Of a DNA stretch of 64,000 nt, positions 1 to 64,000 are shown one piece after another. Within the stretch, counting starts at the first letter, position 1; each line of letters opens with the position of its first letter. The stretch is taken from positions 128,001 through 192,000 of the forward strand of contig CAVTRY010000022.1 of NCBI GenBank assembly GCA_963737265.1, given 5' to 3'. A program made the translations under genes and the position numbers. The DNA comes from an uncultured delta proteobacterium (GTDB taxonomy: Bacteria; Myxococcota_A; Polyangia; Fen-1088). The notes below the pieces were generated by a model. That model was not told the origin of the DNA and made no database searches. It saw only the letters and a list, made by a program, of their open reading frames with translations.

Positions 1-707
1 ACATCGCTCGGACGCGCGATAAATTGCAGGACGCGCACGAGGGTCACGAGATCCGCGCCACCGGCCTTGGCAATCTCCTGCGCCAGGTTGCTATCGTCCA
101 TCTCCGCCTGGCGCAGGCGCACGTTGGACAATCCGCTTGACGCCACCCGCGCGGCGGCGCTGGCCAGTCGGGCCGCGCTGCGATCCACCGCAATCACGCG
201 ATCATAGAGCGGTGACAGCAGCGGCAAAAGCAATCCATCGCCGCAGCCGACGTCGACGGCGAGATGGTGCCCAGGCAACAGCGTGGACAGAAGAGGCAGG
301 AAAGGCTCGACCGAGACATTCGGGATGGGCGAGGGTTCGGCGGCGCCGTCGGCGAACCGCTGGCGCGCCGTCTCTTCCCGCTTGGCGACGATCTTGGGAA
401 TGCGCGCCAGCCGCCCTTCGGCCAGGCACAAGTCATTTCCAGTGCGCAGCGCCGCTAGCACGATAGGATTGTCCTTGGCCTTTGTCCGCAAAAGAATGCG
501 CGTGCCGTCCCTCCGCTCGCCGAGCAAGCCAGCATCCCGCAAGGGCTGGGTCTTGCGCGTGACCTGCGGCTGACTCTGCTTGAGCAGCGTGGACAGCTCG
601 CCCACGGTCAGCTCCTCCGCGTCGCACATTGCGAGAAGGCGCAAGCGATCTTCATCGCCGAGGAGGCGGAAGAGGTCAGCGTGCGCGCGAGCGGAAGTGG
701 CGGCCAC
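1..707 (-). CDS. ArsR-family HTH regulator fused to a SAM-dependent methyltransferase domain (SahR-like); 3' end outside the window
   Basis: Manual translation from GTG 707 (alternative in-frame ATG 728) gives ADLFRLLGDEDRLRLLAMC..ELTVGELSTLLKQSQPQVTR (ArsR HTH), then LAVDVGCGDG (SAM motif I). Absent from the ORF track because it is truncated. Confidence 0.85.
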   Translation of the reverse strand, partial: MAATSARAHADLFRLLGDEDRLRLLAMCDAEELTVGELSTLLKQSQPQVTRKTQPLRDAGLLGERRDGTRILLRTKAKDNPIVLAALRTGNDLCLAEGRLARIPKIVAKREETARQRFADGAAEPSPIPNVSVEPFLPLLSTLLPGHHLAVDVGCGDGLLLPLLSPLYDRVIAVDRSAARLASAAARVASSGLSNVRLRQAEMDDSNLAQEIAKAGGADLVTLVRVLQFIARPSD

Positions 708-879
708 GGATCTGTCATATGCTATCATGCGCAAGTATGCAAGTATGGCGGCGGGCGATGGATCCCTTGTTCGCTCAGTCGTGACACTTTCGCGCAGCCA
801 ACCATGGCATGTGGGAATCTCCGCTTGTTCGAGGGCCAGTCGTGGTAGTGGTAGGGGACCATCTCGGAGCGAGGGCGCG

Positions 880-1284
880 ATGAGCATCGAGCACGGATCC
901 AAAGTGGCAGGAAGGTCTCTATCTGGGAGATTCCCGGCGATAGTCTTGCCGATCGGTGCCGCCAAGCTAGACTCGCCGCCCTTGAAGGTGTTCCTCAGGA
1001 CGGCTCGGGGCGACGACCGGATGCCGATGCCGAGCCGAGCCACCGGAACGCCGGCCCTGGTCGCGACCCATCGCTATTGTTTCGGCGAGGTGTATCGCCA
1101 CCCCTGTTCCGAGGACAGCGACCTGCTCTCCTGCCACCGCTGCCATTTGTCCGCGGTGATTCCCAGAACGATTGCCACTTACGACAGTCTGGACGCGTAT
1201 TTTCGCGGGGCGCGCCAGCGAGTGGACGACTTCCGCGCGCAAGTCGGGTCGCTCGTGGCAAGCAAGACCGTTCACGAAGCGTGA
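880..1284 (+). CDS. Hypothetical protein, possible zinc ribbon (HxxC...CxxC)
   Basis: ATG 880 with GAGG upstream, in frame with ORF 580..1284; contains HRYC and CHRCH. Confidence 0.5.
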   Translation: MSIEHGSKVAGRSLSGRFPAIVLPIGAAKLDSPPLKVFLRTARGDDRMPMPSRATGTPALVATHRYCFGEVYRHPCSEDSDLLSCHRCHLSAVIPRTIATYDSLDAYFRGARQRVDDFRAQVGSLVASKTVHEA

Positions 1285-1359
1285 CGGTCGGCCGCACAAG
1301 TTTGGGGTGCGTGCCTGTGGTGCCGGAAGGTTGAATCCGCGGCTTCACGGACGGCCCGT

Positions 1360-2283
1360 TCAGCGGCCGAGCTCTTCGTCGATCCAATCCTCTAGACCGG
1401 GAAGGTCGAGCTCGTCGGTGTACCTGCGGCCGTTGATGAAAACGGCGGGCGTTCTGTGGATCTCCAGGCTGCGTGCTTCGGTCTTGTCCCGTTGCACGTG
1501 TCCGCGGACCTCTTCCGACCCGACGTCGCCGTACCAGCGCGAGAAGTCGAGGCCCATCTCCTTGGCCAGGCCCTCCAGCAAGGCTGGCGTAAGGTGCTGC
1601 GAGTTTTCCCAAACCTTGTCGCTGAACTGCCAGAACTTCCCCTGATTTTGCGCCGCTGTCGCGGCAAGTGCGGCATTGAGGGAATTGTTCGAGCTGATGG
1701 GGAAGTGCTTGAAATACAGGGTGATGTCGTTCGAGTATTTGGCCAAAAGTGCCGGCAGCAGGGTCTGCGCCTCTTTGCAATGCGGGCACTCGTAGTCGGC
1801 GAACTCCACCAAGGTCACACGCCCGGACGGGCCGCCCTTGTGGGGTGCCTGCGACACGTCGATGTACGGGACGCGAGGCGCGCGAAAGCGCTGCTCTATC
1901 TTCCCGCCGATTTCGGAGTCCGAGAACCCCGAATCGGCCAGACGCGCGACGTAGCGGACGGCATAGAACGAAGCCCGGCAGGAACCGTCGTGCTGGACCG
2001 AGTAGAGCAGGCTGTGGCCCTTGCCACACGCCGAGGGTTCGCGGTTGACCACTTGGTCGAAGACCTTGCGTTTGAAATCATCCAGCTTGCCAAGGTCGAT
2101 GCCCGCGGAAGAAGAATCGCCCGTCGCCGAAGGTTTGCCGGCCTTGTCTGCGACCGCGGCCGGGGCGGAATTGGGCGATGTCGTCTGGGACTGCGCGGCT
2201 CTTTTCGAGCATGCGCCCGCGACAACGAGCACGCCGACGACCAGCACGTTGCGCAAAAGCCCGCGTGATTCTTGCTTCTTCAT
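1360..2283 (-). CDS. DsbA/thioredoxin-fold lipoprotein
   Basis: Lipobox VAGAC; EFADYECPHC active site; TPAVFINGR cis-Pro motif. Confidence 0.9.
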   Translation of the reverse strand: MKKQESRGLLRNVLVVGVLVVAGACSKRAAQSQTTSPNSAPAAVADKAGKPSATGDSSSAGIDLGKLDDFKRKVFDQVVNREPSACGKGHSLLYSVQHDGSCRASFYAVRYVARLADSGFSDSEIGGKIEQRFRAPRVPYIDVSQAPHKGGPSGRVTLVEFADYECPHCKEAQTLLPALLAKYSNDITLYFKHFPISSNNSLNAALAATAAQNQGKFWQFSDKVWENSQHLTPALLEGLAKEMGLDFSRWYGDVGSEEVRGHVQRDKTEARSLEIHRTPAVFINGRRYTDELDLPGLEDWIDEELGR

Positions 2284-2318
2284 GTTCTTGGTCTTTCCGC
2301 GATGGGGTCGGAACGACT

Positions 2319-3236
2319 TTACACCCGCTCGATTGTCGTCGCGCGCTCGCAGCGCAGGCCGTCAGGCTTGGTGACCGCGCCGTGGATGCGGGCCACGGCG
2401 CCGCGCTCGAGCTCGTCGAGGGCTTGATTGTCGGGCGAACGGTCGCGGTCGAGGCGGGTGAGGAGCAAGCGGCCGGCGGGACCGCAGGCGAAAAAGCGCA
2501 GGCGGCCCTTGTCTTTCATGGCATCGCTCACGATGCGGAAGAGCGCGCGATCCGTGCTGGCGCTGCCGCCCTTGCGCAGAACGAGGTAGCTGAAGTCGAC
2601 GCGCGAACGGCCTTGCGCGATGGCGGCGGCGCTCATGTGGCAGAAGTCGCGCTCGCGCGCCAGCGCGGGGCAAGCGGCCTGCCAAAGACAGGGCGCGACC
2701 ACGAACAGGCCGGCGGCGAGCAAGCGGTCGCGCACGGCGAGCAGATCGCGCGAGGTGGCGCGTAGGGCGGGCTCGACGAGAATGCAGGTGCCGGTGGGAT
2801 CGAGGAGCTCGCGGGACCAGCCCAGCACCAAGCGCGCGCGGCCTTCCACGTCGAGCGTTCCAGCTAGCTCGTTGAGCAAATGGGCGGCGACGATCAGATC
2901 GAAGCGGCCTTCCACGCCGGCGGGTCGCGGCGAACGCGTGACATCCGCGCGCAGCACCCCCGGGCCGGCAACCTTGTCGACGGCGACCATCACGACGCCG
3001 CTCCAGCGGGCGCGAATCGCCTCGCCGACGGCGCCGGTGCCGGCACCGAGATCGAGCACGCGGTGCGGTTCAGGCAATCCGCTCTCGGCGAAGATGCTTG
3101 CCAGCGCCGCGACGGTGCGCGGTGCGATCTCGCGCTCGTAGTCGCGGCGAATCTCGGGCTCGGCCAGGTACGAGGCGCCGACCAGATCGCGCGCACCGAC
3201 AAGTCCGCGATGGATCCGGCTCGGCGGTCTCGGCAA
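2319..3236 (-). CDS. Rsm22/METTL17-family SAM-dependent methyltransferase
   Basis: VLDLGAGTG, LLNEL, LVEPA, VVAPC-x5-CP..DFCH, FSYLVLRK. Confidence 0.8.
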   Translation of the reverse strand: MPRPPSRIHRGLVGARDLVGASYLAEPEIRRDYEREIAPRTVAALASIFAESGLPEPHRVLDLGAGTGAVGEAIRARWSGVVMVAVDKVAGPGVLRADVTRSPRPAGVEGRFDLIVAAHLLNELAGTLDVEGRARLVLGWSRELLDPTGTCILVEPALRATSRDLLAVRDRLLAAGLFVVAPCLWQAACPALARERDFCHMSAAAIAQGRSRVDFSYLVLRKGGSASTDRALFRIVSDAMKDKGRLRFFACGPAGRLLLTRLDRDRSPDNQALDELERGAVARIHGAVTKPDGLRCERATTIERV

Positions 3237-3241
3237 GAGGG

Positions 3242-4279
3242 CTAGCCCATTTTCTTGAAGAAGATGCCCTTGATGTCGTTGAAGGTGACGACCACCAGCA
3301 CAAGCAGCAAGACCATGATGCCGACCATGTGGATCTTGGTCTCGATGGCTGGGCTGACGTCGCGGCGGCGCAGGGCGCTGATGCCCACGAAGAAGATTCT
3401 GCCACCGTCGAGGCCGGGCAGGGGCAGGAGGTTGAACACGCCGAGCGCGACCGAGATGAGAATGAGAATTTCGAGGAACTTGAGCACACCCTGCTTGGCG
3501 GCACCGGCCATTTCGCGGGCAATGCCGAGCGGCCCGGTGAGGCCGCCTTCAATTTTACGCGTGATGAGATCCCAGATGTTCTTGAGCAACACCGCCGAGA
3601 TCGCCACCGGCATGACGACCGCTTCCTTGACGGAGTCGAGGAAGGGACCGGGGGCGCGCGCCTGACCGAAGCGCACGCCGATCATATAGGCGGCGCTGGG
3701 CGAATCCTTGCGCGGCGCAACCGACAAGGTTATGGGCTTCCCCGCGCGCACGACTTGGAGCTCGATGGCCGAGCCACCCGAGGCGCGCACGACCTGGGTG
3801 ACGTCAACCGGCTTGGCCACCGGCTTGCCGCCCACGCCCGCGACGATGTCGCCAGGAAGAAGCCCGACCGCCTGAGCCGCGCTGCCCGGCACGACTTCGT
3901 CGACGGTGGTGGTGCCGGTGTACTGGCCGTAGGCGAGCAGCACGAAGAAGCCGATGAGCACGGCGGTCAGATAGTTGGCAGCGGGGCCGGCGACCAGCAC
4001 CAAGAAGCGCATCCAGCGTGGCCGATTGGGATAGACGTACGGATCGGCGTGGTCGAATTCCTCGTGCGGGTTCATGCCGGTCACTTGCACGAAGCCGCCG
4101 AGCGGGATAGGCGCGATCTGGTAAATCGTGTCGCCGCGCTTGAACGAGACGAGCGGGTTGCCGAAGCCGATGGAGAAGCGCTCGACGCGCATCCCGCACA
4201 GACGCGCGGCCAGGAAGTGACCCGCCTCGTGCAGCACGATGAGGAGCGCAAGGCCGACAATGGCGATCAGAATGGACAT
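3242..4279 (-). CDS. rseP: M50 site-2 protease with PDZ domain (RseP paralogue 1)
   Basis: HEAGH, FSIGFG, AGPAAN, NLLPLPGLDGG. Confidence 0.9.
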   Translation of the reverse strand: MSILIAIVGLALLIVLHEAGHFLAARLCGMRVERFSIGFGNPLVSFKRGDTIYQIAPIPLGGFVQVTGMNPHEEFDHADPYVYPNRPRWMRFLVLVAGPAANYLTAVLIGFFVLLAYGQYTGTTTVDEVVPGSAAQAVGLLPGDIVAGVGGKPVAKPVDVTQVVRASGGSAIELQVVRAGKPITLSVAPRKDSPSAAYMIGVRFGQARAPGPFLDSVKEAVVMPVAISAVLLKNIWDLITRKIEGGLTGPLGIAREMAGAAKQGVLKFLEILILISVALGVFNLLPLPGLDGGRIFFVGISALRRRDVSPAIETKIHMVGIMVLLLVLVVVTFNDIKGIFFKKMG

Positions 4280-5439
4280 CGTGAGGCCAAATGTAGCAGG
4301 CTTCGCCCGCTATCACAGCCGCGGAATTCACAACCGGCGGTACGAGACGCCAGTCCGCGCGCGATGGCACCGGCCAAGGAGTTCGCGTCATCAGGGTTCA
4401 CCAGCGCAAGTCCCGGCGTACCTTCGAGCTCGCGCAAACCGCCGCTGGCGGATGCAACCACCGGTAGCCCGCAGGCCAGGGCTTCACGCACGACAAGCGG
4501 CATGCCTTCGCTGCGGCCACCCGGTAGTGTCCGGCAGGGATGCACGAAGAGATCGGCTGCGGTCATGAGATCGGCGAGCGCCTGCTGCGCGAGAAGTCCG
4601 GGCAGGTGCAGGCGAACCCCGCCGGCCATTGCCTGTCGGGCGAGGCGACCTTTTTCCGGGCCCTCTCCGGCAAGCACGAGGTCCGGCCGCGACGCGGGCG
4701 GGATGCGCGCGAGCGCAGCGAGCAAGACGTCGTATCCCTTGATCGGCACCAGGCGGCCGGCGCCGACCAGCGTCGGTCGCGAGAAGCCATGCGAGCTCCG
4801 CAAACGTTGCCGTTCGTCGTCCGCATGGCGGCGGAAGAGCGCGGTATCGAAGGGGGCTGCTTCGATGCGGCAGCGCGCTCCCAGCGACTCGGGCGACGCG
4901 CCGACAAGCGCAGCGAATTCATGGAGCAGCGACGCGCTGGCAAAGACCAACTCGGGGCGGCTGCGGCACAGGATGCGGCCAACGCTGTCGCCGCAGGGCA
5001 GGCCGGCGAGTAGAAAGACGTCACCGCCGTGAACGTGAGCGCGGTGAGGAAGTCGTGGCAGGGCAGCGCAAGCCAAAAGGCCACAAGGAACGAGCCAGTG
5101 GCTTTCCACCGCTTGCCAGCGCTCTTGCGCTCCGGCCAAAGCCGACCGCATGGCGAAGGTAAAGCCAAAGGCTTCGCCCCAAGCTTCGAGCCTACGCACG
5201 AGGCGCTGGTCTTCGAGCTTTTCCGGGGCGCCGCCCGTGTAGAACAGCTTCTCGGACCGAATGCGCAGCACCTTCTCGCGGTCCGGCCCCTCCCACGCGC
5301 CGGCCGCGTGACCGTCGCCGGCCGCCAGCACTTCCACCGCGTGTCCTTCGCGCAACAGCGTCCGCACGCGCTGGCGTACAAACACCCCCGCCGGATCGCC
5401 GGCGAAGCGCGGGTAGGAAGTGGTGAGGACCCCAATCAC
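4267..5439 (-). CDS. Glycosyltransferase family 4
   Basis: GTG 5439 overlaps the upstream stop (GTGA); LTTSYPRF..D..GVFV, AGRLVPIKG, EGMPLVVREALACG. This is the C-terminal part of track ORF 4267..8055. Confidence 0.85.
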   Translation of the reverse strand: MIGVLTTSYPRFAGDPAGVFVRQRVRTLLREGHAVEVLAAGDGHAAGAWEGPDREKVLRIRSEKLFYTGGAPEKLEDQRLVRRLEAWGEAFGFTFAMRSALAGAQERWQAVESHWLVPCGLLACAALPRLPHRAHVHGGDVFLLAGLPCGDSVGRILCRSRPELVFASASLLHEFAALVGASPESLGARCRIEAAPFDTALFRRHADDERQRLRSSHGFSRPTLVGAGRLVPIKGYDVLLAALARIPPASRPDLVLAGEGPEKGRLARQAMAGGVRLHLPGLLAQQALADLMTAADLFVHPCRTLPGGRSEGMPLVVREALACGLPVVASASGGLRELEGTPGLALVNPDDANSLAGAIARGLASRTAGCEFRGCDSGRSLLHLASRCPF

Positions 5440-6212
5440 GGCGGCGGCGATTCGGGAAACGCCATGGGGTCGCTCCTCAGGATGCGGCGCTGAAGCGAGC
5501 GCAAGCCACGCGCGCCGATTCCACGCAGCACGATCCGCAAGAGCGGGCCGACAACGCGCGGGATGCGAATTCCCGAATGCCACTCGGGCCCGTACACCGG
5601 CCGCACCGGCACGTCGACCACCGCAGCGCCATGAGCGCCCAGGCGCGACAGGATGTCGTTGGGATAGCCGTAGCGGGGAAAGACCGAACCCGACAGGATG
5701 ATGGAAAGCGCGCGGCGATTGGCGGCGGTGTATCCGCACTGCGAATCGAACACCTTGCCGTAGCCTGAGGCCAAGCGAGTCAGGTGCGACAGCACGACGT
5801 TGCCGATCAGGCGCGAGGCGGGCATCACGCGATACACGCCTGGCCAAGCGAAGCGGTTGCCCTTGCTGTAGTCGGCACGTCCCGCGACCACAGGTTCGAC
5901 GAGCGCGGAGAGATCCGCGGGATCCATCTGCGAATCGCCTGCCATCACCGCGGTCACCTCGGCGCCGGCCGCGAAGGCAACGGCGTACCCGGTGGCAATC
6001 GCGGCACCCACGCCACGATTTTGTTGGTGGCGGAGCACCGCCAAGCCACGACGTTGGCTGCGCCGGGCGATGCGGCCCGTGCCGTCCTGGCTGGCGTCGT
6101 CGACGACGATGACGTGATCGACGAAGCCTGGAACGGAACGCAAGGCGCGCGCGATCTTGCCGGCCTCGTTGAAGGCGGGAACCACGACCGCGATACGACG
6201 CCCCCTGTACAT
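5436..6212 (-). CDS. Glycosyltransferase family 2 (DPM1-like)
   Basis: VVVPAFNE, VVDDASQDGT, NRGVGAA, DSQCGY. Confidence 0.9.
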   Translation of the reverse strand: MYRGRRIAVVVPAFNEAGKIARALRSVPGFVDHVIVVDDASQDGTGRIARRSQRRGLAVLRHQQNRGVGAAIATGYAVAFAAGAEVTAVMAGDSQMDPADLSALVEPVVAGRADYSKGNRFAWPGVYRVMPASRLIGNVVLSHLTRLASGYGKVFDSQCGYTAANRRALSIILSGSVFPRYGYPNDILSRLGAHGAAVVDVPVRPVYGPEWHSGIRIPRVVGPLLRIVLRGIGARGLRSLQRRILRSDPMAFPESPPP

Positions 6213-6230
6213 CGACCCGCAGTCCAGCGC

Positions 6231-7983
6231 CTAGAAGGGATCGGCCTTGGGTGCGCCGCTCGGCCCCTCGCCCGCGGAAGTCTCGAAAGGATCTCTGATC
6301 CTTGGATTTGCCGCGGCCCTTGCCGTGAGGCTTGGACGGCTTGGTCCTGTCGATCGAAGGCGCCTTGGCTGGGGCGGCAACCGCAGGCGCGGGCGCGGGC
6401 GCGACCGTCGGCGCGGGCGGCGGAGTTGGCGAGGTGGGTGGTGCAACGGGAATGTCTGGTAGCAAGGTCACGCTACCGGACCAGTCTGGCCTCACCTCTT
6501 TGGTCATCTCCGAATGTCCCGACAGGCGGAAAACCACAAAGGTCGAACGGTCGTCGCGGTATTCCACCTTGTGCCGGAACGGAGTCCGGCCGAGGTACTC
6601 GTTGCTGCCCACGATGTACACGTCGGCTCCCATGGGGCTCGACTGGAACGCGAGATCGACCAGCTGGATCTTGGGGATTGGATTCTGCACCGAGGTCGCG
6701 CCGGGACCGCGCAGGCTCCACAGCGCCCCCGCGGATGCGAAGGCGAACAAAAGAAAGACCGACATGACGACCCAACCCGGAATCGGTCCAAGAAATGGGC
6801 GCGCCAGGAAAGCGCTGAAGCCGGGCGCCGGCGCGACGATGTTGGAGCGGCTGGTCGGAAGGCGATGCGAACCCGTCGTGATCGGTGCGGGCGGAATCGT
6901 CGGCGAGCGCGTGCTGGCTGGACCCGGCCGCGTTGTCTGCGAACCCGTGCGCGAAATGGCGCTGCTGGAGCGCGATGGGCTCACCGAGCCGGTCGGCAGG
7001 TGCGTCAAACGGCGTCCACCGGTGGTGCGCGGATCCCCGGCGAGGTCGGCCGGAAACAGACCGCGCATGGTCTGCGCCAGGTGGGTGGGCTGATAGCGAG
7101 CAGCGTAGACGACGTCGTCGAGCGCGTCCGCCATTTCCGAAGCGGACTGAAACCGCTCGTCGGGATTCTTGGCCAGCGCCTGCAACACGATGGCATCGAG
7201 CTCGGGCGGACACAGCGGGTTGTGCAGGGAGGGCGGCAGCACTTCGCACTTGCGAACGCGCTCGATGGTCTGCATGTCGTTCTCGCCCTTGAATAAGCGG
7301 CGACCGGCGAGAATTTCGTGCAGGACGATACCGGTGGCGAAAATATCGATGCGCCGATCGATCTCATTCGACACTGTCTGTTCCGGTGCCATGTACGCGA
7401 ACTTCCCCTTGAGCGTGCCGCTCTTGGTGCCTTCCTCGGCGGTATCGCCGCCCAGCGCCTTGGCGATGCCGAAGTCGAGAATCTTCACCGCTCCGTCGTA
7501 CGACAGCATGACGTTCGACGGCGAGACGTCGCGGTGGATCATGCCGAGGGGTTGTCCGTCGTCCGAGGTGAAGTCGTGCGCGTAGGCCAGCGCCCGACAC
7601 ATTTCGCGGCCGACATACGCGACCATTTCGGGCCGCGGCGGTCCCACGCGGGCCCACAACGTGCGCATCGTCTCGGCGAGATCGTGGCCGCGCACGTACT
7701 CCATGGACATGAAGTACTCATCGTCCACCGCGCCCAGCTCGAAAACCTGGACGATATTGGGATGATTTAGCTTGGCCGCGATCTTCGCTTCATCGATGAA
7801 CATCTTCGTAAACGAAGGGTCATCCGACAGATGCGGCAAGATGCGCTTGACGACAAAGGTTCGCTCGAAGCCCGCCGGGCCTTGGATCCGCGCCTTGAAC
7901 ACATCGGCCATACCACCCCGCCCGATGCGTTCAAACAGCGTGTACTTGCCGAATGGTATCGGCTGCGGTAGCGCTACCCCCAC
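6231..7983 (-). CDS. Membrane Ser/Thr protein kinase with PEGA-like C-terminus; apparent +1 frameshift near 6300
   Basis: IGRGGMADV, VVKRI, HRDVSPSN, DFG, YMAPE and a TM helix. The natural end ..KSK/IRDPFETS..KADPF* lies in the neighbouring frame (track ORF 6231..6446). Start approximate. Confidence 0.85.
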
Positions 7984-8146
7984 GACTTTACAGTAGATTG
8001 TATCCTGAAATGTCCCAGCTCCGCCCGTTCCTGGGCCACAATCTTCTGGGAACACTCCGATTTCTGTGATCTGCGGGTCAACCTACTCACGAGTCACGCA
8101 CCCGTGCAAGCATTCCCGCAGCCAATCTGAGCACAAAGGGTAGCAC

Positions 8147-8941
8147 TTGGACCTACATCATTCAACTGGCGAGCCTCCGCGTGTCAGCGTTGTGCTGGTG
8201 GGAGGACTCGACCCGGGCACCGGGGCCGGACTCGCTCGCGACCTCCTTACCGCCAGCAGCGCAGGTGCGCACGCCATCGTGATCGGAACCGCTTGGACCC
8301 TGCAAGACTCGACGTCGGTGCGCACCGTCGAGCCGCGCCAGCCAGAGAGCGTGCAAGCCTCACTCGCCGCCGCCCTGGCAAAAATCGGTGCGCAAGGATG
8401 CGCGGTCAAGATAGGAATGGTCGCCACGGCGCCGATTGCGCGAGCCATTCTGGCTGCCCTAGCGAACTTTACCGGGCCGGTGGTTTACGATCCGGTTGTG
8501 CGCGCGTCGAGCGGAGGTCTGCTCTATGACGGCGACCGTGAGGCGATTCTGGCGCTGGCGAACCTGTCAACCTTGGTCACGCCCAATCTTGGCGAGGCAG
8601 CGTGGCTGCTCGGGCGACCGGTGCGCACCGAGTCCGACGCTCGCGCCGCGGCCCGCGATTTGCGCACACTCGGAATGGTGGCGGTTCTGGTAAAGGGCGG
8701 TCACCTCGAAGGCGAAGCTACCGACGTGCTGCTTTCGCCCGCTGGCGAGCGGTTGCTGTCAAGCCCTCGCATCGCCGGACCGAGTCCGCGGGGAACCGGC
8801 TGCGCTCTAGCCACGGCCATCGCCGTCGAGCTGGCGAGGGGCGAGATGCTTGAACAGGCAGTCACTTCGGCCAAGGCTTGGCTCACCCGACATATCAAGA
8901 ACGCGCGTGTGGTCGGCGACGAACGCCATCTGTTTGGCTAG
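8147..8941 (+). CDS. thiD: Hydroxymethylpyrimidine/phosphomethylpyrimidine kinase
   Basis: GGLDPGTGAGL..D, VKIGM, YDPV, TPNLGEA, VLVKGGH, RGTGC. Confidence 0.9.
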   Translation: MDLHHSTGEPPRVSVVLVGGLDPGTGAGLARDLLTASSAGAHAIVIGTAWTLQDSTSVRTVEPRQPESVQASLAAALAKIGAQGCAVKIGMVATAPIARAILAALANFTGPVVYDPVVRASSGGLLYDGDREAILALANLSTLVTPNLGEAAWLLGRPVRTESDARAAARDLRTLGMVAVLVKGGHLEGEATDVLLSPAGERLLSSPRIAGPSPRGTGCALATAIAVELARGEMLEQAVTSAKAWLTRHIKNARVVGDERHLFG

Positions 8942-9046
8942 CTCCGAGATTTATCGAGCTGATCGCAGCCCTCGACCCGAGGATCTGAAGCCTGGAGCCT
9001 GAAGCCTTGGGTCGCGGCGAGACCCGCGTTGTGACTCGGCCGCACT

Positions 9047-10261
9047 TCAGCCAGAGACTTGCTTTCCCGGCCACGTGCACAACTTTTCCGTCAGCGCACA
9101 CAGACTCGCCAGGCGTGTCCCGCCCCGGCCCGGGGCCCACGACGCCGGGGATGGAAGCTCCATGTGTCGCAAGCAATCTTCCACCGTGCCGGTGCGGCGG
9201 CGGAGCACGATGCCAGCGACGGGCCGCGCGTCGACGCGCGCGTTCTCAATCGGCAATCCGTCCGCGGCCAGCGTGGCGAGCGCGAAGAATCCCCAGGCCA
9301 CAAGAACGTCGGTTGGGCGAATAAAGGCGCGAAAACGCGACACGAAGGCATCCCAAGCGTCGCCAGCCGCGAGAGCCTCGGGAGCGAGCCGCGTGTGATA
9401 GCAAGTCGCTGGGGCTAGGCGCTGGCGTGGGGCCATGATGGATTCGAATACCTCGCCGGTGGACACGCGACGGGCAAGCCAGTGCACGGTTTCGGGCGGG
9501 CTGCGATCCGGATGCTGGCGCGGCCACGCGTTGGCTTCGCCGTGCACGCAGACGAGATCGCCCCAGCGTTGGCGCAACAGCACCGGGATTGGATCGCGCG
9601 GCTTGCGCTTGGCAAGCTGGCGCCGCGGCCGGCCGGCCGCGACCTCGGTGGCAAAGTAGCGCTGGCGTTCGACCATGGCGGCGAACGGACGCAAGAGATC
9701 GCCGAAGCGCGCCGGATCGCCTTCCAGGTGCCCGAGGACGTGAGCTATCGCCTCGATGGTCGCCACGCAGTGGTCGGCGGGTTCGCGCCTGACTTCGGCA
9801 TAGAGGCTCGGCTGGAGAGGCGTCAGGCGCAGTCGTGGCAGTGCCGCCAGGGCGGGATTGGCCTTGAGCAGCTTGTGCGCCTGCCACCAGGTGCCGTCGA
9901 GCACGACGAGGGTGATGGGAGCGGGAAAGCTCGCCGTTTCCACATCGACGGCAAGGGAGCCCGGAAAGAGAATGTGCGCGTTTCCCGCCGCCAGCAGGTT
10001 GCGCACGACCGGGTCGCCGCTGAAGTCGACATCGGTGCGCAGGACGGCACCGGGCAAGCACAGGCGTGCGATGCGCGCGGTCCCTATGCCCACGTCGCGT
10101 TCGCGCGGGTGCTGCAAGATTACGACGCGGGTTTTGGTTGCGATGGGCTCGATGCCGGCGCAATAGCAGACGGCAAGCGGACGTCGGCAGCGGTCGCACA
10201 GCGCGCGCGGCTCGATCGGCCTTGGCCGATCTTCGGTCGTCTCGACCGTTTCCCTGCTCAT
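9047..10261 (-). CDS. DTW-domain tRNA aminocarboxypropyltransferase-like protein with an extra C-terminal domain
   Basis: CxxCxxPxxxCxC N-terminus, ILQHPRE, LVVLDGTW, TIEA. Confidence 0.85.
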   Translation of the reverse strand: MSRETVETTEDRPRPIEPRALCDRCRRPLAVCYCAGIEPIATKTRVVILQHPRERDVGIGTARIARLCLPGAVLRTDVDFSGDPVVRNLLAAGNAHILFPGSLAVDVETASFPAPITLVVLDGTWWQAHKLLKANPALAALPRLRLTPLQPSLYAEVRREPADHCVATIEAIAHVLGHLEGDPARFGDLLRPFAAMVERQRYFATEVAAGRPRRQLAKRKPRDPIPVLLRQRWGDLVCVHGEANAWPRQHPDRSPPETVHWLARRVSTGEVFESIMAPRQRLAPATCYHTRLAPEALAAGDAWDAFVSRFRAFIRPTDVLVAWGFFALATLAADGLPIENARVDARPVAGIVLRRRTGTVEDCLRHMELPSPASWAPGRGGTRLASLCALTEKLCTWPGKQVSG

Positions 10262-10285
10262 CGAAACCGCCCCAGCGGCGGCAGC

Positions 10286-11026
10286 CTACGAAGGCTCTTG
10301 CTGCTCGTTGATGAGGTACTTGGCCACCACGGACTCGACCGGAACTGCCGACGGCTCGCCACGCAGAAGATGGGCCAGCGCTTCGACATCGGTCTTCCAC
10401 GCCAGATCGCCGGTGGCCAGCACGCACACGCGGCCAACGTCGTAGGTGTCGAACAGCTTGCCGTCCTTGAAGTAGTAGTGCGACTTGCTGACTTCCGTCG
10501 GGTAGGGGTGCATCGCGGGCGGAATATCGCCGGGCTTGAACCACAGTTTGATTTCGCGTTCGGCGTCGGGGAGGTTGGCCGAGGCGTGGATGAGATTGTC
10601 CATGCGGTCGCCCAGCACCTCGCCCTCGGCGTCCTTGACCTGCTCGACGGTGCCGAGCGATCGGATGCAACCCGGCTGCTTGTCGCGTGCCACGTGCGGA
10701 TTGGTCGGGCCGCACAGCTCGCGCACCCGGCTTACCGCCTTCGGACCCTGGTACATGAGCGCGATCACCCGGCGCTTCCACGGCTCCTTCGGGTAGTGCA
10801 GGTGGCCTTGGATGTATTCGAGCAGCGACGGAAAGAAAAACTTTCCGCGGTGCTCGGCGTAGTGCTCGCCCGCCAGCATGGTGCTGACGTTGACGATCTT
10901 CGCACCCGCGAAGCGCAGCCCGGTGTGGAACTCCGAAAGCAGCGACAGCACGTAGCCCGTCAGCGAGTTCTTGAGCGCGTCGGGCTTGATGAGCACGAGC
11001 GTTTGTTCGACATCCTTCTGTTCCAC
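10286..11026 (-). CDS. ndk: Nucleoside-diphosphate kinase, long divergent variant
   Basis: GTG 11026 after AAAGGA; EQTLVLIKPDA, HYAEH, GPTNP, NLIHAS, EREIKLWF. Confidence 0.85.
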   Translation of the reverse strand: MEQKDVEQTLVLIKPDALKNSLTGYVLSLLSEFHTGLRFAGAKIVNVSTMLAGEHYAEHRGKFFFPSLLEYIQGHLHYPKEPWKRRVIALMYQGPKAVSRVRELCGPTNPHVARDKQPGCIRSLGTVEQVKDAEGEVLGDRMDNLIHASANLPDAEREIKLWFKPGDIPPAMHPYPTEVSKSHYYFKDGKLFDTYDVGRVCVLATGDLAWKTDVEALAHLLRGEPSAVPVESVVAKYLINEQQEPS

Positions 11027-11094
11027 GATCCGGATCCTTTCTACTCGCCACGGTCGGGCGAGGGGCTTCCTACATTTACATTCCCAAACGCGGT

Positions 11095-12342
11095 CTAGCC
11101 AATCTTGTTTGGCCCTTGGCCCGATTCTTGGTCCGATTCCTCGACGACGGTCTTGGTCTTGCGCGCGATCATCAACTCCTCGTTGGTCGGCACCACCCAG
11201 GCCGCGATCCGCGAGCCATCGTGCGTGATGACCTTCTCCTTGGCGTCGGAGCCGTTGCGTACCGAATCGAAATCGGCGCCCATGAAGGCCAACGGTTCGA
11301 GAATCTTGGCGCGTATGGCGACGGCGTTTTCGCCGATTCCGCCGGTGAACACGATGGCGTCCGCGCCGCCCATGGCGGCCACGTAGGAGCCGATGTACTT
11401 GACCACGCGATAGACGAAAACATCGAGGGCGAGCTGGGCGCGGTGGTTGCCCTCCGCCGCTTTCTCCCCGATCTGGCGCATGTCGTTGCTGATGCCCGAA
11501 AGCCCCTTCATGCCGCTCTTGTTGTTGAGCAGGGTGTTCATTTCCTGCGGCGACAGCTTCTCCTTGTCCATGATGTAGAGCACGACCGCGGGATCCATGT
11601 CGCCGGTGCGCGTGCCCATGACCACGCCTTCGAGCGGCGTGAGGCCCATCGACGTGTCGTACGAACGGCCGTTCTTGACCGCCGTGATGCTGGAGCCGTT
11701 GCCCATGTGGCAGGTGATGAGGCGAAGCTTGGTAAAATCCTGCTTCATCAAGTCCGCGCAGCGACGGGCGACGTACTCGTGCGAGGTGCCGTGGAAGCCG
11801 TACTTGCGGATGTGGTAGCGCTCGTACTGCTCGTAGGGCAGGCCGTAGAGGAACACGTGCGGCGGCATGCTCTGGTGAAATGCGGTGTCGAACACCGCCA
11901 CCTGCGGCAGTCCCGGAAAAATCGTCTCGCACGCCGCGATGCCGGCGAGATTGGGCGGATTGTGCAGCGGCGCAACCGCGATGCACTCTTCGATGGCCGC
12001 GCGCACGCCGGGCGTGACCAGCGCCGAATTGGAAAACTTTTCGCCGCCGTGAACGACCCGGTGCCCGACGGCGTCGACAAGGATCTTATCCTTGAATAGG
12101 CCGTGTTCCGGGTGCAGAAGCGCATCCTTCATCGCCGCCACGGCTTGCGTGTGATCCTTGGCGATGACGTCAAGCACGACCTTGTTGGGAGACTTGTGGC
12201 TCTTGTACGTGAATTTCGATTTCTCGCGCCCGATTTCCTCGACCACGCCTTCGGCAAGCAGGGTCGAAACCTCGGCCGATGGCAGATCGTAGAGCTTGAA
12301 CTTGAGCGACGAGCTGCCGCAGTTGACGACAAGGGTCCGCAT
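11095..12342 (-). CDS. ackA: Acetate kinase
   Basis: NCGSSSLK, GHRVVHGG, APLHNP, FDTAFH, DTSMGLTPLEG, FTGGIGEN, PTNEE. Confidence 0.97.
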   Translation of the reverse strand: MRTLVVNCGSSSLKFKLYDLPSAEVSTLLAEGVVEEIGREKSKFTYKSHKSPNKVVLDVIAKDHTQAVAAMKDALLHPEHGLFKDKILVDAVGHRVVHGGEKFSNSALVTPGVRAAIEECIAVAPLHNPPNLAGIAACETIFPGLPQVAVFDTAFHQSMPPHVFLYGLPYEQYERYHIRKYGFHGTSHEYVARRCADLMKQDFTKLRLITCHMGNGSSITAVKNGRSYDTSMGLTPLEGVVMGTRTGDMDPAVVLYIMDKEKLSPQEMNTLLNNKSGMKGLSGISNDMRQIGEKAAEGNHRAQLALDVFVYRVVKYIGSYVAAMGGADAIVFTGGIGENAVAIRAKILEPLAFMGADFDSVRNGSDAKEKVITHDGSRIAAWVVPTNEELMIARKTKTVVEESDQESGQGPNKIG

Positions 12343-12357
12343 GAGCGCCTCCCGAGA

Positions 12358-13365
12358 CTACTTCTGCGCAAATTGCAGACGGACGACGTTGATGGCGATG
12401 ACGTTCAAGATATCGGCCGCGTTGCAGCCGCGCGACAGATCCGACGACGGCTTGGCCATGCCCTGCAGCACGGGGCCCAAGGCCTGCGCCTTGGCAAGGC
12501 GCTCGGTCAGTTTGTAGCCGATGTTGCCCGAATCCAAATCCGGGAAGATCAGCACGGTGGCCTTGCCGGCAACCGGGGATCCCTTGGCCTTGCGTTCGCC
12601 CACCGACGGAACCAGCGCGGCGTCGCCCTGCAATTCGCCGTCGATGACGAGGTCTGGCCGGCGCTGTTTGGCGAGCGCCATGGCGGCCAAAACCTTATCG
12701 ACGCGCGCGTGCTTGGCGCTGCCCTTGGTCGAGAACGATAGCATGGCCACGCGGGGCGCCTCGCCGACCAGGCTGGCGTAGCTGTCGGCGGTGGCGATGG
12801 TGATGTCCGCGAGCTGCTCGACGGTGGGGTCGATGACGACGCCGCCATCGCCGTAGAAGAGAATGCCGTCTTTTCCGAACGACTTATCCGGCAAGATCAT
12901 GGCGAAGAAGCTGGACAGCGTTTTGAGCCCCGGCTGCATGCCGACGATCTGGATGCCGGCGCGGCAGACGTCCGCCGTCGTGTAGGTCGCGCCGCCGACG
13001 AAGCTGTCGACCAGCCCCTTGCGCACCATCATGGCGCCGTAGAACAAGGGATCCTTGATGGTCTTCTCCGCCTCGGCCTCGGTCATGCCCTTGGCCTTGC
13101 GCAGCTCGAAGTACGTGTGGGCGTAGTCGGCGAAATTGGGTGCCTGGGTCATGTCGACCACGTTCACCTTGTCGAGCGAGAGCGACGACGACGCCGCCGT
13201 GGCCTTGATCTTGGCCGCATCGCCGAGGATGGTCACCTCGGCGATGCCTAGCTTGGTCGCCCTGCCGGCTGCCTCGATCACACGGACGTCCTCGCCCTCC
13301 TGAAGAACCACCTTCTTGGGGCTGGTTTTCGCCTTCTCGTGGATCTGCTCGATGAACGTGCTCAT
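12358..13365 (-). CDS. pta: Phosphate acetyltransferase
   Basis: ATG 13365 after AGGAG; EGEDVRV, LSFSTKGS, DGELQGDAA, GNIGYK, DLSRGC. Confidence 0.95.
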   Translation of the reverse strand: MSTFIEQIHEKAKTSPKKVVLQEGEDVRVIEAAGRATKLGIAEVTILGDAAKIKATAASSSLSLDKVNVVDMTQAPNFADYAHTYFELRKAKGMTEAEAEKTIKDPLFYGAMMVRKGLVDSFVGGATYTTADVCRAGIQIVGMQPGLKTLSSFFAMILPDKSFGKDGILFYGDGGVVIDPTVEQLADITIATADSYASLVGEAPRVAMLSFSTKGSAKHARVDKVLAAMALAKQRRPDLVIDGELQGDAALVPSVGERKAKGSPVAGKATVLIFPDLDSGNIGYKLTERLAKAQALGPVLQGMAKPSSDLSRGCNAADILNVIAINVVRLQFAQK

Positions 13366-13679
13366 GGTACAACTCCTGGGGCCGTGTCCGCGCGCACCGG
13401 CTGTGTTTTCTGTCACGAGTGCCTCGGCGCGGACGTGGGGAGAGTAGTCCCCCGCGGGGGGTCAATTCAACCGGGATCTGGATATTTTCAGACGGTTACG
13501 GCAGGAGATCCGAGAACCTTGAGCGGCCAGGAACCGGCGCCGCGTCCTCGCCATATCACCCATCGTTCTTACAGGGTAGCTATGATACCTAAAGTGATCG
13601 ACTCCGCAGAATTCGCCATACCTGGCTGCGCAGCGCTTGTGACGATGTACGACGGCGAGGAGGTTCGCCGAACCTGCTG

Positions 13680-14243
13680 TCAGAACCAGTAGATGCTGGC
13701 GTAGTCGACAGAGCCTGCACTCGCATCGAAGTAGTAGTAACCGTTGACTTTGGGGGGAAGGGGCAATGCCCCACACGTCTCGGTGACACCATTGACCTTC
13801 AGGGTGCGACCGGTGAGATTCGAACAGCCCCAGCCGTTGATATTGTCCGGCGTCCTGAAGCAAAACTCGCCAACAGTTCCAAAATTGCCGCTGCTTGCGC
13901 TGCCAGTGCCAGTAATGGTTTGGACCGGCACGCAAGGTTCGCTTCCTTCTCCGCCGTCATCCGTGCCGATTGCACCGCCGGTACTCGTATCACCGCCCGT
14001 GCTTGCCACGCCGCCGCTGCTCGCCGCGCCGCCGCTGCCGAATGGGGAGCCGCCTGCGCCGCTGCTAAACGGGTTGCCGCCGTTCGCGGAGATAGCCCCG
14101 CCGGTGCCGCTAGGCGCCCCGCCGCTGCCGCTACCGCTACCGCCCTGGGAAGGCGTAACGGTCTCGCCGGGCAAGCGAGCGTTTGGATCGGGACCGCAGG
14201 CCAGAAAAAAAAAGGTCGTTGCAACGAAAACTACTTGCCGCAT
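13680..14243 (-). CDS. Lipoprotein with Gly/Ser-rich linker and aromatic-rich C-terminal putative carbohydrate-binding module
   Basis: Lipobox FLAC; GGxxxxGG linker; C-terminus GWGCSN..L.VNG..LPP..NGYYYF..YASIYWF. Confidence 0.7.
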   Translation of the reverse strand: MRQVVFVATTFFFLACGPDPNARLPGETVTPSQGGSGSGSGGAPSGTGGAISANGGNPFSSGAGGSPFGSGGAASSGGVASTGGDTSTGGAIGTDDGGEGSEPCVPVQTITGTGSASSGNFGTVGEFCFRTPDNINGWGCSNLTGRTLKVNGVTETCGALPLPPKVNGYYYFDASAGSVDYASIYWF

Positions 14244-14357
14244 GACAATTTACCAACACCTTGGACGGCTACGATGAGAACGATGACACACCAAACAAAT
14301 CCGGCCTCCCGAGAGAAAGCCCAAACCTCACGGAAACTAAGGGATAATGGCCCCGAG

Positions 14358-14534
14358 CTAGCAAGCCCCCTGGGCCATCAGATCCTGGATACGATCCTTG
14401 ATGGCCAGCTTCTCCTTCTTGAGCTTGGCCCGATCGGCCTGTTCCTTGGAGGTTAGAGAGACATGCGCGTCGATAACGGCCAGTGCTTCTTCCAATTCCC
14501 TGTGACGCTGCCTTAACGCATCGATCTCGTTCAT
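14358..14534 (-). CDS. DUF465/YdcH-family small coiled-coil protein (58 aa)
   Basis: Manual translation MNEIDALRQRHRELEEAL...LKKEKLAIKDRI; below the ORF-track size cutoff. Confidence 0.8.
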   Translation of the reverse strand: MNEIDALRQRHRELEEALAVIDAHVSLTSKEQADRAKLKKEKLAIKDRIQDLMAQGAC

Positions 14535-14541
14535 GGACCAC

Positions 14542-15087
14542 CTAGATCGTATACGTGCGCCGCCGCGGAGTCAACCGAGGCGACGACAGAGGGTGCTTCC
14601 CTGAAATGGGGGCTGGGGCTTCACCTCGCCCCGCGCAGGTGGGATCGGAGGGAAAAACAGGGAGGAACGGAGGACCAGAGGAATCACGGGTTGGGTTGAC
14701 GAGGCGGCGGAGACCCTCGCGAAGTACGGGGACGTGGAAATTGACGAGCAGGCCCACCGGCAGTCGTAGGAGCTTGAGATAGGTAATGATCTGTGCCAAG
14801 TGGACAGGAAGCAACTGCTCTACCGCCTTGACTTCGACGACCAAACGGCCTTCCACCATGAGGTCGAGGCGATAGCCGCAGTCGAGGTCAATGCCTTTGT
14901 ACTGCAGAGGAATCGCGACCTGACGTTGCGTGCGAAATCCACGCAGGCCTAGCTCGCGCGCCAGGCAGTGCTCGTAGGCCGACTCAAGCAGCCCGGGACC
15001 GAGGTGACGGTGGACTTCGATGCAGGCGGCGATAATTTGCCCAGTAAAGTCATCCTGTCTCTGTTTCTCCGTTCCTCGCTGTTCCAT
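14542..15087 (-). CDS. GxxExxY protein (PD-(D/E)XK nuclease-like)
   Basis: EVHRHLGPGLLESAYEHCL, YRLDLMVE, VEVKAV, AQIITYLK, GLLVNF. Confidence 0.93.
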   Translation of the reverse strand: MEQRGTEKQRQDDFTGQIIAACIEVHRHLGPGLLESAYEHCLARELGLRGFRTQRQVAIPLQYKGIDLDCGYRLDLMVEGRLVVEVKAVEQLLPVHLAQIITYLKLLRLPVGLLVNFHVPVLREGLRRLVNPTRDSSGPPFLPVFPSDPTCAGRGEAPAPISGKHPLSSPRLTPRRRTYTI

Positions 15088-15169
15088 ATCTGCGTTTTCG
15101 GCGGCACTCCGCCAGAAGTTGCTACCTCACCGAGCCCCCGGCTGGGGCCCCCGTTTCAGGGAGGCACCC
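14591..15169. mobile_element. Non-autonomous IR-bounded element (MITE-like) carrying GxxExxY
   Basis: TIRs GGGTGCtTCCCTGAAAtGGGGG at 14591-14612 and reverse complement at 15148-15169 (20/22 match); direct repeat GACGACAGA at 14582-14590 and 15170-15178. Confidence 0.75.
14656..15083. repeat. Inner 25-bp inverted repeat bracketing the GxxExxY core
   Basis: AACAGGGAGGAACGGAGGACCAGAG (14656-14680) vs reverse complement of 15059-15083 AACAGCGAGGAACGGAGAAACAGAG, 22/25. Confidence 0.8.
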
Positions 15170-15352
15170 GACGACAGATGCGACAGATGACGGACCATCC
15201 ATTCGCTGATTCAGTTAGCCAGAATGTACGATCCTGCCGCGCACCGACGTTGACGGTTTGCGGCTAAGTGAATAGAATCGCACCGTTTGGATTCATTAAG
15301 GCCTAGCAACATTGCAGCCGAGGATATAGGCCCCGCCGGGGTCGAGAGCACC

Positions 15353-16273
15353 ATGTGGACCCTGAAATTCATCTCGGGCAAGTACCAGGGGGGCGAATTT
15401 CCGCTCCGGCCCAACCGTGAGATCATCGTTGGTCGATCGTCCGACCTCGACATGGTCTTGGTCGAGGACATGGTTTCGCGCAAGCACGCCAAGATCGCGA
15501 CCGACGAACATTCGGTTTCGATCCAGGACTTGGGCTCGACCAACGGAACCTTCGTCAACGGCGAAAAGATCCGCACCGTCCGCTTGAAAGAGGGCGATCG
15601 AATCTTGGTCGGCACGTCGATCATCAAGTTGATCGCGGCGAACAGCGAAGCGCCGATTCCGTCGTCGGGGCTATCGGAGAACGAGGCGCGCTCGAAGATG
15701 CAGGTCACCGCCAACCGCCGGCCCGAGCCCAAGATGATGCAGGGTAATATCGAGGAGATTCCCTTGCCGGATCTGCTGCAACTGCTTTCCACCAGCCGCA
15801 AGTCCGGCGTGCTTGTGCTGCGTTCGGAATGGGGAACCGGGCGGCTTTACATGCGCAAGGGCCAGATCTATTTCGCCAACGTCGACGAAAGCTTCGACGT
15901 GAGCCCACGCAAGGCCATGTTCCGCATGTTGACGTGGGACAAGGGCTTGTTCGAACTGGAGCCGCCCGACGACCGCACGGTGATGGAGGAGATTCAGGAC
16001 AGCACCGAGGGCCTACTGATGGAGGGTATGCGCCAGCTCGACGAATTTCGCGAGCTGTCGTCCAAGCTGCCGCCGTTCGAAGCCATCGTTTCCATCCCGC
16101 ACCCGCTCGCGCCGCGCCTGCGCGACCTCAAACCGCAAGAGCTGGATTTGATGCAAACCGCGCTCAACGAAGCGACGGTGCAACAGATCATCGACCAAAG
16201 CCCGCAGACCGACCTCGACACCGCCCAGGCGCTGCTGGCGTTGCTCGAACGCGGCTATTTGATCGTCGGATAG
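15353..16273 (+). CDS. FHA domain + DUF4388 protein
   Basis: IVGRS, VSRKHA, DLGSTNGTFVNG; then GNIEEIPLPDLLQLL..SRKSGVL, LLMEGMRQLDE. Confidence 0.9.
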   Translation: MWTLKFISGKYQGGEFPLRPNREIIVGRSSDLDMVLVEDMVSRKHAKIATDEHSVSIQDLGSTNGTFVNGEKIRTVRLKEGDRILVGTSIIKLIAANSEAPIPSSGLSENEARSKMQVTANRRPEPKMMQGNIEEIPLPDLLQLLSTSRKSGVLVLRSEWGTGRLYMRKGQIYFANVDESFDVSPRKAMFRMLTWDKGLFELEPPDDRTVMEEIQDSTEGLLMEGMRQLDEFRELSSKLPPFEAIVSIPHPLAPRLRDLKPQELDLMQTALNEATVQQIIDQSPQTDLDTAQALLALLERGYLIVG

Positions 16274-16294
16274 CTCGGGTAGCCTACTTGACGG

Positions 16295-17884
16295 CTATCC
16301 GGTGTTTTGCCGGCGTGATTCTGTCGACAAGCGTGACAAGCGTAGACTGGTGGCCCTGTCGCCGCGCAACGCCTCCACATGCATGGGCATGCGGTAGGTC
16401 CAGTTTCGATCGTTGACGGAGCCCGGAACGTTGACCTGTTCGCGCGTGCCAAGCAGATCCTGGAAGGGAACCAGACACAGATCCGATGCCGCCTGGTAGA
16501 GAACGCGCAACAAGGCCTCGCGAACATCTTCGTCGAAGCCGCCGTTGCAGTCGAGCTGCTCGAGGCCAGGGATGCGGGCCAGGAAGCGCCGCTTGTCGGG
16601 CGGCAGATCGTCGTACCACACGGCTTGCGTTTCGGTGTCGTGCGTGCCCGACGTGGCCACGGAGATCTCCGGCCACTTGGCGGGATCGCGATAGATCTGT
16701 TGAAAATTTCCGTCGCGCCACACGTCGTCCTTTTCCCAGCGCAGAACCCGGTAGCCGGGCAGGCGCAGGCGCACGAGCGACGGGCGCAGGAACTCGGGCA
16801 CCATGCCGAGATCCTCGGCGATGACCTCGCCATACTCGTCCATGATCGCGAGCAAGGTTTCCCCGAGGCGAATCTGCGCCTCCTCGTCCGACGGTGAAAA
16901 GCCGGTCTTGCGGCCGTCGGCGGTTCGGTAATACGTGCGGTACATACCGATGACGTGGTCCACGCGGTAAAGACCGAACAGCCGACCGGCGCGTTCGGCG
17001 CGCCTGCGCATCCACGCGAAGTCGGTCTGTTCCATCGCCCGCCAGTCGTAAAGCGGCAGGCCCCAGTCCTGGCCGTCGGCGCACAGAGCGTCGGGCGGCG
17101 CGCCCACGCGGTACCCGATACGAAAGAGCTTGCGCTCTTTCCAGACGTCGGCGGAATCTTCCGCCACTACGAAGGGCAGGTCGCCCATCAAATCCACGCC
17201 GAGCGCCGCGGCCTCGCTGCGCGCGGCCCGCCACTGCTCGTCGAGCTGCCACTGCTGCCAGATGACGAAAAGAATTTCTTCCGCGTTTTCCTTCGCCGTG
17301 CGCGCGAGGGCAGCGGGCCGGCGATTCGCGATGTCCGCGGGCCATTCCTTCCAGTGCTTGTTGTAGAGCTGGTGCAGGACCGCGAACAGCGCGTAGTCTT
17401 CAATCCAGTCGCGGCTCTCCTCGCGAAACTGGGCGAGCTGTCGCGCCCGCTTGCTCCGGCGTCGCCATTCCTTAGCGCGAAAATGTGCGAACGCCAGCCG
17501 CGTGCCGCGCTCCTTGAGCGGTCGCAGCCGATTCCAGGGCACCGTCGCGTGCGCCGCGACCTCGTCAAGCAAACGCCGATCCTCGTTGCAAAGGGCGTCC
17601 CGGCCGCCGGCCGCCGAAAAATCCTCGCAGCTATCGAGGCCGAGATACACGGGATCGATGGCGAAGGCCGTCGACGCGGAATAGGGGCTGGTTTCGCCGC
17701 CGGCGACCGCGCACACCGGTAGCATCTGCACCACGCGAATCCCCGCTTCGCGGGCCCAGCCTGCCATGGGCACGAGATCGGGAATTTCGCCCAAGCCCCA
17801 ACCGGTCGGCGTGCGCACCGAAAATAGCGGGATGAGAACACCTGCGCGCCGGTGTCGCGGTCTTGGCCCGTTCGTACCAGGCAT
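16295..17884 (-). CDS. malQ: 4-alpha-glucanotransferase (GH77)
   Basis: GVLIPLFS, SPYS, GDLPF..DSADVW, GAPPD, QDWGLP, RVDHVIG, AEDLG, THDT, NVPG. Confidence 0.93.
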   Translation of the reverse strand: MPGTNGPRPRHRRAGVLIPLFSVRTPTGWGLGEIPDLVPMAGWAREAGIRVVQMLPVCAVAGGETSPYSASTAFAIDPVYLGLDSCEDFSAAGGRDALCNEDRRLLDEVAAHATVPWNRLRPLKERGTRLAFAHFRAKEWRRRSKRARQLAQFREESRDWIEDYALFAVLHQLYNKHWKEWPADIANRRPAALARTAKENAEEILFVIWQQWQLDEQWRAARSEAAALGVDLMGDLPFVVAEDSADVWKERKLFRIGYRVGAPPDALCADGQDWGLPLYDWRAMEQTDFAWMRRRAERAGRLFGLYRVDHVIGMYRTYYRTADGRKTGFSPSDEEAQIRLGETLLAIMDEYGEVIAEDLGMVPEFLRPSLVRLRLPGYRVLRWEKDDVWRDGNFQQIYRDPAKWPEISVATSGTHDTETQAVWYDDLPPDKRRFLARIPGLEQLDCNGGFDEDVREALLRVLYQAASDLCLVPFQDLLGTREQVNVPGSVNDRNWTYRMPMHVEALRGDRATSLRLSRLSTESRRQNTG

Positions 17885-17923
17885 CGATTACCAGTTCGGT
17901 TATGATACGGCCACTTGTTCCCC

Positions 17924-18910
17924 ATGAGCGACACTTCTTTTGCAGGTCCCAAGATTTCCGCGCACCGAATTCTTCTCACCGGAGGCGCCGGATTCATCGG
18001 CTCGCACCTGGTGGAGCGCTTGGCGCCGGACAACAAAATCGTCGTGCTCGACACCCTGAGGCGCAATGCCTTGGGGCCGGCCGGTCTCGACAAGCACCCG
18101 CACGTCAAGACCATCCAGGGCGACGTCCTCGACGCCACCGCGGTGAAGAACGCCATGGCGGGCTGCGATGCCGTGATCCACCTCGCGTCCATCGCGGGCG
18201 TCGACACCGTGCTCGGCAACCCGGTGCTGACCATGCGGGTGTCGCTGCTCGGAACGATGAACGTGCTAGAGGCCGCTCTCGCGGCGGGCGGCGTGCAGCG
18301 ACTCATCGATTTTTCGACCAGCGAGGTGTTCGGCCGGTACGCCTACAACGTGACCGAGTGGGACGCGACCACGCTCGGCGCCGTGGGCGAAGCGCGCTGG
18401 ACCTACGCCGTCGCCAAGCTCGCCACCGAGCATTTGGCCATGAACTACTGGAAGCAGTACCAGCTGCCCACGGTTTCGATTCGGCCGTTCAACATCTACG
18501 GGCCGCGCCAGGTGGGCGAAGGCGCCGTTCACCATTTCATCGTGCGTGCCTTGCACGGCCAGCCGCTCACCGTGCACAACGACGGCGCACAGATCCGCGC
18601 ATGGTGCTACGTCGACGACATCGTCGACGGCATCATGCTCGCACTCACGCGCAACGAAGCGGTCGGCCACGCCTTCAACATCGGCAATCCGCGCTCCACC
18701 CTCACCATTCACGCCCTGGCCAAGGAGATCGTCCGCCTGGCGTCGAGCGCGTCCCACATCGAATACGTGCCGTGGAACCAAGCCGACGTCGAGCTACGCA
18801 TTCCCAACATCGACAAAGCAAAGGAGCTCTTGCACTTTGCCCCCAAGGTCGATCTCGAGGAAGGTCTTCTGCGCACGATCTACTGGTACCGCAGGCACCT
18901 TGAGGGCTAA
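17924..18910 (+). CDS. NAD-dependent nucleotide-sugar epimerase/dehydratase
   Basis: [30 protein letters not shown]. Confidence 0.9.
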   Translation: MSDTSFAGPKISAHRILLTGGAGFIGSHLVERLAPDNKIVVLDTLRRNALGPAGLDKHPHVKTIQGDVLDATAVKNAMAGCDAVIHLASIAGVDTVLGNPVLTMRVSLLGTMNVLEAALAAGGVQRLIDFSTSEVFGRYAYNVTEWDATTLGAVGEARWTYAVAKLATEHLAMNYWKQYQLPTVSIRPFNIYGPRQVGEGAVHHFIVRALHGQPLTVHNDGAQIRAWCYVDDIVDGIMLALTRNEAVGHAFNIGNPRSTLTIHALAKEIVRLASSASHIEYVPWNQADVELRIPNIDKAKELLHFAPKVDLEEGLLRTIYWYRRHLEG

Positions 18911-18925
18911 CCCGGAGTCGCGACA

Positions 18926-19879
18926 ATGAGCGAGATTGTTCTACGCGCCGACGGGTTGGCCAAGACATTTCATCTCGGATTTTTTCGCAAGCGCGTCGAG
19001 GCCGTCAAGGAAGCCAGCTTCGACGTCCGGCGCGGCGAAGTATTCGGCTATCTCGGTCCCAACGGCTCGGGCAAGACCACCACGCTCAAGATGCTCATGG
19101 GCCTGGTGTTCCCGTCGCGCGGCCGCGCCGAGGTGCTCGGACGATTGGTTCCCAATCGCCAGGCCAAGCGTCGCCTTGGCTATTTGCCCGAAAGTCCCTA
19201 TTTTTACGACTACCTCTCGCCCGAGGAATTTCTCGATCTCGTGGGTTCGCTCTTCGATGTTCCCCGGCGCGAGCGGCGCCTTCGCGCCGACACGCTCATC
19301 GGCCGCGTGGGGCTCGATCACGCGCGCGGCCGGCCGCTGCGGAAGTTTTCCAAGGGCATGCTTCAGCGCATCGGCATCGCGCAATCCCTCATGGGCGATC
19401 CCGAGCTGGTCGTGCTCGACGAGCCGATGACCGGCCTCGACCCGATCGGGCGCAAGGAAATCCGCGACCTCATGCTCGAGCTTCGCCGCGAGGGACGCAC
19501 GGTGCTTTACTCGACCCACATATTGCCCGACGTGGAAATGACCTGCGATCGCGTGGCCATGATTTTCGCCGGCCGCATTCGCAACGTCGGCCCGCTGTCC
19601 GAGCTTCTGACCGCGCGCTTGCTCTCCACCGAAGTTTGCCTGCGCCATAACGTGGGGCAGATTCCGCCGCTTCCCGTCGGCGCCCAGCTTCGCCAAACGC
19701 CCGACGGCATGATGGTGGATCTGCCCGAAGGGGCGGACGTGGATGCTTTTCTCAAGGCCGCGCTCGCCAGCGCAACCAACATCATCTCGGTCACGCCGCG
19801 GCGCGAGTCGCTCGAGGATCTGTTCGTGCGCGAAGCAGCGACGGACGGTTTGAACGATGCCAAAACGGGGGCGGTATGA
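18926..19879 (+). CDS. ABC transporter ATP-binding protein
   Basis: GPNGSGKTT, FSKGM, LDEP. Confidence 0.93.
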   Translation: MSEIVLRADGLAKTFHLGFFRKRVEAVKEASFDVRRGEVFGYLGPNGSGKTTTLKMLMGLVFPSRGRAEVLGRLVPNRQAKRRLGYLPESPYFYDYLSPEEFLDLVGSLFDVPRRERRLRADTLIGRVGLDHARGRPLRKFSKGMLQRIGIAQSLMGDPELVVLDEPMTGLDPIGRKEIRDLMLELRREGRTVLYSTHILPDVEMTCDRVAMIFAGRIRNVGPLSELLTARLLSTEVCLRHNVGQIPPLPVGAQLRQTPDGMMVDLPEGADVDAFLKAALASATNIISVTPRRESLEDLFVREAATDGLNDAKTGAV

Positions 19880-20661
19880 ATCGCATCGGCGCCATCGCCT
19901 GGAACACCTTTCGCGAAGCGGTTCGCAACAAGATCCTGTACAGCCTGCTGTTCTTCGCCGTCCTCCTCATCGTGTCGGCACTTGCGCTCGGCAACCTCAC
20001 CTTGCACGAGGAAGTCCGCACCATCCGCGACGTGGGCCTTTTCGGTATCGACATCTTCGGCGTCATTATCGCCATCTTCGTCGGCGTCAACCTGCTCTAC
20101 AAAGAGCTCGACCTCAAGACGGTTTATACGATCCTGCCCAAGCCGCTCTGGCGCTGGGAATTCGTGCTTGGCAAGTGGCTGGGCATGTTGCTGACCTTGT
20201 CGGTTCAGATGGCGGTGATGGGCCTAGTCCTCGGTCTCATCTTGGCGCTGGAAGGCGCCCGCTTCGATGTTCCCATGGTCAAGGCGGTGTGGCTGCTCTT
20301 CGTCAACGTCATGCTGGTCACTTCCATCGCCGTGCTTTTTTCAGCCTTTTCCAGCCCATTTCTCTCAGGGTTCTTCGCCTTGGGCTGCTTCGTGGTCGGC
20401 CGATCGGTGCCCGATATTCGCGCCCTCGGTGGCAAGATGAGCCCAGGCGGCAAGGCCGTGCTCGACTTCTTTTGCAGCTTGATACCCAACCTCCACCTAT
20501 TCTATCCCTCGGGTGCTATCGTGGGGGCGGAGGAGGTGTCGGTGCATCGTCAGTTCGTCGGCGCCGACTACATTCTCTCGGCTACGGCCTACGGCGTGAC
20601 CTACTCGCTGGTCGTTCTGATTTTGGCCATGCTGATCTTCCGCAAGAGGGACTTCGTCTGA
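19876..20661 (+). CDS. ABC-2 type permease
   Basis: IAWNTFREAVRNK, multiple TM helices, C-terminal FRKRDF; ATGA overlap with the ATPase. Confidence 0.9.
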   Translation: MNRIGAIAWNTFREAVRNKILYSLLFFAVLLIVSALALGNLTLHEEVRTIRDVGLFGIDIFGVIIAIFVGVNLLYKELDLKTVYTILPKPLWRWEFVLGKWLGMLLTLSVQMAVMGLVLGLILALEGARFDVPMVKAVWLLFVNVMLVTSIAVLFSAFSSPFLSGFFALGCFVVGRSVPDIRALGGKMSPGGKAVLDFFCSLIPNLHLFYPSGAIVGAEEVSVHRQFVGADYILSATAYGVTYSLVVLILAMLIFRKRDFV

Positions 20662-21299
20662 TGCGCGCGTGCCGACGTCAGGCCGTCATCGTGCTGGCCG
20701 GCGTTGCGGTCGCACTGCTGGTGGTCGTCGTTCGGCTGCTCGTCGATGCGCGAAGCGCCTACCAAAACGGCGCCGTCGCCGAGCAGCGTGGCGATACCTC
20801 GGAGGCGATTCGCTATTATCTCGAAGCCGGTCGTCTCTATGTGCCCGGCAGTCCATTCACTCGCAACGCCATCGACCGACTCGATGCGATTGCCGCCGCA
20901 TGTATTGCCAAGAGCGACTACACCACCGCGCGCTTGGCGCTCGAGGCCGAGCGCGCGGCGCTGCTCGGCACGCGTTCGTTTTACATACCGAATGCCGCAC
21001 GCCTGCCGGGCATCGAGCGCCGCCTTTCCAGACTGCTCGCGGCGATCGAAGCACAAGGCGCGCCGTTCGAGGAGCGTGCCAGGTGGCATGCGCAGCGTCT
21101 GGCGGAGCGGCCGTGGCCGAAAACATCTTTGGTTTTTCTCGCCCTGCTTGGCCTCGGGCTGTGGCTGGGATCCGCTATCGGCTTCTTTCGCAAGGGCGTG
21201 GATGAATCGCTTCGCTTGAGACGCTTGCCGGCGATTGTCGCGGGTGTTGGCTTTGTCGTCGGGCTTGGCCTTTTCCTGGTTTGCCTTCGCTTGGCCTAG
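20661..21299 (+). CDS. Hypothetical membrane protein
   Basis: TGATG coupling; N-terminal TM, helical middle region, two C-terminal TMs. Confidence 0.7.
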   Translation: MRACRRQAVIVLAGVAVALLVVVVRLLVDARSAYQNGAVAEQRGDTSEAIRYYLEAGRLYVPGSPFTRNAIDRLDAIAAACIAKSDYTTARLALEAERAALLGTRSFYIPNAARLPGIERRLSRLLAAIEAQGAPFEERARWHAQRLAERPWPKTSLVFLALLGLGLWLGSAIGFFRKGVDESLRLRRLPAIVAGVGFVVGLGLFLVCLRLA

Positions 21300-21329
21300 C
21301 AGGCCAGACTATAGTCCGAGCTCAATTCC

Positions 21330-22580
21330 ATGGATGTTCGCTGCGAGCGCTGCCAAACCGAATACGAAGTCGAGGACGCTAGGGTAAGCAACCTCGGCAC
21401 CGAGGTGCAGTGTAGCGAATGCGGCCACCGCTTCGTAGCCAGGCGACCCAGCGGCGGCGAAGCGAAGTCCAGAAGCCCGGACGAGTGGCTGCTCGAAACT
21501 GTCGCTGGCCAATCCCATCGGTTTCAGAGCTCCTTCGTCCTGCAAAAGTGGATCATCGAAGGCCGGGTGAAACGTGAAGACAGGGCTTCGCACAGGGGGC
21601 GACCTGGGCAACCGCTGGGTGAAATCGCCGAACTGGCTCCGTTTTTCACCATCGCGGACGACGCTGTCAGGGCAGACGCCTCGCCAGCCACGCCGGCCCC
21701 GGTGATTTCGCCATCCATACCTGCGAAAGCTCCCCCGAATCGGCCCGCGGTGGCGGGGCCGGCAGCTGCGCTGCCGGTCGCTGGCCGACCGGAAGGCGAA
21801 GCTCCGACGGAGCGTCCTGCCTCACCGTCCCCGCTTCCCTCGCCCGCCGATAGCCTGGGTGGGGTCCACCTGGGTGCATTTCCCCAGGCCTCTGATCCGG
21901 GCGAAACGGAGAGCATTCGCATCGGATCGCGGAAGTCTCGCGGCTTTCTCAAGCTGATGCTTACCACGCTCGTGGCGGCCGCGGTCGCGTACGCAGGCAT
22001 CGCATGGCAGCACCAACGCCTGCGCTCCGCGATGATTTCTTCGTCTGGCACGGCCGCAGGGGAATCGCTGCGAGATCACGCGCGTGCAAGCGAACCGACA
22101 CCGCGCGCGCCAGCGGACGACTCGGTGTCGGCACAGTCGCCCGACCGGGGCGACAGCGTGGCTCGAAGCGGACCGTTGGTGGAGCCCGAAGCCGAGAGCG
22201 GCCGGGCGAAAAGCGCTCTTCGAGGCGGGAAGAGGGCCATGGCGATGCGTAAGCCGAAGCCCGAGGCGGGCCACGCCACACGCCCGATTTCGCAGCCAAA
22301 CCGGGCGCAGCCGGAAGCGCCTGAAGAACTGGCAGCGCAGGGCTTTGCGGCCCTGACCCATCACCAGTACCCGCAAGCCATCGGGCTTTTCAAGCGCGCG
22401 CTCGTCGGTAGCCCGCCCAACGGCACCGCCCGCTTCGGTCTTGCGGAAGCCTATCGGGCAAGCGGCCAGAAGATGGCGGCGCTTCTCGCCTACCGGCGCT
22501 ACGTCGACGCCTTTCCCGCTGGACCCAACGCAATCGCCGCCCGAACCCAAATCCGACTCCTCGAAGGCAAGCAGCGCTAG
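21330..22580 (+). CDS. MJ0042-type zinc-ribbon / TM / TPR protein
   Basis: MDVRCERCQTEY...VQCSECGHRF, Pro-rich linker, TM, TPR-like C-terminus. Confidence 0.85.
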   Translation: MDVRCERCQTEYEVEDARVSNLGTEVQCSECGHRFVARRPSGGEAKSRSPDEWLLETVAGQSHRFQSSFVLQKWIIEGRVKREDRASHRGRPGQPLGEIAELAPFFTIADDAVRADASPATPAPVISPSIPAKAPPNRPAVAGPAAALPVAGRPEGEAPTERPASPSPLPSPADSLGGVHLGAFPQASDPGETESIRIGSRKSRGFLKLMLTTLVAAAVAYAGIAWQHQRLRSAMISSSGTAAGESLRDHARASEPTPRAPADDSVSAQSPDRGDSVARSGPLVEPEAESGRAKSALRGGKRAMAMRKPKPEAGHATRPISQPNRAQPEAPEELAAQGFAALTHHQYPQAIGLFKRALVGSPPNGTARFGLAEAYRASGQKMAALLAYRRYVDAFPAGPNAIAARTQIRLLEGKQR

Positions 22581-22660
22581 CTAGCAGACAAGGACGACCG
22601 ACGTTTCTTGTCCGAAGGATTCTCTCCCAATGACCTTCCAGGCCAACGGCGAGATTCTCT

Positions 22661-24433
22661 TCATTCGGAATGCTCGCGGCGCAAAATCAGGTATCCATCG
22701 GTCTCGAAATCGACTGCGAACGTCGGTTGCAGAAAGCGCACGGGATCGCCTCGCGTCGAGTAGCGATCGAGCACCACGTGGGTCACCTCCGGGGCAAGAA
22801 TCTCGAGCGGCAAGGGCGGAGCGTTCAGTCGCGCCACGACCGCGTTGTCGATCCAGCGCCCATCGGGCAACGGCTCGCCCAGGCGCAGCGCATACCCGAT
22901 GTCCTTGCGACAAACGGGCACGTCACCGGGGCGAAGTGTGTTGCGTAGTCGCGCCACAACCGGCGCGAAACTCGGCTCCGCGTAGTTCGGCCAATTGGGT
23001 GCCGTGGTGTACGTCGCCTGTTGCTTCCAGGCCAGCCCCAACTGCGCCCCCAAGGTTCCGATGATGAGAGCGGCGGTGAGAATCGGTTCGGGCGCACGCC
23101 AACGACGGCGGTTGAGCACGAACAAGATCCCGACGAGGGCCGCACCCAGCACCAAGTAGAAGAGCATGAGAACGCTCGCGGTGGCGTGCTGGGAGACCAC
23201 CAGGTCGTATACGGTCGACACGGGATCGCCTAGCGCGACCACTTGCACCCAGGCGACCGCAATCATCAGGATGCCGGAGACCGCCAGCCTTCGCCAGGGA
23301 GGACACGACAACCGCGGCGCCAGCCACAGCGCAATCAGCAGCGTCAACGGCGCGTACGCCGGATACTCGTACTTGAGAAACCACCCACTCGGCCGAACAA
23401 TCTTCGCGAGAATCAAGAGAAACAGCACGAAGATCGTCAAGAGGTCGACCGGCTCGGGCGCTCGGCGTCGCCATACTTGGCGCACGCGCGATGCCAGGGC
23501 GACAAGGCCGAGCGACGCCCAGAAGGGCGAAACCCACGTCGCGCTGTGAACCAAGGTCTTTCCAATAGTGACGAAGGTGCCGGTGAACCCGCGGCGGGCC
23601 ACGACCTGCGTGAGTACGCCGTCCGCCTTGGCCAGACGGCGCTCGATCGAGAAGGCGATGAAGTAGTCGGCCGGCACGTGCAGCGCCCGGCACAATGCCA
23701 TCCACAATGCCGCAAACAGCGCCACGCCGAAAAGCGCCGCGATCAACAAGGCGGCGACCCGGCGCCAGCGACGGGCCAGGATTTCGTATCCGGCAACGGT
23801 GACGAGGATGTAGGGAGCGGCAAGCTCCTTGGCCCAGGAAACGAGGCTGAGCAGGAGAGCGAGACGCAGGACCCGCCCGAGCCACGAAAGCCCTGGACGT
23901 TCCATGCGTAGGTACTCGTGCAGGAAAAACAACAGCGCCGTCGTCATGACGGTGTTGTCGATATCGAGCATCAGCCCCTCCTGCAGAAGGAAGGGATTGG
24001 CGAGAAACAGAATCGCCATCAGGCTGGCCGTCCACGCGTACCTTTCCGCCTGAACAATCCGGCGCAGGATGCGCAACAAGAGCCACAGGTCGAGAGCCAA
24101 GCACGCGGCGCCGGTCAGCCGGGCTGCCCAGTTTTCCGGCCCGAACAATCGATAGCACAGCCCAATGAGAAAGACATAGATCGAGGCGTGCCAAAGTCCC
24201 AGCTGAACGTGCGGTTGGCCGCCCGAGTTGTATAGCCAGCGATCGGATTCCGGGATGAGGCGCTCGGGCACGTCGCCCATGTAGTAAATCGGCCGCCCAG
24301 TCCGCGCAACCCCCAAACCCGCGGCCGCGCACTCAGCCTCGTCGGTCGACGGCGGCTTGTCCATCGCCGCCGCGCCAGCGACCAGGAACACCACGACGGC
24401 CAACCCGACCAGCAAGAGCGTGCTCCGGTTCAT
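22661..24433 (-). CDS. GT-C fold (ArnT/PMT, family 39-like) membrane glycosyltransferase
   Basis: Early DE motif, HASIY..., WAARL, many TM helices. Confidence 0.7.
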   Translation of the reverse strand: MNRSTLLLVGLAVVVFLVAGAAAMDKPPSTDEAECAAAGLGVARTGRPIYYMGDVPERLIPESDRWLYNSGGQPHVQLGLWHASIYVFLIGLCYRLFGPENWAARLTGAACLALDLWLLLRILRRIVQAERYAWTASLMAILFLANPFLLQEGLMLDIDNTVMTTALLFFLHEYLRMERPGLSWLGRVLRLALLLSLVSWAKELAAPYILVTVAGYEILARRWRRVAALLIAALFGVALFAALWMALCRALHVPADYFIAFSIERRLAKADGVLTQVVARRGFTGTFVTIGKTLVHSATWVSPFWASLGLVALASRVRQVWRRRAPEPVDLLTIFVLFLLILAKIVRPSGWFLKYEYPAYAPLTLLIALWLAPRLSCPPWRRLAVSGILMIAVAWVQVVALGDPVSTVYDLVVSQHATASVLMLFYLVLGAALVGILFVLNRRRWRAPEPILTAALIIGTLGAQLGLAWKQQATYTTAPNWPNYAEPSFAPVVARLRNTLRPGDVPVCRKDIGYALRLGEPLPDGRWIDNAVVARLNAPPLPLEILAPEVTHVVLDRYSTRGDPVRFLQPTFAVDFETDGYLILRREHSE

Positions 24434-24513
24434 CGGATTCGAGTATCACACAACTCTTCAATCGAGCGTTGAGGCGGACCGTGGTCGGCGCTTGTGCAGG
24501 GTCAGGCAACAAG

Positions 24514-26163
24514 TTAAGGTCCTGCAATTCGGAGTTGGGGGCCATGAATCGCTGCCTCGACGGCGGCAAAGTCGGCGGTCGCCTCGGGCACGGCGGCGCG
24601 GCCGCGCTCGAGCAGGGCGCAGGCGGCGTCGCGGCGGCCAGCCTCGGCCAGGACCACGGCCAAGTCGTGATAGGGCTCGTGCCACTTAGGCAGAAGGGCA
24701 ATGGCGCGCTCGATCGCCTCGATGCCCTCGTCGAGCTTTCCCTGGCGCGCGAGGGATAAGCCAAGGCCATTGTGGGCGAAGGCGTGATTTGGATTCTGTG
24801 CCAGCGCGCGCCGGTTGTAGTCTTCGGCGCCTGGGTAATCACACAGCATGAAGCAAACGAAGCCAAGCAGATCGAGAACGGTGAGAGCGCTCGGCGCTTT
24901 TTCGAGAGCAGACAAGAGAAGTCGGTGCGCCTCCTCGAAGCGGCGAGCATCCGCGGCTTCGCGCGCCTTCTGCACCAGCGTCGGCACATCGGCGGATCCT
25001 TCTGTGATCGCCGAGCAGGGCACGATCTTGCCGCCCAAGAACGCCGTCTCGGCTTCGGTCGGATTCTCGGTTAGCAAATCGAGGCGTCCGTGCTTTTGTG
25101 CCTGGTAGTAGAAGCAGAAGGGATTGCCCTCGCCGCCTAGGGCGGCGTGACAGTGGACGGTCCACGTGCAGCCGCCGCGGCAGAAGTCGCGGTAGCGGCA
25201 AACTCGGCAAAATCCCGTGAGCTTGCCTTCGCCGGCCGTCCGGTTGTAGGCGAAGGCGCCCGCCGCGTTCCAGATCTCGGCCAGCGGTTTGTCACGAACG
25301 TTGCCTTCGACGAAGCGAGACTCGCCGTGCATGGACGACGGCAGGGACAGGCAGCCCTTCACGTTGCCGTTGCTCTCGATGCCCACCACCTGGCAACCCG
25401 CGCGGCATCCGATCCAAAACGGTATCTCGCCGCCGTCGTCGCGCAGGCCTTGCTCGGGCTTGCCGTAATAGCCGATGTCGTCGGCGGCGACGGTAAAGAA
25501 TTGGCGCGTGTTGGAGCGACACAAGGCTGCCAGCTCGGGCACCAGCCACAGCAGATCCGCCGGATCCACCACCAGGTCGCGATGCAGTCCCATGGTTCCC
25601 GACGGCGTCGCCAGCTGCACCTGCATGGAGAACACGCCGCGAGCCGCGATGAAATCCCGCAGCTCGCGCAAGATGCGCTGGTTGAGCTTGTTCACGGTGG
25701 TATTGACCGCAACTGGCAGTCCGCCGGCCACGCAGGCATCGATGGCCGCGACGACGCGATCGAACGAGCCCGGCTGGCGAAATTCGTCGTGCTCGCTCTC
25801 AAAGCCGTCAAGGCTGAAGGCCGCGCCACACAGACCGGCCGCCTTCGCGCGCTCGACGTACGCTACGTTCCAGTGCCAGCCGTTCGAGATCAGATTGACC
25901 TTGATACAATGATCGACGAGGCGTTTGCCGATGCGATCCCAATCCGGGTTGAGCGTGGGCTCGCCACCGCTCAGGGTTACCCGCCGACAGCCGAGCGCCG
26001 CGAGTTGGTCGGCGACGCGCAGGTTTTCCTCCAGGCTCATCTCGTCGTCGCGCCGGCTGCCCGCGAAGGAGCCGCAGTGCTTGCAGCGCAGGTTGCAGGC
26101 CAGCGTCAGCTCCCAGACACAGGCCCGAGGCGCGAAACCGACTTGTTTCAGAATCTCGAGCAT
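24514..26163 (-). CDS. Radical SAM/SPASM peptide maturase, splicease (PlpX)-like, with C-terminal TPRs
   Basis: VWELTLACNLRCKHCGS (CxxxCxxC), GGEP, DIGYYG, WIGCRAG..GIESNGNVKGCLSLP, FCRVC..FCRGGCTW..GNPFC; about 4 TPR-like repeats. Confidence 0.9.
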   Translation of the reverse strand: MLEILKQVGFAPRACVWELTLACNLRCKHCGSFAGSRRDDEMSLEENLRVADQLAALGCRRVTLSGGEPTLNPDWDRIGKRLVDHCIKVNLISNGWHWNVAYVERAKAAGLCGAAFSLDGFESEHDEFRQPGSFDRVVAAIDACVAGGLPVAVNTTVNKLNQRILRELRDFIAARGVFSMQVQLATPSGTMGLHRDLVVDPADLLWLVPELAALCRSNTRQFFTVAADDIGYYGKPEQGLRDDGGEIPFWIGCRAGCQVVGIESNGNVKGCLSLPSSMHGESRFVEGNVRDKPLAEIWNAAGAFAYNRTAGEGKLTGFCRVCRYRDFCRGGCTWTVHCHAALGGEGNPFCFYYQAQKHGRLDLLTENPTEAETAFLGGKIVPCSAITEGSADVPTLVQKAREAADARRFEEAHRLLLSALEKAPSALTVLDLLGFVCFMLCDYPGAEDYNRRALAQNPNHAFAHNGLGLSLARQGKLDEGIEAIERAIALLPKWHEPYHDLAVVLAEAGRRDAACALLERGRAAVPEATADFAAVEAAIHGPQLRIAGP

Positions 26164-26177
26164 CGGGCAAACAACGT

Positions 26178-26633
26178 CTAGGACTTCGCTTCCGGAAAGA
26201 TCGCCATGTAGATCACGACACCGTGTCCGATGTCCGCATCCGCGGCGGCATCGGGTGGCTGCTGGGCCATGTAGCGCACCGCCGGCCCGCTGTCCGGCAA
26301 TTGCTGCGCCATGTACATCGGCGCCATGTAAAGCGCGGCTGCGCCTTGCGCATCCGCGCCAGCGTCGGGCAGCGGTGCCATGTACTTCGCGATCATGCCG
26401 GTGTCTCGGGCGCTGCCGCCGGCCTCGCTGAGATCTGCGTCCGGTGCAAGCTGCTGGTCCGCGGTCGCGACGTCTTTCGCGGTCGCGTGGCCGCCATCGT
26501 CACCCGAGTCCATGGTGGTGCTTCCGCAGCCACCCAAGGCGAGCCCCAAGCCCAATGTCGCTGGCATCAGCATATTGCGCAGTCGGATCTGGAGGAAACG
26601 CTCCACCCGCTGTCGCATTTCTCGCTCTCGCAT
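26178..26633 (-). CDS. Putative multi-core precursor lipoprotein with five YMA motifs
   Basis: ATG 26633 after GAAGGAG; lipobox LGGC; AKYMAP, ALYMAP, PMYMAQ, VRYMAQ, VIYMAI; ends 14 bp before the rSAM gene. Confidence 0.8.
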   Translation of the reverse strand: MREREMRQRVERFLQIRLRNMLMPATLGLGLALGGCGSTTMDSGDDGGHATAKDVATADQQLAPDADLSEAGGSARDTGMIAKYMAPLPDAGADAQGAAALYMAPMYMAQQLPDSGPAVRYMAQQPPDAAADADIGHGVVIYMAIFPEAKS

Positions 26634-26703
26634 GCTCGCTCCTTCACGTAGGTGAATAACGCCGCGGCCAGAGATTGCGGGCCGCCAACCGTCAGCATAG
26701 ATC

Positions 26704-26719
26704 AGCAAAACAGGTGCCG
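26704..26719 (-). promoter_or_regulatory. Putative sigma54 -24/-12 promoter
   Basis: Minus strand reads cGGCACctgttTTGCT, matching GGCAC-N5-TTGCW, about 70 bp upstream of the precursor ATG. Confidence 0.6.
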
Positions 26720-26726
26720 CCCGAAA

Positions 26727-26740
26727 TCGGCACGTGCCGA
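26727..26740. promoter_or_regulatory. Perfect 14-bp palindrome, possible operator
   Basis: TCGGCACGTGCCGA immediately upstream of the -24 box. Confidence 0.35.
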
Positions 26741-26819
26741 GTCCAGCGCGCTAATAGTTTCAACCAGTTGACCCCGAAAGGCCGACCACGAGTCTCAGAT
26801 TTCCGAGGATAGTCAGCAT

Positions 26820-27776
26820 TCACGACCATGAATTGGAGTTATCAACCGCCTCGACGAGAAACTTCACCTCGGGTTGGGGTGGTTCGTGGTTGGCCCGATG
26901 GGGGCGAAGCAAGATCGGCAGGGCGCGGATGAGTAGAAACAATTTGCGTGCCTTGCTGGTGTAGGCGCGCGTGGTGACCGAATCGTAGCCATTCTTCGCG
27001 ACGACGCGGCCAATTTCGGCGTAAATCAGACGGGCGGCGCGGACGCCGAGTCGACAGTCGGACGGATACATCGTTATGCCGCGATCGGCCCGGCGGTAGC
27101 AGGCGTCGGCCAGCGCCAGCACACGCTTGACCACACTGGCAAGGGCGGGACTAGGCGCGGGACGCGCGAGCAGCTCGTCCACGTCGACCCCAGCCTCCGC
27201 TAGCCAATCCTGGGGCAAATAGACGCGACCCGCGCGGGCGTCTTCGCCGACGTCGCGGCAGATGTTGGTAAGCTGCATGGCCAAGCCCAGATCGCAGGCG
27301 CGCGCCAGCAGGCCGGGCGACCGCTCGCCGAACAGCAAGGTCATCATCACGCCCACGGTGGACGCCACCCGCGCGCAATACGCTTCCAGATCTTGCTGGG
27401 TGGAATAGCGCCGCCGCTCGGCGTCCCACTCGAAGCCCTCGATCAGGGCGCGCGGGATCGCCTGCGGAATTCCGTGAGCCTCCACGACGCTGCAGAACGA
27501 ACGGTCGACAGCGTTTTCCTCGGGCTGGCCGGCGTAGATGCGATCCAGTCGCTCGTGCAAACGGACGATGGCGGCTCTGACGTCGGTTCCCAAATCCACG
27601 GCGTCGTCGGCGACGCGGCAGAAGGCGTACAGCGCCGCGGTACCGTCGTGCAGCCGCTTCGGCAGCAAGCGGGAGGCGGCGACGAAGCTCTTGGATCCAT
27701 TGCGCAGGATCTCGTGGCAGACGCGGAGATCTGCTCGCCGCTGTTCCTCGCTGCTGGCTGGGGCGTTTACGCGCAT
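26820..27776 (-). CDS. crtB: Phytoene synthase
   Basis: GSKSF..AS, YAFCRVADDAVD, YCARVA, LGLAMQLTNICRDVGEDA..GRVYLP. Confidence 0.92.
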   Translation of the reverse strand: MRVNAPASSEEQRRADLRVCHEILRNGSKSFVAASRLLPKRLHDGTAALYAFCRVADDAVDLGTDVRAAIVRLHERLDRIYAGQPEENAVDRSFCSVVEAHGIPQAIPRALIEGFEWDAERRRYSTQQDLEAYCARVASTVGVMMTLLFGERSPGLLARACDLGLAMQLTNICRDVGEDARAGRVYLPQDWLAEAGVDVDELLARPAPSPALASVVKRVLALADACYRRADRGITMYPSDCRLGVRAARLIYAEIGRVVAKNGYDSVTTRAYTSKARKLFLLIRALPILLRPHRANHEPPQPEVKFLVEAVDNSNSWS

Positions 27777-27780
27777 CGCG

Positions 27781-28683
27781 CTAGCCGCAGTCGAGAGCGG
27801 AGCCCGACCGACCGGCAGCAGTTCGCTGGCGGATCTCTGGTGGGCATAGACGCGCCGCCGCGAGCGACAGAAAATCCTGAACGTCCCTGCGACCGCGGCA
27901 TTCCGGAATGGATTGCATGGCTTGACCAATGAGTCGGTCGAGTTGGGCGAGGGCTCCCGCAACGCCAAGATCCGCGACGGCGCTTGGCCGCGACTTATGG
28001 CCATCTTGATGGATGGGTTTGCCGAGGCGCCCCGATTCGCCGAGCGCGTCCGCGAGATCGTCCGCTACTTGGTAAGCCTCGCCGAGCTGTCCTCCGGTCG
28101 CGCGCCAGGCCTCGGGATCGGCGTCGCCGACAATGGCGCCGGCCACGGCAGCGGCTTCGAACAGCGCCGCGGTTTTCGCGTGATGGTAGGCCCGCACATC
28201 GACGCTGGGCTCGCTCTCCCATGCCTGGCCCGCGGCGATTCCAGCCGGCGCCCCTGCCGCACGCGCCAGCGCGCCCAAAATGGCCGCGGACTTGGCGGGC
28301 TGTGCGGCCACGTGGGATGAAACCGCATCGAACGCCATCACGATCAACGCGTCGCCGACCAGAATTGCTACCTCCTCGCCGAAGCGTTTGTGGAGCGATG
28401 GCTGTCCCCGCCGCAGCGACGCGTCGTCGAAACACGGCAGATCGTCCTGCACCAGGGATGCGCAATGAAACAGCTCAACGGCCGCTGCCGAGGCGTCGGC
28501 CAGGCCGGGATCCGGATCGTCATGCGCCCTGGCCACCGCGAGGCAAAGCCCGGGTCGCACCCGGCCGCCACCAGGAAACACGGCATAGCGGACCGCCGCC
28601 GCCAAGCGCTGGGGACACGGCGGCGCAGTGGCTGCCCGCACAGCCTGCTCCAGCGCTGCCTCGATCCTTGATTCGGGTTCCAT
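27781..28683 (-). CDS. crtE: Geranylgeranyl diphosphate synthase
   Basis: GGGRVRP, SLVQDDLPCFD..LRRG, KTAALF, YQVADD; adjacent to crtB. Confidence 0.88.
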   Translation of the reverse strand: MEPESRIEAALEQAVRAATAPPCPQRLAAAVRYAVFPGGGRVRPGLCLAVARAHDDPDPGLADASAAAVELFHCASLVQDDLPCFDDASLRRGQPSLHKRFGEEVAILVGDALIVMAFDAVSSHVAAQPAKSAAILGALARAAGAPAGIAAGQAWESEPSVDVRAYHHAKTAALFEAAAVAGAIVGDADPEAWRATGGQLGEAYQVADDLADALGESGRLGKPIHQDGHKSRPSAVADLGVAGALAQLDRLIGQAMQSIPECRGRRDVQDFLSLAAARLCPPEIRQRTAAGRSGSALDCG

Positions 28684-28847
28684 GGAATTTAGAAGTGACC
28701 GGCGTGGGCCTAACTATGCCCGATTTCGCCTGGGCACCGACAATAACCTAACGGGCTGAGCGCCTCGCGCGGCGCATCCCCAGCCGCGGCCAGTCGACCC
28801 CTTTTTCTTGACAGTTTCCCCATCCGGACCAACCTAGTCACATTCCC

Positions 28848-29156
28848 ATGGCTATCCAGTCCAATTCGAAATCAAACAAGGCAAAAAACGAAAAGCCCGC
28901 GCCTGCCGCCAAGGCACCCGCGCCTGCCGCCAAGGCGGCACCCGCGCCTGTCGCCAAGGCACCCGCGCCTGTCGTCAAAGCGCCCGCGCCCGCGCCCAAG
29001 GCGACGGCCAAGCCGCGTGCTCCCTACGAGCCAACCCAGGAGGAGATCCAGACCCGCGCTTTCGAGATTTATGTCAGCGAGGGATGCAAGGAAAACAACG
29101 ATCTCGAGTACTGGCTGCGCGCGGAACAAGAACTGCGCGCGCAAGCCAGCCGCTAG
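28848..29156 (+). CDS. DUF2934 protein with Pro/Ala/Lys-rich N-terminus
   Basis: EEIQTRAFEIY..EG....DLEYWLRAEQEL. Confidence 0.85.
   Translation: MAIQSNSKSNKAKNEKPAPAAKAPAPAAKAAPAPVAKAPAPVVKAPAPAPKATAKPRAPYEPTQEEIQTRAFEIYVSEGCKENNDLEYWLRAEQELRAQASR
28896..29002 (+). repeat. Imperfect ~21-bp coding tandem repeat (PAPAAKA)
   Basis: cccgcgcctgccgccaaggca units repeated about 4-5 times. Confidence 0.8.
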
Positions 29157-30169
29157 TTCGGCCGACGTTCTGTCGTGAACGGCGCGAAAGTGCCGCCAGG
29201 GGTGTCACCGTGGGTGCGCAACGCCTCGGTTCTCTCTGCGCCGGCGATGGCCAACGCCAACAGCCCGCACAGAGTGAAAAGAGCCGGCTTGGGCGAGGTG
29301 ATCTCGAGGCCCGCGACGGCCAGAAGCAGTAATCCCCAACCGATCAGACGCGATTGGCCTGGTACGGCCAGGCAGCTTACGGTGGATGCGCCAAGGCAGG
29401 CTAGTGCAACGATGAGCGCGCCGGTGTACAGCCGCTCCGTAGATGATGCGAGGCCAGTCAGATCGACGTGCAGCCCGTAGAACGCCACCGCCTGGACCAG
29501 GTCGAAGCGGAGCATGGCGGCGGCGCCAAGCGCGACCGCTAGCAAGATTCCAGCGCCGACGGTGATGGCGGCCCTGCCGGCACTCCAAGGCCTCGGGGTC
29601 AAAAGGACCGGTGTCGCGGTCATGGCGGCCAGGGCAACCGCGTGGGCCACGCGAACCATCTGACTCGGCTCGAGCCGCGACCACGACATGCGATCGCAAA
29701 ACAGCGCCACCGCCTGAAGCACGATAGGAAGCGCGAAAAGGGTCACGCCAAGTTTTGAACGCCAGGGGCGCGCGCCATGCCAGACGCCAAGCGCCAGGAA
29801 GAAGACGAGAAAGCCGTGACTGATGCGCAGATGGATGTGGTATCGGGGCGTGCCGAGGATCCAAAGCACGCCGAGGGCGGACAGGACCGAGAAAAACAGT
29901 CCGACCGTGCTAACCGTGATGCGCATGGAGCGGGGAAAGACGTCGTCCGAGCGCAGGGCGCGCAGCAACGCTGCCACCGCGAGCAGCAGGGCCAAGATCC
30001 CCGCCAGGTTCGAGACGAAGAGGCCGAAATCGGAGAGCAGGCGCTCGGCCGCGGTGCCGTGCCGGCTGGGTAGGAAGACCCCGTTGACGATGCGATAGAA
30101 GACGAGGTCGGCCAGCGCCGCGAGGGCGAGCAAGGCCGTCAGATTCAGTGCCAGCAGCAGTCTGCGCAT
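29153..30169 (-). CDS. Hypothetical polytopic membrane protein
   Basis: From MRRLLLALN onward, about 10 hydrophobic helices. Confidence 0.75.
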   Translation of the reverse strand: MRRLLLALNLTALLALAALADLVFYRIVNGVFLPSRHGTAAERLLSDFGLFVSNLAGILALLLAVAALLRALRSDDVFPRSMRITVSTVGLFFSVLSALGVLWILGTPRYHIHLRISHGFLVFFLALGVWHGARPWRSKLGVTLFALPIVLQAVALFCDRMSWSRLEPSQMVRVAHAVALAAMTATPVLLTPRPWSAGRAAITVGAGILLAVALGAAAMLRFDLVQAVAFYGLHVDLTGLASSTERLYTGALIVALACLGASTVSCLAVPGQSRLIGWGLLLLAVAGLEITSPKPALFTLCGLLALAIAGAERTEALRTHGDTPGGTFAPFTTERRPN

Positions 30170-30348
30170 CGCCGCGCAGTATATGCCGATGGGGTTGCGT
30201 GTGCCCGCGGAAGCGCGCCCCAAGGATTGCGAAAAGGCAATGCCTCCGTGCTCTCGCGGAATTTTGCCAGGGTGGTACCATTGCTCCACAGCCATGATTT
30301 GCGCACCGGCCGGCAACGAGACTTGGGCGCAAGACCCAAGAAACCAGC

Positions 30349-33300
30349 ATGCACGGCAGTGACGACTACCTTGCCGGCTTGGCGCAGATCCATTCGCGCG
30401 AGAGCCTGGACGATCGCCGATCGCTGTGGCGCCAGGGCTTGGCCAGCCTGGCGGCGGCCGCGGCGGATCAGCAGCCCACGCCGCTCGAAGGCTTGGCCAC
30501 CGATCAACTTTTGGCCAGTGTGCGCTGCGCGCTTTCCACGGGTCTGGCCGAGGATCTGTCCTTTCTCTCCCGGCCCGTGGCGGCCGCGGCCATGTTCGAA
30601 TTGGCCGGCGCCTTGCCACCAAGCCCCGAAAAGCGCGAGCTCGGCCGCCGCGTGCTAGTCGAGCTGCACGAAGGCGACGCGGCGACCTTCGTGACCTTGG
30701 CCACGGCGTTGGCGCTTTCGTCGCCGCGCGCGCTGGGCGGAGCGCCGGTTCGTGCGCGCGTGGCCCTTTCGCTGCGTCTACCGCTCGCCACCGGGGCTCA
30801 TGTGGATGGCTTGGCGCTGGCGCTGGTCTCGCGCCCCGAGCTCGAACGCGGATGGCTTTCCGCGCATTCGATGGGCGCCTTGCCGGCGCGGCGTCTAGCG
30901 GCTCGGCTGCTCGAACGGGCGGCGCGCGAGGCGGCGCGACGGGCCAAGGAAGGCGACGACAGCGGCGTGCGCGTGTTCGAACGTCCGTCGGTGCGCACGG
31001 CATGGACGCGACTTATCAGCGACCGCGAGTCGCTGGTGTGGCGGCACGTGGCGGTCGCGCGCGGCTTGCTTGCGGTGGCGGCCCCCATGCGCGCGGCGGA
31101 AATCGAAAGGGATTTGGCGCCACGGTTTGGTCCGAGCGAATGGCGTCGCTCGGCCACGTCGCTGGCCGCCACCGTCGCCCACGACCCCACCAACGCTTTG
31201 CCCGCCTGTCTGAAACTGCTGCAAAGCGATCTTCAAACGCGCGACAACGGGATCGCGTCGGCCATGATTTTCGGCCTGTCCCGCGTGGTTGAGCAGGAGC
31301 CCGAGGCCGCCGACGAGCTTTTGGCCAGGCTGGTTCCTTGCGGCGGCATCGAGGCCATCGAGGCGCTGGCCGACCTGCGCGAAGAACACTTCGGCCATCC
31401 CATCGGCGCGCAGGCGGCGTTCATGGCCATCGATCGCTTGCGCGCCAAGGAATCATCGTCGGACGACGGCACCGTGGCTCTTATCGAAGCCCTCATCGAC
31501 GATCTCGACATGGGCGCCGAGCGGCCGCGCAGCTCGTTGCGGTTGCATCTCAGCGACGCCTTGCAGGCCTTTGCCGAGGGGCGCGAGCTCGGCAGCGCGA
31601 CCGATGCCGCGCTCGAACGTGGCGAGTACGGCGATGGACATCCTTGAGAGCACTGGCGATGAGGGCGCGAAGGAACGTCAAATCACCTTCCGAGCCCTGC
31701 GCGAGCTGGACGCCGGGCTGCTCGTGACCTCGGTTCTCTCCGACCTATTGACCGTGCGCAGCCGAAGCGAGCGCGGACCGAGCCCGTTGACTGGTATCTT
31801 GTGGCGTCTCGGCAGTTGGCTGCTCGTGCGCGAGCACCAACCCGTCACCAGCGAAGAGATCCCGCACCTCACCCTGCGCTTTCGCCAGCTACGCACCTTG
31901 CTGCACCTGGTGGATTCGGACATCGCCGACACTGAAGAACCCACCACGGAGTCGCGCGGCCGGCGCCTGCACATGTTCAAGTTGCTCGCCCAGCGCGCGC
32001 AAGCTGACGTACCGTCACCCCTGCGCCGGCTTCTGTGCGCGACGCTGGCCCGCGCGGCCGACGCGCTCGCGCGCGAGCAGGTGTGCGAGCTGTCCGACGT
32101 TTTCGTGGCCACGCTGTGGAGCTTGAGCAGCACCGCCGATCTGCGCGCCCTGTCCGAGGCGTGCATGGTGCCGGAATTCAAGGAGGTGTTCGCGCCGGCG
32201 GCGCAAGTTCCGCGCGCCCTTGCCGAGCGCGGCGGACAAGCGGACGAACAAGGTTTGGTTGAGAGTCTGCGCGAGGTGGCCGAGGCCTTGCCACCGGGAA
32301 GCTCGGCGCGCGTCGAGGGGTTGCGCCGGGGCATCCTCGGCATCACCCGCGTGCTTGAAAGTCTCAACGAAGCGGTTTCGCTCACGGAGCTGCGCAAGGG
32401 CGAAAACAGCACTGCAATCGATCGCTTGGCGGGCGCCATTGCCTACGCCGCGCGCCTATGTGCCGGGGCCATGCGCCGCACGGGACTGCGTGAAGGCAAT
32501 TTTTCGTCGTCCTCCACGCGGGCTCTGCGCCGCTTGGAGGCATGGATCGCAAGGGCCCTGCGCGAGCACGACGAGGGTGTGGGGGCTGCTGCCGCGGCGG
32601 CGGCCGAAGCCGTGCGCCAGGATCTACCACCGCTTCTGGCCGAGGTCGTGGCGCGTGTGTTGATGCGCGTCGGCCGCCTGCCGCGCGAACCGCGCCCGTC
32701 GAGCGAGATCACCCACATCACCAAGCAGAAGCGGCAATTGCACCTACCATCGTGGCTGCCACCCAGCCGAATCGTCGGCGGCTTCTTCGTCGTGCGTCCC
32801 ATCGGCACTGGCGGCGGCGGGTCGGTCTTCGTCGCTCGCCGGTCGGAGGAACGGCACGAGGAAGGCGCGGAAACCTTCGCGCTCAAGGTGCCGGCGTACA
32901 CCGGCGCGGCGGCGCACACCCTGTCGGAAGAAGAGTTCATGCAGCTCTTCCGCGAAGAAGCCGGTGCGCTTCTGACGCTACCACGGCATACGAACATCGC
33001 GGGCTTCGTTACCTTCGACGCCGGAGCCCGACCCAAACCCATCCTGGTGATGGAGCTGGTGATGGGAAACACCCTGGAGCGTTTGGTGGATAGGCGCCAG
33101 TTCAGCATTCACGAGGCGCTCGACGTGCTCGACGGCATGGGCGCGGGCCTGGAGGCGATGCACGAGGCCGGGCTGGCTCATCTCGACGTCAAGCCGGCCA
33201 ACATCATCCTGCGCTCGCGGCGGGACAATGCTTCGCCTCGCCGGGCGCGCGCCGAGGGCCGGCAGGTTCCAGTCTTGGTGGATTTCGGTCTCGCCGGGCG

Positions 33301-33682
33301 CAAGGTCCGGCCGGGCTGCGGCAGCCCCTATTACGGCGGGCCCGAGGTTTGGGACAGCTCCTCGTTCGGAGACAAGATCGATGCGCGCGCAACCGACGTC
33401 TACGCCTTCGCTTGTTTGGCTTTCGAGCTTCTCACCGGCGGTCCCCTTTTCGCGGCCGAGTCGCTGCCGGCGATCTTTTCGGCGCACCTCGGCCACGACG
33501 GCGATCCGGCGACGTTGGCGTGGATGCGTGGGGACAAGAGGCTCGGTCCCTTGGGAGAGCTACTCTCCGCCGGTTTACGGCGCGAGCCCAGCAAGCGCCT
33601 GAACATCAAAGAGATGCGTGTCGGCCTGGCCGAGATCGGCAAGGAAAGGCTGACGGGTAGCGCCTGGCCGCTACAGCCGTAG
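30349..33682 (+). CDS. Large alpha-helical protein with C-terminal Ser/Thr kinase; +1 frameshift near 31617
   Basis: ORF 30349..31647 joins ORF 31289..33682 at ..AAL/(E/N)VASTAMDIL; [23 protein letters not shown]. Confidence 0.8.
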
Positions 33683-33765
33683 CTCGAGGCGCGCCCCGCC
33701 CGCCAGAGCAATCGGTTGTCGAGAAATTCGCCGGGATTGAGGTATGGTTCCGCCTGGCCAAGACC

Positions 33766-34809
33766 ATGAAAATCCTAATTACCGGCGGCGCCGGCTTCAT
33801 CGGCGCTAATTTCTTGAACCTACTCGTTCCGCGCCATCCGGAGCTTTCCTTCGTCAACCTGGACGCTCTGACCTACGCCGCGAATCCGCGCAGCCTCGTC
33901 GCGCTGGAGAAGCGGGCCAATTACGCCTTCCGGCGCGTCGACCTGGTGGATTTCGAGGCCGTGCGCGCCGCCCTGAACCAGATCCGTCCCGACGTGGTGA
34001 TTCACTTCGCGGCCGAGAGCCACGTGGATCGCTCCATCAGCGGACCGCGCCCGTTCGTGCGCACCAACATCGAAGGCACCTTCAACTTGCTCGAAGCGTG
34101 CCGCGAGATCTGGAAACCCGGCGAGGGCTTGTTCCACCATGTTTCCACCGACGAGGTCTACGGTTCGCTCGGCGCCGAGGGCTTGTTCACCGAGGAGACC
34201 CGTTACGATCCGTCGAGCCCGTATTCGGCGTCCAAGGCCGCGAGCGATCACCTGGTGCGCGCCTGGGGCCGCACCTTCGGCATGCCAGTCAAAATTACCA
34301 ACTGCTCGAACAACTACGGCCCGCTGCAATTTCCCGAGAAGCTCATTCCGCTCATGATCCTCAATTTGGTGGAACGTAAGCCCCTGCCGGTCTACGGCAA
34401 GGGCGAAAACGTGCGCGACTGGCTCTACGTCGGCGATCACTGCGAGGCCATCTGGACCGTGGTCCAAAAAGGCAGGCCGGGCGAGACCTACAACATCGGC
34501 GGGCGCAGCGAGCAGCGCAACATCGATGTGGTCAAGCAACTGTGCGCCATCATCGCGCAGGAAACTGGCGCCAGCGAAGCCGAGCTTCTGGGATTGATTA
34601 CCTACGTGAAAGATCGCCCCGGCCACGACTTACGCTACGCCATCGACGCCAGCAAGATCGAACGCGAGCTCGGCTGGAAACCGAGCGAAACCTTCGCCTC
34701 GGGTCTGCGCAAGACCGTGCGTTGGTACTTGGACAACCCGGCCTGGGTGGAGAGCGTGCGCACCGGCGAATATCGGACTTGGATCGACAAGAATTACGGA
34801 GACCGCTAG
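33766..34809 (+). CDS. rfbB: dTDP-glucose 4,6-dehydratase
   Basis: [46 protein letters not shown]. Confidence 0.97.
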
Positions 34810-34811
34810 CC

Positions 34812-35693
34812 ATGGTAAACAAGGGCATCATCCTCGCCGGCGGGTCGGGCACGCGGCTTCACCCCATCACCCGCGCAGTCAGCAAGCAGCTGGTACCGGT
34901 TTACGACAAGCCGATGATTTACTACCCGCTGTCGGTGCTGATGCTGGCCGGAATTCGCGAAGTTCTGGTCATCACCACGCCCGCCGATCAAGAGCCGTTT
35001 CGCCGGCTGCTCGGCGACGGGCGGCAGTGGGGCCTTTCCATCAGCTACGCCGTGCAACCCAGCCCCGACGGGTTGGCGCAGGCATTTCTCATCGGTCGCG
35101 GGTTCATCGCCGGCGATCCCTGCGCGCTGGTTCTCGGCGACAACATTTTCTACGGCCACGGGCTTCCGTCCTTGTTTGAAAAGGTCGTGCGGCGCGATTC
35201 CGGCGCCACGGTCTTTGGCTATTTCGTGCAGAACCCCGAGGCCTATGGCGTGGCCGAGCTGGACGCCGACGGGCGGGTCACTGGCCTCGAAGAAAAGCCC
35301 CAGCAGCCAAAGAGCAACTACGCCGTGACCGGCCTCTATTTCTACGACGCGCAGGTGGTGGACCTGGCCACGTCGCTCAAGCCGAGCGCGCGCGGCGAGC
35401 TGGAAATCACCGATCTCAACCGTCTGTACCTCGAACGCGGCCAGCTCTATCTCGAAAAAATGGGGCGCGGGGTAGCTTGGCTCGACACCGGCACCCACGA
35501 TTCGTTGTTGCAGGCGGCGCAGTTCATTCAGACCATCCAGGCGCGCCAGGGTCTGATGGTTTCTTGCCCGGAAGAGATCGCCTTTGCCAAGGGCTGGATC
35601 GACGTGGCGAAGTTGGAAGACCTGGCGCGGCCACTCTGCAAGACCGCCTACGGCCAGTACCTGCTGCAATTGGCCGAGCGAGGCACGATATGA
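34812..35693 (+). CDS. rfbA: Glucose-1-phosphate thymidylyltransferase
   Basis: [44 protein letters not shown]. Confidence 0.97.
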
Positions 35694-36247
35694 AGATAGA
35701 AACCACCAACCTGCCCGGCGTGCTGCTCATCGAGCCCAAACGCCTCGGCGATGCACGCGGCTACTTTCTCGAAACCTGGCACGAAGAACGCTACGCCGCC
35801 GCAGGCATCAACCTTCGCTTCGTGCAGGACAACCTGTCGCGCTCGGTGCGCGGGATCCTGCGCGGCCTGCATCTGCAACACCCGACCGATCAAGGCAAGC
35901 TGGTCTACGTGGTCGAAGGTGAAGTCTTCGACGTTGCGGTCGATGTGCGCGTGGGATCGCCGAGTTTTGGCCAGTGGACCGGCGCCACGCTGTCGGCGCG
36001 GGATCACCGCCAACTTTGGATCCCGCCGGGCTTTGCCCACGGGTTCTGCGTGACCAGCGACGTGGCTGTGTTCGCCTACAAGTGCACGGCACCCTATTCG
36101 AGCGCTCACGAAATGGGCGTGGCATGGAACGATCCCGCGCTCGGCATCGCGTGGCCCATCGCCGATCCGCAACTATCGGCCAAAGACGCCGCTCTGCCAC
36201 GTCTGGCCGACATCGATCCCGCGCATTTGCCGCGCTTGCAAGGCTAG
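35690..36247 (+). CDS. rfbC: dTDP-4-dehydrorhamnose 3,5-epimerase
   Basis: [41 protein letters not shown]. Confidence 0.96.
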
Positions 36248-36250
36248 CCC

Positions 36251-37099
36251 ATGGCCGCACCTGTTCTACTCATTGGTGACCGCGGCATGCTCGGCCGCGC
36301 CTTTCGCGAATTGTTCGCGCGTGGGAATCGCAGCTACCAAGGTTTCGATCTTCCCGAGCTCGACGCGGCCGACGCCGCGCAGGTCGCGACGATTTTCGCG
36401 CGGCCGTGGAGCGCGCTCATCAACTGCGCAGCCTTCACCAACGTCGACGCCGCCGAAGCCGACGAGGACGTGGCCATGCGCGGAAACGCAACCGCGCCGC
36501 GCGTCCTCGCCGAGGCTTGCGGCCGCGCCGGCATTCCTCTCGTTCACTTCAGCACCGATTACGTGTTTGCCGGCAATGCCCAGCAGCCCTATGCCGTCGA
36601 TGCGCTGGTGCAGCCACTTGGTGCCTACGGTCGCACCAAGGCGGCGGGCGAAGGCGCCATCCGCTCGAGCGGAGCGCGCCACCTCATCGTGCGCACCAGT
36701 TGGCTCTACGCGCCCTGGGCCAACAACTTCGTTCGCACCATGGCCAAGCTGACGCGCGACAAGCCGTCGCTCAAGGTGGTGAACGATCAGCGTGGCCGGC
36801 CCACCAGCGCCGAGCACCTGGCCGCAACGACCCTCGCCCTGCTCGATCGCCAGGCCACCGGCACCTTCCACGTCACCGATGGCGGCGAGTGCACCTGGTA
36901 CGAATTTACCGTCGCCATCGCGCAAAAACTGGCGCGCACCTGCACCATCACGCCTTGTACGACGGCCGAGTTCCCCCGTCCCGCGCCGCGCCCCGCCTAC
37001 AGCGTGCTCGACCTCGGCAAGGTCGAGGCGTTGCTTGGTCCCATGCCCGATTGGAACGACAACCTGGCCTCCGTGCTGGCGCACCTGGAACCGATCTAG
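36251..37099 (+). CDS. rfbD: dTDP-4-dehydrorhamnose reductase
   Basis: GDRGMLG, AAFTNVD.AE, STDYVF, YGRTK, DQRGRPT, RPAYSVL. Confidence 0.95.
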   Translation: MAAPVLLIGDRGMLGRAFRELFARGNRSYQGFDLPELDAADAAQVATIFARPWSALINCAAFTNVDAAEADEDVAMRGNATAPRVLAEACGRAGIPLVHFSTDYVFAGNAQQPYAVDALVQPLGAYGRTKAAGEGAIRSSGARHLIVRTSWLYAPWANNFVRTMAKLTRDKPSLKVVNDQRGRPTSAEHLAATTLALLDRQATGTFHVTDGGECTWYEFTVAIAQKLARTCTITPCTTAEFPRPAPRPAYSVLDLGKVEALLGPMPDWNDNLASVLAHLEPI

Positions 37100-37204
37100 C
37101 GCTGCTGGCCCGTGGACGTCCCCTGGTTGTAGAACGCTCTTGCAGGTATCATTCCTTGCCCATGTTCCGCACTCTTCGTCTTTCTGCCCAACGTCGAGAT
37201 CGTC

Positions 37205-38446
37205 TTGATCGCCCCCAGTAAACGGCGCGGCTACTACGGCGAGTTCGGGGGCGCCTATCTGCCCGAAATTCTCGTCGCGACCTTCAAGGAATTGGAAGGT
37301 GCCTTTGCTGCGGCCCAGGCCGATTCTTCGTTCTGGGCGGAATACGTGTCCCTCATGGGCGAGTATTCGTGTCGCCCGACGCCGCTGACATTCGCCGAAA
37401 ACCTGACCCGCGATCTCGGCGGCGCGCGCATCTTCGTCAAGCGCGAAGACCTCAACCATACTGGTGCCCACAAGGCCAACAACGTCATGGGACAGGGGCT
37501 GCTGGCGCGGCGAATGGGCAAGAATCGCGTGATCGCCGAAACGGGAGCCGGCCAGCACGGCGTGGCCTGCGCTACCATGGCGGCCAAGTTCGGCTTCGAC
37601 TGCACCGTCTACATGGGCGAAGTCGATGTGGAGCGCCAGCGCCCCAACGTGTTCTGGATGGAACGCCTCGGCGCCAAGGTGGTGTCGGTCACGGACGGCT
37701 CGCGCACCCTCAAGGACGCCATCAACGAGGCCTTCCGCGACTGGGCCGCCAACATGGACACGACCCACTACGTGCTCGGCACGGCCTGCGGTCCCCATCC
37801 TTTTCCCACCATGGTCAGCTACTTCCAATCCATCATCGGCAAAGAGCTGCGCGGTCAGGTCTTGCAGCGCACCGGCCGCCTTCCTCGCCGCATCTACGCC
37901 TGCGTGGGCGGCGGCTCGAACGCGCTCGGCATTTTTGGCGAATTCCTCGCCGACGCCGAGGTGGAACTAGTGGGCGTCGAGGCCGGTGGCCACGGCTTGC
38001 CCAGCCACCGGCACGCCGCGCGCCTGGCCTCGACCGACGCCAGCGTGGGCGTGGCCCAGGGTTATCGCACCTACTTTCTGCAGGATGCCGACGGGCAAAT
38101 GCTCGACACTCACTCGGTCGCCGCGGGCCTCGACTACATCGGCGTCTCGCCCATCCTGGCCAGCCTACGCGATACCGGTCGCGTGCGCTTCGAGGCGGCG
38201 ACCGACGCCGAGGTCGTCGCGGCGCTCGCCCTCGCCGTTCGTCGCGAGGGCCTCATTCCCGCCCTCGAATCGTCGCACGCCTTCGCGCAGGCCTTCAAGG
38301 AAGCGCCGGCCTTGAGCCCCGACGACGTCATCGTCATCAATCAATCCGGGCGCGGCGATAAGGACATCTTCACCGTGGCCGATGCCTTCGGCGATCCGGC
38401 CTGGCAAGACTTCATCTGCCGCAAGGCCGCGAGCTACTCACGCTAG
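37205..38446 (+). CDS. trpB: Tryptophan synthase beta subunit
   Basis: YGEFGGAY.PE, KREDLNHTGAHK, AETGAGQHG, GGGSN, AGLDY, ALESSHA, SGRGDKD. Start uncertain. Confidence 0.96.
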   Translation: MIAPSKRRGYYGEFGGAYLPEILVATFKELEGAFAAAQADSSFWAEYVSLMGEYSCRPTPLTFAENLTRDLGGARIFVKREDLNHTGAHKANNVMGQGLLARRMGKNRVIAETGAGQHGVACATMAAKFGFDCTVYMGEVDVERQRPNVFWMERLGAKVVSVTDGSRTLKDAINEAFRDWAANMDTTHYVLGTACGPHPFPTMVSYFQSIIGKELRGQVLQRTGRLPRRIYACVGGGSNALGIFGEFLADAEVELVGVEAGGHGLPSHRHAARLASTDASVGVAQGYRTYFLQDADGQMLDTHSVAAGLDYIGVSPILASLRDTGRVRFEAATDAEVVAALALAVRREGLIPALESSHAFAQAFKEAPALSPDDVIVINQSGRGDKDIFTVADAFGDPAWQDFICRKAASYSR

Positions 38447-38459
38447 TTGCGAGACCACC

Positions 38460-39227
38460 ATGCTGGAAGCCCGACTCCGCGCCGCCCGAGCCAACAGGGA
38501 CATTTTGCTGATGACCCATATCGTCGTCGGCTACCCGAGCTTCGATGAATCGCTGAAGATCGTCGACGCCATGGTGGAGGCCGGCGTCGACCTAATGGAA
38601 TTGCAGATCCCATTTTCCGAGCCGATGGCCGACGGTCCCGTCATCGTGGCCGCCAACCAGAAGGCGCTCGCGCGCGGATCCACCGTCGAGCGCTGCTTCG
38701 ATTTCGCGGCCGAGGTCGCGCGCAGGCACGCCATCCCGTTTCTCCTTATGAGCTACTACAACGTGCTTTTCCGTGCGGGCGTCGGCGCCTTCGTCGACCG
38801 CATGAAGGCCGCGGGCCTGTGCGGCGCCATCGTGCCCGATCTGCCGCCCGAGGAGGGCAGCGCGTATCTTTCGGCCATGGAGCGCGCCGGCCTCGATCCC
38901 ATCTTCATTTTCTCGCCGAGCACGCCCGTCGACCGGCTCAAGCTCATCGCCGACAAGGCGCGCGGGTTCGTGTACTGCGTGGCCCGCAAGGGCGTCACCG
39001 GTAGCCACACGGCGTTTTCGGCCGACATCGACGCTTACCTAGCGCGCTGCCGAGCCGCGACCCGACTGCCCCTCGCGCTCGGCTTCGGCGTGCAGGACAA
39101 AACCGACGTGGACTTTCTGCGCGGCAAGGTGGACATCGCCGTGGTCGGCTCCGCGACCTTGCGTCTCATCGACGACCAGGGCACCGCCGCCGTCGGCGAT
39201 TTCATCCGTGGCCTGCGCCGGAGCTAG
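38460..39227 (+). CDS. trpA: Tryptophan synthase alpha subunit
   Basis: ELQIPFSEPMADGPVI, MSYYN, PDLP.EE, GVTG, GFG, VVGSA. Confidence 0.96.
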   Translation: MLEARLRAARANRDILLMTHIVVGYPSFDESLKIVDAMVEAGVDLMELQIPFSEPMADGPVIVAANQKALARGSTVERCFDFAAEVARRHAIPFLLMSYYNVLFRAGVGAFVDRMKAAGLCGAIVPDLPPEEGSAYLSAMERAGLDPIFIFSPSTPVDRLKLIADKARGFVYCVARKGVTGSHTAFSADIDAYLARCRAATRLPLALGFGVQDKTDVDFLRGKVDIAVVGSATLRLIDDQGTAAVGDFIRGLRRS

Positions 39228-39499
39228 ACCAGGCTCGAACCCTCCAAATCCTTGCTATGATAAATGTCGTGCGAAGGCTGGCGGGGCAGGGTGCGATTGC
39301 CGTCGAACTCGGCGTTGTACCAGTCGTCGACGCGGTGTTTGTTGTCGTGGGTGTTCCAATAGCATCCCAGCGCGATCTTCCCCGGCGACGTGGTGGCAAT
39401 TCCCGAGATTGTGCAATGGGTGTTCGAGCTTGAAACAGGCAAGCGGCATGGAATTGTGTTACACAACGAACGGTCAAGAAAATGAGCAAGGAGCAACCC

Positions 39500-40363
39500 A
39501 TGCCCGCAAATCCAAATTATAAGGCGGAACTGGTAGGTGTTTTTGGCCATCCGGTTTCCGAAAACCCCACCGTGGTGATGCAGGAGGCCGGCTTTCATGC
39601 ACTGAACCTGAATTGGCGCTATCTGACCATTGAAGTGTCTCCGCAAGACTTAGGCGCTGCCATGCAAGGAGTACGGGCGTTCAACATGAAAGGGATCAAT
39701 CTAACGATACCTCACAAAGTGGAAGTCTTGAAATATCTCGACGAAGTCAAACCGGATGCGGCTTTGATGGGCGCTGTGAATACCGTCGTCCGCGTAGGAG
39801 AAAAGCTGATTGGCGAAAACACGGACGGCAAAGGATTCATGCATGCGCTAACGCGTGATGCGAAGGTTGACCCCAAAGGCAAAAAGGTGCTGGTGCTTGG
39901 CTCCGGCGGGGCCGCCCGGTCGATTACGGTGGAGCTGGCGCTGGCAGGCGCACAACAGATCACGATCGTGAATCGTTCTTTCGAAAGGGGCATGGCACTG
40001 GCCGAACTCTTGAATTCGAAAACGCCAACAAAGGCAGTTTTCATTCAATGGCAAGGGCAATCTTCCGTCCCCAAAGATACCGACATTCTGGTCAACGCCA
40101 CCTCGATTGGACTGTTCCCGAATATCCATGAAAAGCCGGATATCGATTATGCTTCGATTGGTCCAGAAATGGTTGTCTGCGATGTGATTCATACGCCCTT
40201 GACTCCATTTCTCGAAGAAGCAAAGGCGCGAGGTGCCAAGATCCTCGGCGGTCTGGGAATGCTGGTTTATCAGGGTGCCATCGGCTTCAAGTTGTGGACG
40301 GCGCTGGATGCGCCGGTTGAAGCGATGTATGGGGCGTTGTTCAAAGCATTTAAGCTGAAATAG
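39500..40363 (+). CDS. aroE: Shikimate dehydrogenase family protein
   Basis: G.PV, NLTIPHK, GAVNT, NTDGKG, GSGGAAR, VNATSIG, GLGMLVYQG; ATG 39500 after AAGGAG. Confidence 0.9.
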   Translation: MPANPNYKAELVGVFGHPVSENPTVVMQEAGFHALNLNWRYLTIEVSPQDLGAAMQGVRAFNMKGINLTIPHKVEVLKYLDEVKPDAALMGAVNTVVRVGEKLIGENTDGKGFMHALTRDAKVDPKGKKVLVLGSGGAARSITVELALAGAQQITIVNRSFERGMALAELLNSKTPTKAVFIQWQGQSSVPKDTDILVNATSIGLFPNIHEKPDIDYASIGPEMVVCDVIHTPLTPFLEEAKARGAKILGGLGMLVYQGAIGFKLWTALDAPVEAMYGALFKAFKLK

Positions 40364-40371
40364 GAGGTCGC

Positions 40372-40767
40372 ATGAAGAAGGACGGAATCGTCAACCAAGA
40401 GTTATTGACCGTCATGGGATCTCTCGGCCATACGGACAGGATCGTGGTATGCGATGAGGGTTTGCCAATTGATGGACACGTCAAACGGATAGACCTGTCG
40501 ATTACGAAGGGCAATGTAAGGCTCATGGATGTCCTGAGGCCACTATTGAATGAGCTGGTGGTGGAGAAGGTCATTCTGGCGCAGGAGATTGTTGCAAGAA
40601 GCCCGGCGATGTACCAGGACATCGTTTCTCTGACCCAAGGCATCCCCGTGGAGCTGGTCAGCCATGAAGAATTCAAGAAGCTGACCAGAGACACAAAAGC
40701 GATTATCCGAACGGGCGAGTGTACACCGTATGCAAATATCATTTTGCAATCGGGAGTGAATTTCTGA
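40372..40767 (+). CDS. rbsD: D-ribose pyranase
   Basis: MKK.GI.N, LGHTD.I..CD.GLPI, SHEEFK, IRTGECTPYANIIL.SGV.F. Confidence 0.93.
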   Translation: MKKDGIVNQELLTVMGSLGHTDRIVVCDEGLPIDGHVKRIDLSITKGNVRLMDVLRPLLNELVVEKVILAQEIVARSPAMYQDIVSLTQGIPVELVSHEEFKKLTRDTKAIIRTGECTPYANIILQSGVNF

Positions 40768-40853
40768 CAGAGGCATTCATTCATGAAGGCCACGTTCGAC
40801 GGTCGCGCCTTCACGTCACCGGGGCCAGGCAGCGGGTGTAATAGTTACTGTCG

Positions 40854-42689
40854 ATGTCGTTCGTTGTGGTTGCGCTAGCCATCGCCTTGCGGGTGGCGTG
40901 GGTGCTGGCCGTCCCCACCAAACCGGTGGGTGACTTCGCCATGTACGTCGAAGCCGCCGCCCATCTAGTCGAGCACGGCCGCTTCGATGCCGAGTTCGTG
41001 TACATGCCGGGCTACATCTTTCTCATCGCGCCGGTGCAGGCCTTGGGCGGAGGCTGGCTGGCCACCAAGCTCCTCGGGGCGGTCATTGGCGGCCTTGGCG
41101 CCGGCCCGGTGGTCGGCATTACCCGACGTTTGGCGGGTGGATCCCCGCCCACCGCTCTCGTGGCGGGCTTGCTTTACGCTTGCTGGCCCGCGGGTATCGC
41201 GCTGGCCAGCGTGACCGGCACCGACATGCCGGCCGCGGTTCTGGTGGTGGCGGCGGCCTATTTCCTCCTGCGTTTCGCTGGCCCGCGGCCCATGCTGGCG
41301 GCGATTCTGTTCGGCGTGATGACGGGGCTGGCAGCCTATATTCGTGCCATCGTCGTGCCCTTGGCGGTGCTATCGTTGCTGGTCTTCCGCGCGCAGGGCC
41401 TGACCTGGCGGGCATCGGCGAAATCGACCACCGTGGCCTGTGCCGCGGCGTTGCTGATGCTTTCACCCTGGGCCGTGCGCAATCGTTTTCGTTACGGCGA
41501 GACCTTCCTCACCGACAGCCACGGTGGCCTTACCGCGCTGGTCGGCGCAAACCCCAACACCGACGGGCGCTACTCGCGCTCGCTCAACCGGATGTTTCAC
41601 GACGTGACCGGCTTCACCCTGCTCGCCGAGCCTCACCGCGAGGCCAATGGTGCGGCGCTGGCGCTCGCCAAGAATTGGATCGCCTTCGATCCGCTTTTCA
41701 CCCTCGGACTGCTCGCCATCAAAGCCGAGCGTTTGCTCGTGCACGAGCGGGCGCTCCTTTATTGGCCGCTCTTTCGCGCCGGCGTGCTGCCGCCACCCGA
41801 GCTCGCCTTTTTCGCCCGCCATCGCGGCATCATCGAAAATGTCGCCGACGGATTCTGGCTGGCTCTGTTGGCCTTGGGGCTCATGGGTGGCGCGCTGGCG
41901 TATTTGCGAAGGCAGTGGCTCGTCCTCTCGCTGCTGCCCCAGGCGGTCGCACTCGCCGTGCTTTACACCGCGATTTTTTCGGAGCCGAGGTACCGCCTGC
42001 CGATCTTCATGTTTGTTCTTCCTCTGTCCGCGCTGGCTCTGCGTTGGCTCGTCGAACAGGCGGGCAACCTTGTCCGCCACACGCCGATGCCGGGATGGCG
42101 GCGCGAAGCCGCGCTGGCCACCGGTTTCGTTGCCGTCGTCTTCGCCGCCGCGCCGGCGCTGGCGTGGACCGGCGAGCACCTGCGTGAGTATCACCGGTGG
42201 GCGGCGAGCGAATGCATGGTGGCTGGTCGGCCACGTTTCTGCTCATGGCGCACCGTCGGTACAGCGGGAGATCTCGGCGGGGCCCCAGGCGTTGCGGGTG
42301 TGTGGGACGGCGTGGGCATCGCGCTGCCGCGTTCGGTTTCCCAACTACCCGCCGACATCGAGATCGCAACCGAGCTTCCGCTCGAACCCGGCGATTACGC
42401 CGTCAGCGTAACAGTGGACGTCGCTCCTGTCGATGCATCGGGAACAACCGCGAACGGCACAATCGTTTTCTTTGCCGACGACAAACCCCTCTCGCCCGCG
42501 CTTTCGCTGGCGGAAGTCGTGCGCGTTTCTCGGGAAACGCACACAGTCGCGTGGCGTGCCTTCATTCAGCACGAAGACGGATCCCTTCGACTCCGCGTAC
42601 GGGTCGAGGTGCCGGAAACATCGACAACAGCCTTTCGTGGTCGCGTTTGGCTAAGCGATCTGCGCGTGCTGACCAGACCCGGAAGCTAG
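40854..42689 (+). CDS. GT-C (ArnT/PMT-like) membrane glycosyltransferase with C-terminal beta-rich domain
   Basis: D..MY..AA, MPGY, PWAVRN...G, GANP, PRYRLP; many TMs. Confidence 0.7.
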   Translation: MSFVVVALAIALRVAWVLAVPTKPVGDFAMYVEAAAHLVEHGRFDAEFVYMPGYIFLIAPVQALGGGWLATKLLGAVIGGLGAGPVVGITRRLAGGSPPTALVAGLLYACWPAGIALASVTGTDMPAAVLVVAAAYFLLRFAGPRPMLAAILFGVMTGLAAYIRAIVVPLAVLSLLVFRAQGLTWRASAKSTTVACAAALLMLSPWAVRNRFRYGETFLTDSHGGLTALVGANPNTDGRYSRSLNRMFHDVTGFTLLAEPHREANGAALALAKNWIAFDPLFTLGLLAIKAERLLVHERALLYWPLFRAGVLPPPELAFFARHRGIIENVADGFWLALLALGLMGGALAYLRRQWLVLSLLPQAVALAVLYTAIFSEPRYRLPIFMFVLPLSALALRWLVEQAGNLVRHTPMPGWRREAALATGFVAVVFAAAPALAWTGEHLREYHRWAASECMVAGRPRFCSWRTVGTAGDLGGAPGVAGVWDGVGIALPRSVSQLPADIEIATELPLEPGDYAVSVTVDVAPVDASGTTANGTIVFFADDKPLSPALSLAEVVRVSRETHTVAWRAFIQHEDGSLRLRVRVEVPETSTTAFRGRVWLSDLRVLTRPGS

Positions 42690-42740
42690 GAAACGATCCC
42701 AGACCCCGCCACGCCCACGAACACGGAACAACTTGCTTGC

Positions 42741-42768
42741 GGAGAGGAGAGCGCGAGCTCTCCTCTCC
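42741..42768. terminator. GC-rich hairpin between convergent genes
   Basis: GGAGAGGAGAGC-gcga-GCTCTCCTCTCC, perfect 12-bp stem; weak U-tract. Confidence 0.6.
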
Positions 42769-42789
42769 AGCTTTGAGACGACGGCCCGA

Positions 42790-43164
42790 TTACCAGCCGC
42801 CGCCGCCACCACCGCCACGGCGACCGCCGCGGCCATGACCTTCGCCGTGATCGCGACCACCGCGGCCACCCCCGCCGCCAAACCCGCCGCCACCGCCACC
42901 GCCGCCACGCGGGGCGCGCTCGCGTGCTTCGCTGACGTTGATGGGACGGCCCTGAACCTCGCGTCCGTTGAGTGTCTCAATGGCCTGCGCCGCTTCCGCG
43001 TCGGTTGTCATTTCGACGAAGGCGAAGCCACGCGGCCGCCCGGTGTCCCGGTCAAGCACGACCTTGACTTCCTTCACATTCCGTCCATTTTCGCCGAACA
43101 CATCCTTCAGTTCGGGCTCGGTCACGTTGTACGACAGGTTTCCAACATAAAGCCTCGTTCCCAT
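42790..43164 (-). CDS. RRM RNA-binding protein with Gly-rich tail
   Basis: LYVGNL (RNP2), RGFAFVEM (RNP1); ATG 43164. Confidence 0.93.
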   Translation of the reverse strand: MGTRLYVGNLSYNVTEPELKDVFGENGRNVKEVKVVLDRDTGRPRGFAFVEMTTDAEAAQAIETLNGREVQGRPINVSEARERAPRGGGGGGGGFGGGGGRGGRDHGEGHGRGGRRGGGGGGGW

Positions 43165-43442
43165 TACTTTCTCCTCTTGCGTCTCACGTCTCTCTCTTTG
43201 TTCCCTGTGCCGTAGGCGTGCCAACCGGCCAGGACGGACGATGTGTCCTTATCAATGCCCGAATGAAGCCGCTCCTCGACAGCGTGCCAAGAATGGACCT
43301 GACCTACGGCTACCCACCGCACCGAGCCCTGGGTTTTCGGTCGGAAACAAGCGGCTCATGAACTGAGCACCGAGAAATGAACGGCCGGAAGACACCTGAG
43401 GGACTCGCTAAGTACTTTAACCCTACCAGACTTCGACGGGAA

Positions 43443-43475
43443 TTGTCTACTTTTGCGTTGTCTACTTTTGCGTTG
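43443..43475. repeat. Intergenic 15-bp perfect tandem repeat
   Basis: TTGTCTACTTTTGCG x2 followed by TTG. Confidence 0.8.
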
Positions 43476-43494
43476 GCCCTGTGCGGCGGCGGCG

Positions 43495-45336
43495 TCAGGG
43501 GACGCTAAAAGGACTGGTAAAATCGGTCGCTTGGCTGAAACCGCAGAATATCCGCCCGGGCCAGCCAGCTCGTACGCCATAGGGCGCGTAGTCCCTCAGT
43601 GGAAACGCCCAGTCGCAGCGCAGGACCTGCGCGTTCAATTGAGGAATGAGCATGCGCAGACCGAGGCCGGCGTCACTGTAGAGAGCAAGCCCTTGCACAG
43701 TGTTGGCGGCGTGTCCGGCATCCGCGAAGACCAGGCCACCCAAGCGCAACGAAGACAGGGAAACGGCGAGCGTCCGCAGCTCCATGTGGGCGAGATAGTA
43801 GTCATAGCCATAGAAGACATTGACCGGGTAACCGCGCAGTCCTTCGAGCCCGCCCACGAATACGCGGCCGAGATGAATGTTGTCGGTCACGAACCCAGCG
43901 GCCGCTGAAGCGACGACGCGAACTCGGCGCAACAGAACCGGCGTCGCCGCGTAAAGCTGGCCCTTGGTCAATTCGTCGCGCATCCCGTCGCTGTAGTCGC
44001 GGCCCTGCCAGGAAACGCCCAGGTGCTGAAATCCATCGAGAAGGCCGAGGTCGAGATGTGCCTCGGCCTTGAACAGGAAGAAGTCCTGTTCGGAGTCGAG
44101 CAAGGTGCTGGCGCGGCCGAGCCGGAGCGTCACCGATGGACCGAGCCGCTGGTCTTCCCCGAGATCGAAGGTATCGAGGTTGCGGTAGGTGCGGTAGACA
44201 GGCGTGAACGCGTCGTACTGAACATAAAGCGAGGAGGTTCGCTCCGACGGGCCGAAGTAGGTTTGCGCGAAACTCTGGCGCAACAACGGATCGCTGGGAA
44301 AGTCCGGCAAGAAAGATGGCCGATCCAGGCCGAACAGGTTGCCCACGGTGACCCGCTGAATGAGCCAAGAACGCGGAAACGATCGGGTCAGTCCCGAGGT
44401 GACGCCGCCATAGCGCAGCCGATAGGCACACGCCGCGCCGGAATCGCCGACGCTACCCGGGCTTTCGCACGTCGGAGCACCCAACGACGAGTCGAAGTGC
44501 GTGAGCTCGTTGTTCGCAATATCGCGAAAGACGTACGTGGTGTAGCTGCCATCGACGAAACCACCCCAGCGTTGCGACAGCGCGTAGAACGGGTATTCCA
44601 GGCGCAGCCAGGACGACGACCCCTCGCGCGGGCCGGCGGTAAGCTCGCCGATCTTGCGCGCCCAGATTTCATAAAACGCCGCCGTCAGGCGCAGGTGCGT
44701 ACCCAGCACGTTGGGATCGAGATAATTCGGACCAAGCCACATTTCACCTTGATCCATGATGAAAGCGATGGCGGCCTGCTTGCGCCAGCCGAAGAAGTTA
44801 TTTTCCGACAGGGACGCGCTCAAGGTGGGGAGATTGAGCGCGAAGAACTCGAAATTGTAGTTGGTATTGAAGCGCAAGCTCCACACGTCGCGCGTGACGA
44901 TGAGGATGTCCACGGTTCCGGGTGTCGCGGCCTGGACGGGCACCATGGCGACGATGCTCGACAACGGCGGATCGTTGGTGCTGTAGCTGTTTCGGTTGCG
45001 CAGGTTGCGCATGGTTTCGTCGACCAGCGCGGCGTCGTAGGGCATGCCAGGGAGCAGGATCGACTCGCGGCGGATGTGTTCTTCGCGCGTGGTGCGATGG
45101 AAGTGGTTGAACCACTCCAGCAGCCGCCCGTCGCTGGGCTGGAACACGTCCAGATTCACCACGCGTATGGCGCCGACAATCTTGCCCGCGGGTGCCGGAT
45201 CGATGGTCAGCCCGCGCGCAGCCAGCGCCACATCGACCGCGCCGCGCTCGAGCGTGCCCAAGTCGGCATAGCCCGCCGCTCGTGCGACGGTGGGCACCAG
45301 CACCAAGGCAAGCAGGGAGGCACACAGCGCACGCAT
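43495..45336 (-). CDS. Omp85/BamA-TamA family outer-membrane protein
   Basis: Signal peptide, POTRA-like TTREEHIRRE, ENNFFG, LRGYP, FADAG, GLGLR, DWAFPL. Confidence 0.8.
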   Translation of the reverse strand: MRALCASLLALVLVPTVARAAGYADLGTLERGAVDVALAARGLTIDPAPAGKIVGAIRVVNLDVFQPSDGRLLEWFNHFHRTTREEHIRRESILLPGMPYDAALVDETMRNLRNRNSYSTNDPPLSSIVAMVPVQAATPGTVDILIVTRDVWSLRFNTNYNFEFFALNLPTLSASLSENNFFGWRKQAAIAFIMDQGEMWLGPNYLDPNVLGTHLRLTAAFYEIWARKIGELTAGPREGSSSWLRLEYPFYALSQRWGGFVDGSYTTYVFRDIANNELTHFDSSLGAPTCESPGSVGDSGAACAYRLRYGGVTSGLTRSFPRSWLIQRVTVGNLFGLDRPSFLPDFPSDPLLRQSFAQTYFGPSERTSSLYVQYDAFTPVYRTYRNLDTFDLGEDQRLGPSVTLRLGRASTLLDSEQDFFLFKAEAHLDLGLLDGFQHLGVSWQGRDYSDGMRDELTKGQLYAATPVLLRRVRVVASAAAGFVTDNIHLGRVFVGGLEGLRGYPVNVFYGYDYYLAHMELRTLAVSLSSLRLGGLVFADAGHAANTVQGLALYSDAGLGLRMLIPQLNAQVLRCDWAFPLRDYAPYGVRAGWPGRIFCGFSQATDFTSPFSVP

Positions 45337-45465
45337 CGTCGGTCATTCTATCCTCCGCCGCGTCGCCAAGTAGCGATTTTGGGCGATCTTCCCTCGACGA
45401 TCTGTCGGCAAGCATCGCTCGTTGTACTCTTGCTGTGAAGATGCCGGCCGAAACGAAGGATGAGA

Positions 45466-47321
45466 ATGGATGAGAACGATCCCAGCGCCACGTATGCGCA
45501 TTGCCTGGCCGAGGAGCGTGGGCACCTGGCTCGCCTGCGGCGCTGGCTGAATCTGCTTATCTGGCTTCGCATCGCCGACCTCTTGCTCTGCGTGGTCCTG
45601 ACCGGCGAGGCCTGCTCGCACGGCGGTCACTTGGGACTTGCGGCCGCGGCCAGCGCCCTGGCATTCGTGGGCCTTTCCATCGCCATTGTAATGGCGGAAC
45701 AGCGGGGGAAACGCCATGAGGCAGTGGTGCGCTATTGCGAAGAAGGTCAGGCGCGGGTGCAGGGGCGTCGCATGGCAGGAACACCCGACGGGCAACGCTT
45801 CGCCGATGCCGCCCATCCCTACGCGGCCGACCTGGACATCTTCGGGCCCGCTTCGGTCTTCGCACTTCTGTGTACCGCCAGGACCGGGACGGACAAGCGA
45901 CGTTGGCAACTTGGTTGACCCACGCGGCGCCGGTCGACGACATCGCCCAACGCCAGCGCGCCGTGGCCGAGCTGCGCGCCCGCCTTCCTTTGCGCCGGGA
46001 CTTGTGGCTTGCGGGCGGCACCGTGCGCGAACGCGTGCGCGAAGAGGCGCTCGAAGAATGGCTGGCTGGCCCGGTCAGCCGAGTTTCGCCGGCGCAGCGG
46101 ATCGCCACCGGCTTGGTCGGCGCGCTCGGCATTTTCGTGTTCTACGCATTCGCCAACCCTGCGGCGATCTCCGGCGCGCTGGCCATCGTGGTTGTTCAGC
46201 GCCTGCTGGCGCGAAAATACCGTCCCATAGCCCAGGTTGTGGAGGCGAAGGCATTCCAACGTGCCGAAGAGTTGCGCGTGATTGCCCGCCTGGCCGAGCG
46301 CCTGCGCGGCGAGCAGTTTTCCGACCCATACCTGCTTGCCCTGATGGCCGGCATCGCCGACGAGGGCAAACCCGCCAGTCGCCACATCTTCCACCTCGTG
46401 CGCCTGGTGGCTTGGCTGGAGTCCCGTCGCAACCCCATGTTCGGCCTGTTTGCCGGGTTGCTGCTGCTGCCCGAGCAATTGTGTTTCGCCATCGAATCCT
46501 GGCGCGCGCGGCACGCCACCGCCGCCTTGCGCTGGCTTGCGACCATTGGCGAGATGGAGGCCCTTTGCTCCCTCGCCACCTTCGCCTTCGAGCATCCGAG
46601 CTACCCGTTTCCCCACATTCTGCAAACCAGCGAGTCGCCTTGCGTGACGGCGGCTGCTTTGGGCCATCCCCTCATTCCGGCCGTTGCGCGCGTGAGTAAC
46701 GACGTGCGCCTCGATGCCATCTGCCGATTGCTGGTGGTCACGGGGTCGAACATGTCGGGCAAAAGCACGCTGCTGCGCACGGTGGGCGTGAACGCGGTGC
46801 TGGCCCTGGCCGGCGCGCCGGTGTGCGCGGCCAGCATGACCCTCACCCCGCTTCGCATCGGCGCCTCCTTGCGCGCCCAGGATTCCCTGGAAGCTGGCGT
46901 GTCGCGCTTCTTCGCCGAGATCAAACGCCTGCACGCGATCCTGTCTATTGCTGCGCAGACATCGGCGGCGCAGACGTCGGCGGCGCAGAAGCCACCGGTG
47001 CTTTTTCTACTCGACGAAATCCTCAACGGAACCAATTCGCAAGATCGCCGCGAAGGCGCCGAGGCCGTGATTCGCCTGCTGCTCGAGCGCGGCGCCATCG
47101 GCCTTATGACAACGCACGACCTGGCCCTAAGCGAGCTGGCCGCCACGCAAAGTAGTCCGGGCGCCAACGTGCATTTCCAGGACGCCCTGGAGGGCGACCG
47201 CCTGCTCTTCGACTTTCGGCTGAGGCCCGGCGTAGTCACGCGCAGGAACGCCCTCGATCTCATGCGCCTCATCGGCATCGACGTGAAGGGTAACGTCAAA
47301 CCACCGGGCGAAAGCGGGTAG
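45466..47321 (+). CDS. Membrane-anchored MutS-related ATPase (domain V only); -1 frameshift near 45890
   Basis: HPYAADLDIFG in frame 1; GHPLI, TGSNMSGKST, DSL..GVS.F.AE, LDEIL.GTNS, TTHDL in frame 2. Confidence 0.8.
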
Positions 47322-47327
47322 CGAAAA

Positions 47328-47891
47328 TCACGCGGCGTCGCCCTTGGCGCGGCCCTGGGCACGCGTCCAAATGGTGAACCACTCTTCCTTGACGACCCCG
47401 GCCGCGCGCGCAACCTGCTTGTTGTCGAGCCCGGGCAGGCGCTCTTGCAGCGCCGTGAGCAGGCGGGATGCGACGGCAAGTCGATTGGGCACCACGCAGC
47501 TTTTGCCATCGGCGCCGTCGAGTACGAAGAACATGTCCTCGGCCGCCGGGCCGGCGCTGGTGGTTCGGATGCGGGCAGAAACGAGATCCGCCCAAGCAAC
47601 CGCTTCGCGACGCTCGCCCGCGCTACGCGTGACGCCCCAGGCGTCGATGGTCAGCGTGCCATCGAGCCGGTCGCGTCGCCGCGCCTCCGCCCGCGCCGCC
47701 ACGGCCCTCAGCCACGGCACCAGCGTGCACCCGACCGCAAGGGCAATGGCCAGCAGGGCCGTCTTCCAGCCCTGTCCCGTGCGAACAGCGCCAACCGTCG
47801 TCGCGATGGCGACCATCGCCGTCACGGCCCAGACAAGCGCGCCCAAGCTTAGATGTTGCGCGATCCACGTTTTCGTAACTCTCCAGGACAC
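47328..47891 (-). CDS. Hypothetical two-TM protein
   Basis: GTG 47891; two TM helices followed by a soluble domain. Confidence 0.6.
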   Translation of the reverse strand: MSWRVTKTWIAQHLSLGALVWAVTAMVAIATTVGAVRTGQGWKTALLAIALAVGCTLVPWLRAVAARAEARRRDRLDGTLTIDAWGVTRSAGERREAVAWADLVSARIRTTSAGPAAEDMFFVLDGADGKSCVVPNRLAVASRLLTALQERLPGLDNKQVARAAGVVKEEWFTIWTRAQGRAKGDAA

Positions 47892-47964
47892 CGTTTCGGC
47901 CTTCCGATTTTGGCGGCCGGACGTCAGCACATTCACGCCGTCGCGTCCAGCAGCGAAGCGCGCT

Positions 47965-49023
47965 CTAAAGAGCTGCCACCACGGCTTGGCCGGCTTCGAC
48001 GGTGGCTGCGGGCTGGCTGCCGGCGGGGGCGATGTCGGCGGGCAGCACGCCGCGTTCGACCACGCTGTAGACCGCCTTCTCGATGGCGGCGGCTTCGGCT
48101 TCCAAGCCGAGCGAGTGGCGCAGCAGCATGGCGGTGCTGAGGATGGTGGCATAGGGGTTGGCGATGCCTTTGCCAGCGATGTCGGGGGCGCTACCGTGGA
48201 TGGGCTCGTAAAGGCCGCGCTTGCCTTCGCCGAGCGACGCCGAGGGCAGCAGGCCCATCGATCCGGCCAGCACGGAGGCTTCGTCGGTGAGAATGTCGCC
48301 GAACATGTTCTCGGTCACGATGACGTCGAACGAGGCGGGCTTGCGCACGAGGTACATGGCGCAGGCGTCGACCAAGATGTGTTCGAGGGTGATGTCGGGG
48401 AATTCCTTGCGGACCACTTCCTCGGTCACGCGGCGCCACAGGCGCGAGGTTTCGAGCACGTTGGCCTTGTCGACCGAGGTTAGCTTCTTGCGCCGGCCGC
48501 GCGCGAACTCGGCCGCGCGGCGGACCACGCGGCGAACCTCGTCGGCGGTGTAGAGGCAAAGGTCGCTGGCCCAATCGGCGGACTTCTTTTTCTCGCCGAA
48601 GTAGATGCCACCGGTCAGCTCGCGCACCACGAGCAGGTCCACGCCCTTGATGACCTCGGGGCGCAAGGTCGACGCGTCCACCAGCTTGGGGTGAATGGTG
48701 AACGGGCGCAGATTGGCGTAGAGGCCGAGCTCGCGTCGGATGGCGAGCAAGCCCTGCTCGGGCCGCACCGCTGCGTTGGGATCGTCCCATTTGGGGCCGC
48801 CTACCGCGCCCAGCAAGACGGCGTCGCACGATTTGCACAAGGCCGTGGTTTCCGCTGGCAGGGCTGTGCCGGTCTTGTCGATGGCGCAGCCGCCGATGAG
48901 CCCGTCGCGAAACTCGATCTGGTGGCCGAATTTGGCGGCCACCGCCTGCAGCACGCGCACGCCTTGGGCGGTAACCTCGGGGCCGATGCCGTCGCCGGCC
49001 AGAACTGCAATCGTGGATTTCAT
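47965..49023 (-). CDS. leuB: 3-isopropylmalate dehydrogenase
   Basis: [54 protein letters not shown]. Confidence 0.97.
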
Positions 49024-49048
49024 GGCCAGGTCTTTACCACGCCTGGTA

Positions 49049-50692
49049 CTAGCCGCGAAACGCTTGCGCGACTGGGTAACGGCGGCCGGTGCCGAACGCC
49101 TTGCCGGTGATCTTGAGACCGGGTGGCAGCTGGCGGCGCTTGTATTCGGACAGGCGCACCAGGCGCAGGACCTTGTCGACCACGGCGCGCTCGAAGCCCG
49201 CCTTGACCAGCGCCTCGGTGTCGAGGCCTTCTTCCACGTGGGCGGCCAGGATGGCGTCGAGCACGTCGTAGGGAGGCAGGCTGTCCTGGTCGACCTGATT
49301 GGGACGCAGCTCGGCCGACGGCGGCTTGCTCAGTGTCGACTCGGGAATGGCCGGACCGTCGGCATTGATCTCGCGCGCGATCTTGTAGACCCAGGTTTTG
49401 GGGACATCCGAGATCACGGCCAAGCCACCGTTGGTGTCGCCGTAGAGGGTGCAGTAGCCGGTGGCGATCTCGCTTTTGTTGCCGGTGGAAAGCAGCAGCT
49501 TGCCGAACTTGTTGGACAGCGCCATGAGCAGACCGCCGCGGATGCGCGCTTGCAAATTCTCCTCGGTCACGTCGGACGCGCGTCCGGCGAAGGCGGGTGC
49601 CAGAGATTCCAAATATGCCGCGAACATGGGCTCGATGGCGATTTCGCGAAACTCGATACCGAGGTTTTCCGCCAAACGGGCGGCGTCGCGGCGCGAGTGT
49701 TCGGACGAATAGCGCGACGGCATGGCCACGCCGAGTACGTGGGCCGGGCCGAGCGCGCGGCTGGCGATGCACGCGACGACTGCGGAATCGATGCCGCCGG
49801 AAAGCCCGATGAGCGCGCCCTCGAAACCACAGCGGCGGGCGTAGTCGCGCGTGCCCAGCACCAGCGCTTCGAGCGCCGAGCGCGCGTCGGATTCGACCAC
49901 CGGACGCCTGTCGCCGGCGCCGCTGTCGACATCGACCACGACGAGATCGGCGGCGTGCTCCGCCGCCCGCGCGATCTCGTCGCCCTTCGCGCTCACGGCC
50001 AAGCTCGATCCGTCGAAGATCAAATCGTCCTGGCCGCCCACCTGGTTCACGAACACCAGCGGGCGTTGCCAGTGGCGCGCCACGGACGCCAGCATACGCG
50101 GGCGCAGGTGGCGTTTCTCGACGGTGTAGGGCGACGCCGCGATGTTGATCAGCAGATCCGCGCCCGCCGCCACCAACTCCTCGATGGGATCCTCGCGGTA
50201 CAGACGGTGGGGCCAGAAATCGCCGTCGTTCCAGATGTCCTCGCAGATGGAAATGCCGAGATTGCGCCCGCGGAAGGGCACCGGCGCGACGGTGGTGGCG
50301 GGTTCGAAGTAGCGCCATTCATCGAAGACGTCGTAGGTGGGCAAGAGCGACTTGCGCCGGATCGCGACGATCTTGCCGTCGACGATGAGCGCGGCCGAGT
50401 TGGCGATGCGGCGGCCGGCCGTGTTCTCGGGCAACACCTCGGGAAAACCCAGCAGCACCGCTGTCGTGCCTTGCACGCTGGCTACCAGGCTGGCGAGGGC
50501 GCGCGAGCTGGCGGCGAGAAAGGCGTCGCGTTCGAGCAGATCGCGCGGGGGATAGCCGCAAAGAGCGAGCTCGGGCAAGACCAGCAAGTCGGCGTCCGCG
50601 GTCTGCGCGCCCGCCAGAGCCTGGCGGATGAGACGAAGATTTCCCTCGAAGTCGCCGAGGGTGGGGTTGAGCTGGCCGAGCGCGATTTTCAC
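49049..50692 (-). CDS. nadE: Glutamine-dependent NAD+ synthetase
   Basis: Nitrilase domain (PEL, K.LLP.YDVFDE, ICED) plus [34 protein letters not shown]. Confidence 0.95.
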
Positions 50693-50702
50693 GTTGCGGA
50701 CT

Positions 50703-51830
50703 TTACCGCGCCTGATAGCCAATGGCTTCTAAAGCCGCATCGTTTAAGGCCGGGCGCAACGCCCGGAAACGGGGATCGTCGCGCACCTCGGGATGGATGC
50801 GGTTGCACAAGACGACGACGCAGGTTTCCTGCTCGGGATCGATCCACAGTGAACAGCCGGTAAACGACAGGTGACCGACGGCGCGGCGGGAAAGTAACGA
50901 GCCGGCGAGCGATCCCGTCGCGGCTGGTCCATCCCAGCCGAGACGCCAGGTGGAGCCGGGAATGCCCGCCGGTTGCCAGAACAGGCGCAGGACCTCGGGC
51001 GATACGATTGGAGGCGCGCCCGCGACACCGGCGCCGCGGTAGGCGGCGATCAGCGCGAACGAAAGATGTAGAAGATCGTTTGCATTGGCAAACAATCCCG
51101 CGTGCCCCGCGACCCCGCCCATGGCATAGGCATTGAGGTCATGGACCTCGCCCAACACCAACCTGCCGCGCACAGGACAGCGCTCTGTCGGGGCCACGTC
51201 GCGTCCGTGGAAGCTGGCTTGAGCGCCGTCGGCGAGGATGTCCACGAAGCCGGTACTGGCCAGCTGCAACGGCCTAAAGAGCAGCCCGTCCGCCAGCACA
51301 TCGAGGCGCGTGCCCATGCTCTCTTCGAGCAGCTCGCCGAGCAGGATGAAGCCCAGATCCGAGTAGATCGACCGGCTCCCGGCGGCATAGACCGCAGGCT
51401 CCATTGCCGCTCTTCGTACGATCGCCCGACGACCCTCAGGGCGAAGTTCCACCCCGTTCGCCATGGCCTCGTAGAGCTTGCGATGCGCGGGAAAGCCGGC
51501 GGCGTGGGCCAGGGTTCGCCTCAAACTGACCTCGGGCCGGTGGGCCAGGATTTCGAGGTGGTCGCCGAGCGGCCGATCCAAATGCAAGAGCCCGTCGCCC
51601 ACGCCGCGCATGACCAGCAAGCCAGTCACCAGCGCCTTGGTCAGCGATGCCAGGTCGTAGACCGTGTCAGCGGTTGCCTCGTGGGGCTCGGGCTCGACCT
51701 GGCGATAGCCGAACGCAGCAAGAAGACGCACCTGACCCGCCTGGCCTACCGCAACAACCAGCCCCGGAATGACGCCTTCTTGGATCGCCTCTAGCGCGAC
51801 ACGGCCTAGGCTATTGAATTCAGACGCCAT
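50703..51830 (-). CDS. Serine hydrolase, beta-lactamase/class C family
   Basis: YDLASLTK (SxxK), YSDLGF, GEVHD.NA, GHAGLF, GH..FTGCSLW. Confidence 0.88.
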   Translation of the reverse strand: MASEFNSLGRVALEAIQEGVIPGLVVAVGQAGQVRLLAAFGYRQVEPEPHEATADTVYDLASLTKALVTGLLVMRGVGDGLLHLDRPLGDHLEILAHRPEVSLRRTLAHAAGFPAHRKLYEAMANGVELRPEGRRAIVRRAAMEPAVYAAGSRSIYSDLGFILLGELLEESMGTRLDVLADGLLFRPLQLASTGFVDILADGAQASFHGRDVAPTERCPVRGRLVLGEVHDLNAYAMGGVAGHAGLFANANDLLHLSFALIAAYRGAGVAGAPPIVSPEVLRLFWQPAGIPGSTWRLGWDGPAATGSLAGSLLSRRAVGHLSFTGCSLWIDPEQETCVVVLCNRIHPEVRDDPRFRALRPALNDAALEAIGYQAR

Positions 51831-51896
51831 CCGACGCAAGTTAGCAGTTTTCAGATTGCCCATGAGAGCCATTCAGATCCTCCGAGAAGTCCAGCC

Positions 51897-53564
51897 ATGA
51901 ACGGTTCAACGCCGGCCAAGGGATCGTCCGCGCTCGCGTCGGCGCGCGTGCGCATCGGGCACTACGAGCTCTTCGATCGATTCGCCGTGGGGGCGATGGC
52001 CGAGCTCTATCTCGGGCGGGCTCGCGGCGAGGAGGGCTTTGAAAAACCGGTGGCTATCAAGCGCATCCTGCCTCGCTTGGCCGAGGATGCGCGCTTCGCC
52101 CAGATGCTGCAAACCGAGGCGCGCATTCACGCCTCGCTTTCGCACAAGAACATCGTGCAGATCCACGACCTCGGCATTTCCTCCGAGGGCGAATACTTCA
52201 TTGTCCTCGAATACGTAGACGGGCGCGATTTGGGTGCGCTGCTCGAAAGCGTAGCCAAGAACCCGAAGTCGACCGCCAACAAGCGGCTCGACGATGCGGT
52301 CGGCCTCTACATCATGAGCGAGCTTGGCGAGGGCGTGCATTTCGCGCATGAGTCGCGCGGCGGCGACGGCAAGCCCTTGGGGCTCGTTCATCGCGACATT
52401 TCGCCGACTAATGTGCTTCTGTCCTATGCCGGCGAGGTGAAACTGTCCGACTTCGGCGTCGCCAAGCGCAACACCGATCATTCCGTGGTTACGTCGCTCA
52501 AAGGCGAGCTTGGCTATATGTCGCCCGAACAAGCCCGCGGCGCGGCGACGGACAGGCGCAGCGACATTTTCTCCCTGGGCGCCATCGCCTTCGAGCTTTT
52601 CACCGGAAGCCCGCTGCGCCACCTGACCGACAGCCCGGACGACTACCTGAAGGCGGCGTCGGGCATCGTGGCCTCGCCCACACGCTACCGGCCTGACATT
52701 TCGTCATCTATCGAACGGGTGCTTGCGGGCGCATTGGCGCCCGATCCGCGCGATCGTTTCGCCGACGCACGCCTGTTCGTCGATGCCTGTCGCGAAGCCC
52801 TTGCCGTCATCCCGCGGCCCAGCCGGGGCGAGCCGGGCGAGCTTAGGGATCTACTCGCCACGCTGCTTCCACCGGGGGCAAAGGCTCCCCACAAGGTGCC
52901 GTCCAAGGTCATCAGTCTGATGCCCAGCATGTGGGAGGACGTGACGGTGCCCGACGGAATCCCGCTGCCTCTTCCAGGTGCGCACCCCGCGGTCGGGCCT
53001 GTGGTTCATCCGACGCAACCGCCGCCTGTGCCGTTGAATCTGGCCGACGACACCACGCCGGACTTGGCACTGTTGACACCGCGTACGCCAGCCGACGAGA
53101 ACGGGCTGCCGCGACCACTCACCCGAGAATTTGCCCGGCCGCCAGCAGCTTCGATGGCCGCCCGGACAGCGGCGATGGGCAAGCGGAGCTCGCTGCGGGC
53201 CGTGCGCAAACACCACAACGGCGCGTGGGCCGGACTCATCGTCGTCGCACTGCTTTTGGGCGCGCTGACGTCGATCCACTTCTACGTGATGCCGCTGCCC
53301 GTGGCGGCGGTCTATTTTCGCCCGGCGTTTGTCATCGTCACGTCGGAGCCGCGTAACGCCGACGTCTACCTCGACGGGAAAAAGGCGCTGGGCGCCACCC
53401 CGGCAGTGCTGGAAGTCCGGCGCGACCATCAGGAACATGTCGTCGAGGTTCGCAAGGACGGCTTCGGGCCCGCGAGCCGGACGCTGCGCTACGACCGGCA
53501 GGTCGCTCTCAAGGTTTCCCTTCCGCTCGTGCCCGCGCGAGACACCCAGCCACGAGAGCAGTAG
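51897..53564 (+). CDS. Membrane Ser/Thr protein kinase with PEGA domain
   Basis: VAIKRI, HRDISPTN, DFG, YMSPE, TM, VTSEP..ADVYLDG..LG.TP. Confidence 0.92.
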   Translation: MNGSTPAKGSSALASARVRIGHYELFDRFAVGAMAELYLGRARGEEGFEKPVAIKRILPRLAEDARFAQMLQTEARIHASLSHKNIVQIHDLGISSEGEYFIVLEYVDGRDLGALLESVAKNPKSTANKRLDDAVGLYIMSELGEGVHFAHESRGGDGKPLGLVHRDISPTNVLLSYAGEVKLSDFGVAKRNTDHSVVTSLKGELGYMSPEQARGAATDRRSDIFSLGAIAFELFTGSPLRHLTDSPDDYLKAASGIVASPTRYRPDISSSIERVLAGALAPDPRDRFADARLFVDACREALAVIPRPSRGEPGELRDLLATLLPPGAKAPHKVPSKVISLMPSMWEDVTVPDGIPLPLPGAHPAVGPVVHPTQPPPVPLNLADDTTPDLALLTPRTPADENGLPRPLTREFARPPAASMAARTAAMGKRSSLRAVRKHHNGAWAGLIVVALLLGALTSIHFYVMPLPVAAVYFRPAFVIVTSEPRNADVYLDGKKALGATPAVLEVRRDHQEHVVEVRKDGFGPASRTLRYDRQVALKVSLPLVPARDTQPREQ

Positions 53565-53575
53565 AAGAAGCGGGC

Positions 53576-56125
53576 ATGTCTGACCAGCTTCCGCTCACGA
53601 GGCCGCTCGCGCCCCCAGCCGAGCGCTTGGATGGCGACAAGATTCTTGAGCGATTTCTCGACTACGTGGCCGGACAAGGACTTTCGCTCTATCCGGCACA
53701 GGAGGAGGCGTTGTTCCAGATTCTGGCTGGCAAGCACGTGGTGTTGGCCACGCCGACCGGCTCGGGCAAGTCGCTGGTGGCTGCGGCCTTTCTGTTCAAA
53801 GCCCTGTGCGAAGGCAAGACCGGCTTTTACAGCTGTCCGGTCAAGGCCCTGGTCAACGAGAAATTCTTCGATCTGTGCAACTGCTTTGGCCCCGAGCACG
53901 TCGGGCTCGTCACCGGCGATGCCTCGGTCAACAGCGACGCCCCGATTCTCGTCGGTACGGCCGAGATCCTGTCCAATATGGCTTTGCGCCGCTCGCGCGT
54001 GCCCGCCGATTTCGTCGTCATGGACGAATTCCACTACTACGGCGACCGCGAGCGCGGCATCGCCTGGCAAATTCCCCTGTGTGTTCTCAAGCAAGCCACC
54101 TTCTTGCTCATGTCCGCGACTTTGGGCGACACGGCGCCCATCGAGCGGCGTCTGGCCGAATTCACCGGTCGCGAAGTCGCCAGCGTGCGCGGCGCTATCC
54201 GGCCCGTGCCGTTAGAATTCGAGTATCGCGAAATCCCGTTGCACGAAACCATCGCCGAGCTCATCAACCTGAATCGCGCGCCCGTCTACCTGGTGAACTT
54301 CACGCAGCGGACGGCGGCCGAAGAAGTGCAGAACCTGATGTCGGTCGAGGTCATCGGCAAGCCCGACAAGGGGGCCATCAAGGTAGCGTTGACGGGCGAA
54401 CGTTTCGACAGCCCCTACGGCAAGGAATTGCAGCGCTTTTTGCGCCATGGGATCGGCCTGCACCACGCTGGCCTGCTGCCGCGCTACCGCCGCATCGTCG
54501 AGCGGCTGAGCCAGCAAGGGCTGCTCAAGGTCATCAGCGGCACCGACACGCTCGGCGTCGGCGTGAATATCCCCATTCGCACCGTGCTCTTCACCCAGCT
54601 CTGCAAATACGACGGTCAGAAGGACGGCATCCTCGGCGTGCGCGAATTCAAGCAGATCGCGGGGCGCGCTGGCCGCAAGGGCTTCGACGATCGCGGTTGG
54701 GTGGTGGCGCAGGCGCCGGCCCACGCCATCGAGAATTTACGCCTCAAGGCCAAGGCGGCGGGCGGCAAGAAGGTGCACATGCAGAAGCCGCCGCAGAAAG
54801 GCTATGTGCATTTCGACCGCGGCACCTTCGATCGCCTGGTGAACGGCATACCCGAAGCCCTGGAATCGCGTTTCTCGGTCAGCCACGGGCTCTTGCTCAG
54901 CCTTCTGCAGGGTGAAAGCGGCGATGCCAATCGCGGCGGCGGCTATCGCAAACTGCTCGATCTCATCGCCGCCTGCCACGACAGCGACGTGCTCAAGCGC
55001 CGCCACCGGCGAACCGCGGCGGCTTGCTTCCGGGTCCTGCGCAAGGCCGGTCTGGTCGATGTGGTGGATGAGAGCGCGCGAGCTCCGCATCCGGTGCCAA
55101 GCCCGGCGCTGCAAGATGATTTTTCGCTCCATCACACCCTTTCGCTCTACCTCGTCGATACGCTGGAGTTACTCGATCCCGCATCCGAGAGTTATGCGCT
55201 CGACGTGCTTTCCCTGGTCGAGGCCATTCTGGAGAATCCGCGTCCCGTGCTTTTCGCCCAGCTCGACAAGCTGAAGGGCGAAACCATCGAAGCCCTAAAA
55301 GCGCAGGGCATGGAATACGAGCAGCGCATGGAAGAGCTGGAAAAGCTGGAATGGCCCAAGCCCAACCGCAATTTCATCTACGACACCTTCAACGCCTTCG
55401 CCGCGCGCCATCCTTGGGTGGGCGAGGAGAACATCGCGCCCAAGTCGGTGGCGCGCGAAATCCTCGAACGCTTTTGCAGCTTCCACGACTACGTTCGCGA
55501 CATGGGTTTGCAGCGTTTCGAGGGCGTGCTGCTGCGTTACCTGTCCGAGGCGTACCGAGCCCTCAACCAGTCGGTGCCCGAGCGCTTTCGCAGCGAGGCG
55601 GTCGAGGATTTGGCTGCGGCGCTGGGCGGCGTGGTGCGCACGGTAGACTCGAGCTTGCTTGAGGAATGGGAAGAAATGCGCGCGCCCACAGCGGTCGGCG
55701 CAGATCCGGCAGCGGCTTTCGCCAAGAAGCCGCGCAGCCCGGACGCGGATCCGCGTGCCTTCACCGCCCGCATCCGCGCCGAGCTGCATCGCTTGCTCGG
55801 CGCTCTAGCCCGCCGCGATTTCGAGCAAGCGCAGGCGGCGTTGCGCGACGGCGAAAGCGCGGCCTGGACCGCCGACCGGCTGGCGGCAGAGCTTGCGCCC
55901 TACTTCGACGAATACAAGGAAATCGTCGTGACGCCACTGGCGCGCAGCCCGCGCAATACCACGCTGACGCTGGTTGCTCCGCACGTCTGGGAGGCGCAAC
56001 AGAAGATCGTCGATCCCGCGGGCGACGAAGACTTCGCCATCCACGTCCGCATCGACGTCACGCTACCGCTGGCGCCAGGTCAGGAAAACGCGCCTCTTAT
56101 CGAGCTGGTGCGCGTCGGGCGATAA
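53576..56125 (+). CDS. Ski2/HelY-like DExH helicase (DUF3516 type)
   Basis: TPTGSGKS, MDEFH, MSAT, HHAGLLP, QIAGRAGR. Confidence 0.9.
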   Translation: MSDQLPLTRPLAPPAERLDGDKILERFLDYVAGQGLSLYPAQEEALFQILAGKHVVLATPTGSGKSLVAAAFLFKALCEGKTGFYSCPVKALVNEKFFDLCNCFGPEHVGLVTGDASVNSDAPILVGTAEILSNMALRRSRVPADFVVMDEFHYYGDRERGIAWQIPLCVLKQATFLLMSATLGDTAPIERRLAEFTGREVASVRGAIRPVPLEFEYREIPLHETIAELINLNRAPVYLVNFTQRTAAEEVQNLMSVEVIGKPDKGAIKVALTGERFDSPYGKELQRFLRHGIGLHHAGLLPRYRRIVERLSQQGLLKVISGTDTLGVGVNIPIRTVLFTQLCKYDGQKDGILGVREFKQIAGRAGRKGFDDRGWVVAQAPAHAIENLRLKAKAAGGKKVHMQKPPQKGYVHFDRGTFDRLVNGIPEALESRFSVSHGLLLSLLQGESGDANRGGGYRKLLDLIAACHDSDVLKRRHRRTAAACFRVLRKAGLVDVVDESARAPHPVPSPALQDDFSLHHTLSLYLVDTLELLDPASESYALDVLSLVEAILENPRPVLFAQLDKLKGETIEALKAQGMEYEQRMEELEKLEWPKPNRNFIYDTFNAFAARHPWVGEENIAPKSVAREILERFCSFHDYVRDMGLQRFEGVLLRYLSEAYRALNQSVPERFRSEAVEDLAAALGGVVRTVDSSLLEEWEEMRAPTAVGADPAAAFAKKPRSPDADPRAFTARIRAELHRLLGALARRDFEQAQAALRDGESAAWTADRLAAELAPYFDEYKEIVVTPLARSPRNTTLTLVAPHVWEAQQKIVDPAGDEDFAIHVRIDVTLPLAPGQENAPLIELVRVGR

Positions 56126-56137
56126 GTAGCTGGGTGT

Positions 56138-56506
56138 TCAGTCCACGTCGAAATAGAGCGAATCGCGTCTTCCGAGGAACGCCTTGATGGCTTCTTTTGC
56201 CTGGGGCGCGAGCTGGAGAAACATCAAGCCCATGCCGACCTCGGCACCGCCGCCCTTGGCCGCTGTCTCGCGCACCCAGCGCACCTCGGTGATGGCTTCG
56301 ATGGGTTCTTTCGAGGACGGCAGCGTCAGACGCAGACGAATGCGCTCGCCGACCTGACGCAACTGGTGCGTGGCAACGAATAACCCGCCGCCGCTCAAGT
56401 CCTGCGTGAGTCCGGTATAAAAGTTGTGTTCGCTTTCGAACGTGACTTCGACGGCCACCTCGTAGCGAGGTTCGAGCCTGCGATCGGATGGAACGGGAAC
56501 GGGCAT
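56138..56506 (-). CDS. PilZ-domain protein (myxobacterial TIGR02266 type)
   Basis: RRLEPR, SEHNFYTG.TQDLSGGGLFVAT, EVRWVR, GMGL.F. Confidence 0.88.
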   Translation of the reverse strand: MPVPVPSDRRLEPRYEVAVEVTFESEHNFYTGLTQDLSGGGLFVATHQLRQVGERIRLRLTLPSSKEPIEAITEVRWVRETAAKGGGAEVGMGLMFLQLAPQAKEAIKAFLGRRDSLYFDVD

Positions 56507-56648
56507 GGTGCGTCCTTTCACAAATGCTAGCTCACGGCAAGGAGAGCCCCCGATGGCGAATGCCACCCGCGGCGGGCACAGGCACGCTCGCGGAAATTCT
56601 TGATCTTACGCTGCATCGCCCAAACCCATCTTTCCCGCAGCCAAGACA

Positions 56649-59456
56649 TCAATCGCCGAAAGCAATGCTGCGCACGCCGGCGCCGAGCGTAATCTCTTTC
56701 TCGTGAACCTTCCCGGTTGTGGGAACCAGCACGCCAATGGTGTGGACGCCGGGCTCGACGCGCATCTTGGAATACGGACACAAGATTCCAGTTTCGCGAC
56801 CGTCGACCACGATGGGCAGCTTGCCTGCGGTCTTGCACTCGGCGCGGAAGCGCGCCTCCCCGGTCATGGGTGGCGCCACCGGCTTGAGCGTCTCGTCGAC
56901 CTTTGCGCCGTCGTCGACGTCGACGCTCGACGCGGCCGAAAGATAGCCCGGGCGCACCAGCACGACGCGAGCAGGTCCAGCCTTGAGCTTGAGCACCACC
57001 GGCGTGGTGCCTCGCTCCTTGCCGTCGATCCACACCACAGCGCCGTCGGGTTTGCTGGCGATGGGAAGGCTCACGACGGCCCCCAAGCCAGGCTTGCCAG
57101 CGAGCTTGGCCGCCAGCGAAGGAGATGGAGCCACCGCCGGGACATCAGCTGTCGTCGTCTTGGCGGGAGCGGGCGCGGCGGCCGCGGGCGCAGACCGTGG
57201 TTTTTCCTGGCGCACGAGACTTTCCTTGGCGACGGCCACGGGCGCGGGTTGCGCGGACGCGATGGCGGCCAAGCTCGCCTTCGGCAACCGGCGCGACGGT
57301 TGTCTGAGCGCGGGTGGCGCACCCTTTTTTCCAAAAATGGCTCCCCAGCCGCCAAGCGACGTAGTCACGCCAACCACCACCCCACCAAGCCCTAGAATCA
57401 CGGCGGCGGCAACGGCAATCCTTCTGGCCCGGGGCGGAGCAACGACCGACAACTCGTCGTCGGCCGCGCCCACGGCAAACGTCGCCTGCGTCCTCACCGC
57501 GGTCCGTGGGACAGGTCGTCGCACCTCGCCGGCGCCGGGGACCGACATTGCTTGCGCCGGGCGCGGCGGGACCTGTTGCTCCGCGGGCGGCGAAAGATTC
57601 TCTTCCGCAAACGCGCTGGCCAGCGCGGATTGCGTGGCATCTTCAGGCTGGGGCCCGACTCGATCGACTTGCTCCACCACGCCCACCACGTCTTGCGCGG
57701 GCGGCGAAGAGGTGCCATCGTCATCCGCGTCCGTCAGGTCGAACGCGCTGGCAGAGACCAGCGTGGGTTCCGGTTGCTCGTCAACCAACTCGTCCTCGAG
57801 CAGGCGGCTAGCGGCAGGCGCGACCGGCGGCGACTCGGTTGCCGGGGCTGGCGACGTAAAGGCGAAAGCTTCTTCGATGGTGGGGTCGCTGACCGGGGGC
57901 GGCGCCGCGACCGTCGGTCCCGCCAGGAATTCACCGCTGGGTCGCGCCGTCGGGGCCGCGAGCGGGGAAACCTGCACGCCCGCCTCACCCCCAAGCGCAG
58001 CCAGCGCCCGTACGCCCCAGTCCTCGAGCTCGGGAATGGGTGCCGCGTCCCCGCTGCCCGCGGCTCTCGCCGAGTCCGTCGATTTCGTCGAGGGGGCGCG
58101 CAATTCGTCCCGTGCGGCAGGCGCGGGAGGCGCCACCACGGGGAATGCCATGATGGTCGGGCTGTGCCGCACGGGCGAGTCGGACCAATCGGTCGGTGGA
58201 TCCGACGCGAGCGTGGGCGGTGCTTCGGCGAACGGCGGGATGGAGGCGTCGGTGGGCCGGGCTTGGAAAAGCAAGCTGGCGAAGCTTCCGCTCTGCCGCA
58301 CGACCGTGGGCGCGTCGGTAGCGGCGAAAAAACTTTCCGAGGCGGAAGGCGACGGCGGCGCGGCCCGAGGAAGAGCCAGCTCGTGCGACCGATCGTCGTC
58401 CTGCGGCTCGGGTGGGGCGTGCTCGGCCGGCGGCGCTTGGACATCCATCGACTGGACATCGCTGCGTGTTTCCACGGGCAACGGCGAGTCCGTCTTGGGC
58501 AACGTCGAATCAGCGACGAAGGCCGAGAAGTTTCGCACCAGGGCCGTCATCTCGGCCACCATCGAAGCGTCGGGAATGTCGGCCCAGTGATCGGCGAGGA
58601 TCTTGGCGGCCTCGGTCGCGCTCGGACGCAGCGCCGGATCGTCCGCGAGCAGGCCCGCGATGAAGTCGGCCATGGACGGCCAAAGCGAGTCCAAGATTTT
58701 TCTCACCGCCGGGCTTGCAGCTGCCGGAGGTGGTAGCTCACCGGTCGCCAGCTCGAACAAGATCGCGCCTAGCGATCGCACGTCGCTTGATGGGCTTGGC
58801 TCCGCAGCCGTGAGCTCGGGTGCCGTGTAGCCCGCCGCGCGCCGTGGAGTGCTGTCACCCGCCTTCTCGGCTTCCTTCTCGGCCGTCGAGCGCAGACCGA
58901 CGTCCAGCACTTTGATGCCCCCGCGCGCCGAGGCGAAAAGGTTGCGAGGTGTGAGACCGCCATGCACGAGCGCGGGCGAAAGCGCGTGCATGGCAGACAG
59001 TCCGCCCGCGACCTCGGCGCCAATGTACGCCACGATCTTCTGCCACTTCTCGGCCGCCTCGTCGCTGCCGGTGGCAAGGACACCCGCCACTTGAGCACAT
59101 TCGCGAAAGCGTTCGAGGTCGAGCCCGTGGACGAACTCGGTCACGGCGATGGCAACGCCGTCGATGACGTCGGCATCAAGAACGCGCGCCACGCGCGGAT
59201 CGCTGATGCTGGCCGTGCGCCGCGCGGTCTTGATGAAGGGATCGTTGAGGTTGATGGGGTCGCCACGACGGCGGCGCATGCACTTCACGGCGAAGATGCG
59301 GTCGAACCCGGCCAGCCCGCGTACGCGCGCGCGGTAGGTTTCGAGACCGCCTTGCGAACCCAGGCACTCCTCGAGCTCGTACCGGCCAAGCTTCTTCGGC
59401 CTGGCTTGATCGCGAACGACGGAGAGTCTCGATGCGTTTGGCATCAGTGGTAACAT
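56649..59456 (-). CDS. Kinase-like (probable pseudokinase) membrane protein with PEGA domain
   Basis: LGRYEL, FAVK, HGGL in place of HRD, DVG, YTAPE; long Pro/acidic linker, TM, PEGA. Confidence 0.8.
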   Translation of the reverse strand: MLPLMPNASRLSVVRDQARPKKLGRYELEECLGSQGGLETYRARVRGLAGFDRIFAVKCMRRRRGDPINLNDPFIKTARRTASISDPRVARVLDADVIDGVAIAVTEFVHGLDLERFRECAQVAGVLATGSDEAAEKWQKIVAYIGAEVAGGLSAMHALSPALVHGGLTPRNLFASARGGIKVLDVGLRSTAEKEAEKAGDSTPRRAAGYTAPELTAAEPSPSSDVRSLGAILFELATGELPPPAAASPAVRKILDSLWPSMADFIAGLLADDPALRPSATEAAKILADHWADIPDASMVAEMTALVRNFSAFVADSTLPKTDSPLPVETRSDVQSMDVQAPPAEHAPPEPQDDDRSHELALPRAAPPSPSASESFFAATDAPTVVRQSGSFASLLFQARPTDASIPPFAEAPPTLASDPPTDWSDSPVRHSPTIMAFPVVAPPAPAARDELRAPSTKSTDSARAAGSGDAAPIPELEDWGVRALAALGGEAGVQVSPLAAPTARPSGEFLAGPTVAAPPPVSDPTIEEAFAFTSPAPATESPPVAPAASRLLEDELVDEQPEPTLVSASAFDLTDADDDGTSSPPAQDVVGVVEQVDRVGPQPEDATQSALASAFAEENLSPPAEQQVPPRPAQAMSVPGAGEVRRPVPRTAVRTQATFAVGAADDELSVVAPPRARRIAVAAAVILGLGGVVVGVTTSLGGWGAIFGKKGAPPALRQPSRRLPKASLAAIASAQPAPVAVAKESLVRQEKPRSAPAAAAPAPAKTTTADVPAVAPSPSLAAKLAGKPGLGAVVSLPIASKPDGAVVWIDGKERGTTPVVLKLKAGPARVVLVRPGYLSAASSVDVDDGAKVDETLKPVAPPMTGEARFRAECKTAGKLPIVVDGRETGILCPYSKMRVEPGVHTIGVLVPTTGKVHEKEITLGAGVRSIAFGD

Positions 59457-59645
59457 CGGCGGTTCTCTCCGTCTTCTGGACTCGGAATCATTGCGCGCGA
59501 TCGTCTTCCTTCACGCGAGGCGCGCAGCACGAAAAGTGCGTCGTGTCTTGGGTGAGCTGCATGCCGGCGGACAATCGTATCGCGCCGGCGGGCGCTTGTG
59601 AACCGAGGAAGACGACGCAGACGACGCAATTTTCTCGATGGAATC

Positions 59646-60377
59646 TCAGGGCGCCAGCAGCGGTTTCTTGGGACGCGTGATGTCCGGGGGACGGCCGTAG
59701 CGCGGCACCGCGGTTTCGATGTCGTCGAAGTCGCCGCGCTGGATGCGCGCCCGCGCCAGCTGACCGACCGCGGTTGCGCTGGGACCAGGCAGCGATGCAA
59801 GAACGGTGGTTGCGGCGAAGGTGGAACGGAAGACCGCGAGGTAGCGATCTACGCCTGTCCCGCCCATGACCATGGACTGCCTGACGGAGGCTTCGCTTGC
59901 AAGTCGGCACAGCCGAGCGGGGTCGAGAACCCAGTCAGCCTCGCCTTGCGCACTCGGTTGTGCGCCGGCATCCGCTCGGTAGACACGCGCGTAGATCTGT
60001 CCCTTGCCGGCGTCGATGCAGGGAAGCAGCAGGCTCGCGTCTCCCGACTTCGCTGCCAGATCGCACGCCAGCGCTTCGAGCGACGACACCAGCACCATGG
60101 GCAACCCCGTCGGCAGCGCCAGGCCCTTGGCGACCGCGAGACCGACGCGCAAGCCGGTGAAGCTGCCGGGACCGGCGCCGCACGCAATCGCGCCGAGACC
60201 GCCGACGGCGACGCCAACCCCGCGCAGGATCTCGTCGCACAGGCCAAGCAGGTTCGCGGAGTGGCGCGCGGCGGTTTTCTCGCGCGCGAGCAGGCATTCA
60301 CCCGCGGCCGACAGCAGCGCCACGCGCGCGGTGGGCGTGGAGGTGTCGAGAGCCAGCAGCGGAGAGGAGGAAGTCAT
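59646..60377 (-). CDS. tsaB: tRNA t6A modification protein TsaB
   Basis: LALDTST, HSANL, GPGSFTGLRVG, IDA. Confidence 0.93.
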   Translation of the reverse strand: MTSSSPLLALDTSTPTARVALLSAAGECLLAREKTAARHSANLLGLCDEILRGVGVAVGGLGAIACGAGPGSFTGLRVGLAVAKGLALPTGLPMVLVSSLEALACDLAAKSGDASLLLPCIDAGKGQIYARVYRADAGAQPSAQGEADWVLDPARLCRLASEASVRQSMVMGGTGVDRYLAVFRSTFAATTVLASLPGPSATAVGQLARARIQRGDFDDIETAVPRYGRPPDITRPKKPLLAP

Positions 60378-62035
60378 CGCGGCAAGAAGAAGCGAACCAC
60401 GTCATTTTTTAGGGCAAAGGCCACCAGCAGGACGACCACGACGACGCCGATGTAGGTCGTAATCGCGCGTGCCCGCGCCGATGGCGGTCGGTGTTTGAAC
60501 AGCTCGATGGTGAAGAACATCAGCAAGCCACCGTCGAGAATGGGAATAGGCAGGAAGTTGAGCAGGCCAATGTTGATGCTGAGCAAGGCCATGAGCCAAA
60601 GGTACTGCGCCAGGCCTTGCTCGGCCGCGATGCCGGCCGCGTAGCCGATGGTCAGCGGACCGCCGAGCGACTGCGGCGACATCTCGCCGCGGATGATTTG
60701 GAAGAAGCCCTGGGCCGTGAACCTGACGATTTCCCCCGTGCGCGTGAGCGCGTGCCCGAGGGCATAGAAGAAGCGATTTCTGATCGGCACCGGATCCGCG
60801 GTCTTCCAGGCAAAGCGATTGCTGGCGCCGAACACCAGCCGCTGCTCTTCCTGGCGGTAGGCATCGAGCTCGGAACGCAGCTCTTGCTTGAACGTGGCTT
60901 CGTGGCGAACCCCGCCCGGCGCGGCCCAGGTCAGGCGAAAGGTCCGTTCGGGCTCGGCGCCCAAGCGCTGGCGCAGAAGATTCCAGTGCAGGATGGGCTG
61001 GCCGTCGAGCTCCAGCAGTTGGTCGCCACGGCGCAGTCCGATGCGATCCGCGGGGCTGCCCGGCTCGACTGAGTAGACGAAGAGCTCGGAGGTCTGAATG
61101 CCGGTTTCGTAGTGCCGGCCGCCGCTCGCGTCCAGCACCGGCTGCGGGATCACCACCGCGGCGCCCGGATCCTGAATTTCCACGTGCACGAAAGGCACCG
61201 CCGAGTGCGTGCCGCGCAGATAGGTGATGCGCAGCGGGGAAGCGCCGGCGCGCGAAACCGCGCGTTCGAATTCGGCCCAGTGGGAAACCGGCGAGCCATT
61301 GACCGAGACGATGTAGTCGAAGGTTCTAAGGCCCGCCTGCGCCGCCGGCGACGTGAGATCGATGATGCCGACCTCGGGCAACTGAAAGCGCGGCGAAACG
61401 CCGATCCAACCCACGCTCTCGTTGAGATTGAGCGGCCCCTTGCGCACCGTCGTCGACAGCGTGACGTCGCGTTCCTCGGCGACGTTGCCGCGCCGGATAC
61501 CAAAGCGCATGGTCTTGCCGGGCGAGTCCGCGATGATCTCTTCCAGCTCTTCCCAGTAGCGCACGTACTTGCCGTCCACGGTTTCGACCCGGTCGCCGGG
61601 CAGAAGCCCCGCCTGCGCCGCCGGCAGCCCGGCGATCACCGTTCCGATGGTGGGCGAAAGCAGCGTCTTCTGCCCCACGTAGTGCACGAAATAGATCCCC
61701 ACCGGCAAGATCAGATTGAACAGCGGCCCGGCGACCACGATGGCGTAGCGCTGCCACAGCGGCCGCGCGCACAACGCACGCTCGCGATCGTGCTCGGGCA
61801 CGTGCTCGCTCGGATCTTCGCCGAGCAGCCGTAAATAGCCGCCGAGCGGAAAGAGCGACAGCCGGTATTCCGTGGCGCCCGCCGTAAACCCAAACAGCCG
61901 CGGCCCGAAGCCAAACGAGAAGCGCAGCACCTTCACGCCGAAGAGCTTGGCGACGAGAAAGTGCCCGAGCTCGTGCGCCAAAATCAACACGCCCAAAAGC
62001 GCGATCACCGCCGCCGCCCACAACGCAAGCGTCAT
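60374..62035 (-). CDS. rseP: RIP metalloprotease RseP with multiple PDZ domains (paralogue 2)
   Basis: HELGH, FSFGFGP, AGPLFN, NFLPIPILDGG. Confidence 0.92.
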   Translation of the reverse strand: MTLALWAAAVIALLGVLILAHELGHFLVAKLFGVKVLRFSFGFGPRLFGFTAGATEYRLSLFPLGGYLRLLGEDPSEHVPEHDRERALCARPLWQRYAIVVAGPLFNLILPVGIYFVHYVGQKTLLSPTIGTVIAGLPAAQAGLLPGDRVETVDGKYVRYWEELEEIIADSPGKTMRFGIRRGNVAEERDVTLSTTVRKGPLNLNESVGWIGVSPRFQLPEVGIIDLTSPAAQAGLRTFDYIVSVNGSPVSHWAEFERAVSRAGASPLRITYLRGTHSAVPFVHVEIQDPGAAVVIPQPVLDASGGRHYETGIQTSELFVYSVEPGSPADRIGLRRGDQLLELDGQPILHWNLLRQRLGAEPERTFRLTWAAPGGVRHEATFKQELRSELDAYRQEEQRLVFGASNRFAWKTADPVPIRNRFFYALGHALTRTGEIVRFTAQGFFQIIRGEMSPQSLGGPLTIGYAAGIAAEQGLAQYLWLMALLSINIGLLNFLPIPILDGGLLMFFTIELFKHRPPSARARAITTYIGVVVVVLLVAFALKNDVVRFFLPR

Positions 62036-62167
62036 CCCCGGACCTCCCGTCCGAAGCCGAGCGAGCTACCCGCGGCGACTGCCATCGAGGGAGACTCTTA
62101 GCACGGTCGCGGGGATAACGGAGTAACCCAGGCGGCTATAGACCACCACCCCAGGCGGCAGTAAGCT

Positions 62168-62992
62168 TTGTTCGTGAAAAAGGCTAGCGCCGGCTTGACC
62201 TTCCAACTGTCCCGCGAGGGCATCGAGACGCGTATCGGCGAGATGGAGAAAAAGATCGAGCGCCTGCGTTCCATGTACGAGTCGTTTTTCATGGGCGTCG
62301 AACGCATCCCGCCCAATACCGCCCGGCGCGAGATGAACCGACTGATGCTGGAAATGCAGCAGGTTCCCATCGGCAATGCATCGCTGCGCTTCCGCTTTCA
62401 GTCGCTGTCGCAGAAGTGGGTCCTGCACATGACCTACTGGAACCGCACCATGCGCGAGATCGAGGCCGGCACCTTCCGTCGCGACCTGGCCAGGACGCAG
62501 CGCCACCTGGCCGAACGCGGTGGCGCGATCACCGAAGAAGAAGCCCTGGCGCTCGGCATACCCAAAAACCGGGTCAAGGCCTTCGTGGCACGACACCAGC
62601 GTCTGTCGCAAAAAACTGGGACGGCCCTTCCGGCGCCGCCAAGTCCAGCCCCCGCGTCCCCGGCGCCTGCAAAGACGACCGGCGGTCGCGCGCAGCCGCC
62701 GCCCATCCCCGCCTCAGCTCGTCGCTTGCCAAGTCCAGACGCCGTAGCCGTCACGTCTCTCCCTGGCCTCACCGACATCGACTTCGAAAGCGCCTACCGC
62801 CGTTACCTCGAAGCGCACAAGAAACTTGGAACAGAAGCCGAGGCCCTGCCGAGGGAGAAGATCCGTGCGCGCTTGGGCAAACAGCTGCCCAAGATTCTCG
62901 AAGACAAGAAATGCGACCGCGTGTGGCTGGATGTCGCGGTCGAAGGCGACAAGGTTCGCCTGCGCGCGTGGCCCGCCGATAGCAAGGACTAA
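62168..62992 (+). CDS. MXAN_5187-like C-terminal domain protein
   Basis: LR.MYE.FFMG.ER.PP, LRFRF..L, W.R.MREIE.GT, C..V..DVAVEGDKV.LRA. Start uncertain. Confidence 0.75.
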   Translation: MFVKKASAGLTFQLSREGIETRIGEMEKKIERLRSMYESFFMGVERIPPNTARREMNRLMLEMQQVPIGNASLRFRFQSLSQKWVLHMTYWNRTMREIEAGTFRRDLARTQRHLAERGGAITEEEALALGIPKNRVKAFVARHQRLSQKTGTALPAPPSPAPASPAPAKTTGGRAQPPPIPASARRLPSPDAVAVTSLPGLTDIDFESAYRRYLEAHKKLGTEAEALPREKIRARLGKQLPKILEDKKCDRVWLDVAVEGDKVRLRAWPADSKD

Positions 62993-63093
62993 CACCAAAG
63001 AGGCACCGAGGGAGCGGAAAAGGCCTGGAAGTTTCCGGACCTCAGCTCCGACTTCCGTCCTTCCCGCCTCCTTGCTGCTAGACTATACCCGCC

Positions 63094-64000
63094 GTGGCCT
63101 TCGTGGCTGACCTGCACGTCCATTCCTATCTCTCGCGCGCGACCAGCCGCGCGCTCGACCTGGAACACCTGCACGCCTGGGCGCAGCGCAAGGGCCTTGG
63201 GGTCGTCGCCACCGGCGACTTCGCCCATCCGCGCTGGTTCGCCGAGCTGCGCGACAAGCTGGTGCCGGCCGGCGGCGGGCTTTTCCGCCTGCGCGACGAC
63301 CTCGCCGCCGCCGTCGACGAAGGCGTGCCAGCCGCGTGTCGCCGTGCCGTTCGCTTCCTGCTGTCGGTGGAGATCAGCAGCATCTACAAGCGCGCCAATC
63401 GCGTGCGCAAGGTGCACAACCTGGTCTACGCGCCCGACTTCGAGGCCGCTGCGCGCATCGCCGCGCGCCTGGCCCGTATCGGCAATATCGAATCCGACGG
63501 CCGCCCCATCTTGGGGCTCGATTCGCGCGACTTGCTCGAAATCACGCTCGAGTCGTCGCCCGACGCCTTCCTGGTTCCGGCGCATGTGTGGACACCGTGG
63601 TTTTCCGCTCTGGGCGAGAAGTCGGGCTTCGACTCGCTCGACGAATGTTTCGGCGATCTGACCCAGCACATCTTCGCCGCCGAAACCGGGCTGTCGTCCG
63701 ACCCGGCCATGAACTGGCGACTGTCGTCGCTCGACCGCGTGACCCTGGTGTCGAGCTCGGACGCGCACTCGCCGGAAAAGCTCGGCCGAGAGGCCAGCCG
63801 CTTCGCGTGCGAGCTGTCCTACTTCGCCATGCGCGACGCGCTTCGCAATCGAAGCGCCGGCTTTCTTGGCACAGTGGAATTTTTTCCCGAGGAAGGTAAG
63901 TACCACCACGAAGGCCACCGCCATTGCTGCGTGAACCTGGCGCCCGCCGAAGCCGCGGCCCTGGGTCATCTGTGTCCGCGCTGTGGCAAACCGCTCACCG
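63094..64000 (+). CDS. Endonuclease Q / PHP-family protein (often UvrD-fused); truncated by the window end
   Basis: Manual translation VAFVADLHVHSYLSRATS..KGL..VATGDFAHP, PAHVWTPWFS, ETGLSSDP, SDAHS, GKYH, CPRCGKPLT. Not in the ORF track. Confidence 0.88.
   Translation, partial: MAFVADLHVHSYLSRATSRALDLEHLHAWAQRKGLGVVATGDFAHPRWFAELRDKLVPAGGGLFRLRDDLAAAVDEGVPAACRRAVRFLLSVEISSIYKRANRVRKVHNLVYAPDFEAAARIAARLARIGNIESDGRPILGLDSRDLLEITLESSPDAFLVPAHVWTPWFSALGEKSGFDSLDECFGDLTQHIFAAETGLSSDPAMNWRLSSLDRVTLVSSSDAHSPEKLGREASRFACELSYFAMRDALRNRSAGFLGTVEFFPEEGKYHHEGHRHCCVNLAPAEAAALGHLCPRCGKPLT

Follow-up and report, generated by a model that had tools for sequence, protein, structure and literature searches.

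A transposase-less element with a GxxExxY passenger gene is probably a mobile insertion cassette with ISKra4-type ends

Introduction

How did a 579-bp DNA segment that has the terminal inverted repeats (TIRs) and target-site duplication of a transposon, and that encodes no transposase, come to lie between two genes of an uncultured Myxococcota-like bacterium, and does its only gene, a member of the GxxExxY family, contribute to its spread? The locus lies in a stretch of 64,000 nucleotides (hereafter the window; G000:C22:128001-192000, where G000 is the source genome and C-numbers designate its contigs). The original prediction depicted a MITE-like cargo unit mobilized in trans by a DDE transposase, and alternatively envisaged a GxxExxY protein that drives its own spread, which would help explain the patchy distribution of the family.

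Prokaryotic Mutator-like elements are described, in the available text of PMC3942029, as bounded by inverted repeats (IRs) that are 18-39 bp long and terminate in C, and as flanked by 8- or 9-bp direct repeats. According to the same source, ISLre2, TnGBS and part of the ISKra4 group target sigma-A promoters: their insertions fall 13-17 bp upstream, most often at 16 bp, and promoters are found on either side of the element where the IRs are nearly symmetrical. Among mobile insertion cassettes (MICs), MIC231 of Bacillus cereus is reported in the accessible part of PMC3913671 to be mobilized in trans by the transposase of IS231A. The literature on GxxExxY, PF13366, PDDEXK_3 and TIGR04256, as far as its text was available, consists of passing mentions, “function unknown” and multiple transfers; under these family names, it contained no link of GxxExxY to ISKra4 or MICs.

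Results

Structure of the element and its passenger gene

The features of the locus are as follows (positions in the window, strand, description and source).

14542..15087, minus: GxxExxY open reading frame, 181 aa (ORF list, alignment of copies)
14546..14574, minus: predicted sigma-70-like promoter of the DUF465 gene, TTGACT-17-TACGAT (consensus scan)
14582..14590, no strand: left 9-bp target-site duplication GACGACAGA (sequence reading, repeat search, table of genome copies)
14591..15169, minus (gene strand): whole 579-bp non-autonomous element, a probable mobile insertion cassette (one of 35 paired genome copies)
14591..14612, plus: TIR on the 3′ side of the gene, GGGTGCTTCCCTGAAATGGGGG (the identical 22-mer terminates ISKra4-family elements in metagenome contigs)
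14591..14639, plus: putative IS-derived end module, about 49 nt including the TIR (compared with L202, the metagenomic IS “B”, at its left end)
14656..14680, plus: arm of the inner inverted repeat, on the 3′ side of the nuclease domain (repeat search, pair I1)
14704..15051, minus: PD-(D/E)XK-like domain (PF13366 / TIGR04256), residues 13-128 (profile search)
15059..15083, plus: inner inverted-repeat arm over the start codon and first codons (repeat search, pair I1)
15148..15169, minus: TIR on the 5′ side of the gene, GGGTGCCTCCCTGAAACGGGGG read inward, or CCCCCGTTTCAGGGAGGCACCC as the partner of GGGTGCTTCCCTGAAATGGGGG
15170..15178, no strand: right 9-bp target-site duplication GACGACAGA (same sources as the left one)

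Sequence reading and repeat search bear out the predicted 579-bp unit, its exact 9-bp duplication and its 22-bp TIRs, which are complementary at 20 of 22 positions. The repeat search itself reported a TIR pair of 23 nt with 91% complementarity and an exact direct repeat of 10 nt, because the C preceding the left 9-mer is identical to the last base of the right TIR. The element terminus reads ...GCACCC-3′, and the TIRs end GGG...CCC. As predicted, the element sits between divergent genes encoding a DUF465 protein (14358-14534, minus strand) and an FHA-DUF4388 protein (15287-16273, plus strand). Alignment of the copies described below places the window copy at 2 differences from the family consensus, and a scan of 14300-15500 against Rfam (E up to 1) returned no match.

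Inside the TIRs, a second inverted repeat flanks the gene closely. Its two arms (14656-14680 and 15059-15083) are 25 nt long and 88% complementary, are built of short purine-rich words and have no duplication around them.

The largest frame of the element matches PF13366 with 139.2 bits (cut-off 22) and TIGR04256, GxxExxY, with 141.2 bits (cut-off 35). These are its sole family matches, and 579 bp leave no space for a second gene, so the description of a transposase-less unit with GxxExxY as its only gene holds. The translation contains G32-L-L-E35-S-A-Y38 and D75...E85-x-K87; we take the G-x-x-E-x-x-Y motif together with D...E-x-K to be the defining residues of the family. A sequence search of solved structures (E up to 0.01) gave no match for the protein. 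The frame has no stop codon within the element, either in the window or in the family consensus; in the window it continues across the TIR as far as 14542, 47 nt into the flank. Every copy thus gains its own C-terminal tail from the flanking DNA. In the window, the frame terminates just past the −10 box that belongs to DUF465 and 8 nt short of the ATG of that gene.

TIRs, a passenger gene and a duplication that differs from site to site are the features of a MIC. We rejected the term MITE in its strict sense, which usually denotes non-coding elements under 300 bp, for an element of 579 bp with a 129-codon gene.

Copies across the genome

A search of the genome with the TIR pattern, allowing up to 3 mismatches, returned 75 matches, against 0 and 1 for the reversed pattern used as a control. 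Element ends account for 73 of them and form 35 pairs plus 3 solo ends. Of the 35 pairs, 32 are flanked by exact direct repeats, 9 bp long in 31 cases and 10 bp long in one. The duplications comprise 31 different 9-mers, only two elements sharing one site, which confirms the anticipated occurrence of copies with different duplications.

The pairs span 564-580 bp in 29 cases; two carry internal insertions (681 and 776 bp) and two extend over about 2.0 kb. Aligned copies of normal length show 0-9 differences from the consensus, except for four copies that form a subfamily, are 10-15 bp shorter and have diverged by about 5%. The two long pairs (C20:14118-16133 and C23:162554-164571) were considered as autonomous forms and rejected, being ordinary copies interrupted by an unrelated IS. 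The same IS of about 1.44 kb interrupts both, at different internal positions; its 441-aa transposase is presumably IS4-like, judging by a motif.

The element has undergone recent multiplication to 35 paired copies in this genome. PF13366 is matched 43 times in G000 versus 0-3 times in each of the 30 relatives searched, which indicates a burst specific to this genome; the same 30 relatives contain no such TIR. Short derivatives that have these TIRs and lack the gene were not found in the genome, the cargo being kept in 35 of 35 copies. Such derivatives are hardly expected among copies so alike. Their absence would fit a recent burst, yet it would also be consistent with a role for the cargo.

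Origin of the ends

The sole matches of the TIR pattern outside the element family are the two ends of a resident IS of 2120 bp (G000:C20:66979-69098; L091 1480-3599), which is intact and single-copy. Both of its TIRs agree with the TIR of the element at 19 of 22 positions, and it has its own 9-bp duplication, GGAAAGCGG. Its 466-aa transposase matches the ISKra4-family profile NF033572 with 256.9 bits (cut-off 205), and a search of the 30 relatives yielded no homologue above 33% identity. The TIR of this IS itself found no match when scanned over one genome per species. Downstream of the transposase gene lies a 144-aa frame without a Pfam match.

Exact TIRs were found in metagenome contigs, a scan of which returned 22 stretches. 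In four contigs, a pair of exact TIRs, separated by 2.0-2.15 kb, encloses a transposase that shares 73-75% identity with that of the resident IS, and the two of these transposases that were scanned match NF033572 with 241.7 and 242.4 bits (cut-off 205). Likeness of the ends extends beyond the TIR: 14591..14639 aligns by eye with the left end of L202, the roughly 49 nt differing only by a mismatch and a 1-nt indel. Another contig, L213, contains a relative of the element with the same 5′-side end module and an internally deleted GxxExxY gene. These shared ends indicate that the element is a GxxExxY cassette framed by two ISKra4-type end modules, each of about 46-49 nt. A point against is that neither of the two metagenomic ISs with both flanks readable has a duplication, which may reflect chimeric assembly across repeats, joining different copies.

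The search for the TIR on an autonomous IS, which the original prediction had brought up, was thus successful with exact ends in metagenome contigs and gave only a 19/22 match in G000, whose assembly (99.5% complete, 25 contigs) contains no autonomous IS with exact TIRs. This counts against a resident source of the transposase, as does the difference of the resident IS from the element at 3 of 22 TIR positions per end; that the resident IS could cross-mobilize the element is an assumption.

A scan for the exact TIR over one genome per species returned only one solo end, in one other metagenome-assembled genome (MAG). It lies at 2001-2022 of MAG contig L088, at the end of a 177-aa frame and with no partner within 2 kb, and is probably a remnant.

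A second resident ISKra4-like IS, of 1782 bp, has TIR GGGTGGGTTGCACGGG, 9-bp duplications and 10 full copies that are 99.7-100% identical (for example C22:80621-82403 and C7:274440-276221); its transposase is 31% identical to that of the 2120-bp IS. We set it aside as the mobilizer, with about half of the TIR positions matching by eye.

With 22-bp IRs, a terminal C and a 9-bp repeat, the element has the termini and duplication given for the ISKra4 group in the available text of PMC3942029. A DDE transposase of its own, as encoded by members of the family, is absent, which makes it a non-autonomous derivative and not an IS.

Insertion-site preference

We read the flanks outward from both ends of the 35 copies (70 flanks, offsets 0 to 59). 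The trinucleotide TTG begins at exactly 16 nt in 16 of the 70 flanks, representing 15 of the 35 elements, with 8 occurrences on the 5′ side of the gene and 8 on the 3′ side. At any other offset it is present in at most 3 flanks. Given a TTG background of 1.38% per position, the binomial probability of 16 in 70 is 2e-15. Several of these TTG boxes are followed 17-18 nt on by a TAnnnT box. In the window copy, the −35 box of the DUF465 promoter begins 16 nt from the left end of the element, just upstream of the DUF465 start codon. Against this preference stands the fact that 19 of the 35 copies have no TTG at offsets 15-17.

The same offset recurs among ISKra4-like elements that encode a transposase: by eye, TTG lies exactly 16 nt from one end in 6 of the 10 copies of the 1782-bp IS (P = 2e-7) and three metagenomic ends show it as well. 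An offset of 16 nt upstream of a TTG-type −35 box agrees with the target preference known for part of the ISKra4 group.

At C17:62354-63520, two different copies stand head to tail in the same 9-bp target, with three copies of CCGTGGCGC, which means that the same position was struck twice. This tandem double insertion fits precise targeting. A TTGACC box is located 16 nt from the pair.

Empty sites in relatives

Comparison of 14300-15300 revealed no empty site that could be read for the copy in the window: where relatives match both the DUF465 and the FHA-DUF4388 genes, the two are unlinked, which implies a rearrangement breakpoint in or near the spacer between them. The duplication of the element is intact despite this breakpoint.

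Another copy, C12:160720-161298, was informative. Its flanks align to four syntenic relatives with 6-20 nt between the alignments, hence the element is absent there in all four. The single 9-mer was not found at the orthologous site in these four relatives, owing to divergence of the spacer, in which the 9-mer has not been conserved. The copy at C12:150784 is not syntenic in relatives. The expectation of an empty site in relatives is therefore satisfied for C12:160720 as far as absence of the element goes; the restored single 9-mer was not seen there, and the window copy was unreadable.

Inverted-repeat arms in the wider GxxExxY family

We examined the first 51 of 80 GxxExxY loci from many phyla for an inverted repeat of at least 14 nt around the gene. 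Inverted arms surround the gene in 43 of these 51 distant loci, with arm words such as CACAGAG, CGCAGAG, CACGAAG or GGAAGGCGG, and no flanking direct repeat was found among the arm pairs shown. The inner repeat of the window is of the same kind as these hairpin arms. It is the outer, transposon layer, confined to this genome and a few metagenome contigs, that accounts for the 9-bp duplication and the high copy number. Armed loci without a duplication imply that the TIR route does not explain the distribution of the GxxExxY family in general. Together with the 30 relatives that lack the TIR, they speak against the proposal that the element accounts for the patchy occurrence of the family.

Further cassettes were observed in the same genus. 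A single GxxExxY gene with CACAGAG-type inverted arms lies between recA and the end of a gene ending ...ALQYR.LD, which we take to be comM-like, in at least 7 genomes (G000 and those of L071, L073, L074, L076, L078 and L082). The G000 copy (C22:198374-198724) lies just past the end of the window and has no outer TIR. By look, the protein encoded at this locus is much more diverged between species than the flanks. Four genomes of the genus have no match to PF13366. At L102-L109 (G003 and G004), we observed derivatives of this cassette lineage that are gene-less, an in-frame deletion of 273 bp having removed the nuclease core; both outer ends (CCCTTTCAAGGTGTT...) are present in 4 of these 8 loci, 313-327 bp apart, and palindromic flanks reach further out. 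Their outer vehicle differs from that of the window. Upstream of the gene at L075 (G005:C17), the 3′ end of a cassette is joined directly to the next 5′ region without TIR modules, an arrangement suggestive of bare cassettes joined head to tail.

Contribution of the passenger gene

Only 15 of the 31 normal-length copies aligned retain a start codon and an uninterrupted domain, and one more has a compensated double frameshift. Nine copies share the frameshift 382delG, which truncates the domain at about residue 100; three have lost the start codon (ATG to CTG) and three carry 369insC, and the copies with a common lesion sit at different sites with different duplications. Copies with a dead frame thus kept inserting at new sites, which argues that GxxExxY is a passenger and does not act as the transposase. 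Within the genome, the gene has 12 synonymous and 18 non-synonymous unique substitutions, indicating relaxed constraint. Between species, dN/dS values of 0.39, 0.13 and 0.10 (three relatives) point to purifying selection and thus to a protein that is functional over evolutionary time. GxxExxY is not needed in cis, and intact copies could complement the others in trans.

We considered that the cargo is not passive: a transposase would cut and join, while the armed cassette would aid retention or copy-number gain, or act on neighbouring promoters. The retention of the inner arms and the absence of gene-less derivatives with these TIRs agree with this view, as do the arm pairs that stay complementary across phyla although built of different words (43 of 51 loci) and the relative with the same 5′-side end module in L213, an unrelated metagenome contig. 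The disruption of the reading frame in about half of the copies and the relaxed constraint on the cargo tell against it, and short derivatives are not to be expected among copies with 0-9 differences (the subfamily apart); we regard this explanation as unlikely. The same low standing applies to a more specific form, a two-layer selfish unit in which a hairpin-armed cassette, itself insertable without target duplication and present across many phyla, would have acquired promoter-seeking Mutator-like IS ends, its nuclease or hairpin aiding retention or spread. If true, it would explain the cargo in 35 of 35 copies and in the metagenomic relative as well as the lack of a gene-less derivative.

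It is very improbable that the GxxExxY nuclease itself catalyses the spread or is required for it, which would make the element autonomous and the protein a new kind of transposase. This idea draws on GxxExxY being the sole gene, on the catalytic-type residues D75, E85 and K87 that are intact in the window copy, on the retention of the gene in every copy and on the purifying selection between species. The original prediction had allowed for it, and it finds no support in the frameshifted, start-less and 369insC lineages inserted at new sites, even though complementation in trans by intact copies is conceivable for these. Moreover, ISKra4 elements, which code for a DDE transposase and lack GxxExxY, have the same ends, 9-bp duplication and 16-nt offset, and GxxExxY relatives elsewhere have a flanking duplication in 0 of 51 loci. 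Finally, the idea that both repeats, the inverted one and the direct one of 9 bp, coincide by chance in a flank rich in GACAGA, for which one could cite the second CGACAGATG word that follows the right duplication (repeat search, family D13), is refuted by 35 paired copies, 32 of them with exact duplications of at least 9 bp at unrelated sites.

Discussion

Our results indicate, with a probability that we put at roughly 0.85, that the element is a non-autonomous unit of the ISKra4 family of prokaryotic Mutator-like DDE elements, that is, a mobile insertion cassette with a GxxExxY passenger. The numerous copies with their duplications, the TIRs identical to those of ISKra4 elements and the shared site preference uphold the prediction of a MITE-like cargo mobilized in trans by a DDE transposase. 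We propose that an ISKra4-family transposase supplied in trans would bind the 22-bp GGG-ended TIRs and make a 9-bp staggered cut, insertion occurring preferentially 16 nt upstream of a sigma-70-type −35 box in either orientation. The mobilizer could be the resident 2120-bp IS, with its 19/22 ends, or an exact-TIR relative no longer present in the assembly. Transposition may proceed through a circular copy-out intermediate, as proposed for these families in the available text of PMC3942029. The passenger gene rides along with its own inner inverted-repeat arms and is dispensable in cis.

Read as a mobile insertion cassette, the element provides a clean bacterial case of a non-autonomous Mutator-like (ISKra4) element with a whole gene. 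Its 35 copies mark, to the single base, where sigma-70-type promoters lie in the genome of an uncultured Myxococcota-like bacterium, and as promoter-adjacent insertions they constitute natural material on effects upon neighbouring genes. They also reveal that a GxxExxY cassette can ride a DDE transposon, one concrete route to high copy number in a single genome. Comparison with the 51 other loci makes this ride the exception and not a general account of GxxExxY distribution.

Among the closest known systems are ISs of the ISKra4 group (p-MULT 4; Guerillot et al. 2014, PMC3942029). The element shares with them 22-bp GGG...CCC IRs, a 9-bp duplication and insertion, in either orientation, at 16 nt upstream from a −35 box, and its TIRs are identical to those of NF033572-encoding elements. 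Unlike these ISs, it has no transposase and measures 579 bp versus about 2.0-2.15 kb. In the main text of the study, passenger genes appear only within four transposase-bearing ISKra4 elements, and the word “MITE” does not occur.

Like MICs, the element combines IS-type inverted repeats, a passenger gene and a target duplication with the absence of a transposase, and its ends match an autonomous IS. It differs from MIC231 in belonging to the ISKra4 / Mutator-like and not the IS231 / IS4 lineage, in its 35 copies, in its promoter targeting and in its hairpin-armed passenger. In contrast to the bare hairpin-armed GxxExxY cassettes, the cassette is here enclosed in a second, outer repeat pair, that of a DDE transposon. 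Pack-MULEs of plants are Mutator-like non-autonomous elements that carry pieces of host genes. The element resembles them in being non-autonomous, in its Mutator superfamily membership, in its 9-bp duplication and in its captured coding sequence; it is bacterial and carries a whole small gene where Pack-MULEs carry fragments, so that the homology is at the superfamily level only. The element is thus of a kind already known, the mobile insertion cassette, here of the ISKra4 family.

What the first reader, a model, noticed from the sequence alone, without database searches (positions are those of the whole stretch)
24514..26740. Splicease-like radical SAM/SPASM-TPR enzyme paired with a lipoprotein carrying five YMA cores: candidate new post-translational modification system
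Seen: a 151-aa ORF with a lipobox (LGGC) and an acidic low-complexity body in which every Tyr (5/5) lies in Y-M-A, mostly followed within 2-4 residues by P-D/E. The rSAM gene starts 14 bp downstream, and a sigma54-type promoter lies upstream. Established: the enzyme motifs (VWExTLxCxLxCxHCGS, GYYG, WxGCxAG..GIExxGxxKGCxSLP, CRGGCxW, GNPxC) resemble PlpX-type spliceases (TIGR03913-like), which excise tyramine from X-Y-G to install alpha-keto-beta-amino acids. Inference: the repeated motif here is YM, not YG, implying altered specificity or different chemistry (e.g. a Tyr-Met crosslink). The product would be a multiply modified, membrane-anchored, surface-displayed peptide.
Basis: partly seen in the sequence, partly recalled or inferred. 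Interest (0 to 1): 0.9.

Follow-up and report, generated by a model that had tools for sequence, protein, structure and literature searches.

The report
Splicease-like enzyme with YMA-repeat lipoprotein
A two-gene unit in a soil myxobacterium pairs an exported lipoprotein carrying five Tyr-Met-Ala sites with a radical-SAM enzyme related to the 'spliceases' that cut tyrosine out of protein backbones, so it is probably a new variant of that rare protein modification.

Summary
On the minus strand, a 151-aa ORF (26178-26633) has a lipobox (LGGC, Cys36), and all 5 of its Tyr lie in Y-M-A. A 549-aa radical SAM/SPASM-TPR gene (24514-26163) starts 14 nt downstream. A -24/-12 (sigma54-type) element lies 72 nt upstream of the ORF.

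The pair is a conserved cassette in Polyangia/Myxococcota. In 35 related precursors, 212 core Tyr give the consensus x-Y-[M>G,S,A]-A-P-x-P-D. The leader helix and the lipobox Cys are also conserved.

The enzyme's best family matches are TIGR03913 and the PlpX splicease family TIGR04103. Both score about 250 bits, far below their cut-offs, so it is a distinct branch.

Related cassettes carry canonical Y-G sites: Y-G-[IV]-P in the sister clade, and YG-type precursors nested inside the YMA clade. Met is therefore a replaceable residue, not a reaction partner.

A complex model (0.89; best control 0.00) places the leader helix on the enzyme and RYMAQQP in the barrel.

Best reading (0.55): a leader-dependent tyramine splicease with a relaxed +1 residue makes a multi-ketoamide lipoprotein. 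The chemistry is inferred, not shown. I file it as a new variant of a known kind. I could not read the main survey paper (Scott 2022).

The parts
26705..26719 (-). -24/-12 (sigma54-type) promoter-like element, CGGCACctgttTTGC, 72 nt upstream of the precursor ATG
   Evidence: 1 mismatch. A similar element lies 41-81 nt upstream of the precursor in 18 of 35 related loci, against 51 of 700 random windows.
26639..26645 (-). Ribosome-binding site GAAGGAG, 5 nt before the ATG
   Evidence: Read from the sequence.
26178..26633 (-). Precursor gene, 151 aa plus stop
   Evidence: Homologous upstream ORFs occur in related loci. No Pfam or NCBIfam family matches.
26574..26633 (-). Leader helix, residues 1-20 (MREREMRQRVERFLQIRLRN). 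It is conserved, and one face is predicted to bind the enzyme.
   Evidence: Invariant M1, E3, R7, R9 and near-invariant F13, L14, R19 in 16 precursors. Residues 1-3, 6, 9-10, 13-14 and 17-18 are in the modelled interface.
26526..26573 (-). Hydrophobic signal-peptide h-region and lipobox, residues 21-36 (MLMPATLGLGLALGGC)
   Evidence: P24, G28 and C36 are invariant. A lipobox-like tetrapeptide ends in Cys at residues 36-51 in 35 of 36 precursors.
26181..26525 (-). Acidic, Ala/Pro/Gly-rich core, residues 37-151, holding the five Y-M-A sites
26376..26384 (-). YMA site 1 (Y84; context AKYMAPLPD)
26322..26330 (-). YMA site 2 (Y102; ALYMAPM)
26307..26315 (-). YMA site 3 (Y107; PMYMAQQLPD)
26265..26273 (-). 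YMA site 4 (Y121; VRYMAQQPPD). The complex model places this site in the enzyme barrel.
   Evidence: precursor residues 115-128 are in the interface.
26202..26210 (-). YMA site 5 (Y142; VIYMAIFPE)
24514..26163 (-). Radical SAM/SPASM-TPR enzyme gene, 549 aa, starting 14 nt after the precursor stop
26074..26097 (-). CxxxCxxC radical-SAM cluster motif (C23, C27, C30)
   Evidence: Translation. These residues are invariant in 16 homologues.
24514..24966 (-). C-terminal TPR domain, about residues 400-549
   Evidence: Pfam TPR_1, TPR_2 and TPR_12 hits. It is fused in 16 related loci and is a separate ORF in L052 and L068.

Best explanation
This is a two-gene, sigma54-type-controlled modification cassette. 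The stated confidence is for the tyramine-excision chemistry. The pairing of enzyme with substrate, and export as a lipoprotein, I hold higher (about 0.9 and 0.7).

Proposed sequence of events:
1. The precursor is made in the cytoplasm.
2. Its N-terminal amphipathic helix (residues 1-20) docks on the SPASM side of the radical SAM enzyme. This helix is an unusually long n-region of a lipoprotein signal peptide.
3. The repeated x-Y-M-A-P-x-P-D segments are fed one after another into the enzyme barrel.
4. By analogy with its closest characterised relatives (PlpX-type spliceases), the enzyme excises a tyramine equivalent (C8H9NO, -135.07 Da) from each Tyr. It joins the Tyr carbonyl to the carbonyl of the preceding residue, which turns K83, L101, M106, R120 and I141 into alpha-keto-beta-amino (ketoamide) residues.
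5. The residue after Tyr supplies only the amide nitrogen. Replacing the canonical Gly by Met is therefore a change of site grammar, not of chemistry.
6. The modified protein is then exported. It is lipidated at Cys36 and cut by signal peptidase II, which removes the leader without a dedicated RiPP protease.
7. The product is an acidic, disordered, lipid-anchored polypeptide with up to five electrophilic ketoamides, plausibly a tethered protease inhibitor.

Shown: gene structure, conservation of the pair, the motif grammar, enzyme family relations and the model of the complex.
Inferred: the reaction itself, export and lipidation, and the inhibitor role.
For: 1. Enzyme relations. TIGR03913 scores 256 bits and TIGR04103 (the PlpX family) 252 bits, over residues 10-376. 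The next family scores 128 bits. Radical_SAM, SPASM and TPR domains are found.

2. Conserved pairing.
- Of 80 genome loci holding relatives, 35 have a same-strand upstream ORF with the leader and a Cys by my pattern. At least 9 more have a divergent upstream precursor.
- None of the window's other neighbours (PMT_2, squalene/phytoene synthase, polyprenyl synthetase, Zn-ribbon/TPR) is found in any of 87 loci. Flanks are shared only among close kin.

3. Site grammar. For 212 core Tyr in 35 precursors:
- +1: M 117, G 27, S 16, A 13, L 10.
- +2: A 139, G 26.
- +3: P 94.
- +5: P 105.
- +6: D 61.

4. Canonical splice-type sites in kin.
- YG-type precursors (L026, L037, L046: VYGIGG, LYGQAG, DYGVGG) are nested inside the clade of 41 (support 1.0) that holds the window.
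- L028, L029 and L043 mix YG with YM, YS or YK.
- The sister clade has 70 core Tyr with +1 G 35, A 20, M 4 and +3 P 46.
- TIGR03913-like enzymes of the same phylum sit beside precursors such as PPYGIPPDDAG, VYGAP and LYGVP, which also carry lipobox or TM-like N-termini.
- A proven PlpA2 splice tag reads PIRP[L/G]YGLPI (PMC10533398, passages). Y-G-L-P there parallels Y-G-[IV]-P in the sister clade and Y-M-A-P here.

5. Complex model.
- ipSAE is 0.89, 0.89 and 0.84 in three runs. The best of 3 controls is 0.00.
- The mark was reached by 58 of 80 solved complexes and 2 of 110 mismatched pairs.
- The runs agree in at least 62% of their contacts. The partner's pLDDT is at least 41.
- My own alignments and riding ligands were used, so the calibration holds only roughly.
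- The interface is precursor residues 1-18 (one helix face) plus 115-128.
- Residues 122-126 lie against enzyme residues 16, 63, 88-92, 112-115, 152-154, 179-181 and 223-225.
- This matches published models for binary (type II) spliceases, where a leader helix occupies the Y-protein site and the XYG site lies in the active centre (PMC11414181, part 1 of the text read).

6. Export.
- A lipobox-like tetrapeptide occurs in 35 of 36 precursors, at residue 36 in most.
- Sister-clade precursors carry NF033662 acidic double-disulfide repeats in 4 of 4 tested. This implies an oxidising, extracytoplasmic destination.

7. Ketoamides are protease-inhibiting pharmacophores, and tested spliceotides inhibit proteases (PMC11414181; PMC9811515, passages).
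Against: - The window's precursor has no Y-G (0 of 5). Every splicease site described in the papers I could read is X-Y-G.
- The enzyme scores far below the curated cut-offs of both families: 256 against 591.75 and 252 against 725.
- I could not put a characterised splicease in the tree. None of the 20 sampled representatives passed a cut-off either. The claim 'nearest characterised relatives' therefore rests on HMM scores alone.
- Radical SAM/SPASM enzymes often change chemistry within related clades.
- Pro precedes Tyr at 29 of 212 sites. Splicing there would need an N-alkyl beta-residue, which is untested.
- The complex model shows placement, not chemistry. The partner's fold confidence is low (pLDDT 41-44).
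- No mass data exist.
- Export and lipidation are read from sequence only. Gly at the -2 lipobox position and a 36-residue signal are both atypical.
Confidence: 0.55

Rival explanations
1. The enzyme and substrate pairing is the same, but the Tyr-directed radical chemistry is different. Options include a three-residue cyclophane crosslink from the Tyr ring to C-beta of the +2 residue (Y-x-A, triceptide-like), beta-hydroxylation, epimerisation, or another backbone rearrangement.
For: - Tyr and the +2 residue are the best conserved core positions. Tyr is at 212 of 212 by construction, and +2 is A at 139 plus V, S, I, T at a further 34 of 212. The sister clade has +2 A, I or V at 51 of 70.
- The enzyme is below both splicease-family cut-offs.
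- No Y-G occurs in the window's precursor.
- That triceptide maturases act on repeated aromatic-x-x motifs is recalled, not taken from a call.
Against: - +2 is Gly, which has no C-beta, at 26 of 212 sites.
- The enzyme's HMM similarity to the two splicease-related families is about twice that to any other family among the best 25 shown of 73. The only crosslink-forming maturase named there, WgkB, scores 85 bits.
- Canonical Y-G-x-P sites in nested and sister cassettes match a proven splice tag.
Confidence: 0.25
2. The precursor is a multi-core RiPP precursor rather than a stable lipoprotein. After modification and export, the repeats are cut apart (for example around P-D-A-G) into several small ketoamide peptides, which are released.
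For: - The repeat number varies from 2 to more than 10 among relatives, as in multi-core precursors.
- The core is disordered and low in complexity.
- Spliceotides so far are treated as peptides whose native end products are unknown (PMC9811515, passages).
Against: - No protease or peptidase-transporter gene is conserved beside the pair.
- The lipobox Cys is conserved in 35 of 36 precursors.
- Sister-clade precursors are built of folded, disulfide-bonded repeat modules, which look like proteins rather than peptide arrays.
Confidence: 0.2
3. A Tyr-Met crosslink at each Y-M pair.
For: All five Tyr in the window are followed by Met. Met is the commonest +1 residue family-wide, at 117 of 212.
Against: - 95 of 212 sites lack Met at +1 (G, S, A, L, I, Q and others).
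- Whole precursors have none: L026, L037, L046, L038 and L039. Their enzymes lie in the same clade.
Confidence: 0.04
4. The small ORF is not the enzyme's substrate, and the adjacency is incidental.
For: No family match for the ORF. Its composition is of low complexity.
Against: - The pair is the only conserved unit across loci.
- The genes are 14 nt apart.
- The leader is conserved.
- The complex model scores 0.89 against 0.00 for the controls.
Confidence: 0.03

Closest known systems
Spliceotide spliceases: PlpX/PcpX (type I, with the Y protein) and RhaX/RcsX/RasX (type II, binary); NCBIfam TIGR04103 / IPR026482
   Same: - A radical SAM enzyme with a SPASM domain, and strong HMM similarity (252 bits over residues 14-353).
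- The substrate is encoded next to the enzyme, and Tyr is the invariant core residue.
- Pro lies at +3, as in the PlpA2 tag Y-G-L-P.
- A binary layout without a Y protein, with a leader helix predicted to bind the enzyme, as published for RhaA/RhaX.
   Different: - The score is far below the 725-bit cut-off.
- The site reads Y-M-A, not Y-G.
- The leader is an extended lipoprotein signal peptide, not a Nif11 or NHLP leader.
- There are five or more sites per precursor.
- The enzyme has a C-terminal TPR domain.
- The hosts are Myxococcota.
- No peptidase-transporter lies nearby.
TIGR03913, the GDL motif peptide-associated radical SAM/SPASM maturase
   Same: - It is the best-scoring family (256 bits).
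- Closer relatives of this family (400-524 bits) occur in 74 of 401 sampled genomes of the same phylum. Those inspected sit beside signal or lipobox-bearing precursors with Y-G-x-P sites.
   Different: - The window's enzyme is below the 591.75-bit cut-off, and it lacks the last ~100 profile positions (match 16-380 of 477).
- None of the 401 genomes had a match over the cut-off.
- I found no paper describing this family's chemistry.
Sister-clade cassettes: the same kind of rSAM with NF033662 'acidic double-disulfide repeat-containing protein' precursors
   Same: - The enzymes are 47-52% identical.
- The precursors have a helical leader (..LL.YLD.VC..LD..), a lipobox-like Cys and one Tyr site per repeat, x-Y-[G/A]-[A/I/V]-P-x-E.
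   Different: - The precursor is transcribed divergently.
- The repeats are Cys/Asp-rich folded modules.
- The +1 residue is G or A rather than M.
- The window's precursor has no Cys in its core and no NF033662 match.
TIGR04133, a radical SAM/SPASM family named rSAM_w_lipo
   Same: It is the third-best NCBIfam match (128 bits). The model's short name points to an adjacent lipoprotein. That reading of the name is mine.
   Different: The similarity is much weaker, and the family's partner and chemistry were not examined here.
Triceptide (three-residue cyclophane) radical SAM maturases acting on repeated aromatic-x-x motifs (recalled; no call)
   Same: Repeated short motifs centred on an aromatic residue in a precursor next to a radical SAM/SPASM enzyme.
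   Different: No such family appears among the best 25 NCBIfam matches. Gly at +2 in 26 of 212 sites cannot take a C-beta crosslink.

Membership tests
Tyramine spliceases (PlpX family, TIGR04103) | Radical SAM CxxxCxxC cluster motif plus a SPASM domain with auxiliary-cluster cysteines | tested here: met
   C23, C27 and C30, and C253, C257, C271, C319, C322, C328, C332 and C350, are invariant in 16 homologues. Pfam finds Radical_SAM and SPASM.
Tyramine spliceases (PlpX family, TIGR04103) | Whole-protein score at or above the curated cut-off (725 bits) | tested here: not met
   252.3 bits.
Tyramine spliceases (PlpX family, TIGR04103) | Adjacent precursor with X-Y-G splice sites | tested here: not met
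   - 0 of 5 Tyr in the window's precursor are followed by Gly.
- In relatives, YG occurs at 27 of 212 sites in the same clade and at 35 of 70 in the sister clade.
Tyramine spliceases (PlpX family, TIGR04103) | Loss of C8H9NO (-135.07 Da) with formation of an alpha-keto-beta-amino residue | not testable with these tools
   This needs co-expression and LC-MS/MS.
Tyramine spliceases (PlpX family, TIGR04103) | Activating helix bound to the enzyme, either a Y protein (type I) or a leader helix (type II) | tested here: inconclusive
   - No Y/RRE gene or domain was seen.
- The model puts leader residues 1-18 on the enzyme, with a score of 0.89 against 0.00 for the best control.
- This is a model, not a measurement.
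TIGR03913 (GDL motif peptide-associated maturase) | Whole-protein score at or above the curated cut-off (591.75 bits) | tested here: not met
   256.4 bits, matching profile positions 16-380 of 477.
TIGR03913 (GDL motif peptide-associated maturase) | Adjacent GDL-motif peptide | tested here: not met
   The window's precursor holds no G-D-L (translation). I do not know the motif's definition beyond the family's name.
Bacterial lipoproteins | A signal peptide with a positively charged n-region, a hydrophobic h-region and a lipobox [LVI][ASTVI][GAS]C | tested here: met
   - The sequence reads R19..N20, then MLMPATLGLGLAL, then L-G-G-C36.
- Gly at -2 is outside the strict pattern (recalled) but inside the looser pattern I scanned with, which 35 of 36 precursors meet.
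- The n-region is unusually long, at about 20 residues.
Bacterial lipoproteins | Lipidation by Lgt and cleavage by signal peptidase II | not testable with these tools
   This needs globomycin or lipid-labelling experiments.
NF033662 acidic double-disulfide repeat proteins | A match to the 32-residue repeat model | tested here: not met
   There is no match for the window's precursor or for L019, L022 and L026. Four of 4 sister-clade precursors match, at 46-166 bits.

The most novel reading that the evidence does not exclude
A family of sigma54-controlled myxobacterial lipoproteins in which the signal peptide's extended n-region doubles as the RiPP leader.
- A splicease variant that no longer needs Gly after Tyr installs up to five (in relatives, ten or more) alpha-keto-beta-amino 'warheads'. 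Their side chains are Lys, Leu, Met, Arg and Ile.
- Sec/Lsp processing then removes the leader.
- The cell ends up with a lipid-anchored, multi-specificity protease-inhibitor brush on its envelope.

This would be the first native end product and physiological role for protein splicing of this kind, and a new Gly-free splice-site grammar.
Probability: 0.3. Interest if true: 0.8.

Novelty: new variant of a known kind. Interest (0 to 1): 0.62.

Why it matters
Tyramine splicing is the only known way in which cells put beta-amino acids with an alpha-keto group into ribosomal proteins. It is already used for protein labelling and for protease-inhibitor design.

All sites described in the papers I could read are X-Y-G. 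The survey of the field mined genomes by YG frequency (review passage), and such a search would pass over YMA-type precursors.

If this enzyme splices at Y-M-A:
- The site grammar is wider than thought, with Y-[M/S/A/G]-A-P.
- New splice tags become available.
- The residue after the ketoamide (the P1' position for a protease) can be varied.

The precursor architecture also suggests an answer to an open point. A review states that the final spliceotide products of native hosts remain elusive. Here the product would be a lipoprotein matured by the general secretion machinery.

If the chemistry turns out to be different, the family is a sizeable untouched group. It comprises 875 proteins at E <= 1e-20 among 8000 scored, and 17 of 401 sampled genomes of the phylum have a close homologue. 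It has a clean two-gene test system.

Tried and rejected
- **Neighbouring genes as part of the system.** The PMT_2-like membrane protein (22661-24433), squalene/phytoene synthase (26820-28004), polyprenyl synthetase (27781-28683) and Zn-ribbon/TPR protein (21330-22580) gave no tblastn match in any of 87 related loci. I rejected them.
- **Labelling the tree with true family members.** Twenty representatives spread over the tree were scanned and none passed a cut-off; the best was P0219 at 473 bits for TIGR03913. A scan of 401 genomes of the phylum with TIGR03913 also gave 0 over the cut-off. No characterised splicease sequence could therefore be placed in the tree.
- **Solved structures.** Only TPR proteins and distant radical SAM enzymes (SkfB, PqqE, MoaA) matched. 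No splicease structure was found.
- **The key survey paper.** Scott et al. 2022, Chem 8:2659, is not held. I know it only through passages of papers that cite it. Supplements are closed.
- **Literature searches that found nothing relevant.**
  - 'acidic double-disulfide repeat' / NF033662 / TIGR03913 / 'GDL motif peptide' gave 1 unrelated paper.
  - spliceotide + lipoprotein gave 0.
  - radical SAM + lipobox + SPASM gave 0.
  - splicease + Myxococc gave 4 papers, 1 listed, judged unrelated from its title and abstract only; I did not open it.
- **Sigma-70 promoter scan.** It found 0 sites in 24300-27000. One terminator-like hairpin at 26733-26714 overlaps the -24/-12 element and is within chance expectation.
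- **ESM Atlas.** It returned only an unnamed 'hypothetical protein' cluster of 66 members, with Myxococcota the commonest phylum (known for only 1 member).
- **Reads.**
  - One metatranscriptome run holds three contigs, 90-95% alike, over the precursor and parts of the enzyme gene. These come from a relative, and DNA carry-over is not excluded. I take this as a weak hint of transcription only.
  - Parts of the stretch without cover in these runs say nothing.
- **TPR genes next to sister-clade precursors.** They were seen only in L052 and L068. A look at ORFs in six more loci was inconclusive.


Full report
**What is there**

Both genes lie on the minus strand.

- The small ORF runs from ATG 26633 to stop 26178 and encodes 151 aa. 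A GAAGGAG ribosome-binding site lies 5 nt upstream.
- The ORF listing extends the ORF to a TTG at 26708. Sixteen homologues all align from the Met of MRERE, so the ATG is the start.
- The protein reads as follows:
  - a charged helix-like stretch, residues 1-20;
  - a hydrophobic stretch ending in L-G-G-C36, which holds the only Cys;
  - an acidic Ala/Gly/Pro-rich body in which all five Tyr read Y-M-A.
- None of 200,000 shuffles of the protein reached five YMA; the maximum was three.
- The enzyme gene starts 14 nt after the stop (26163) and encodes 549 aa. It has the CxxxCxxC motif, a SPASM domain and C-terminal TPR repeats.
- A -24/-12 element, CGGCACctgttTTGC, lies at 26705-26719, which is 72 nt upstream of the ATG.
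  - Alone it would mean little, because such matches are at chance level in the window (88 against 76 expected).
  - However, an element with the GG and GC dinucleotides and at most two mismatches lies 41-81 nt upstream of the precursor in 18 of 35 related loci.
  - It is present in 14 of the 15 closest loci, against 51 of 700 random 200-nt windows.

**The pair is a conserved cassette**

- The enzyme has 875 relatives at E <= 1e-20 among 8000 scored candidates. About 540-aa TPR-fused forms are 65-91% identical, and about 380-aa forms without TPR are near 60% identical. The named ones are from Polyangia or 'Deltaproteobacteria' MAGs.
- A scan of species-representative genomes gave 568 relatives, of which the best 80 loci were kept.
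- In 35 of these 80 loci, my pattern found a same-strand ORF ending just upstream of the enzyme, with an M-[RKS]-E-[RK]-[DE]-[IM]-R leader and a Cys after a hydrophobic stretch.
  - The other 45 loci failed the pattern. L021 and L040 among them still show YMA-type cores.
  - At least nine others (L052, L060, L063, L071, L072, L076, L080, L085 and, on the same strand, L066) have a precursor of a related kind. It is mostly transcribed divergently.
- None of the window's other neighbours recurs in any of 87 loci. Flanks are shared only between close kin. The unit is therefore precursor plus enzyme.
- The TPR domain is fused in 16 loci and occurs as a separate ORF in L052 and L068.
- In a sample of 401 genomes of the phylum, 17 (including this one) have an enzyme at E <= 1e-90.
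- The window's own genome has two more copies, on contigs C7 and C11.

**Site grammar**

Across 35 precursors of the window's clade (34 loci plus the window; L066 was left out because it belongs to the sister clade) there are 212 core Tyr.

| Position | Residue counts (of 212) |
|---|---|
| +1 | M 117, G 27, S 16, A 13, L 10 |
| +2 | A 139, G 26 |
| +3 | P 94 |
| +5 | P 105 |
| +6 | D 61 |
| -1 | L 50, P 29, V 26, K 18, R 15, E 15 |

- YMA is the commonest form (94 of 212), but Met is replaceable.
- Whole precursors use Y-G (L026, L037, L046) or mix YG with YM, YS or YK (L028, L029, L043).
- A lipobox-like tetrapeptide ending in Cys occurs in 35 of 36 precursors, at residue 36 in most.

**Where the enzyme belongs**

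- The NCBIfam hits are TIGR03913 at 256 bits (cut-off 591.75) and TIGR04103 at 252 bits (cut-off 725). The next family, TIGR04133, scores 128 bits.
- TIGR04103/IPR026482 is the family of PlpX, the founding tyramine splicease (PMC11002830, passages).
- I built a FastTree (LG+gamma, midpoint-rooted) of 215 sequences: the window, 78 loci and 136 representatives at the 50% identity level.
  - Two loci and 13 representatives were dropped because they were shorter than 330 aa.
- The tree puts the window in a clade of 41 with support 1.0.
  - 32 of its members have a recognised precursor.
  - The YG-type cassettes are nested among the YMA-type ones.
- The sister group holds the divergent cassettes.
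- None of 20 representatives sampled across the rest of the tree reaches either cut-off. The window's family is one branch of a broad PlpX/TIGR03913-like radiation. No characterised enzyme could be placed in my tree.

**Kin with canonical sites**

- Sister-clade precursors match NF033662, the 'acidic double-disulfide repeat', in 4 of 4 tested. The window's precursor and three clade-mates do not match.
- Their 70 core Tyr have +1 G 35, A 20, M 4; +2 A 23, I 16, V 12; +3 P 46; and +5 E 32.
- Enzymes closer to TIGR03913 (400-524 bits) occur in 74 of 401 sampled genomes of the phylum.
- I scanned eight such loci. In six (L089, L090, L091, L093, L094, L096) the enzymes lie beside small ORFs with signal or lipobox-like N-termini and sites such as AIYGMP, VYGAP, LYGVP and PPYGIPPDDAG. 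L092 and L095 showed none.
- PPYGIPPDDAG differs from the window's YMAPLPDAG mainly by G->M.
- The proven PlpA2 splice tag is PIRP[L/G]YGLPI (PMC10533398, passages). Y-G-L-P, Y-G-[IV]-P and Y-M-A-P form one series.

**Model of the complex**

I modelled enzyme residues 1-390 (alignment A1) with the precursor (alignment A2), SAM and three 4Fe-4S clusters.

- The scores were 0.89, 0.89 and 0.84. The best of three controls was 0.00.
- The mark was reached by 58 of 80 solved complexes and 2 of 110 mismatched pairs.
- The runs agree in at least 62% of their contacts, and the partner's pLDDT is at least 41.
- The calibration holds only roughly here, because I used my own alignments and riding ligands.
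- The confident interface is one face of the leader helix (residues 1-3, 6, 9-10, 13-14, 17-18) against enzyme residues around 243-259, 271-273, 323-334 and 365-366.
- It also includes precursor residues 115-128 (SGPAVRYMAQQPPD). Residues 122-126 lie against strand-end residues of the barrel: 16, 63, 88-92, 112-115, 152-154, 179-181 and 223-225.
- This is the arrangement published for binary spliceases, where a leader helix sits at the site that the Y protein occupies in type I systems and the splice site sits in the active centre (PMC11414181, first part of the text read).
- The model supports binding and placement. It cannot show the chemistry.

**Most likely mechanism**

- In splicing, all of Tyr except C1 is removed. 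C1 is then joined to the carbonyl of the preceding residue (PMC9811515, passages).
- The following residue supplies only its amide nitrogen. Met in place of Gly is therefore a steric change, not a chemical one.
- My reading is as follows:
  1. Five tyramine excisions take place in the cytoplasm, guided by the leader helix.
  2. The protein is then exported by Sec, lipidated at Cys36 and cleaved by signal peptidase II.
  3. This cleavage doubles as leader removal and explains why no protease or transporter gene accompanies the pair.
- The product would carry ketoamides with Lys, Leu, Met, Arg and Ile side chains.
- Ketoamides inhibit serine and cysteine proteases, and tested spliceotides do so. 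A tethered inhibitor is a reasonable guess for a member of a phylum rich in secreted proteases. That last clause is general knowledge, not a call.
- My confidence is 0.55 for the chemistry, about 0.9 for enzyme-substrate pairing, and about 0.7 for export as a lipoprotein.

**Against this reading, and the rivals**

- The window has no Y-G site.
- The enzyme is below both cut-offs.
- Radical SAM/SPASM clades can switch chemistry.
- Pro at -1 (29 of 212 sites) is untested for splicing.
- There are no mass data.
- A Tyr-to-(+2) crosslink or another Tyr-directed reaction remains possible (0.25). It is weakened by Gly at +2 in 26 of 212 sites.
- A Tyr-Met crosslink is unlikely (0.04), because 95 of 212 sites lack Met.
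- Whether the product stays a lipoprotein or is cut into small peptides is open (0.2 for the latter).

**Novelty**

- In the searchable library I found nothing on these cassettes.
- The survey of spliceases (Scott et al. 2022) is not held, and supplements are closed.
- According to a review passage, that survey mined by YG frequency and reported 189 genera and 27 confirmed pairs.
- It may therefore include the YG-type myxobacterial relatives, while YMA-type precursors would score low in such a screen.
- I file the finding as a new variant of a known kind. If that paper already types this clade, the novelty falls to a new member of a known kind.

**Weak side evidence**

- A wetland metatranscriptome run holds three contigs that are 90-95% alike.
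  - One covers the precursor at 26254-26676, with depth 7.6.
  - Two cover parts of the enzyme gene, with depths 2.6-2.9.
  - The upstream end at 26676 lies about 29 nt downstream of the -12 element.
- The contigs come from a relative, and DNA carry-over is not excluded.

Noticed in passing
Own genome: L002 (G000:C7:168603-172532), precursor L002:969-1448 (+): This is a second cassette in the same genome.
- It has the same kind of leader (MKEKELRERIEQFL...GLGLSVSGC), but its cores read PPYLLVA, AYVPIPP and IYVFYMQ, like those of L038, L039 and L041.
- The enzyme ORF (53% identical over residues 16-325) runs on into a long low-complexity tail instead of a TPR domain.
   Followed up: partly
Own genome: L003/L004 (G000:C11:634346-638499): This third copy looks decayed or mis-assembled.
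- The enzyme reading frame is split by a frameshift and one TGA (56-60% identical).
- The Gly-rich ORF upstream (SYTG, MYAA, LYAA) lacks the leader.
- That ORF also overlaps, in another frame, the 3' end of a Ser/Thr kinase gene.
   Followed up: partly
Window enzyme residues 227-228 (about 25480-25485, minus strand); alignment: Two residues just before the DIGYYG motif co-vary with the residue after Tyr in the partner.
- They read A/S-D in the 19 YM-type enzymes listed.
- They read G-H in L026 and L037, S-H in L046, and G/A-H in 7 of 9 sister-clade enzymes.
- Exceptions are L060, L066, L028 and L029.
- There are few independent lineages, so this is only a lead.
   Followed up: partly
L052 and L068 (minus strand, about 2500-3430): A homologue of the window's TPR tail (42-43% identical) is a separate ORF next to the divergent precursor. 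The TPR module therefore travels with the system whether fused or free. A look at six more sister-clade loci was inconclusive.
   Followed up: partly
L089 (G376:C408:1-4095), 201-1386 (+): Three tandem small ORFs lie upstream of a TIGR03913-like enzyme (524 bits). Each has a signal-like N-terminus, one Y-G site (TLYGPP, AIYGMP, ALYGIV) and a conserved C-terminal helical part. This looks like a multi-precursor spliceotide-type locus.
   Followed up: no
L090, L091, L093, L094, L096: Precursor-like ORFs beside TIGR03913-like enzymes begin with a CxxC...CxxC zinc-ribbon-like segment. A TM or lipobox stretch and one or two Y-G-x-P sites follow.
   Followed up: no
Window 22661-24433 (-): A 590-aa multi-pass membrane protein lies directly downstream of the enzyme gene. 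It has a weak PMT_2 (GT-C glycosyltransferase) match of 25.4 bits, just under the 26.1 cut-off. It is not conserved with the cassette.
   Followed up: yes
Window 26820-28683 (-): A squalene/phytoene synthase gene and a polyprenyl synthetase gene lie upstream of the cassette, and their listed ORFs overlap by about 220 nt. The real start of the synthase is probably further downstream.
   Followed up: no
L025:717-884 (-): A second leader-like match to the window's precursor (46% over residues 1-56) lies about 2.2 kb upstream of the main cassette, on the opposite strand. This suggests an extra precursor gene in that locus.
   Followed up: no
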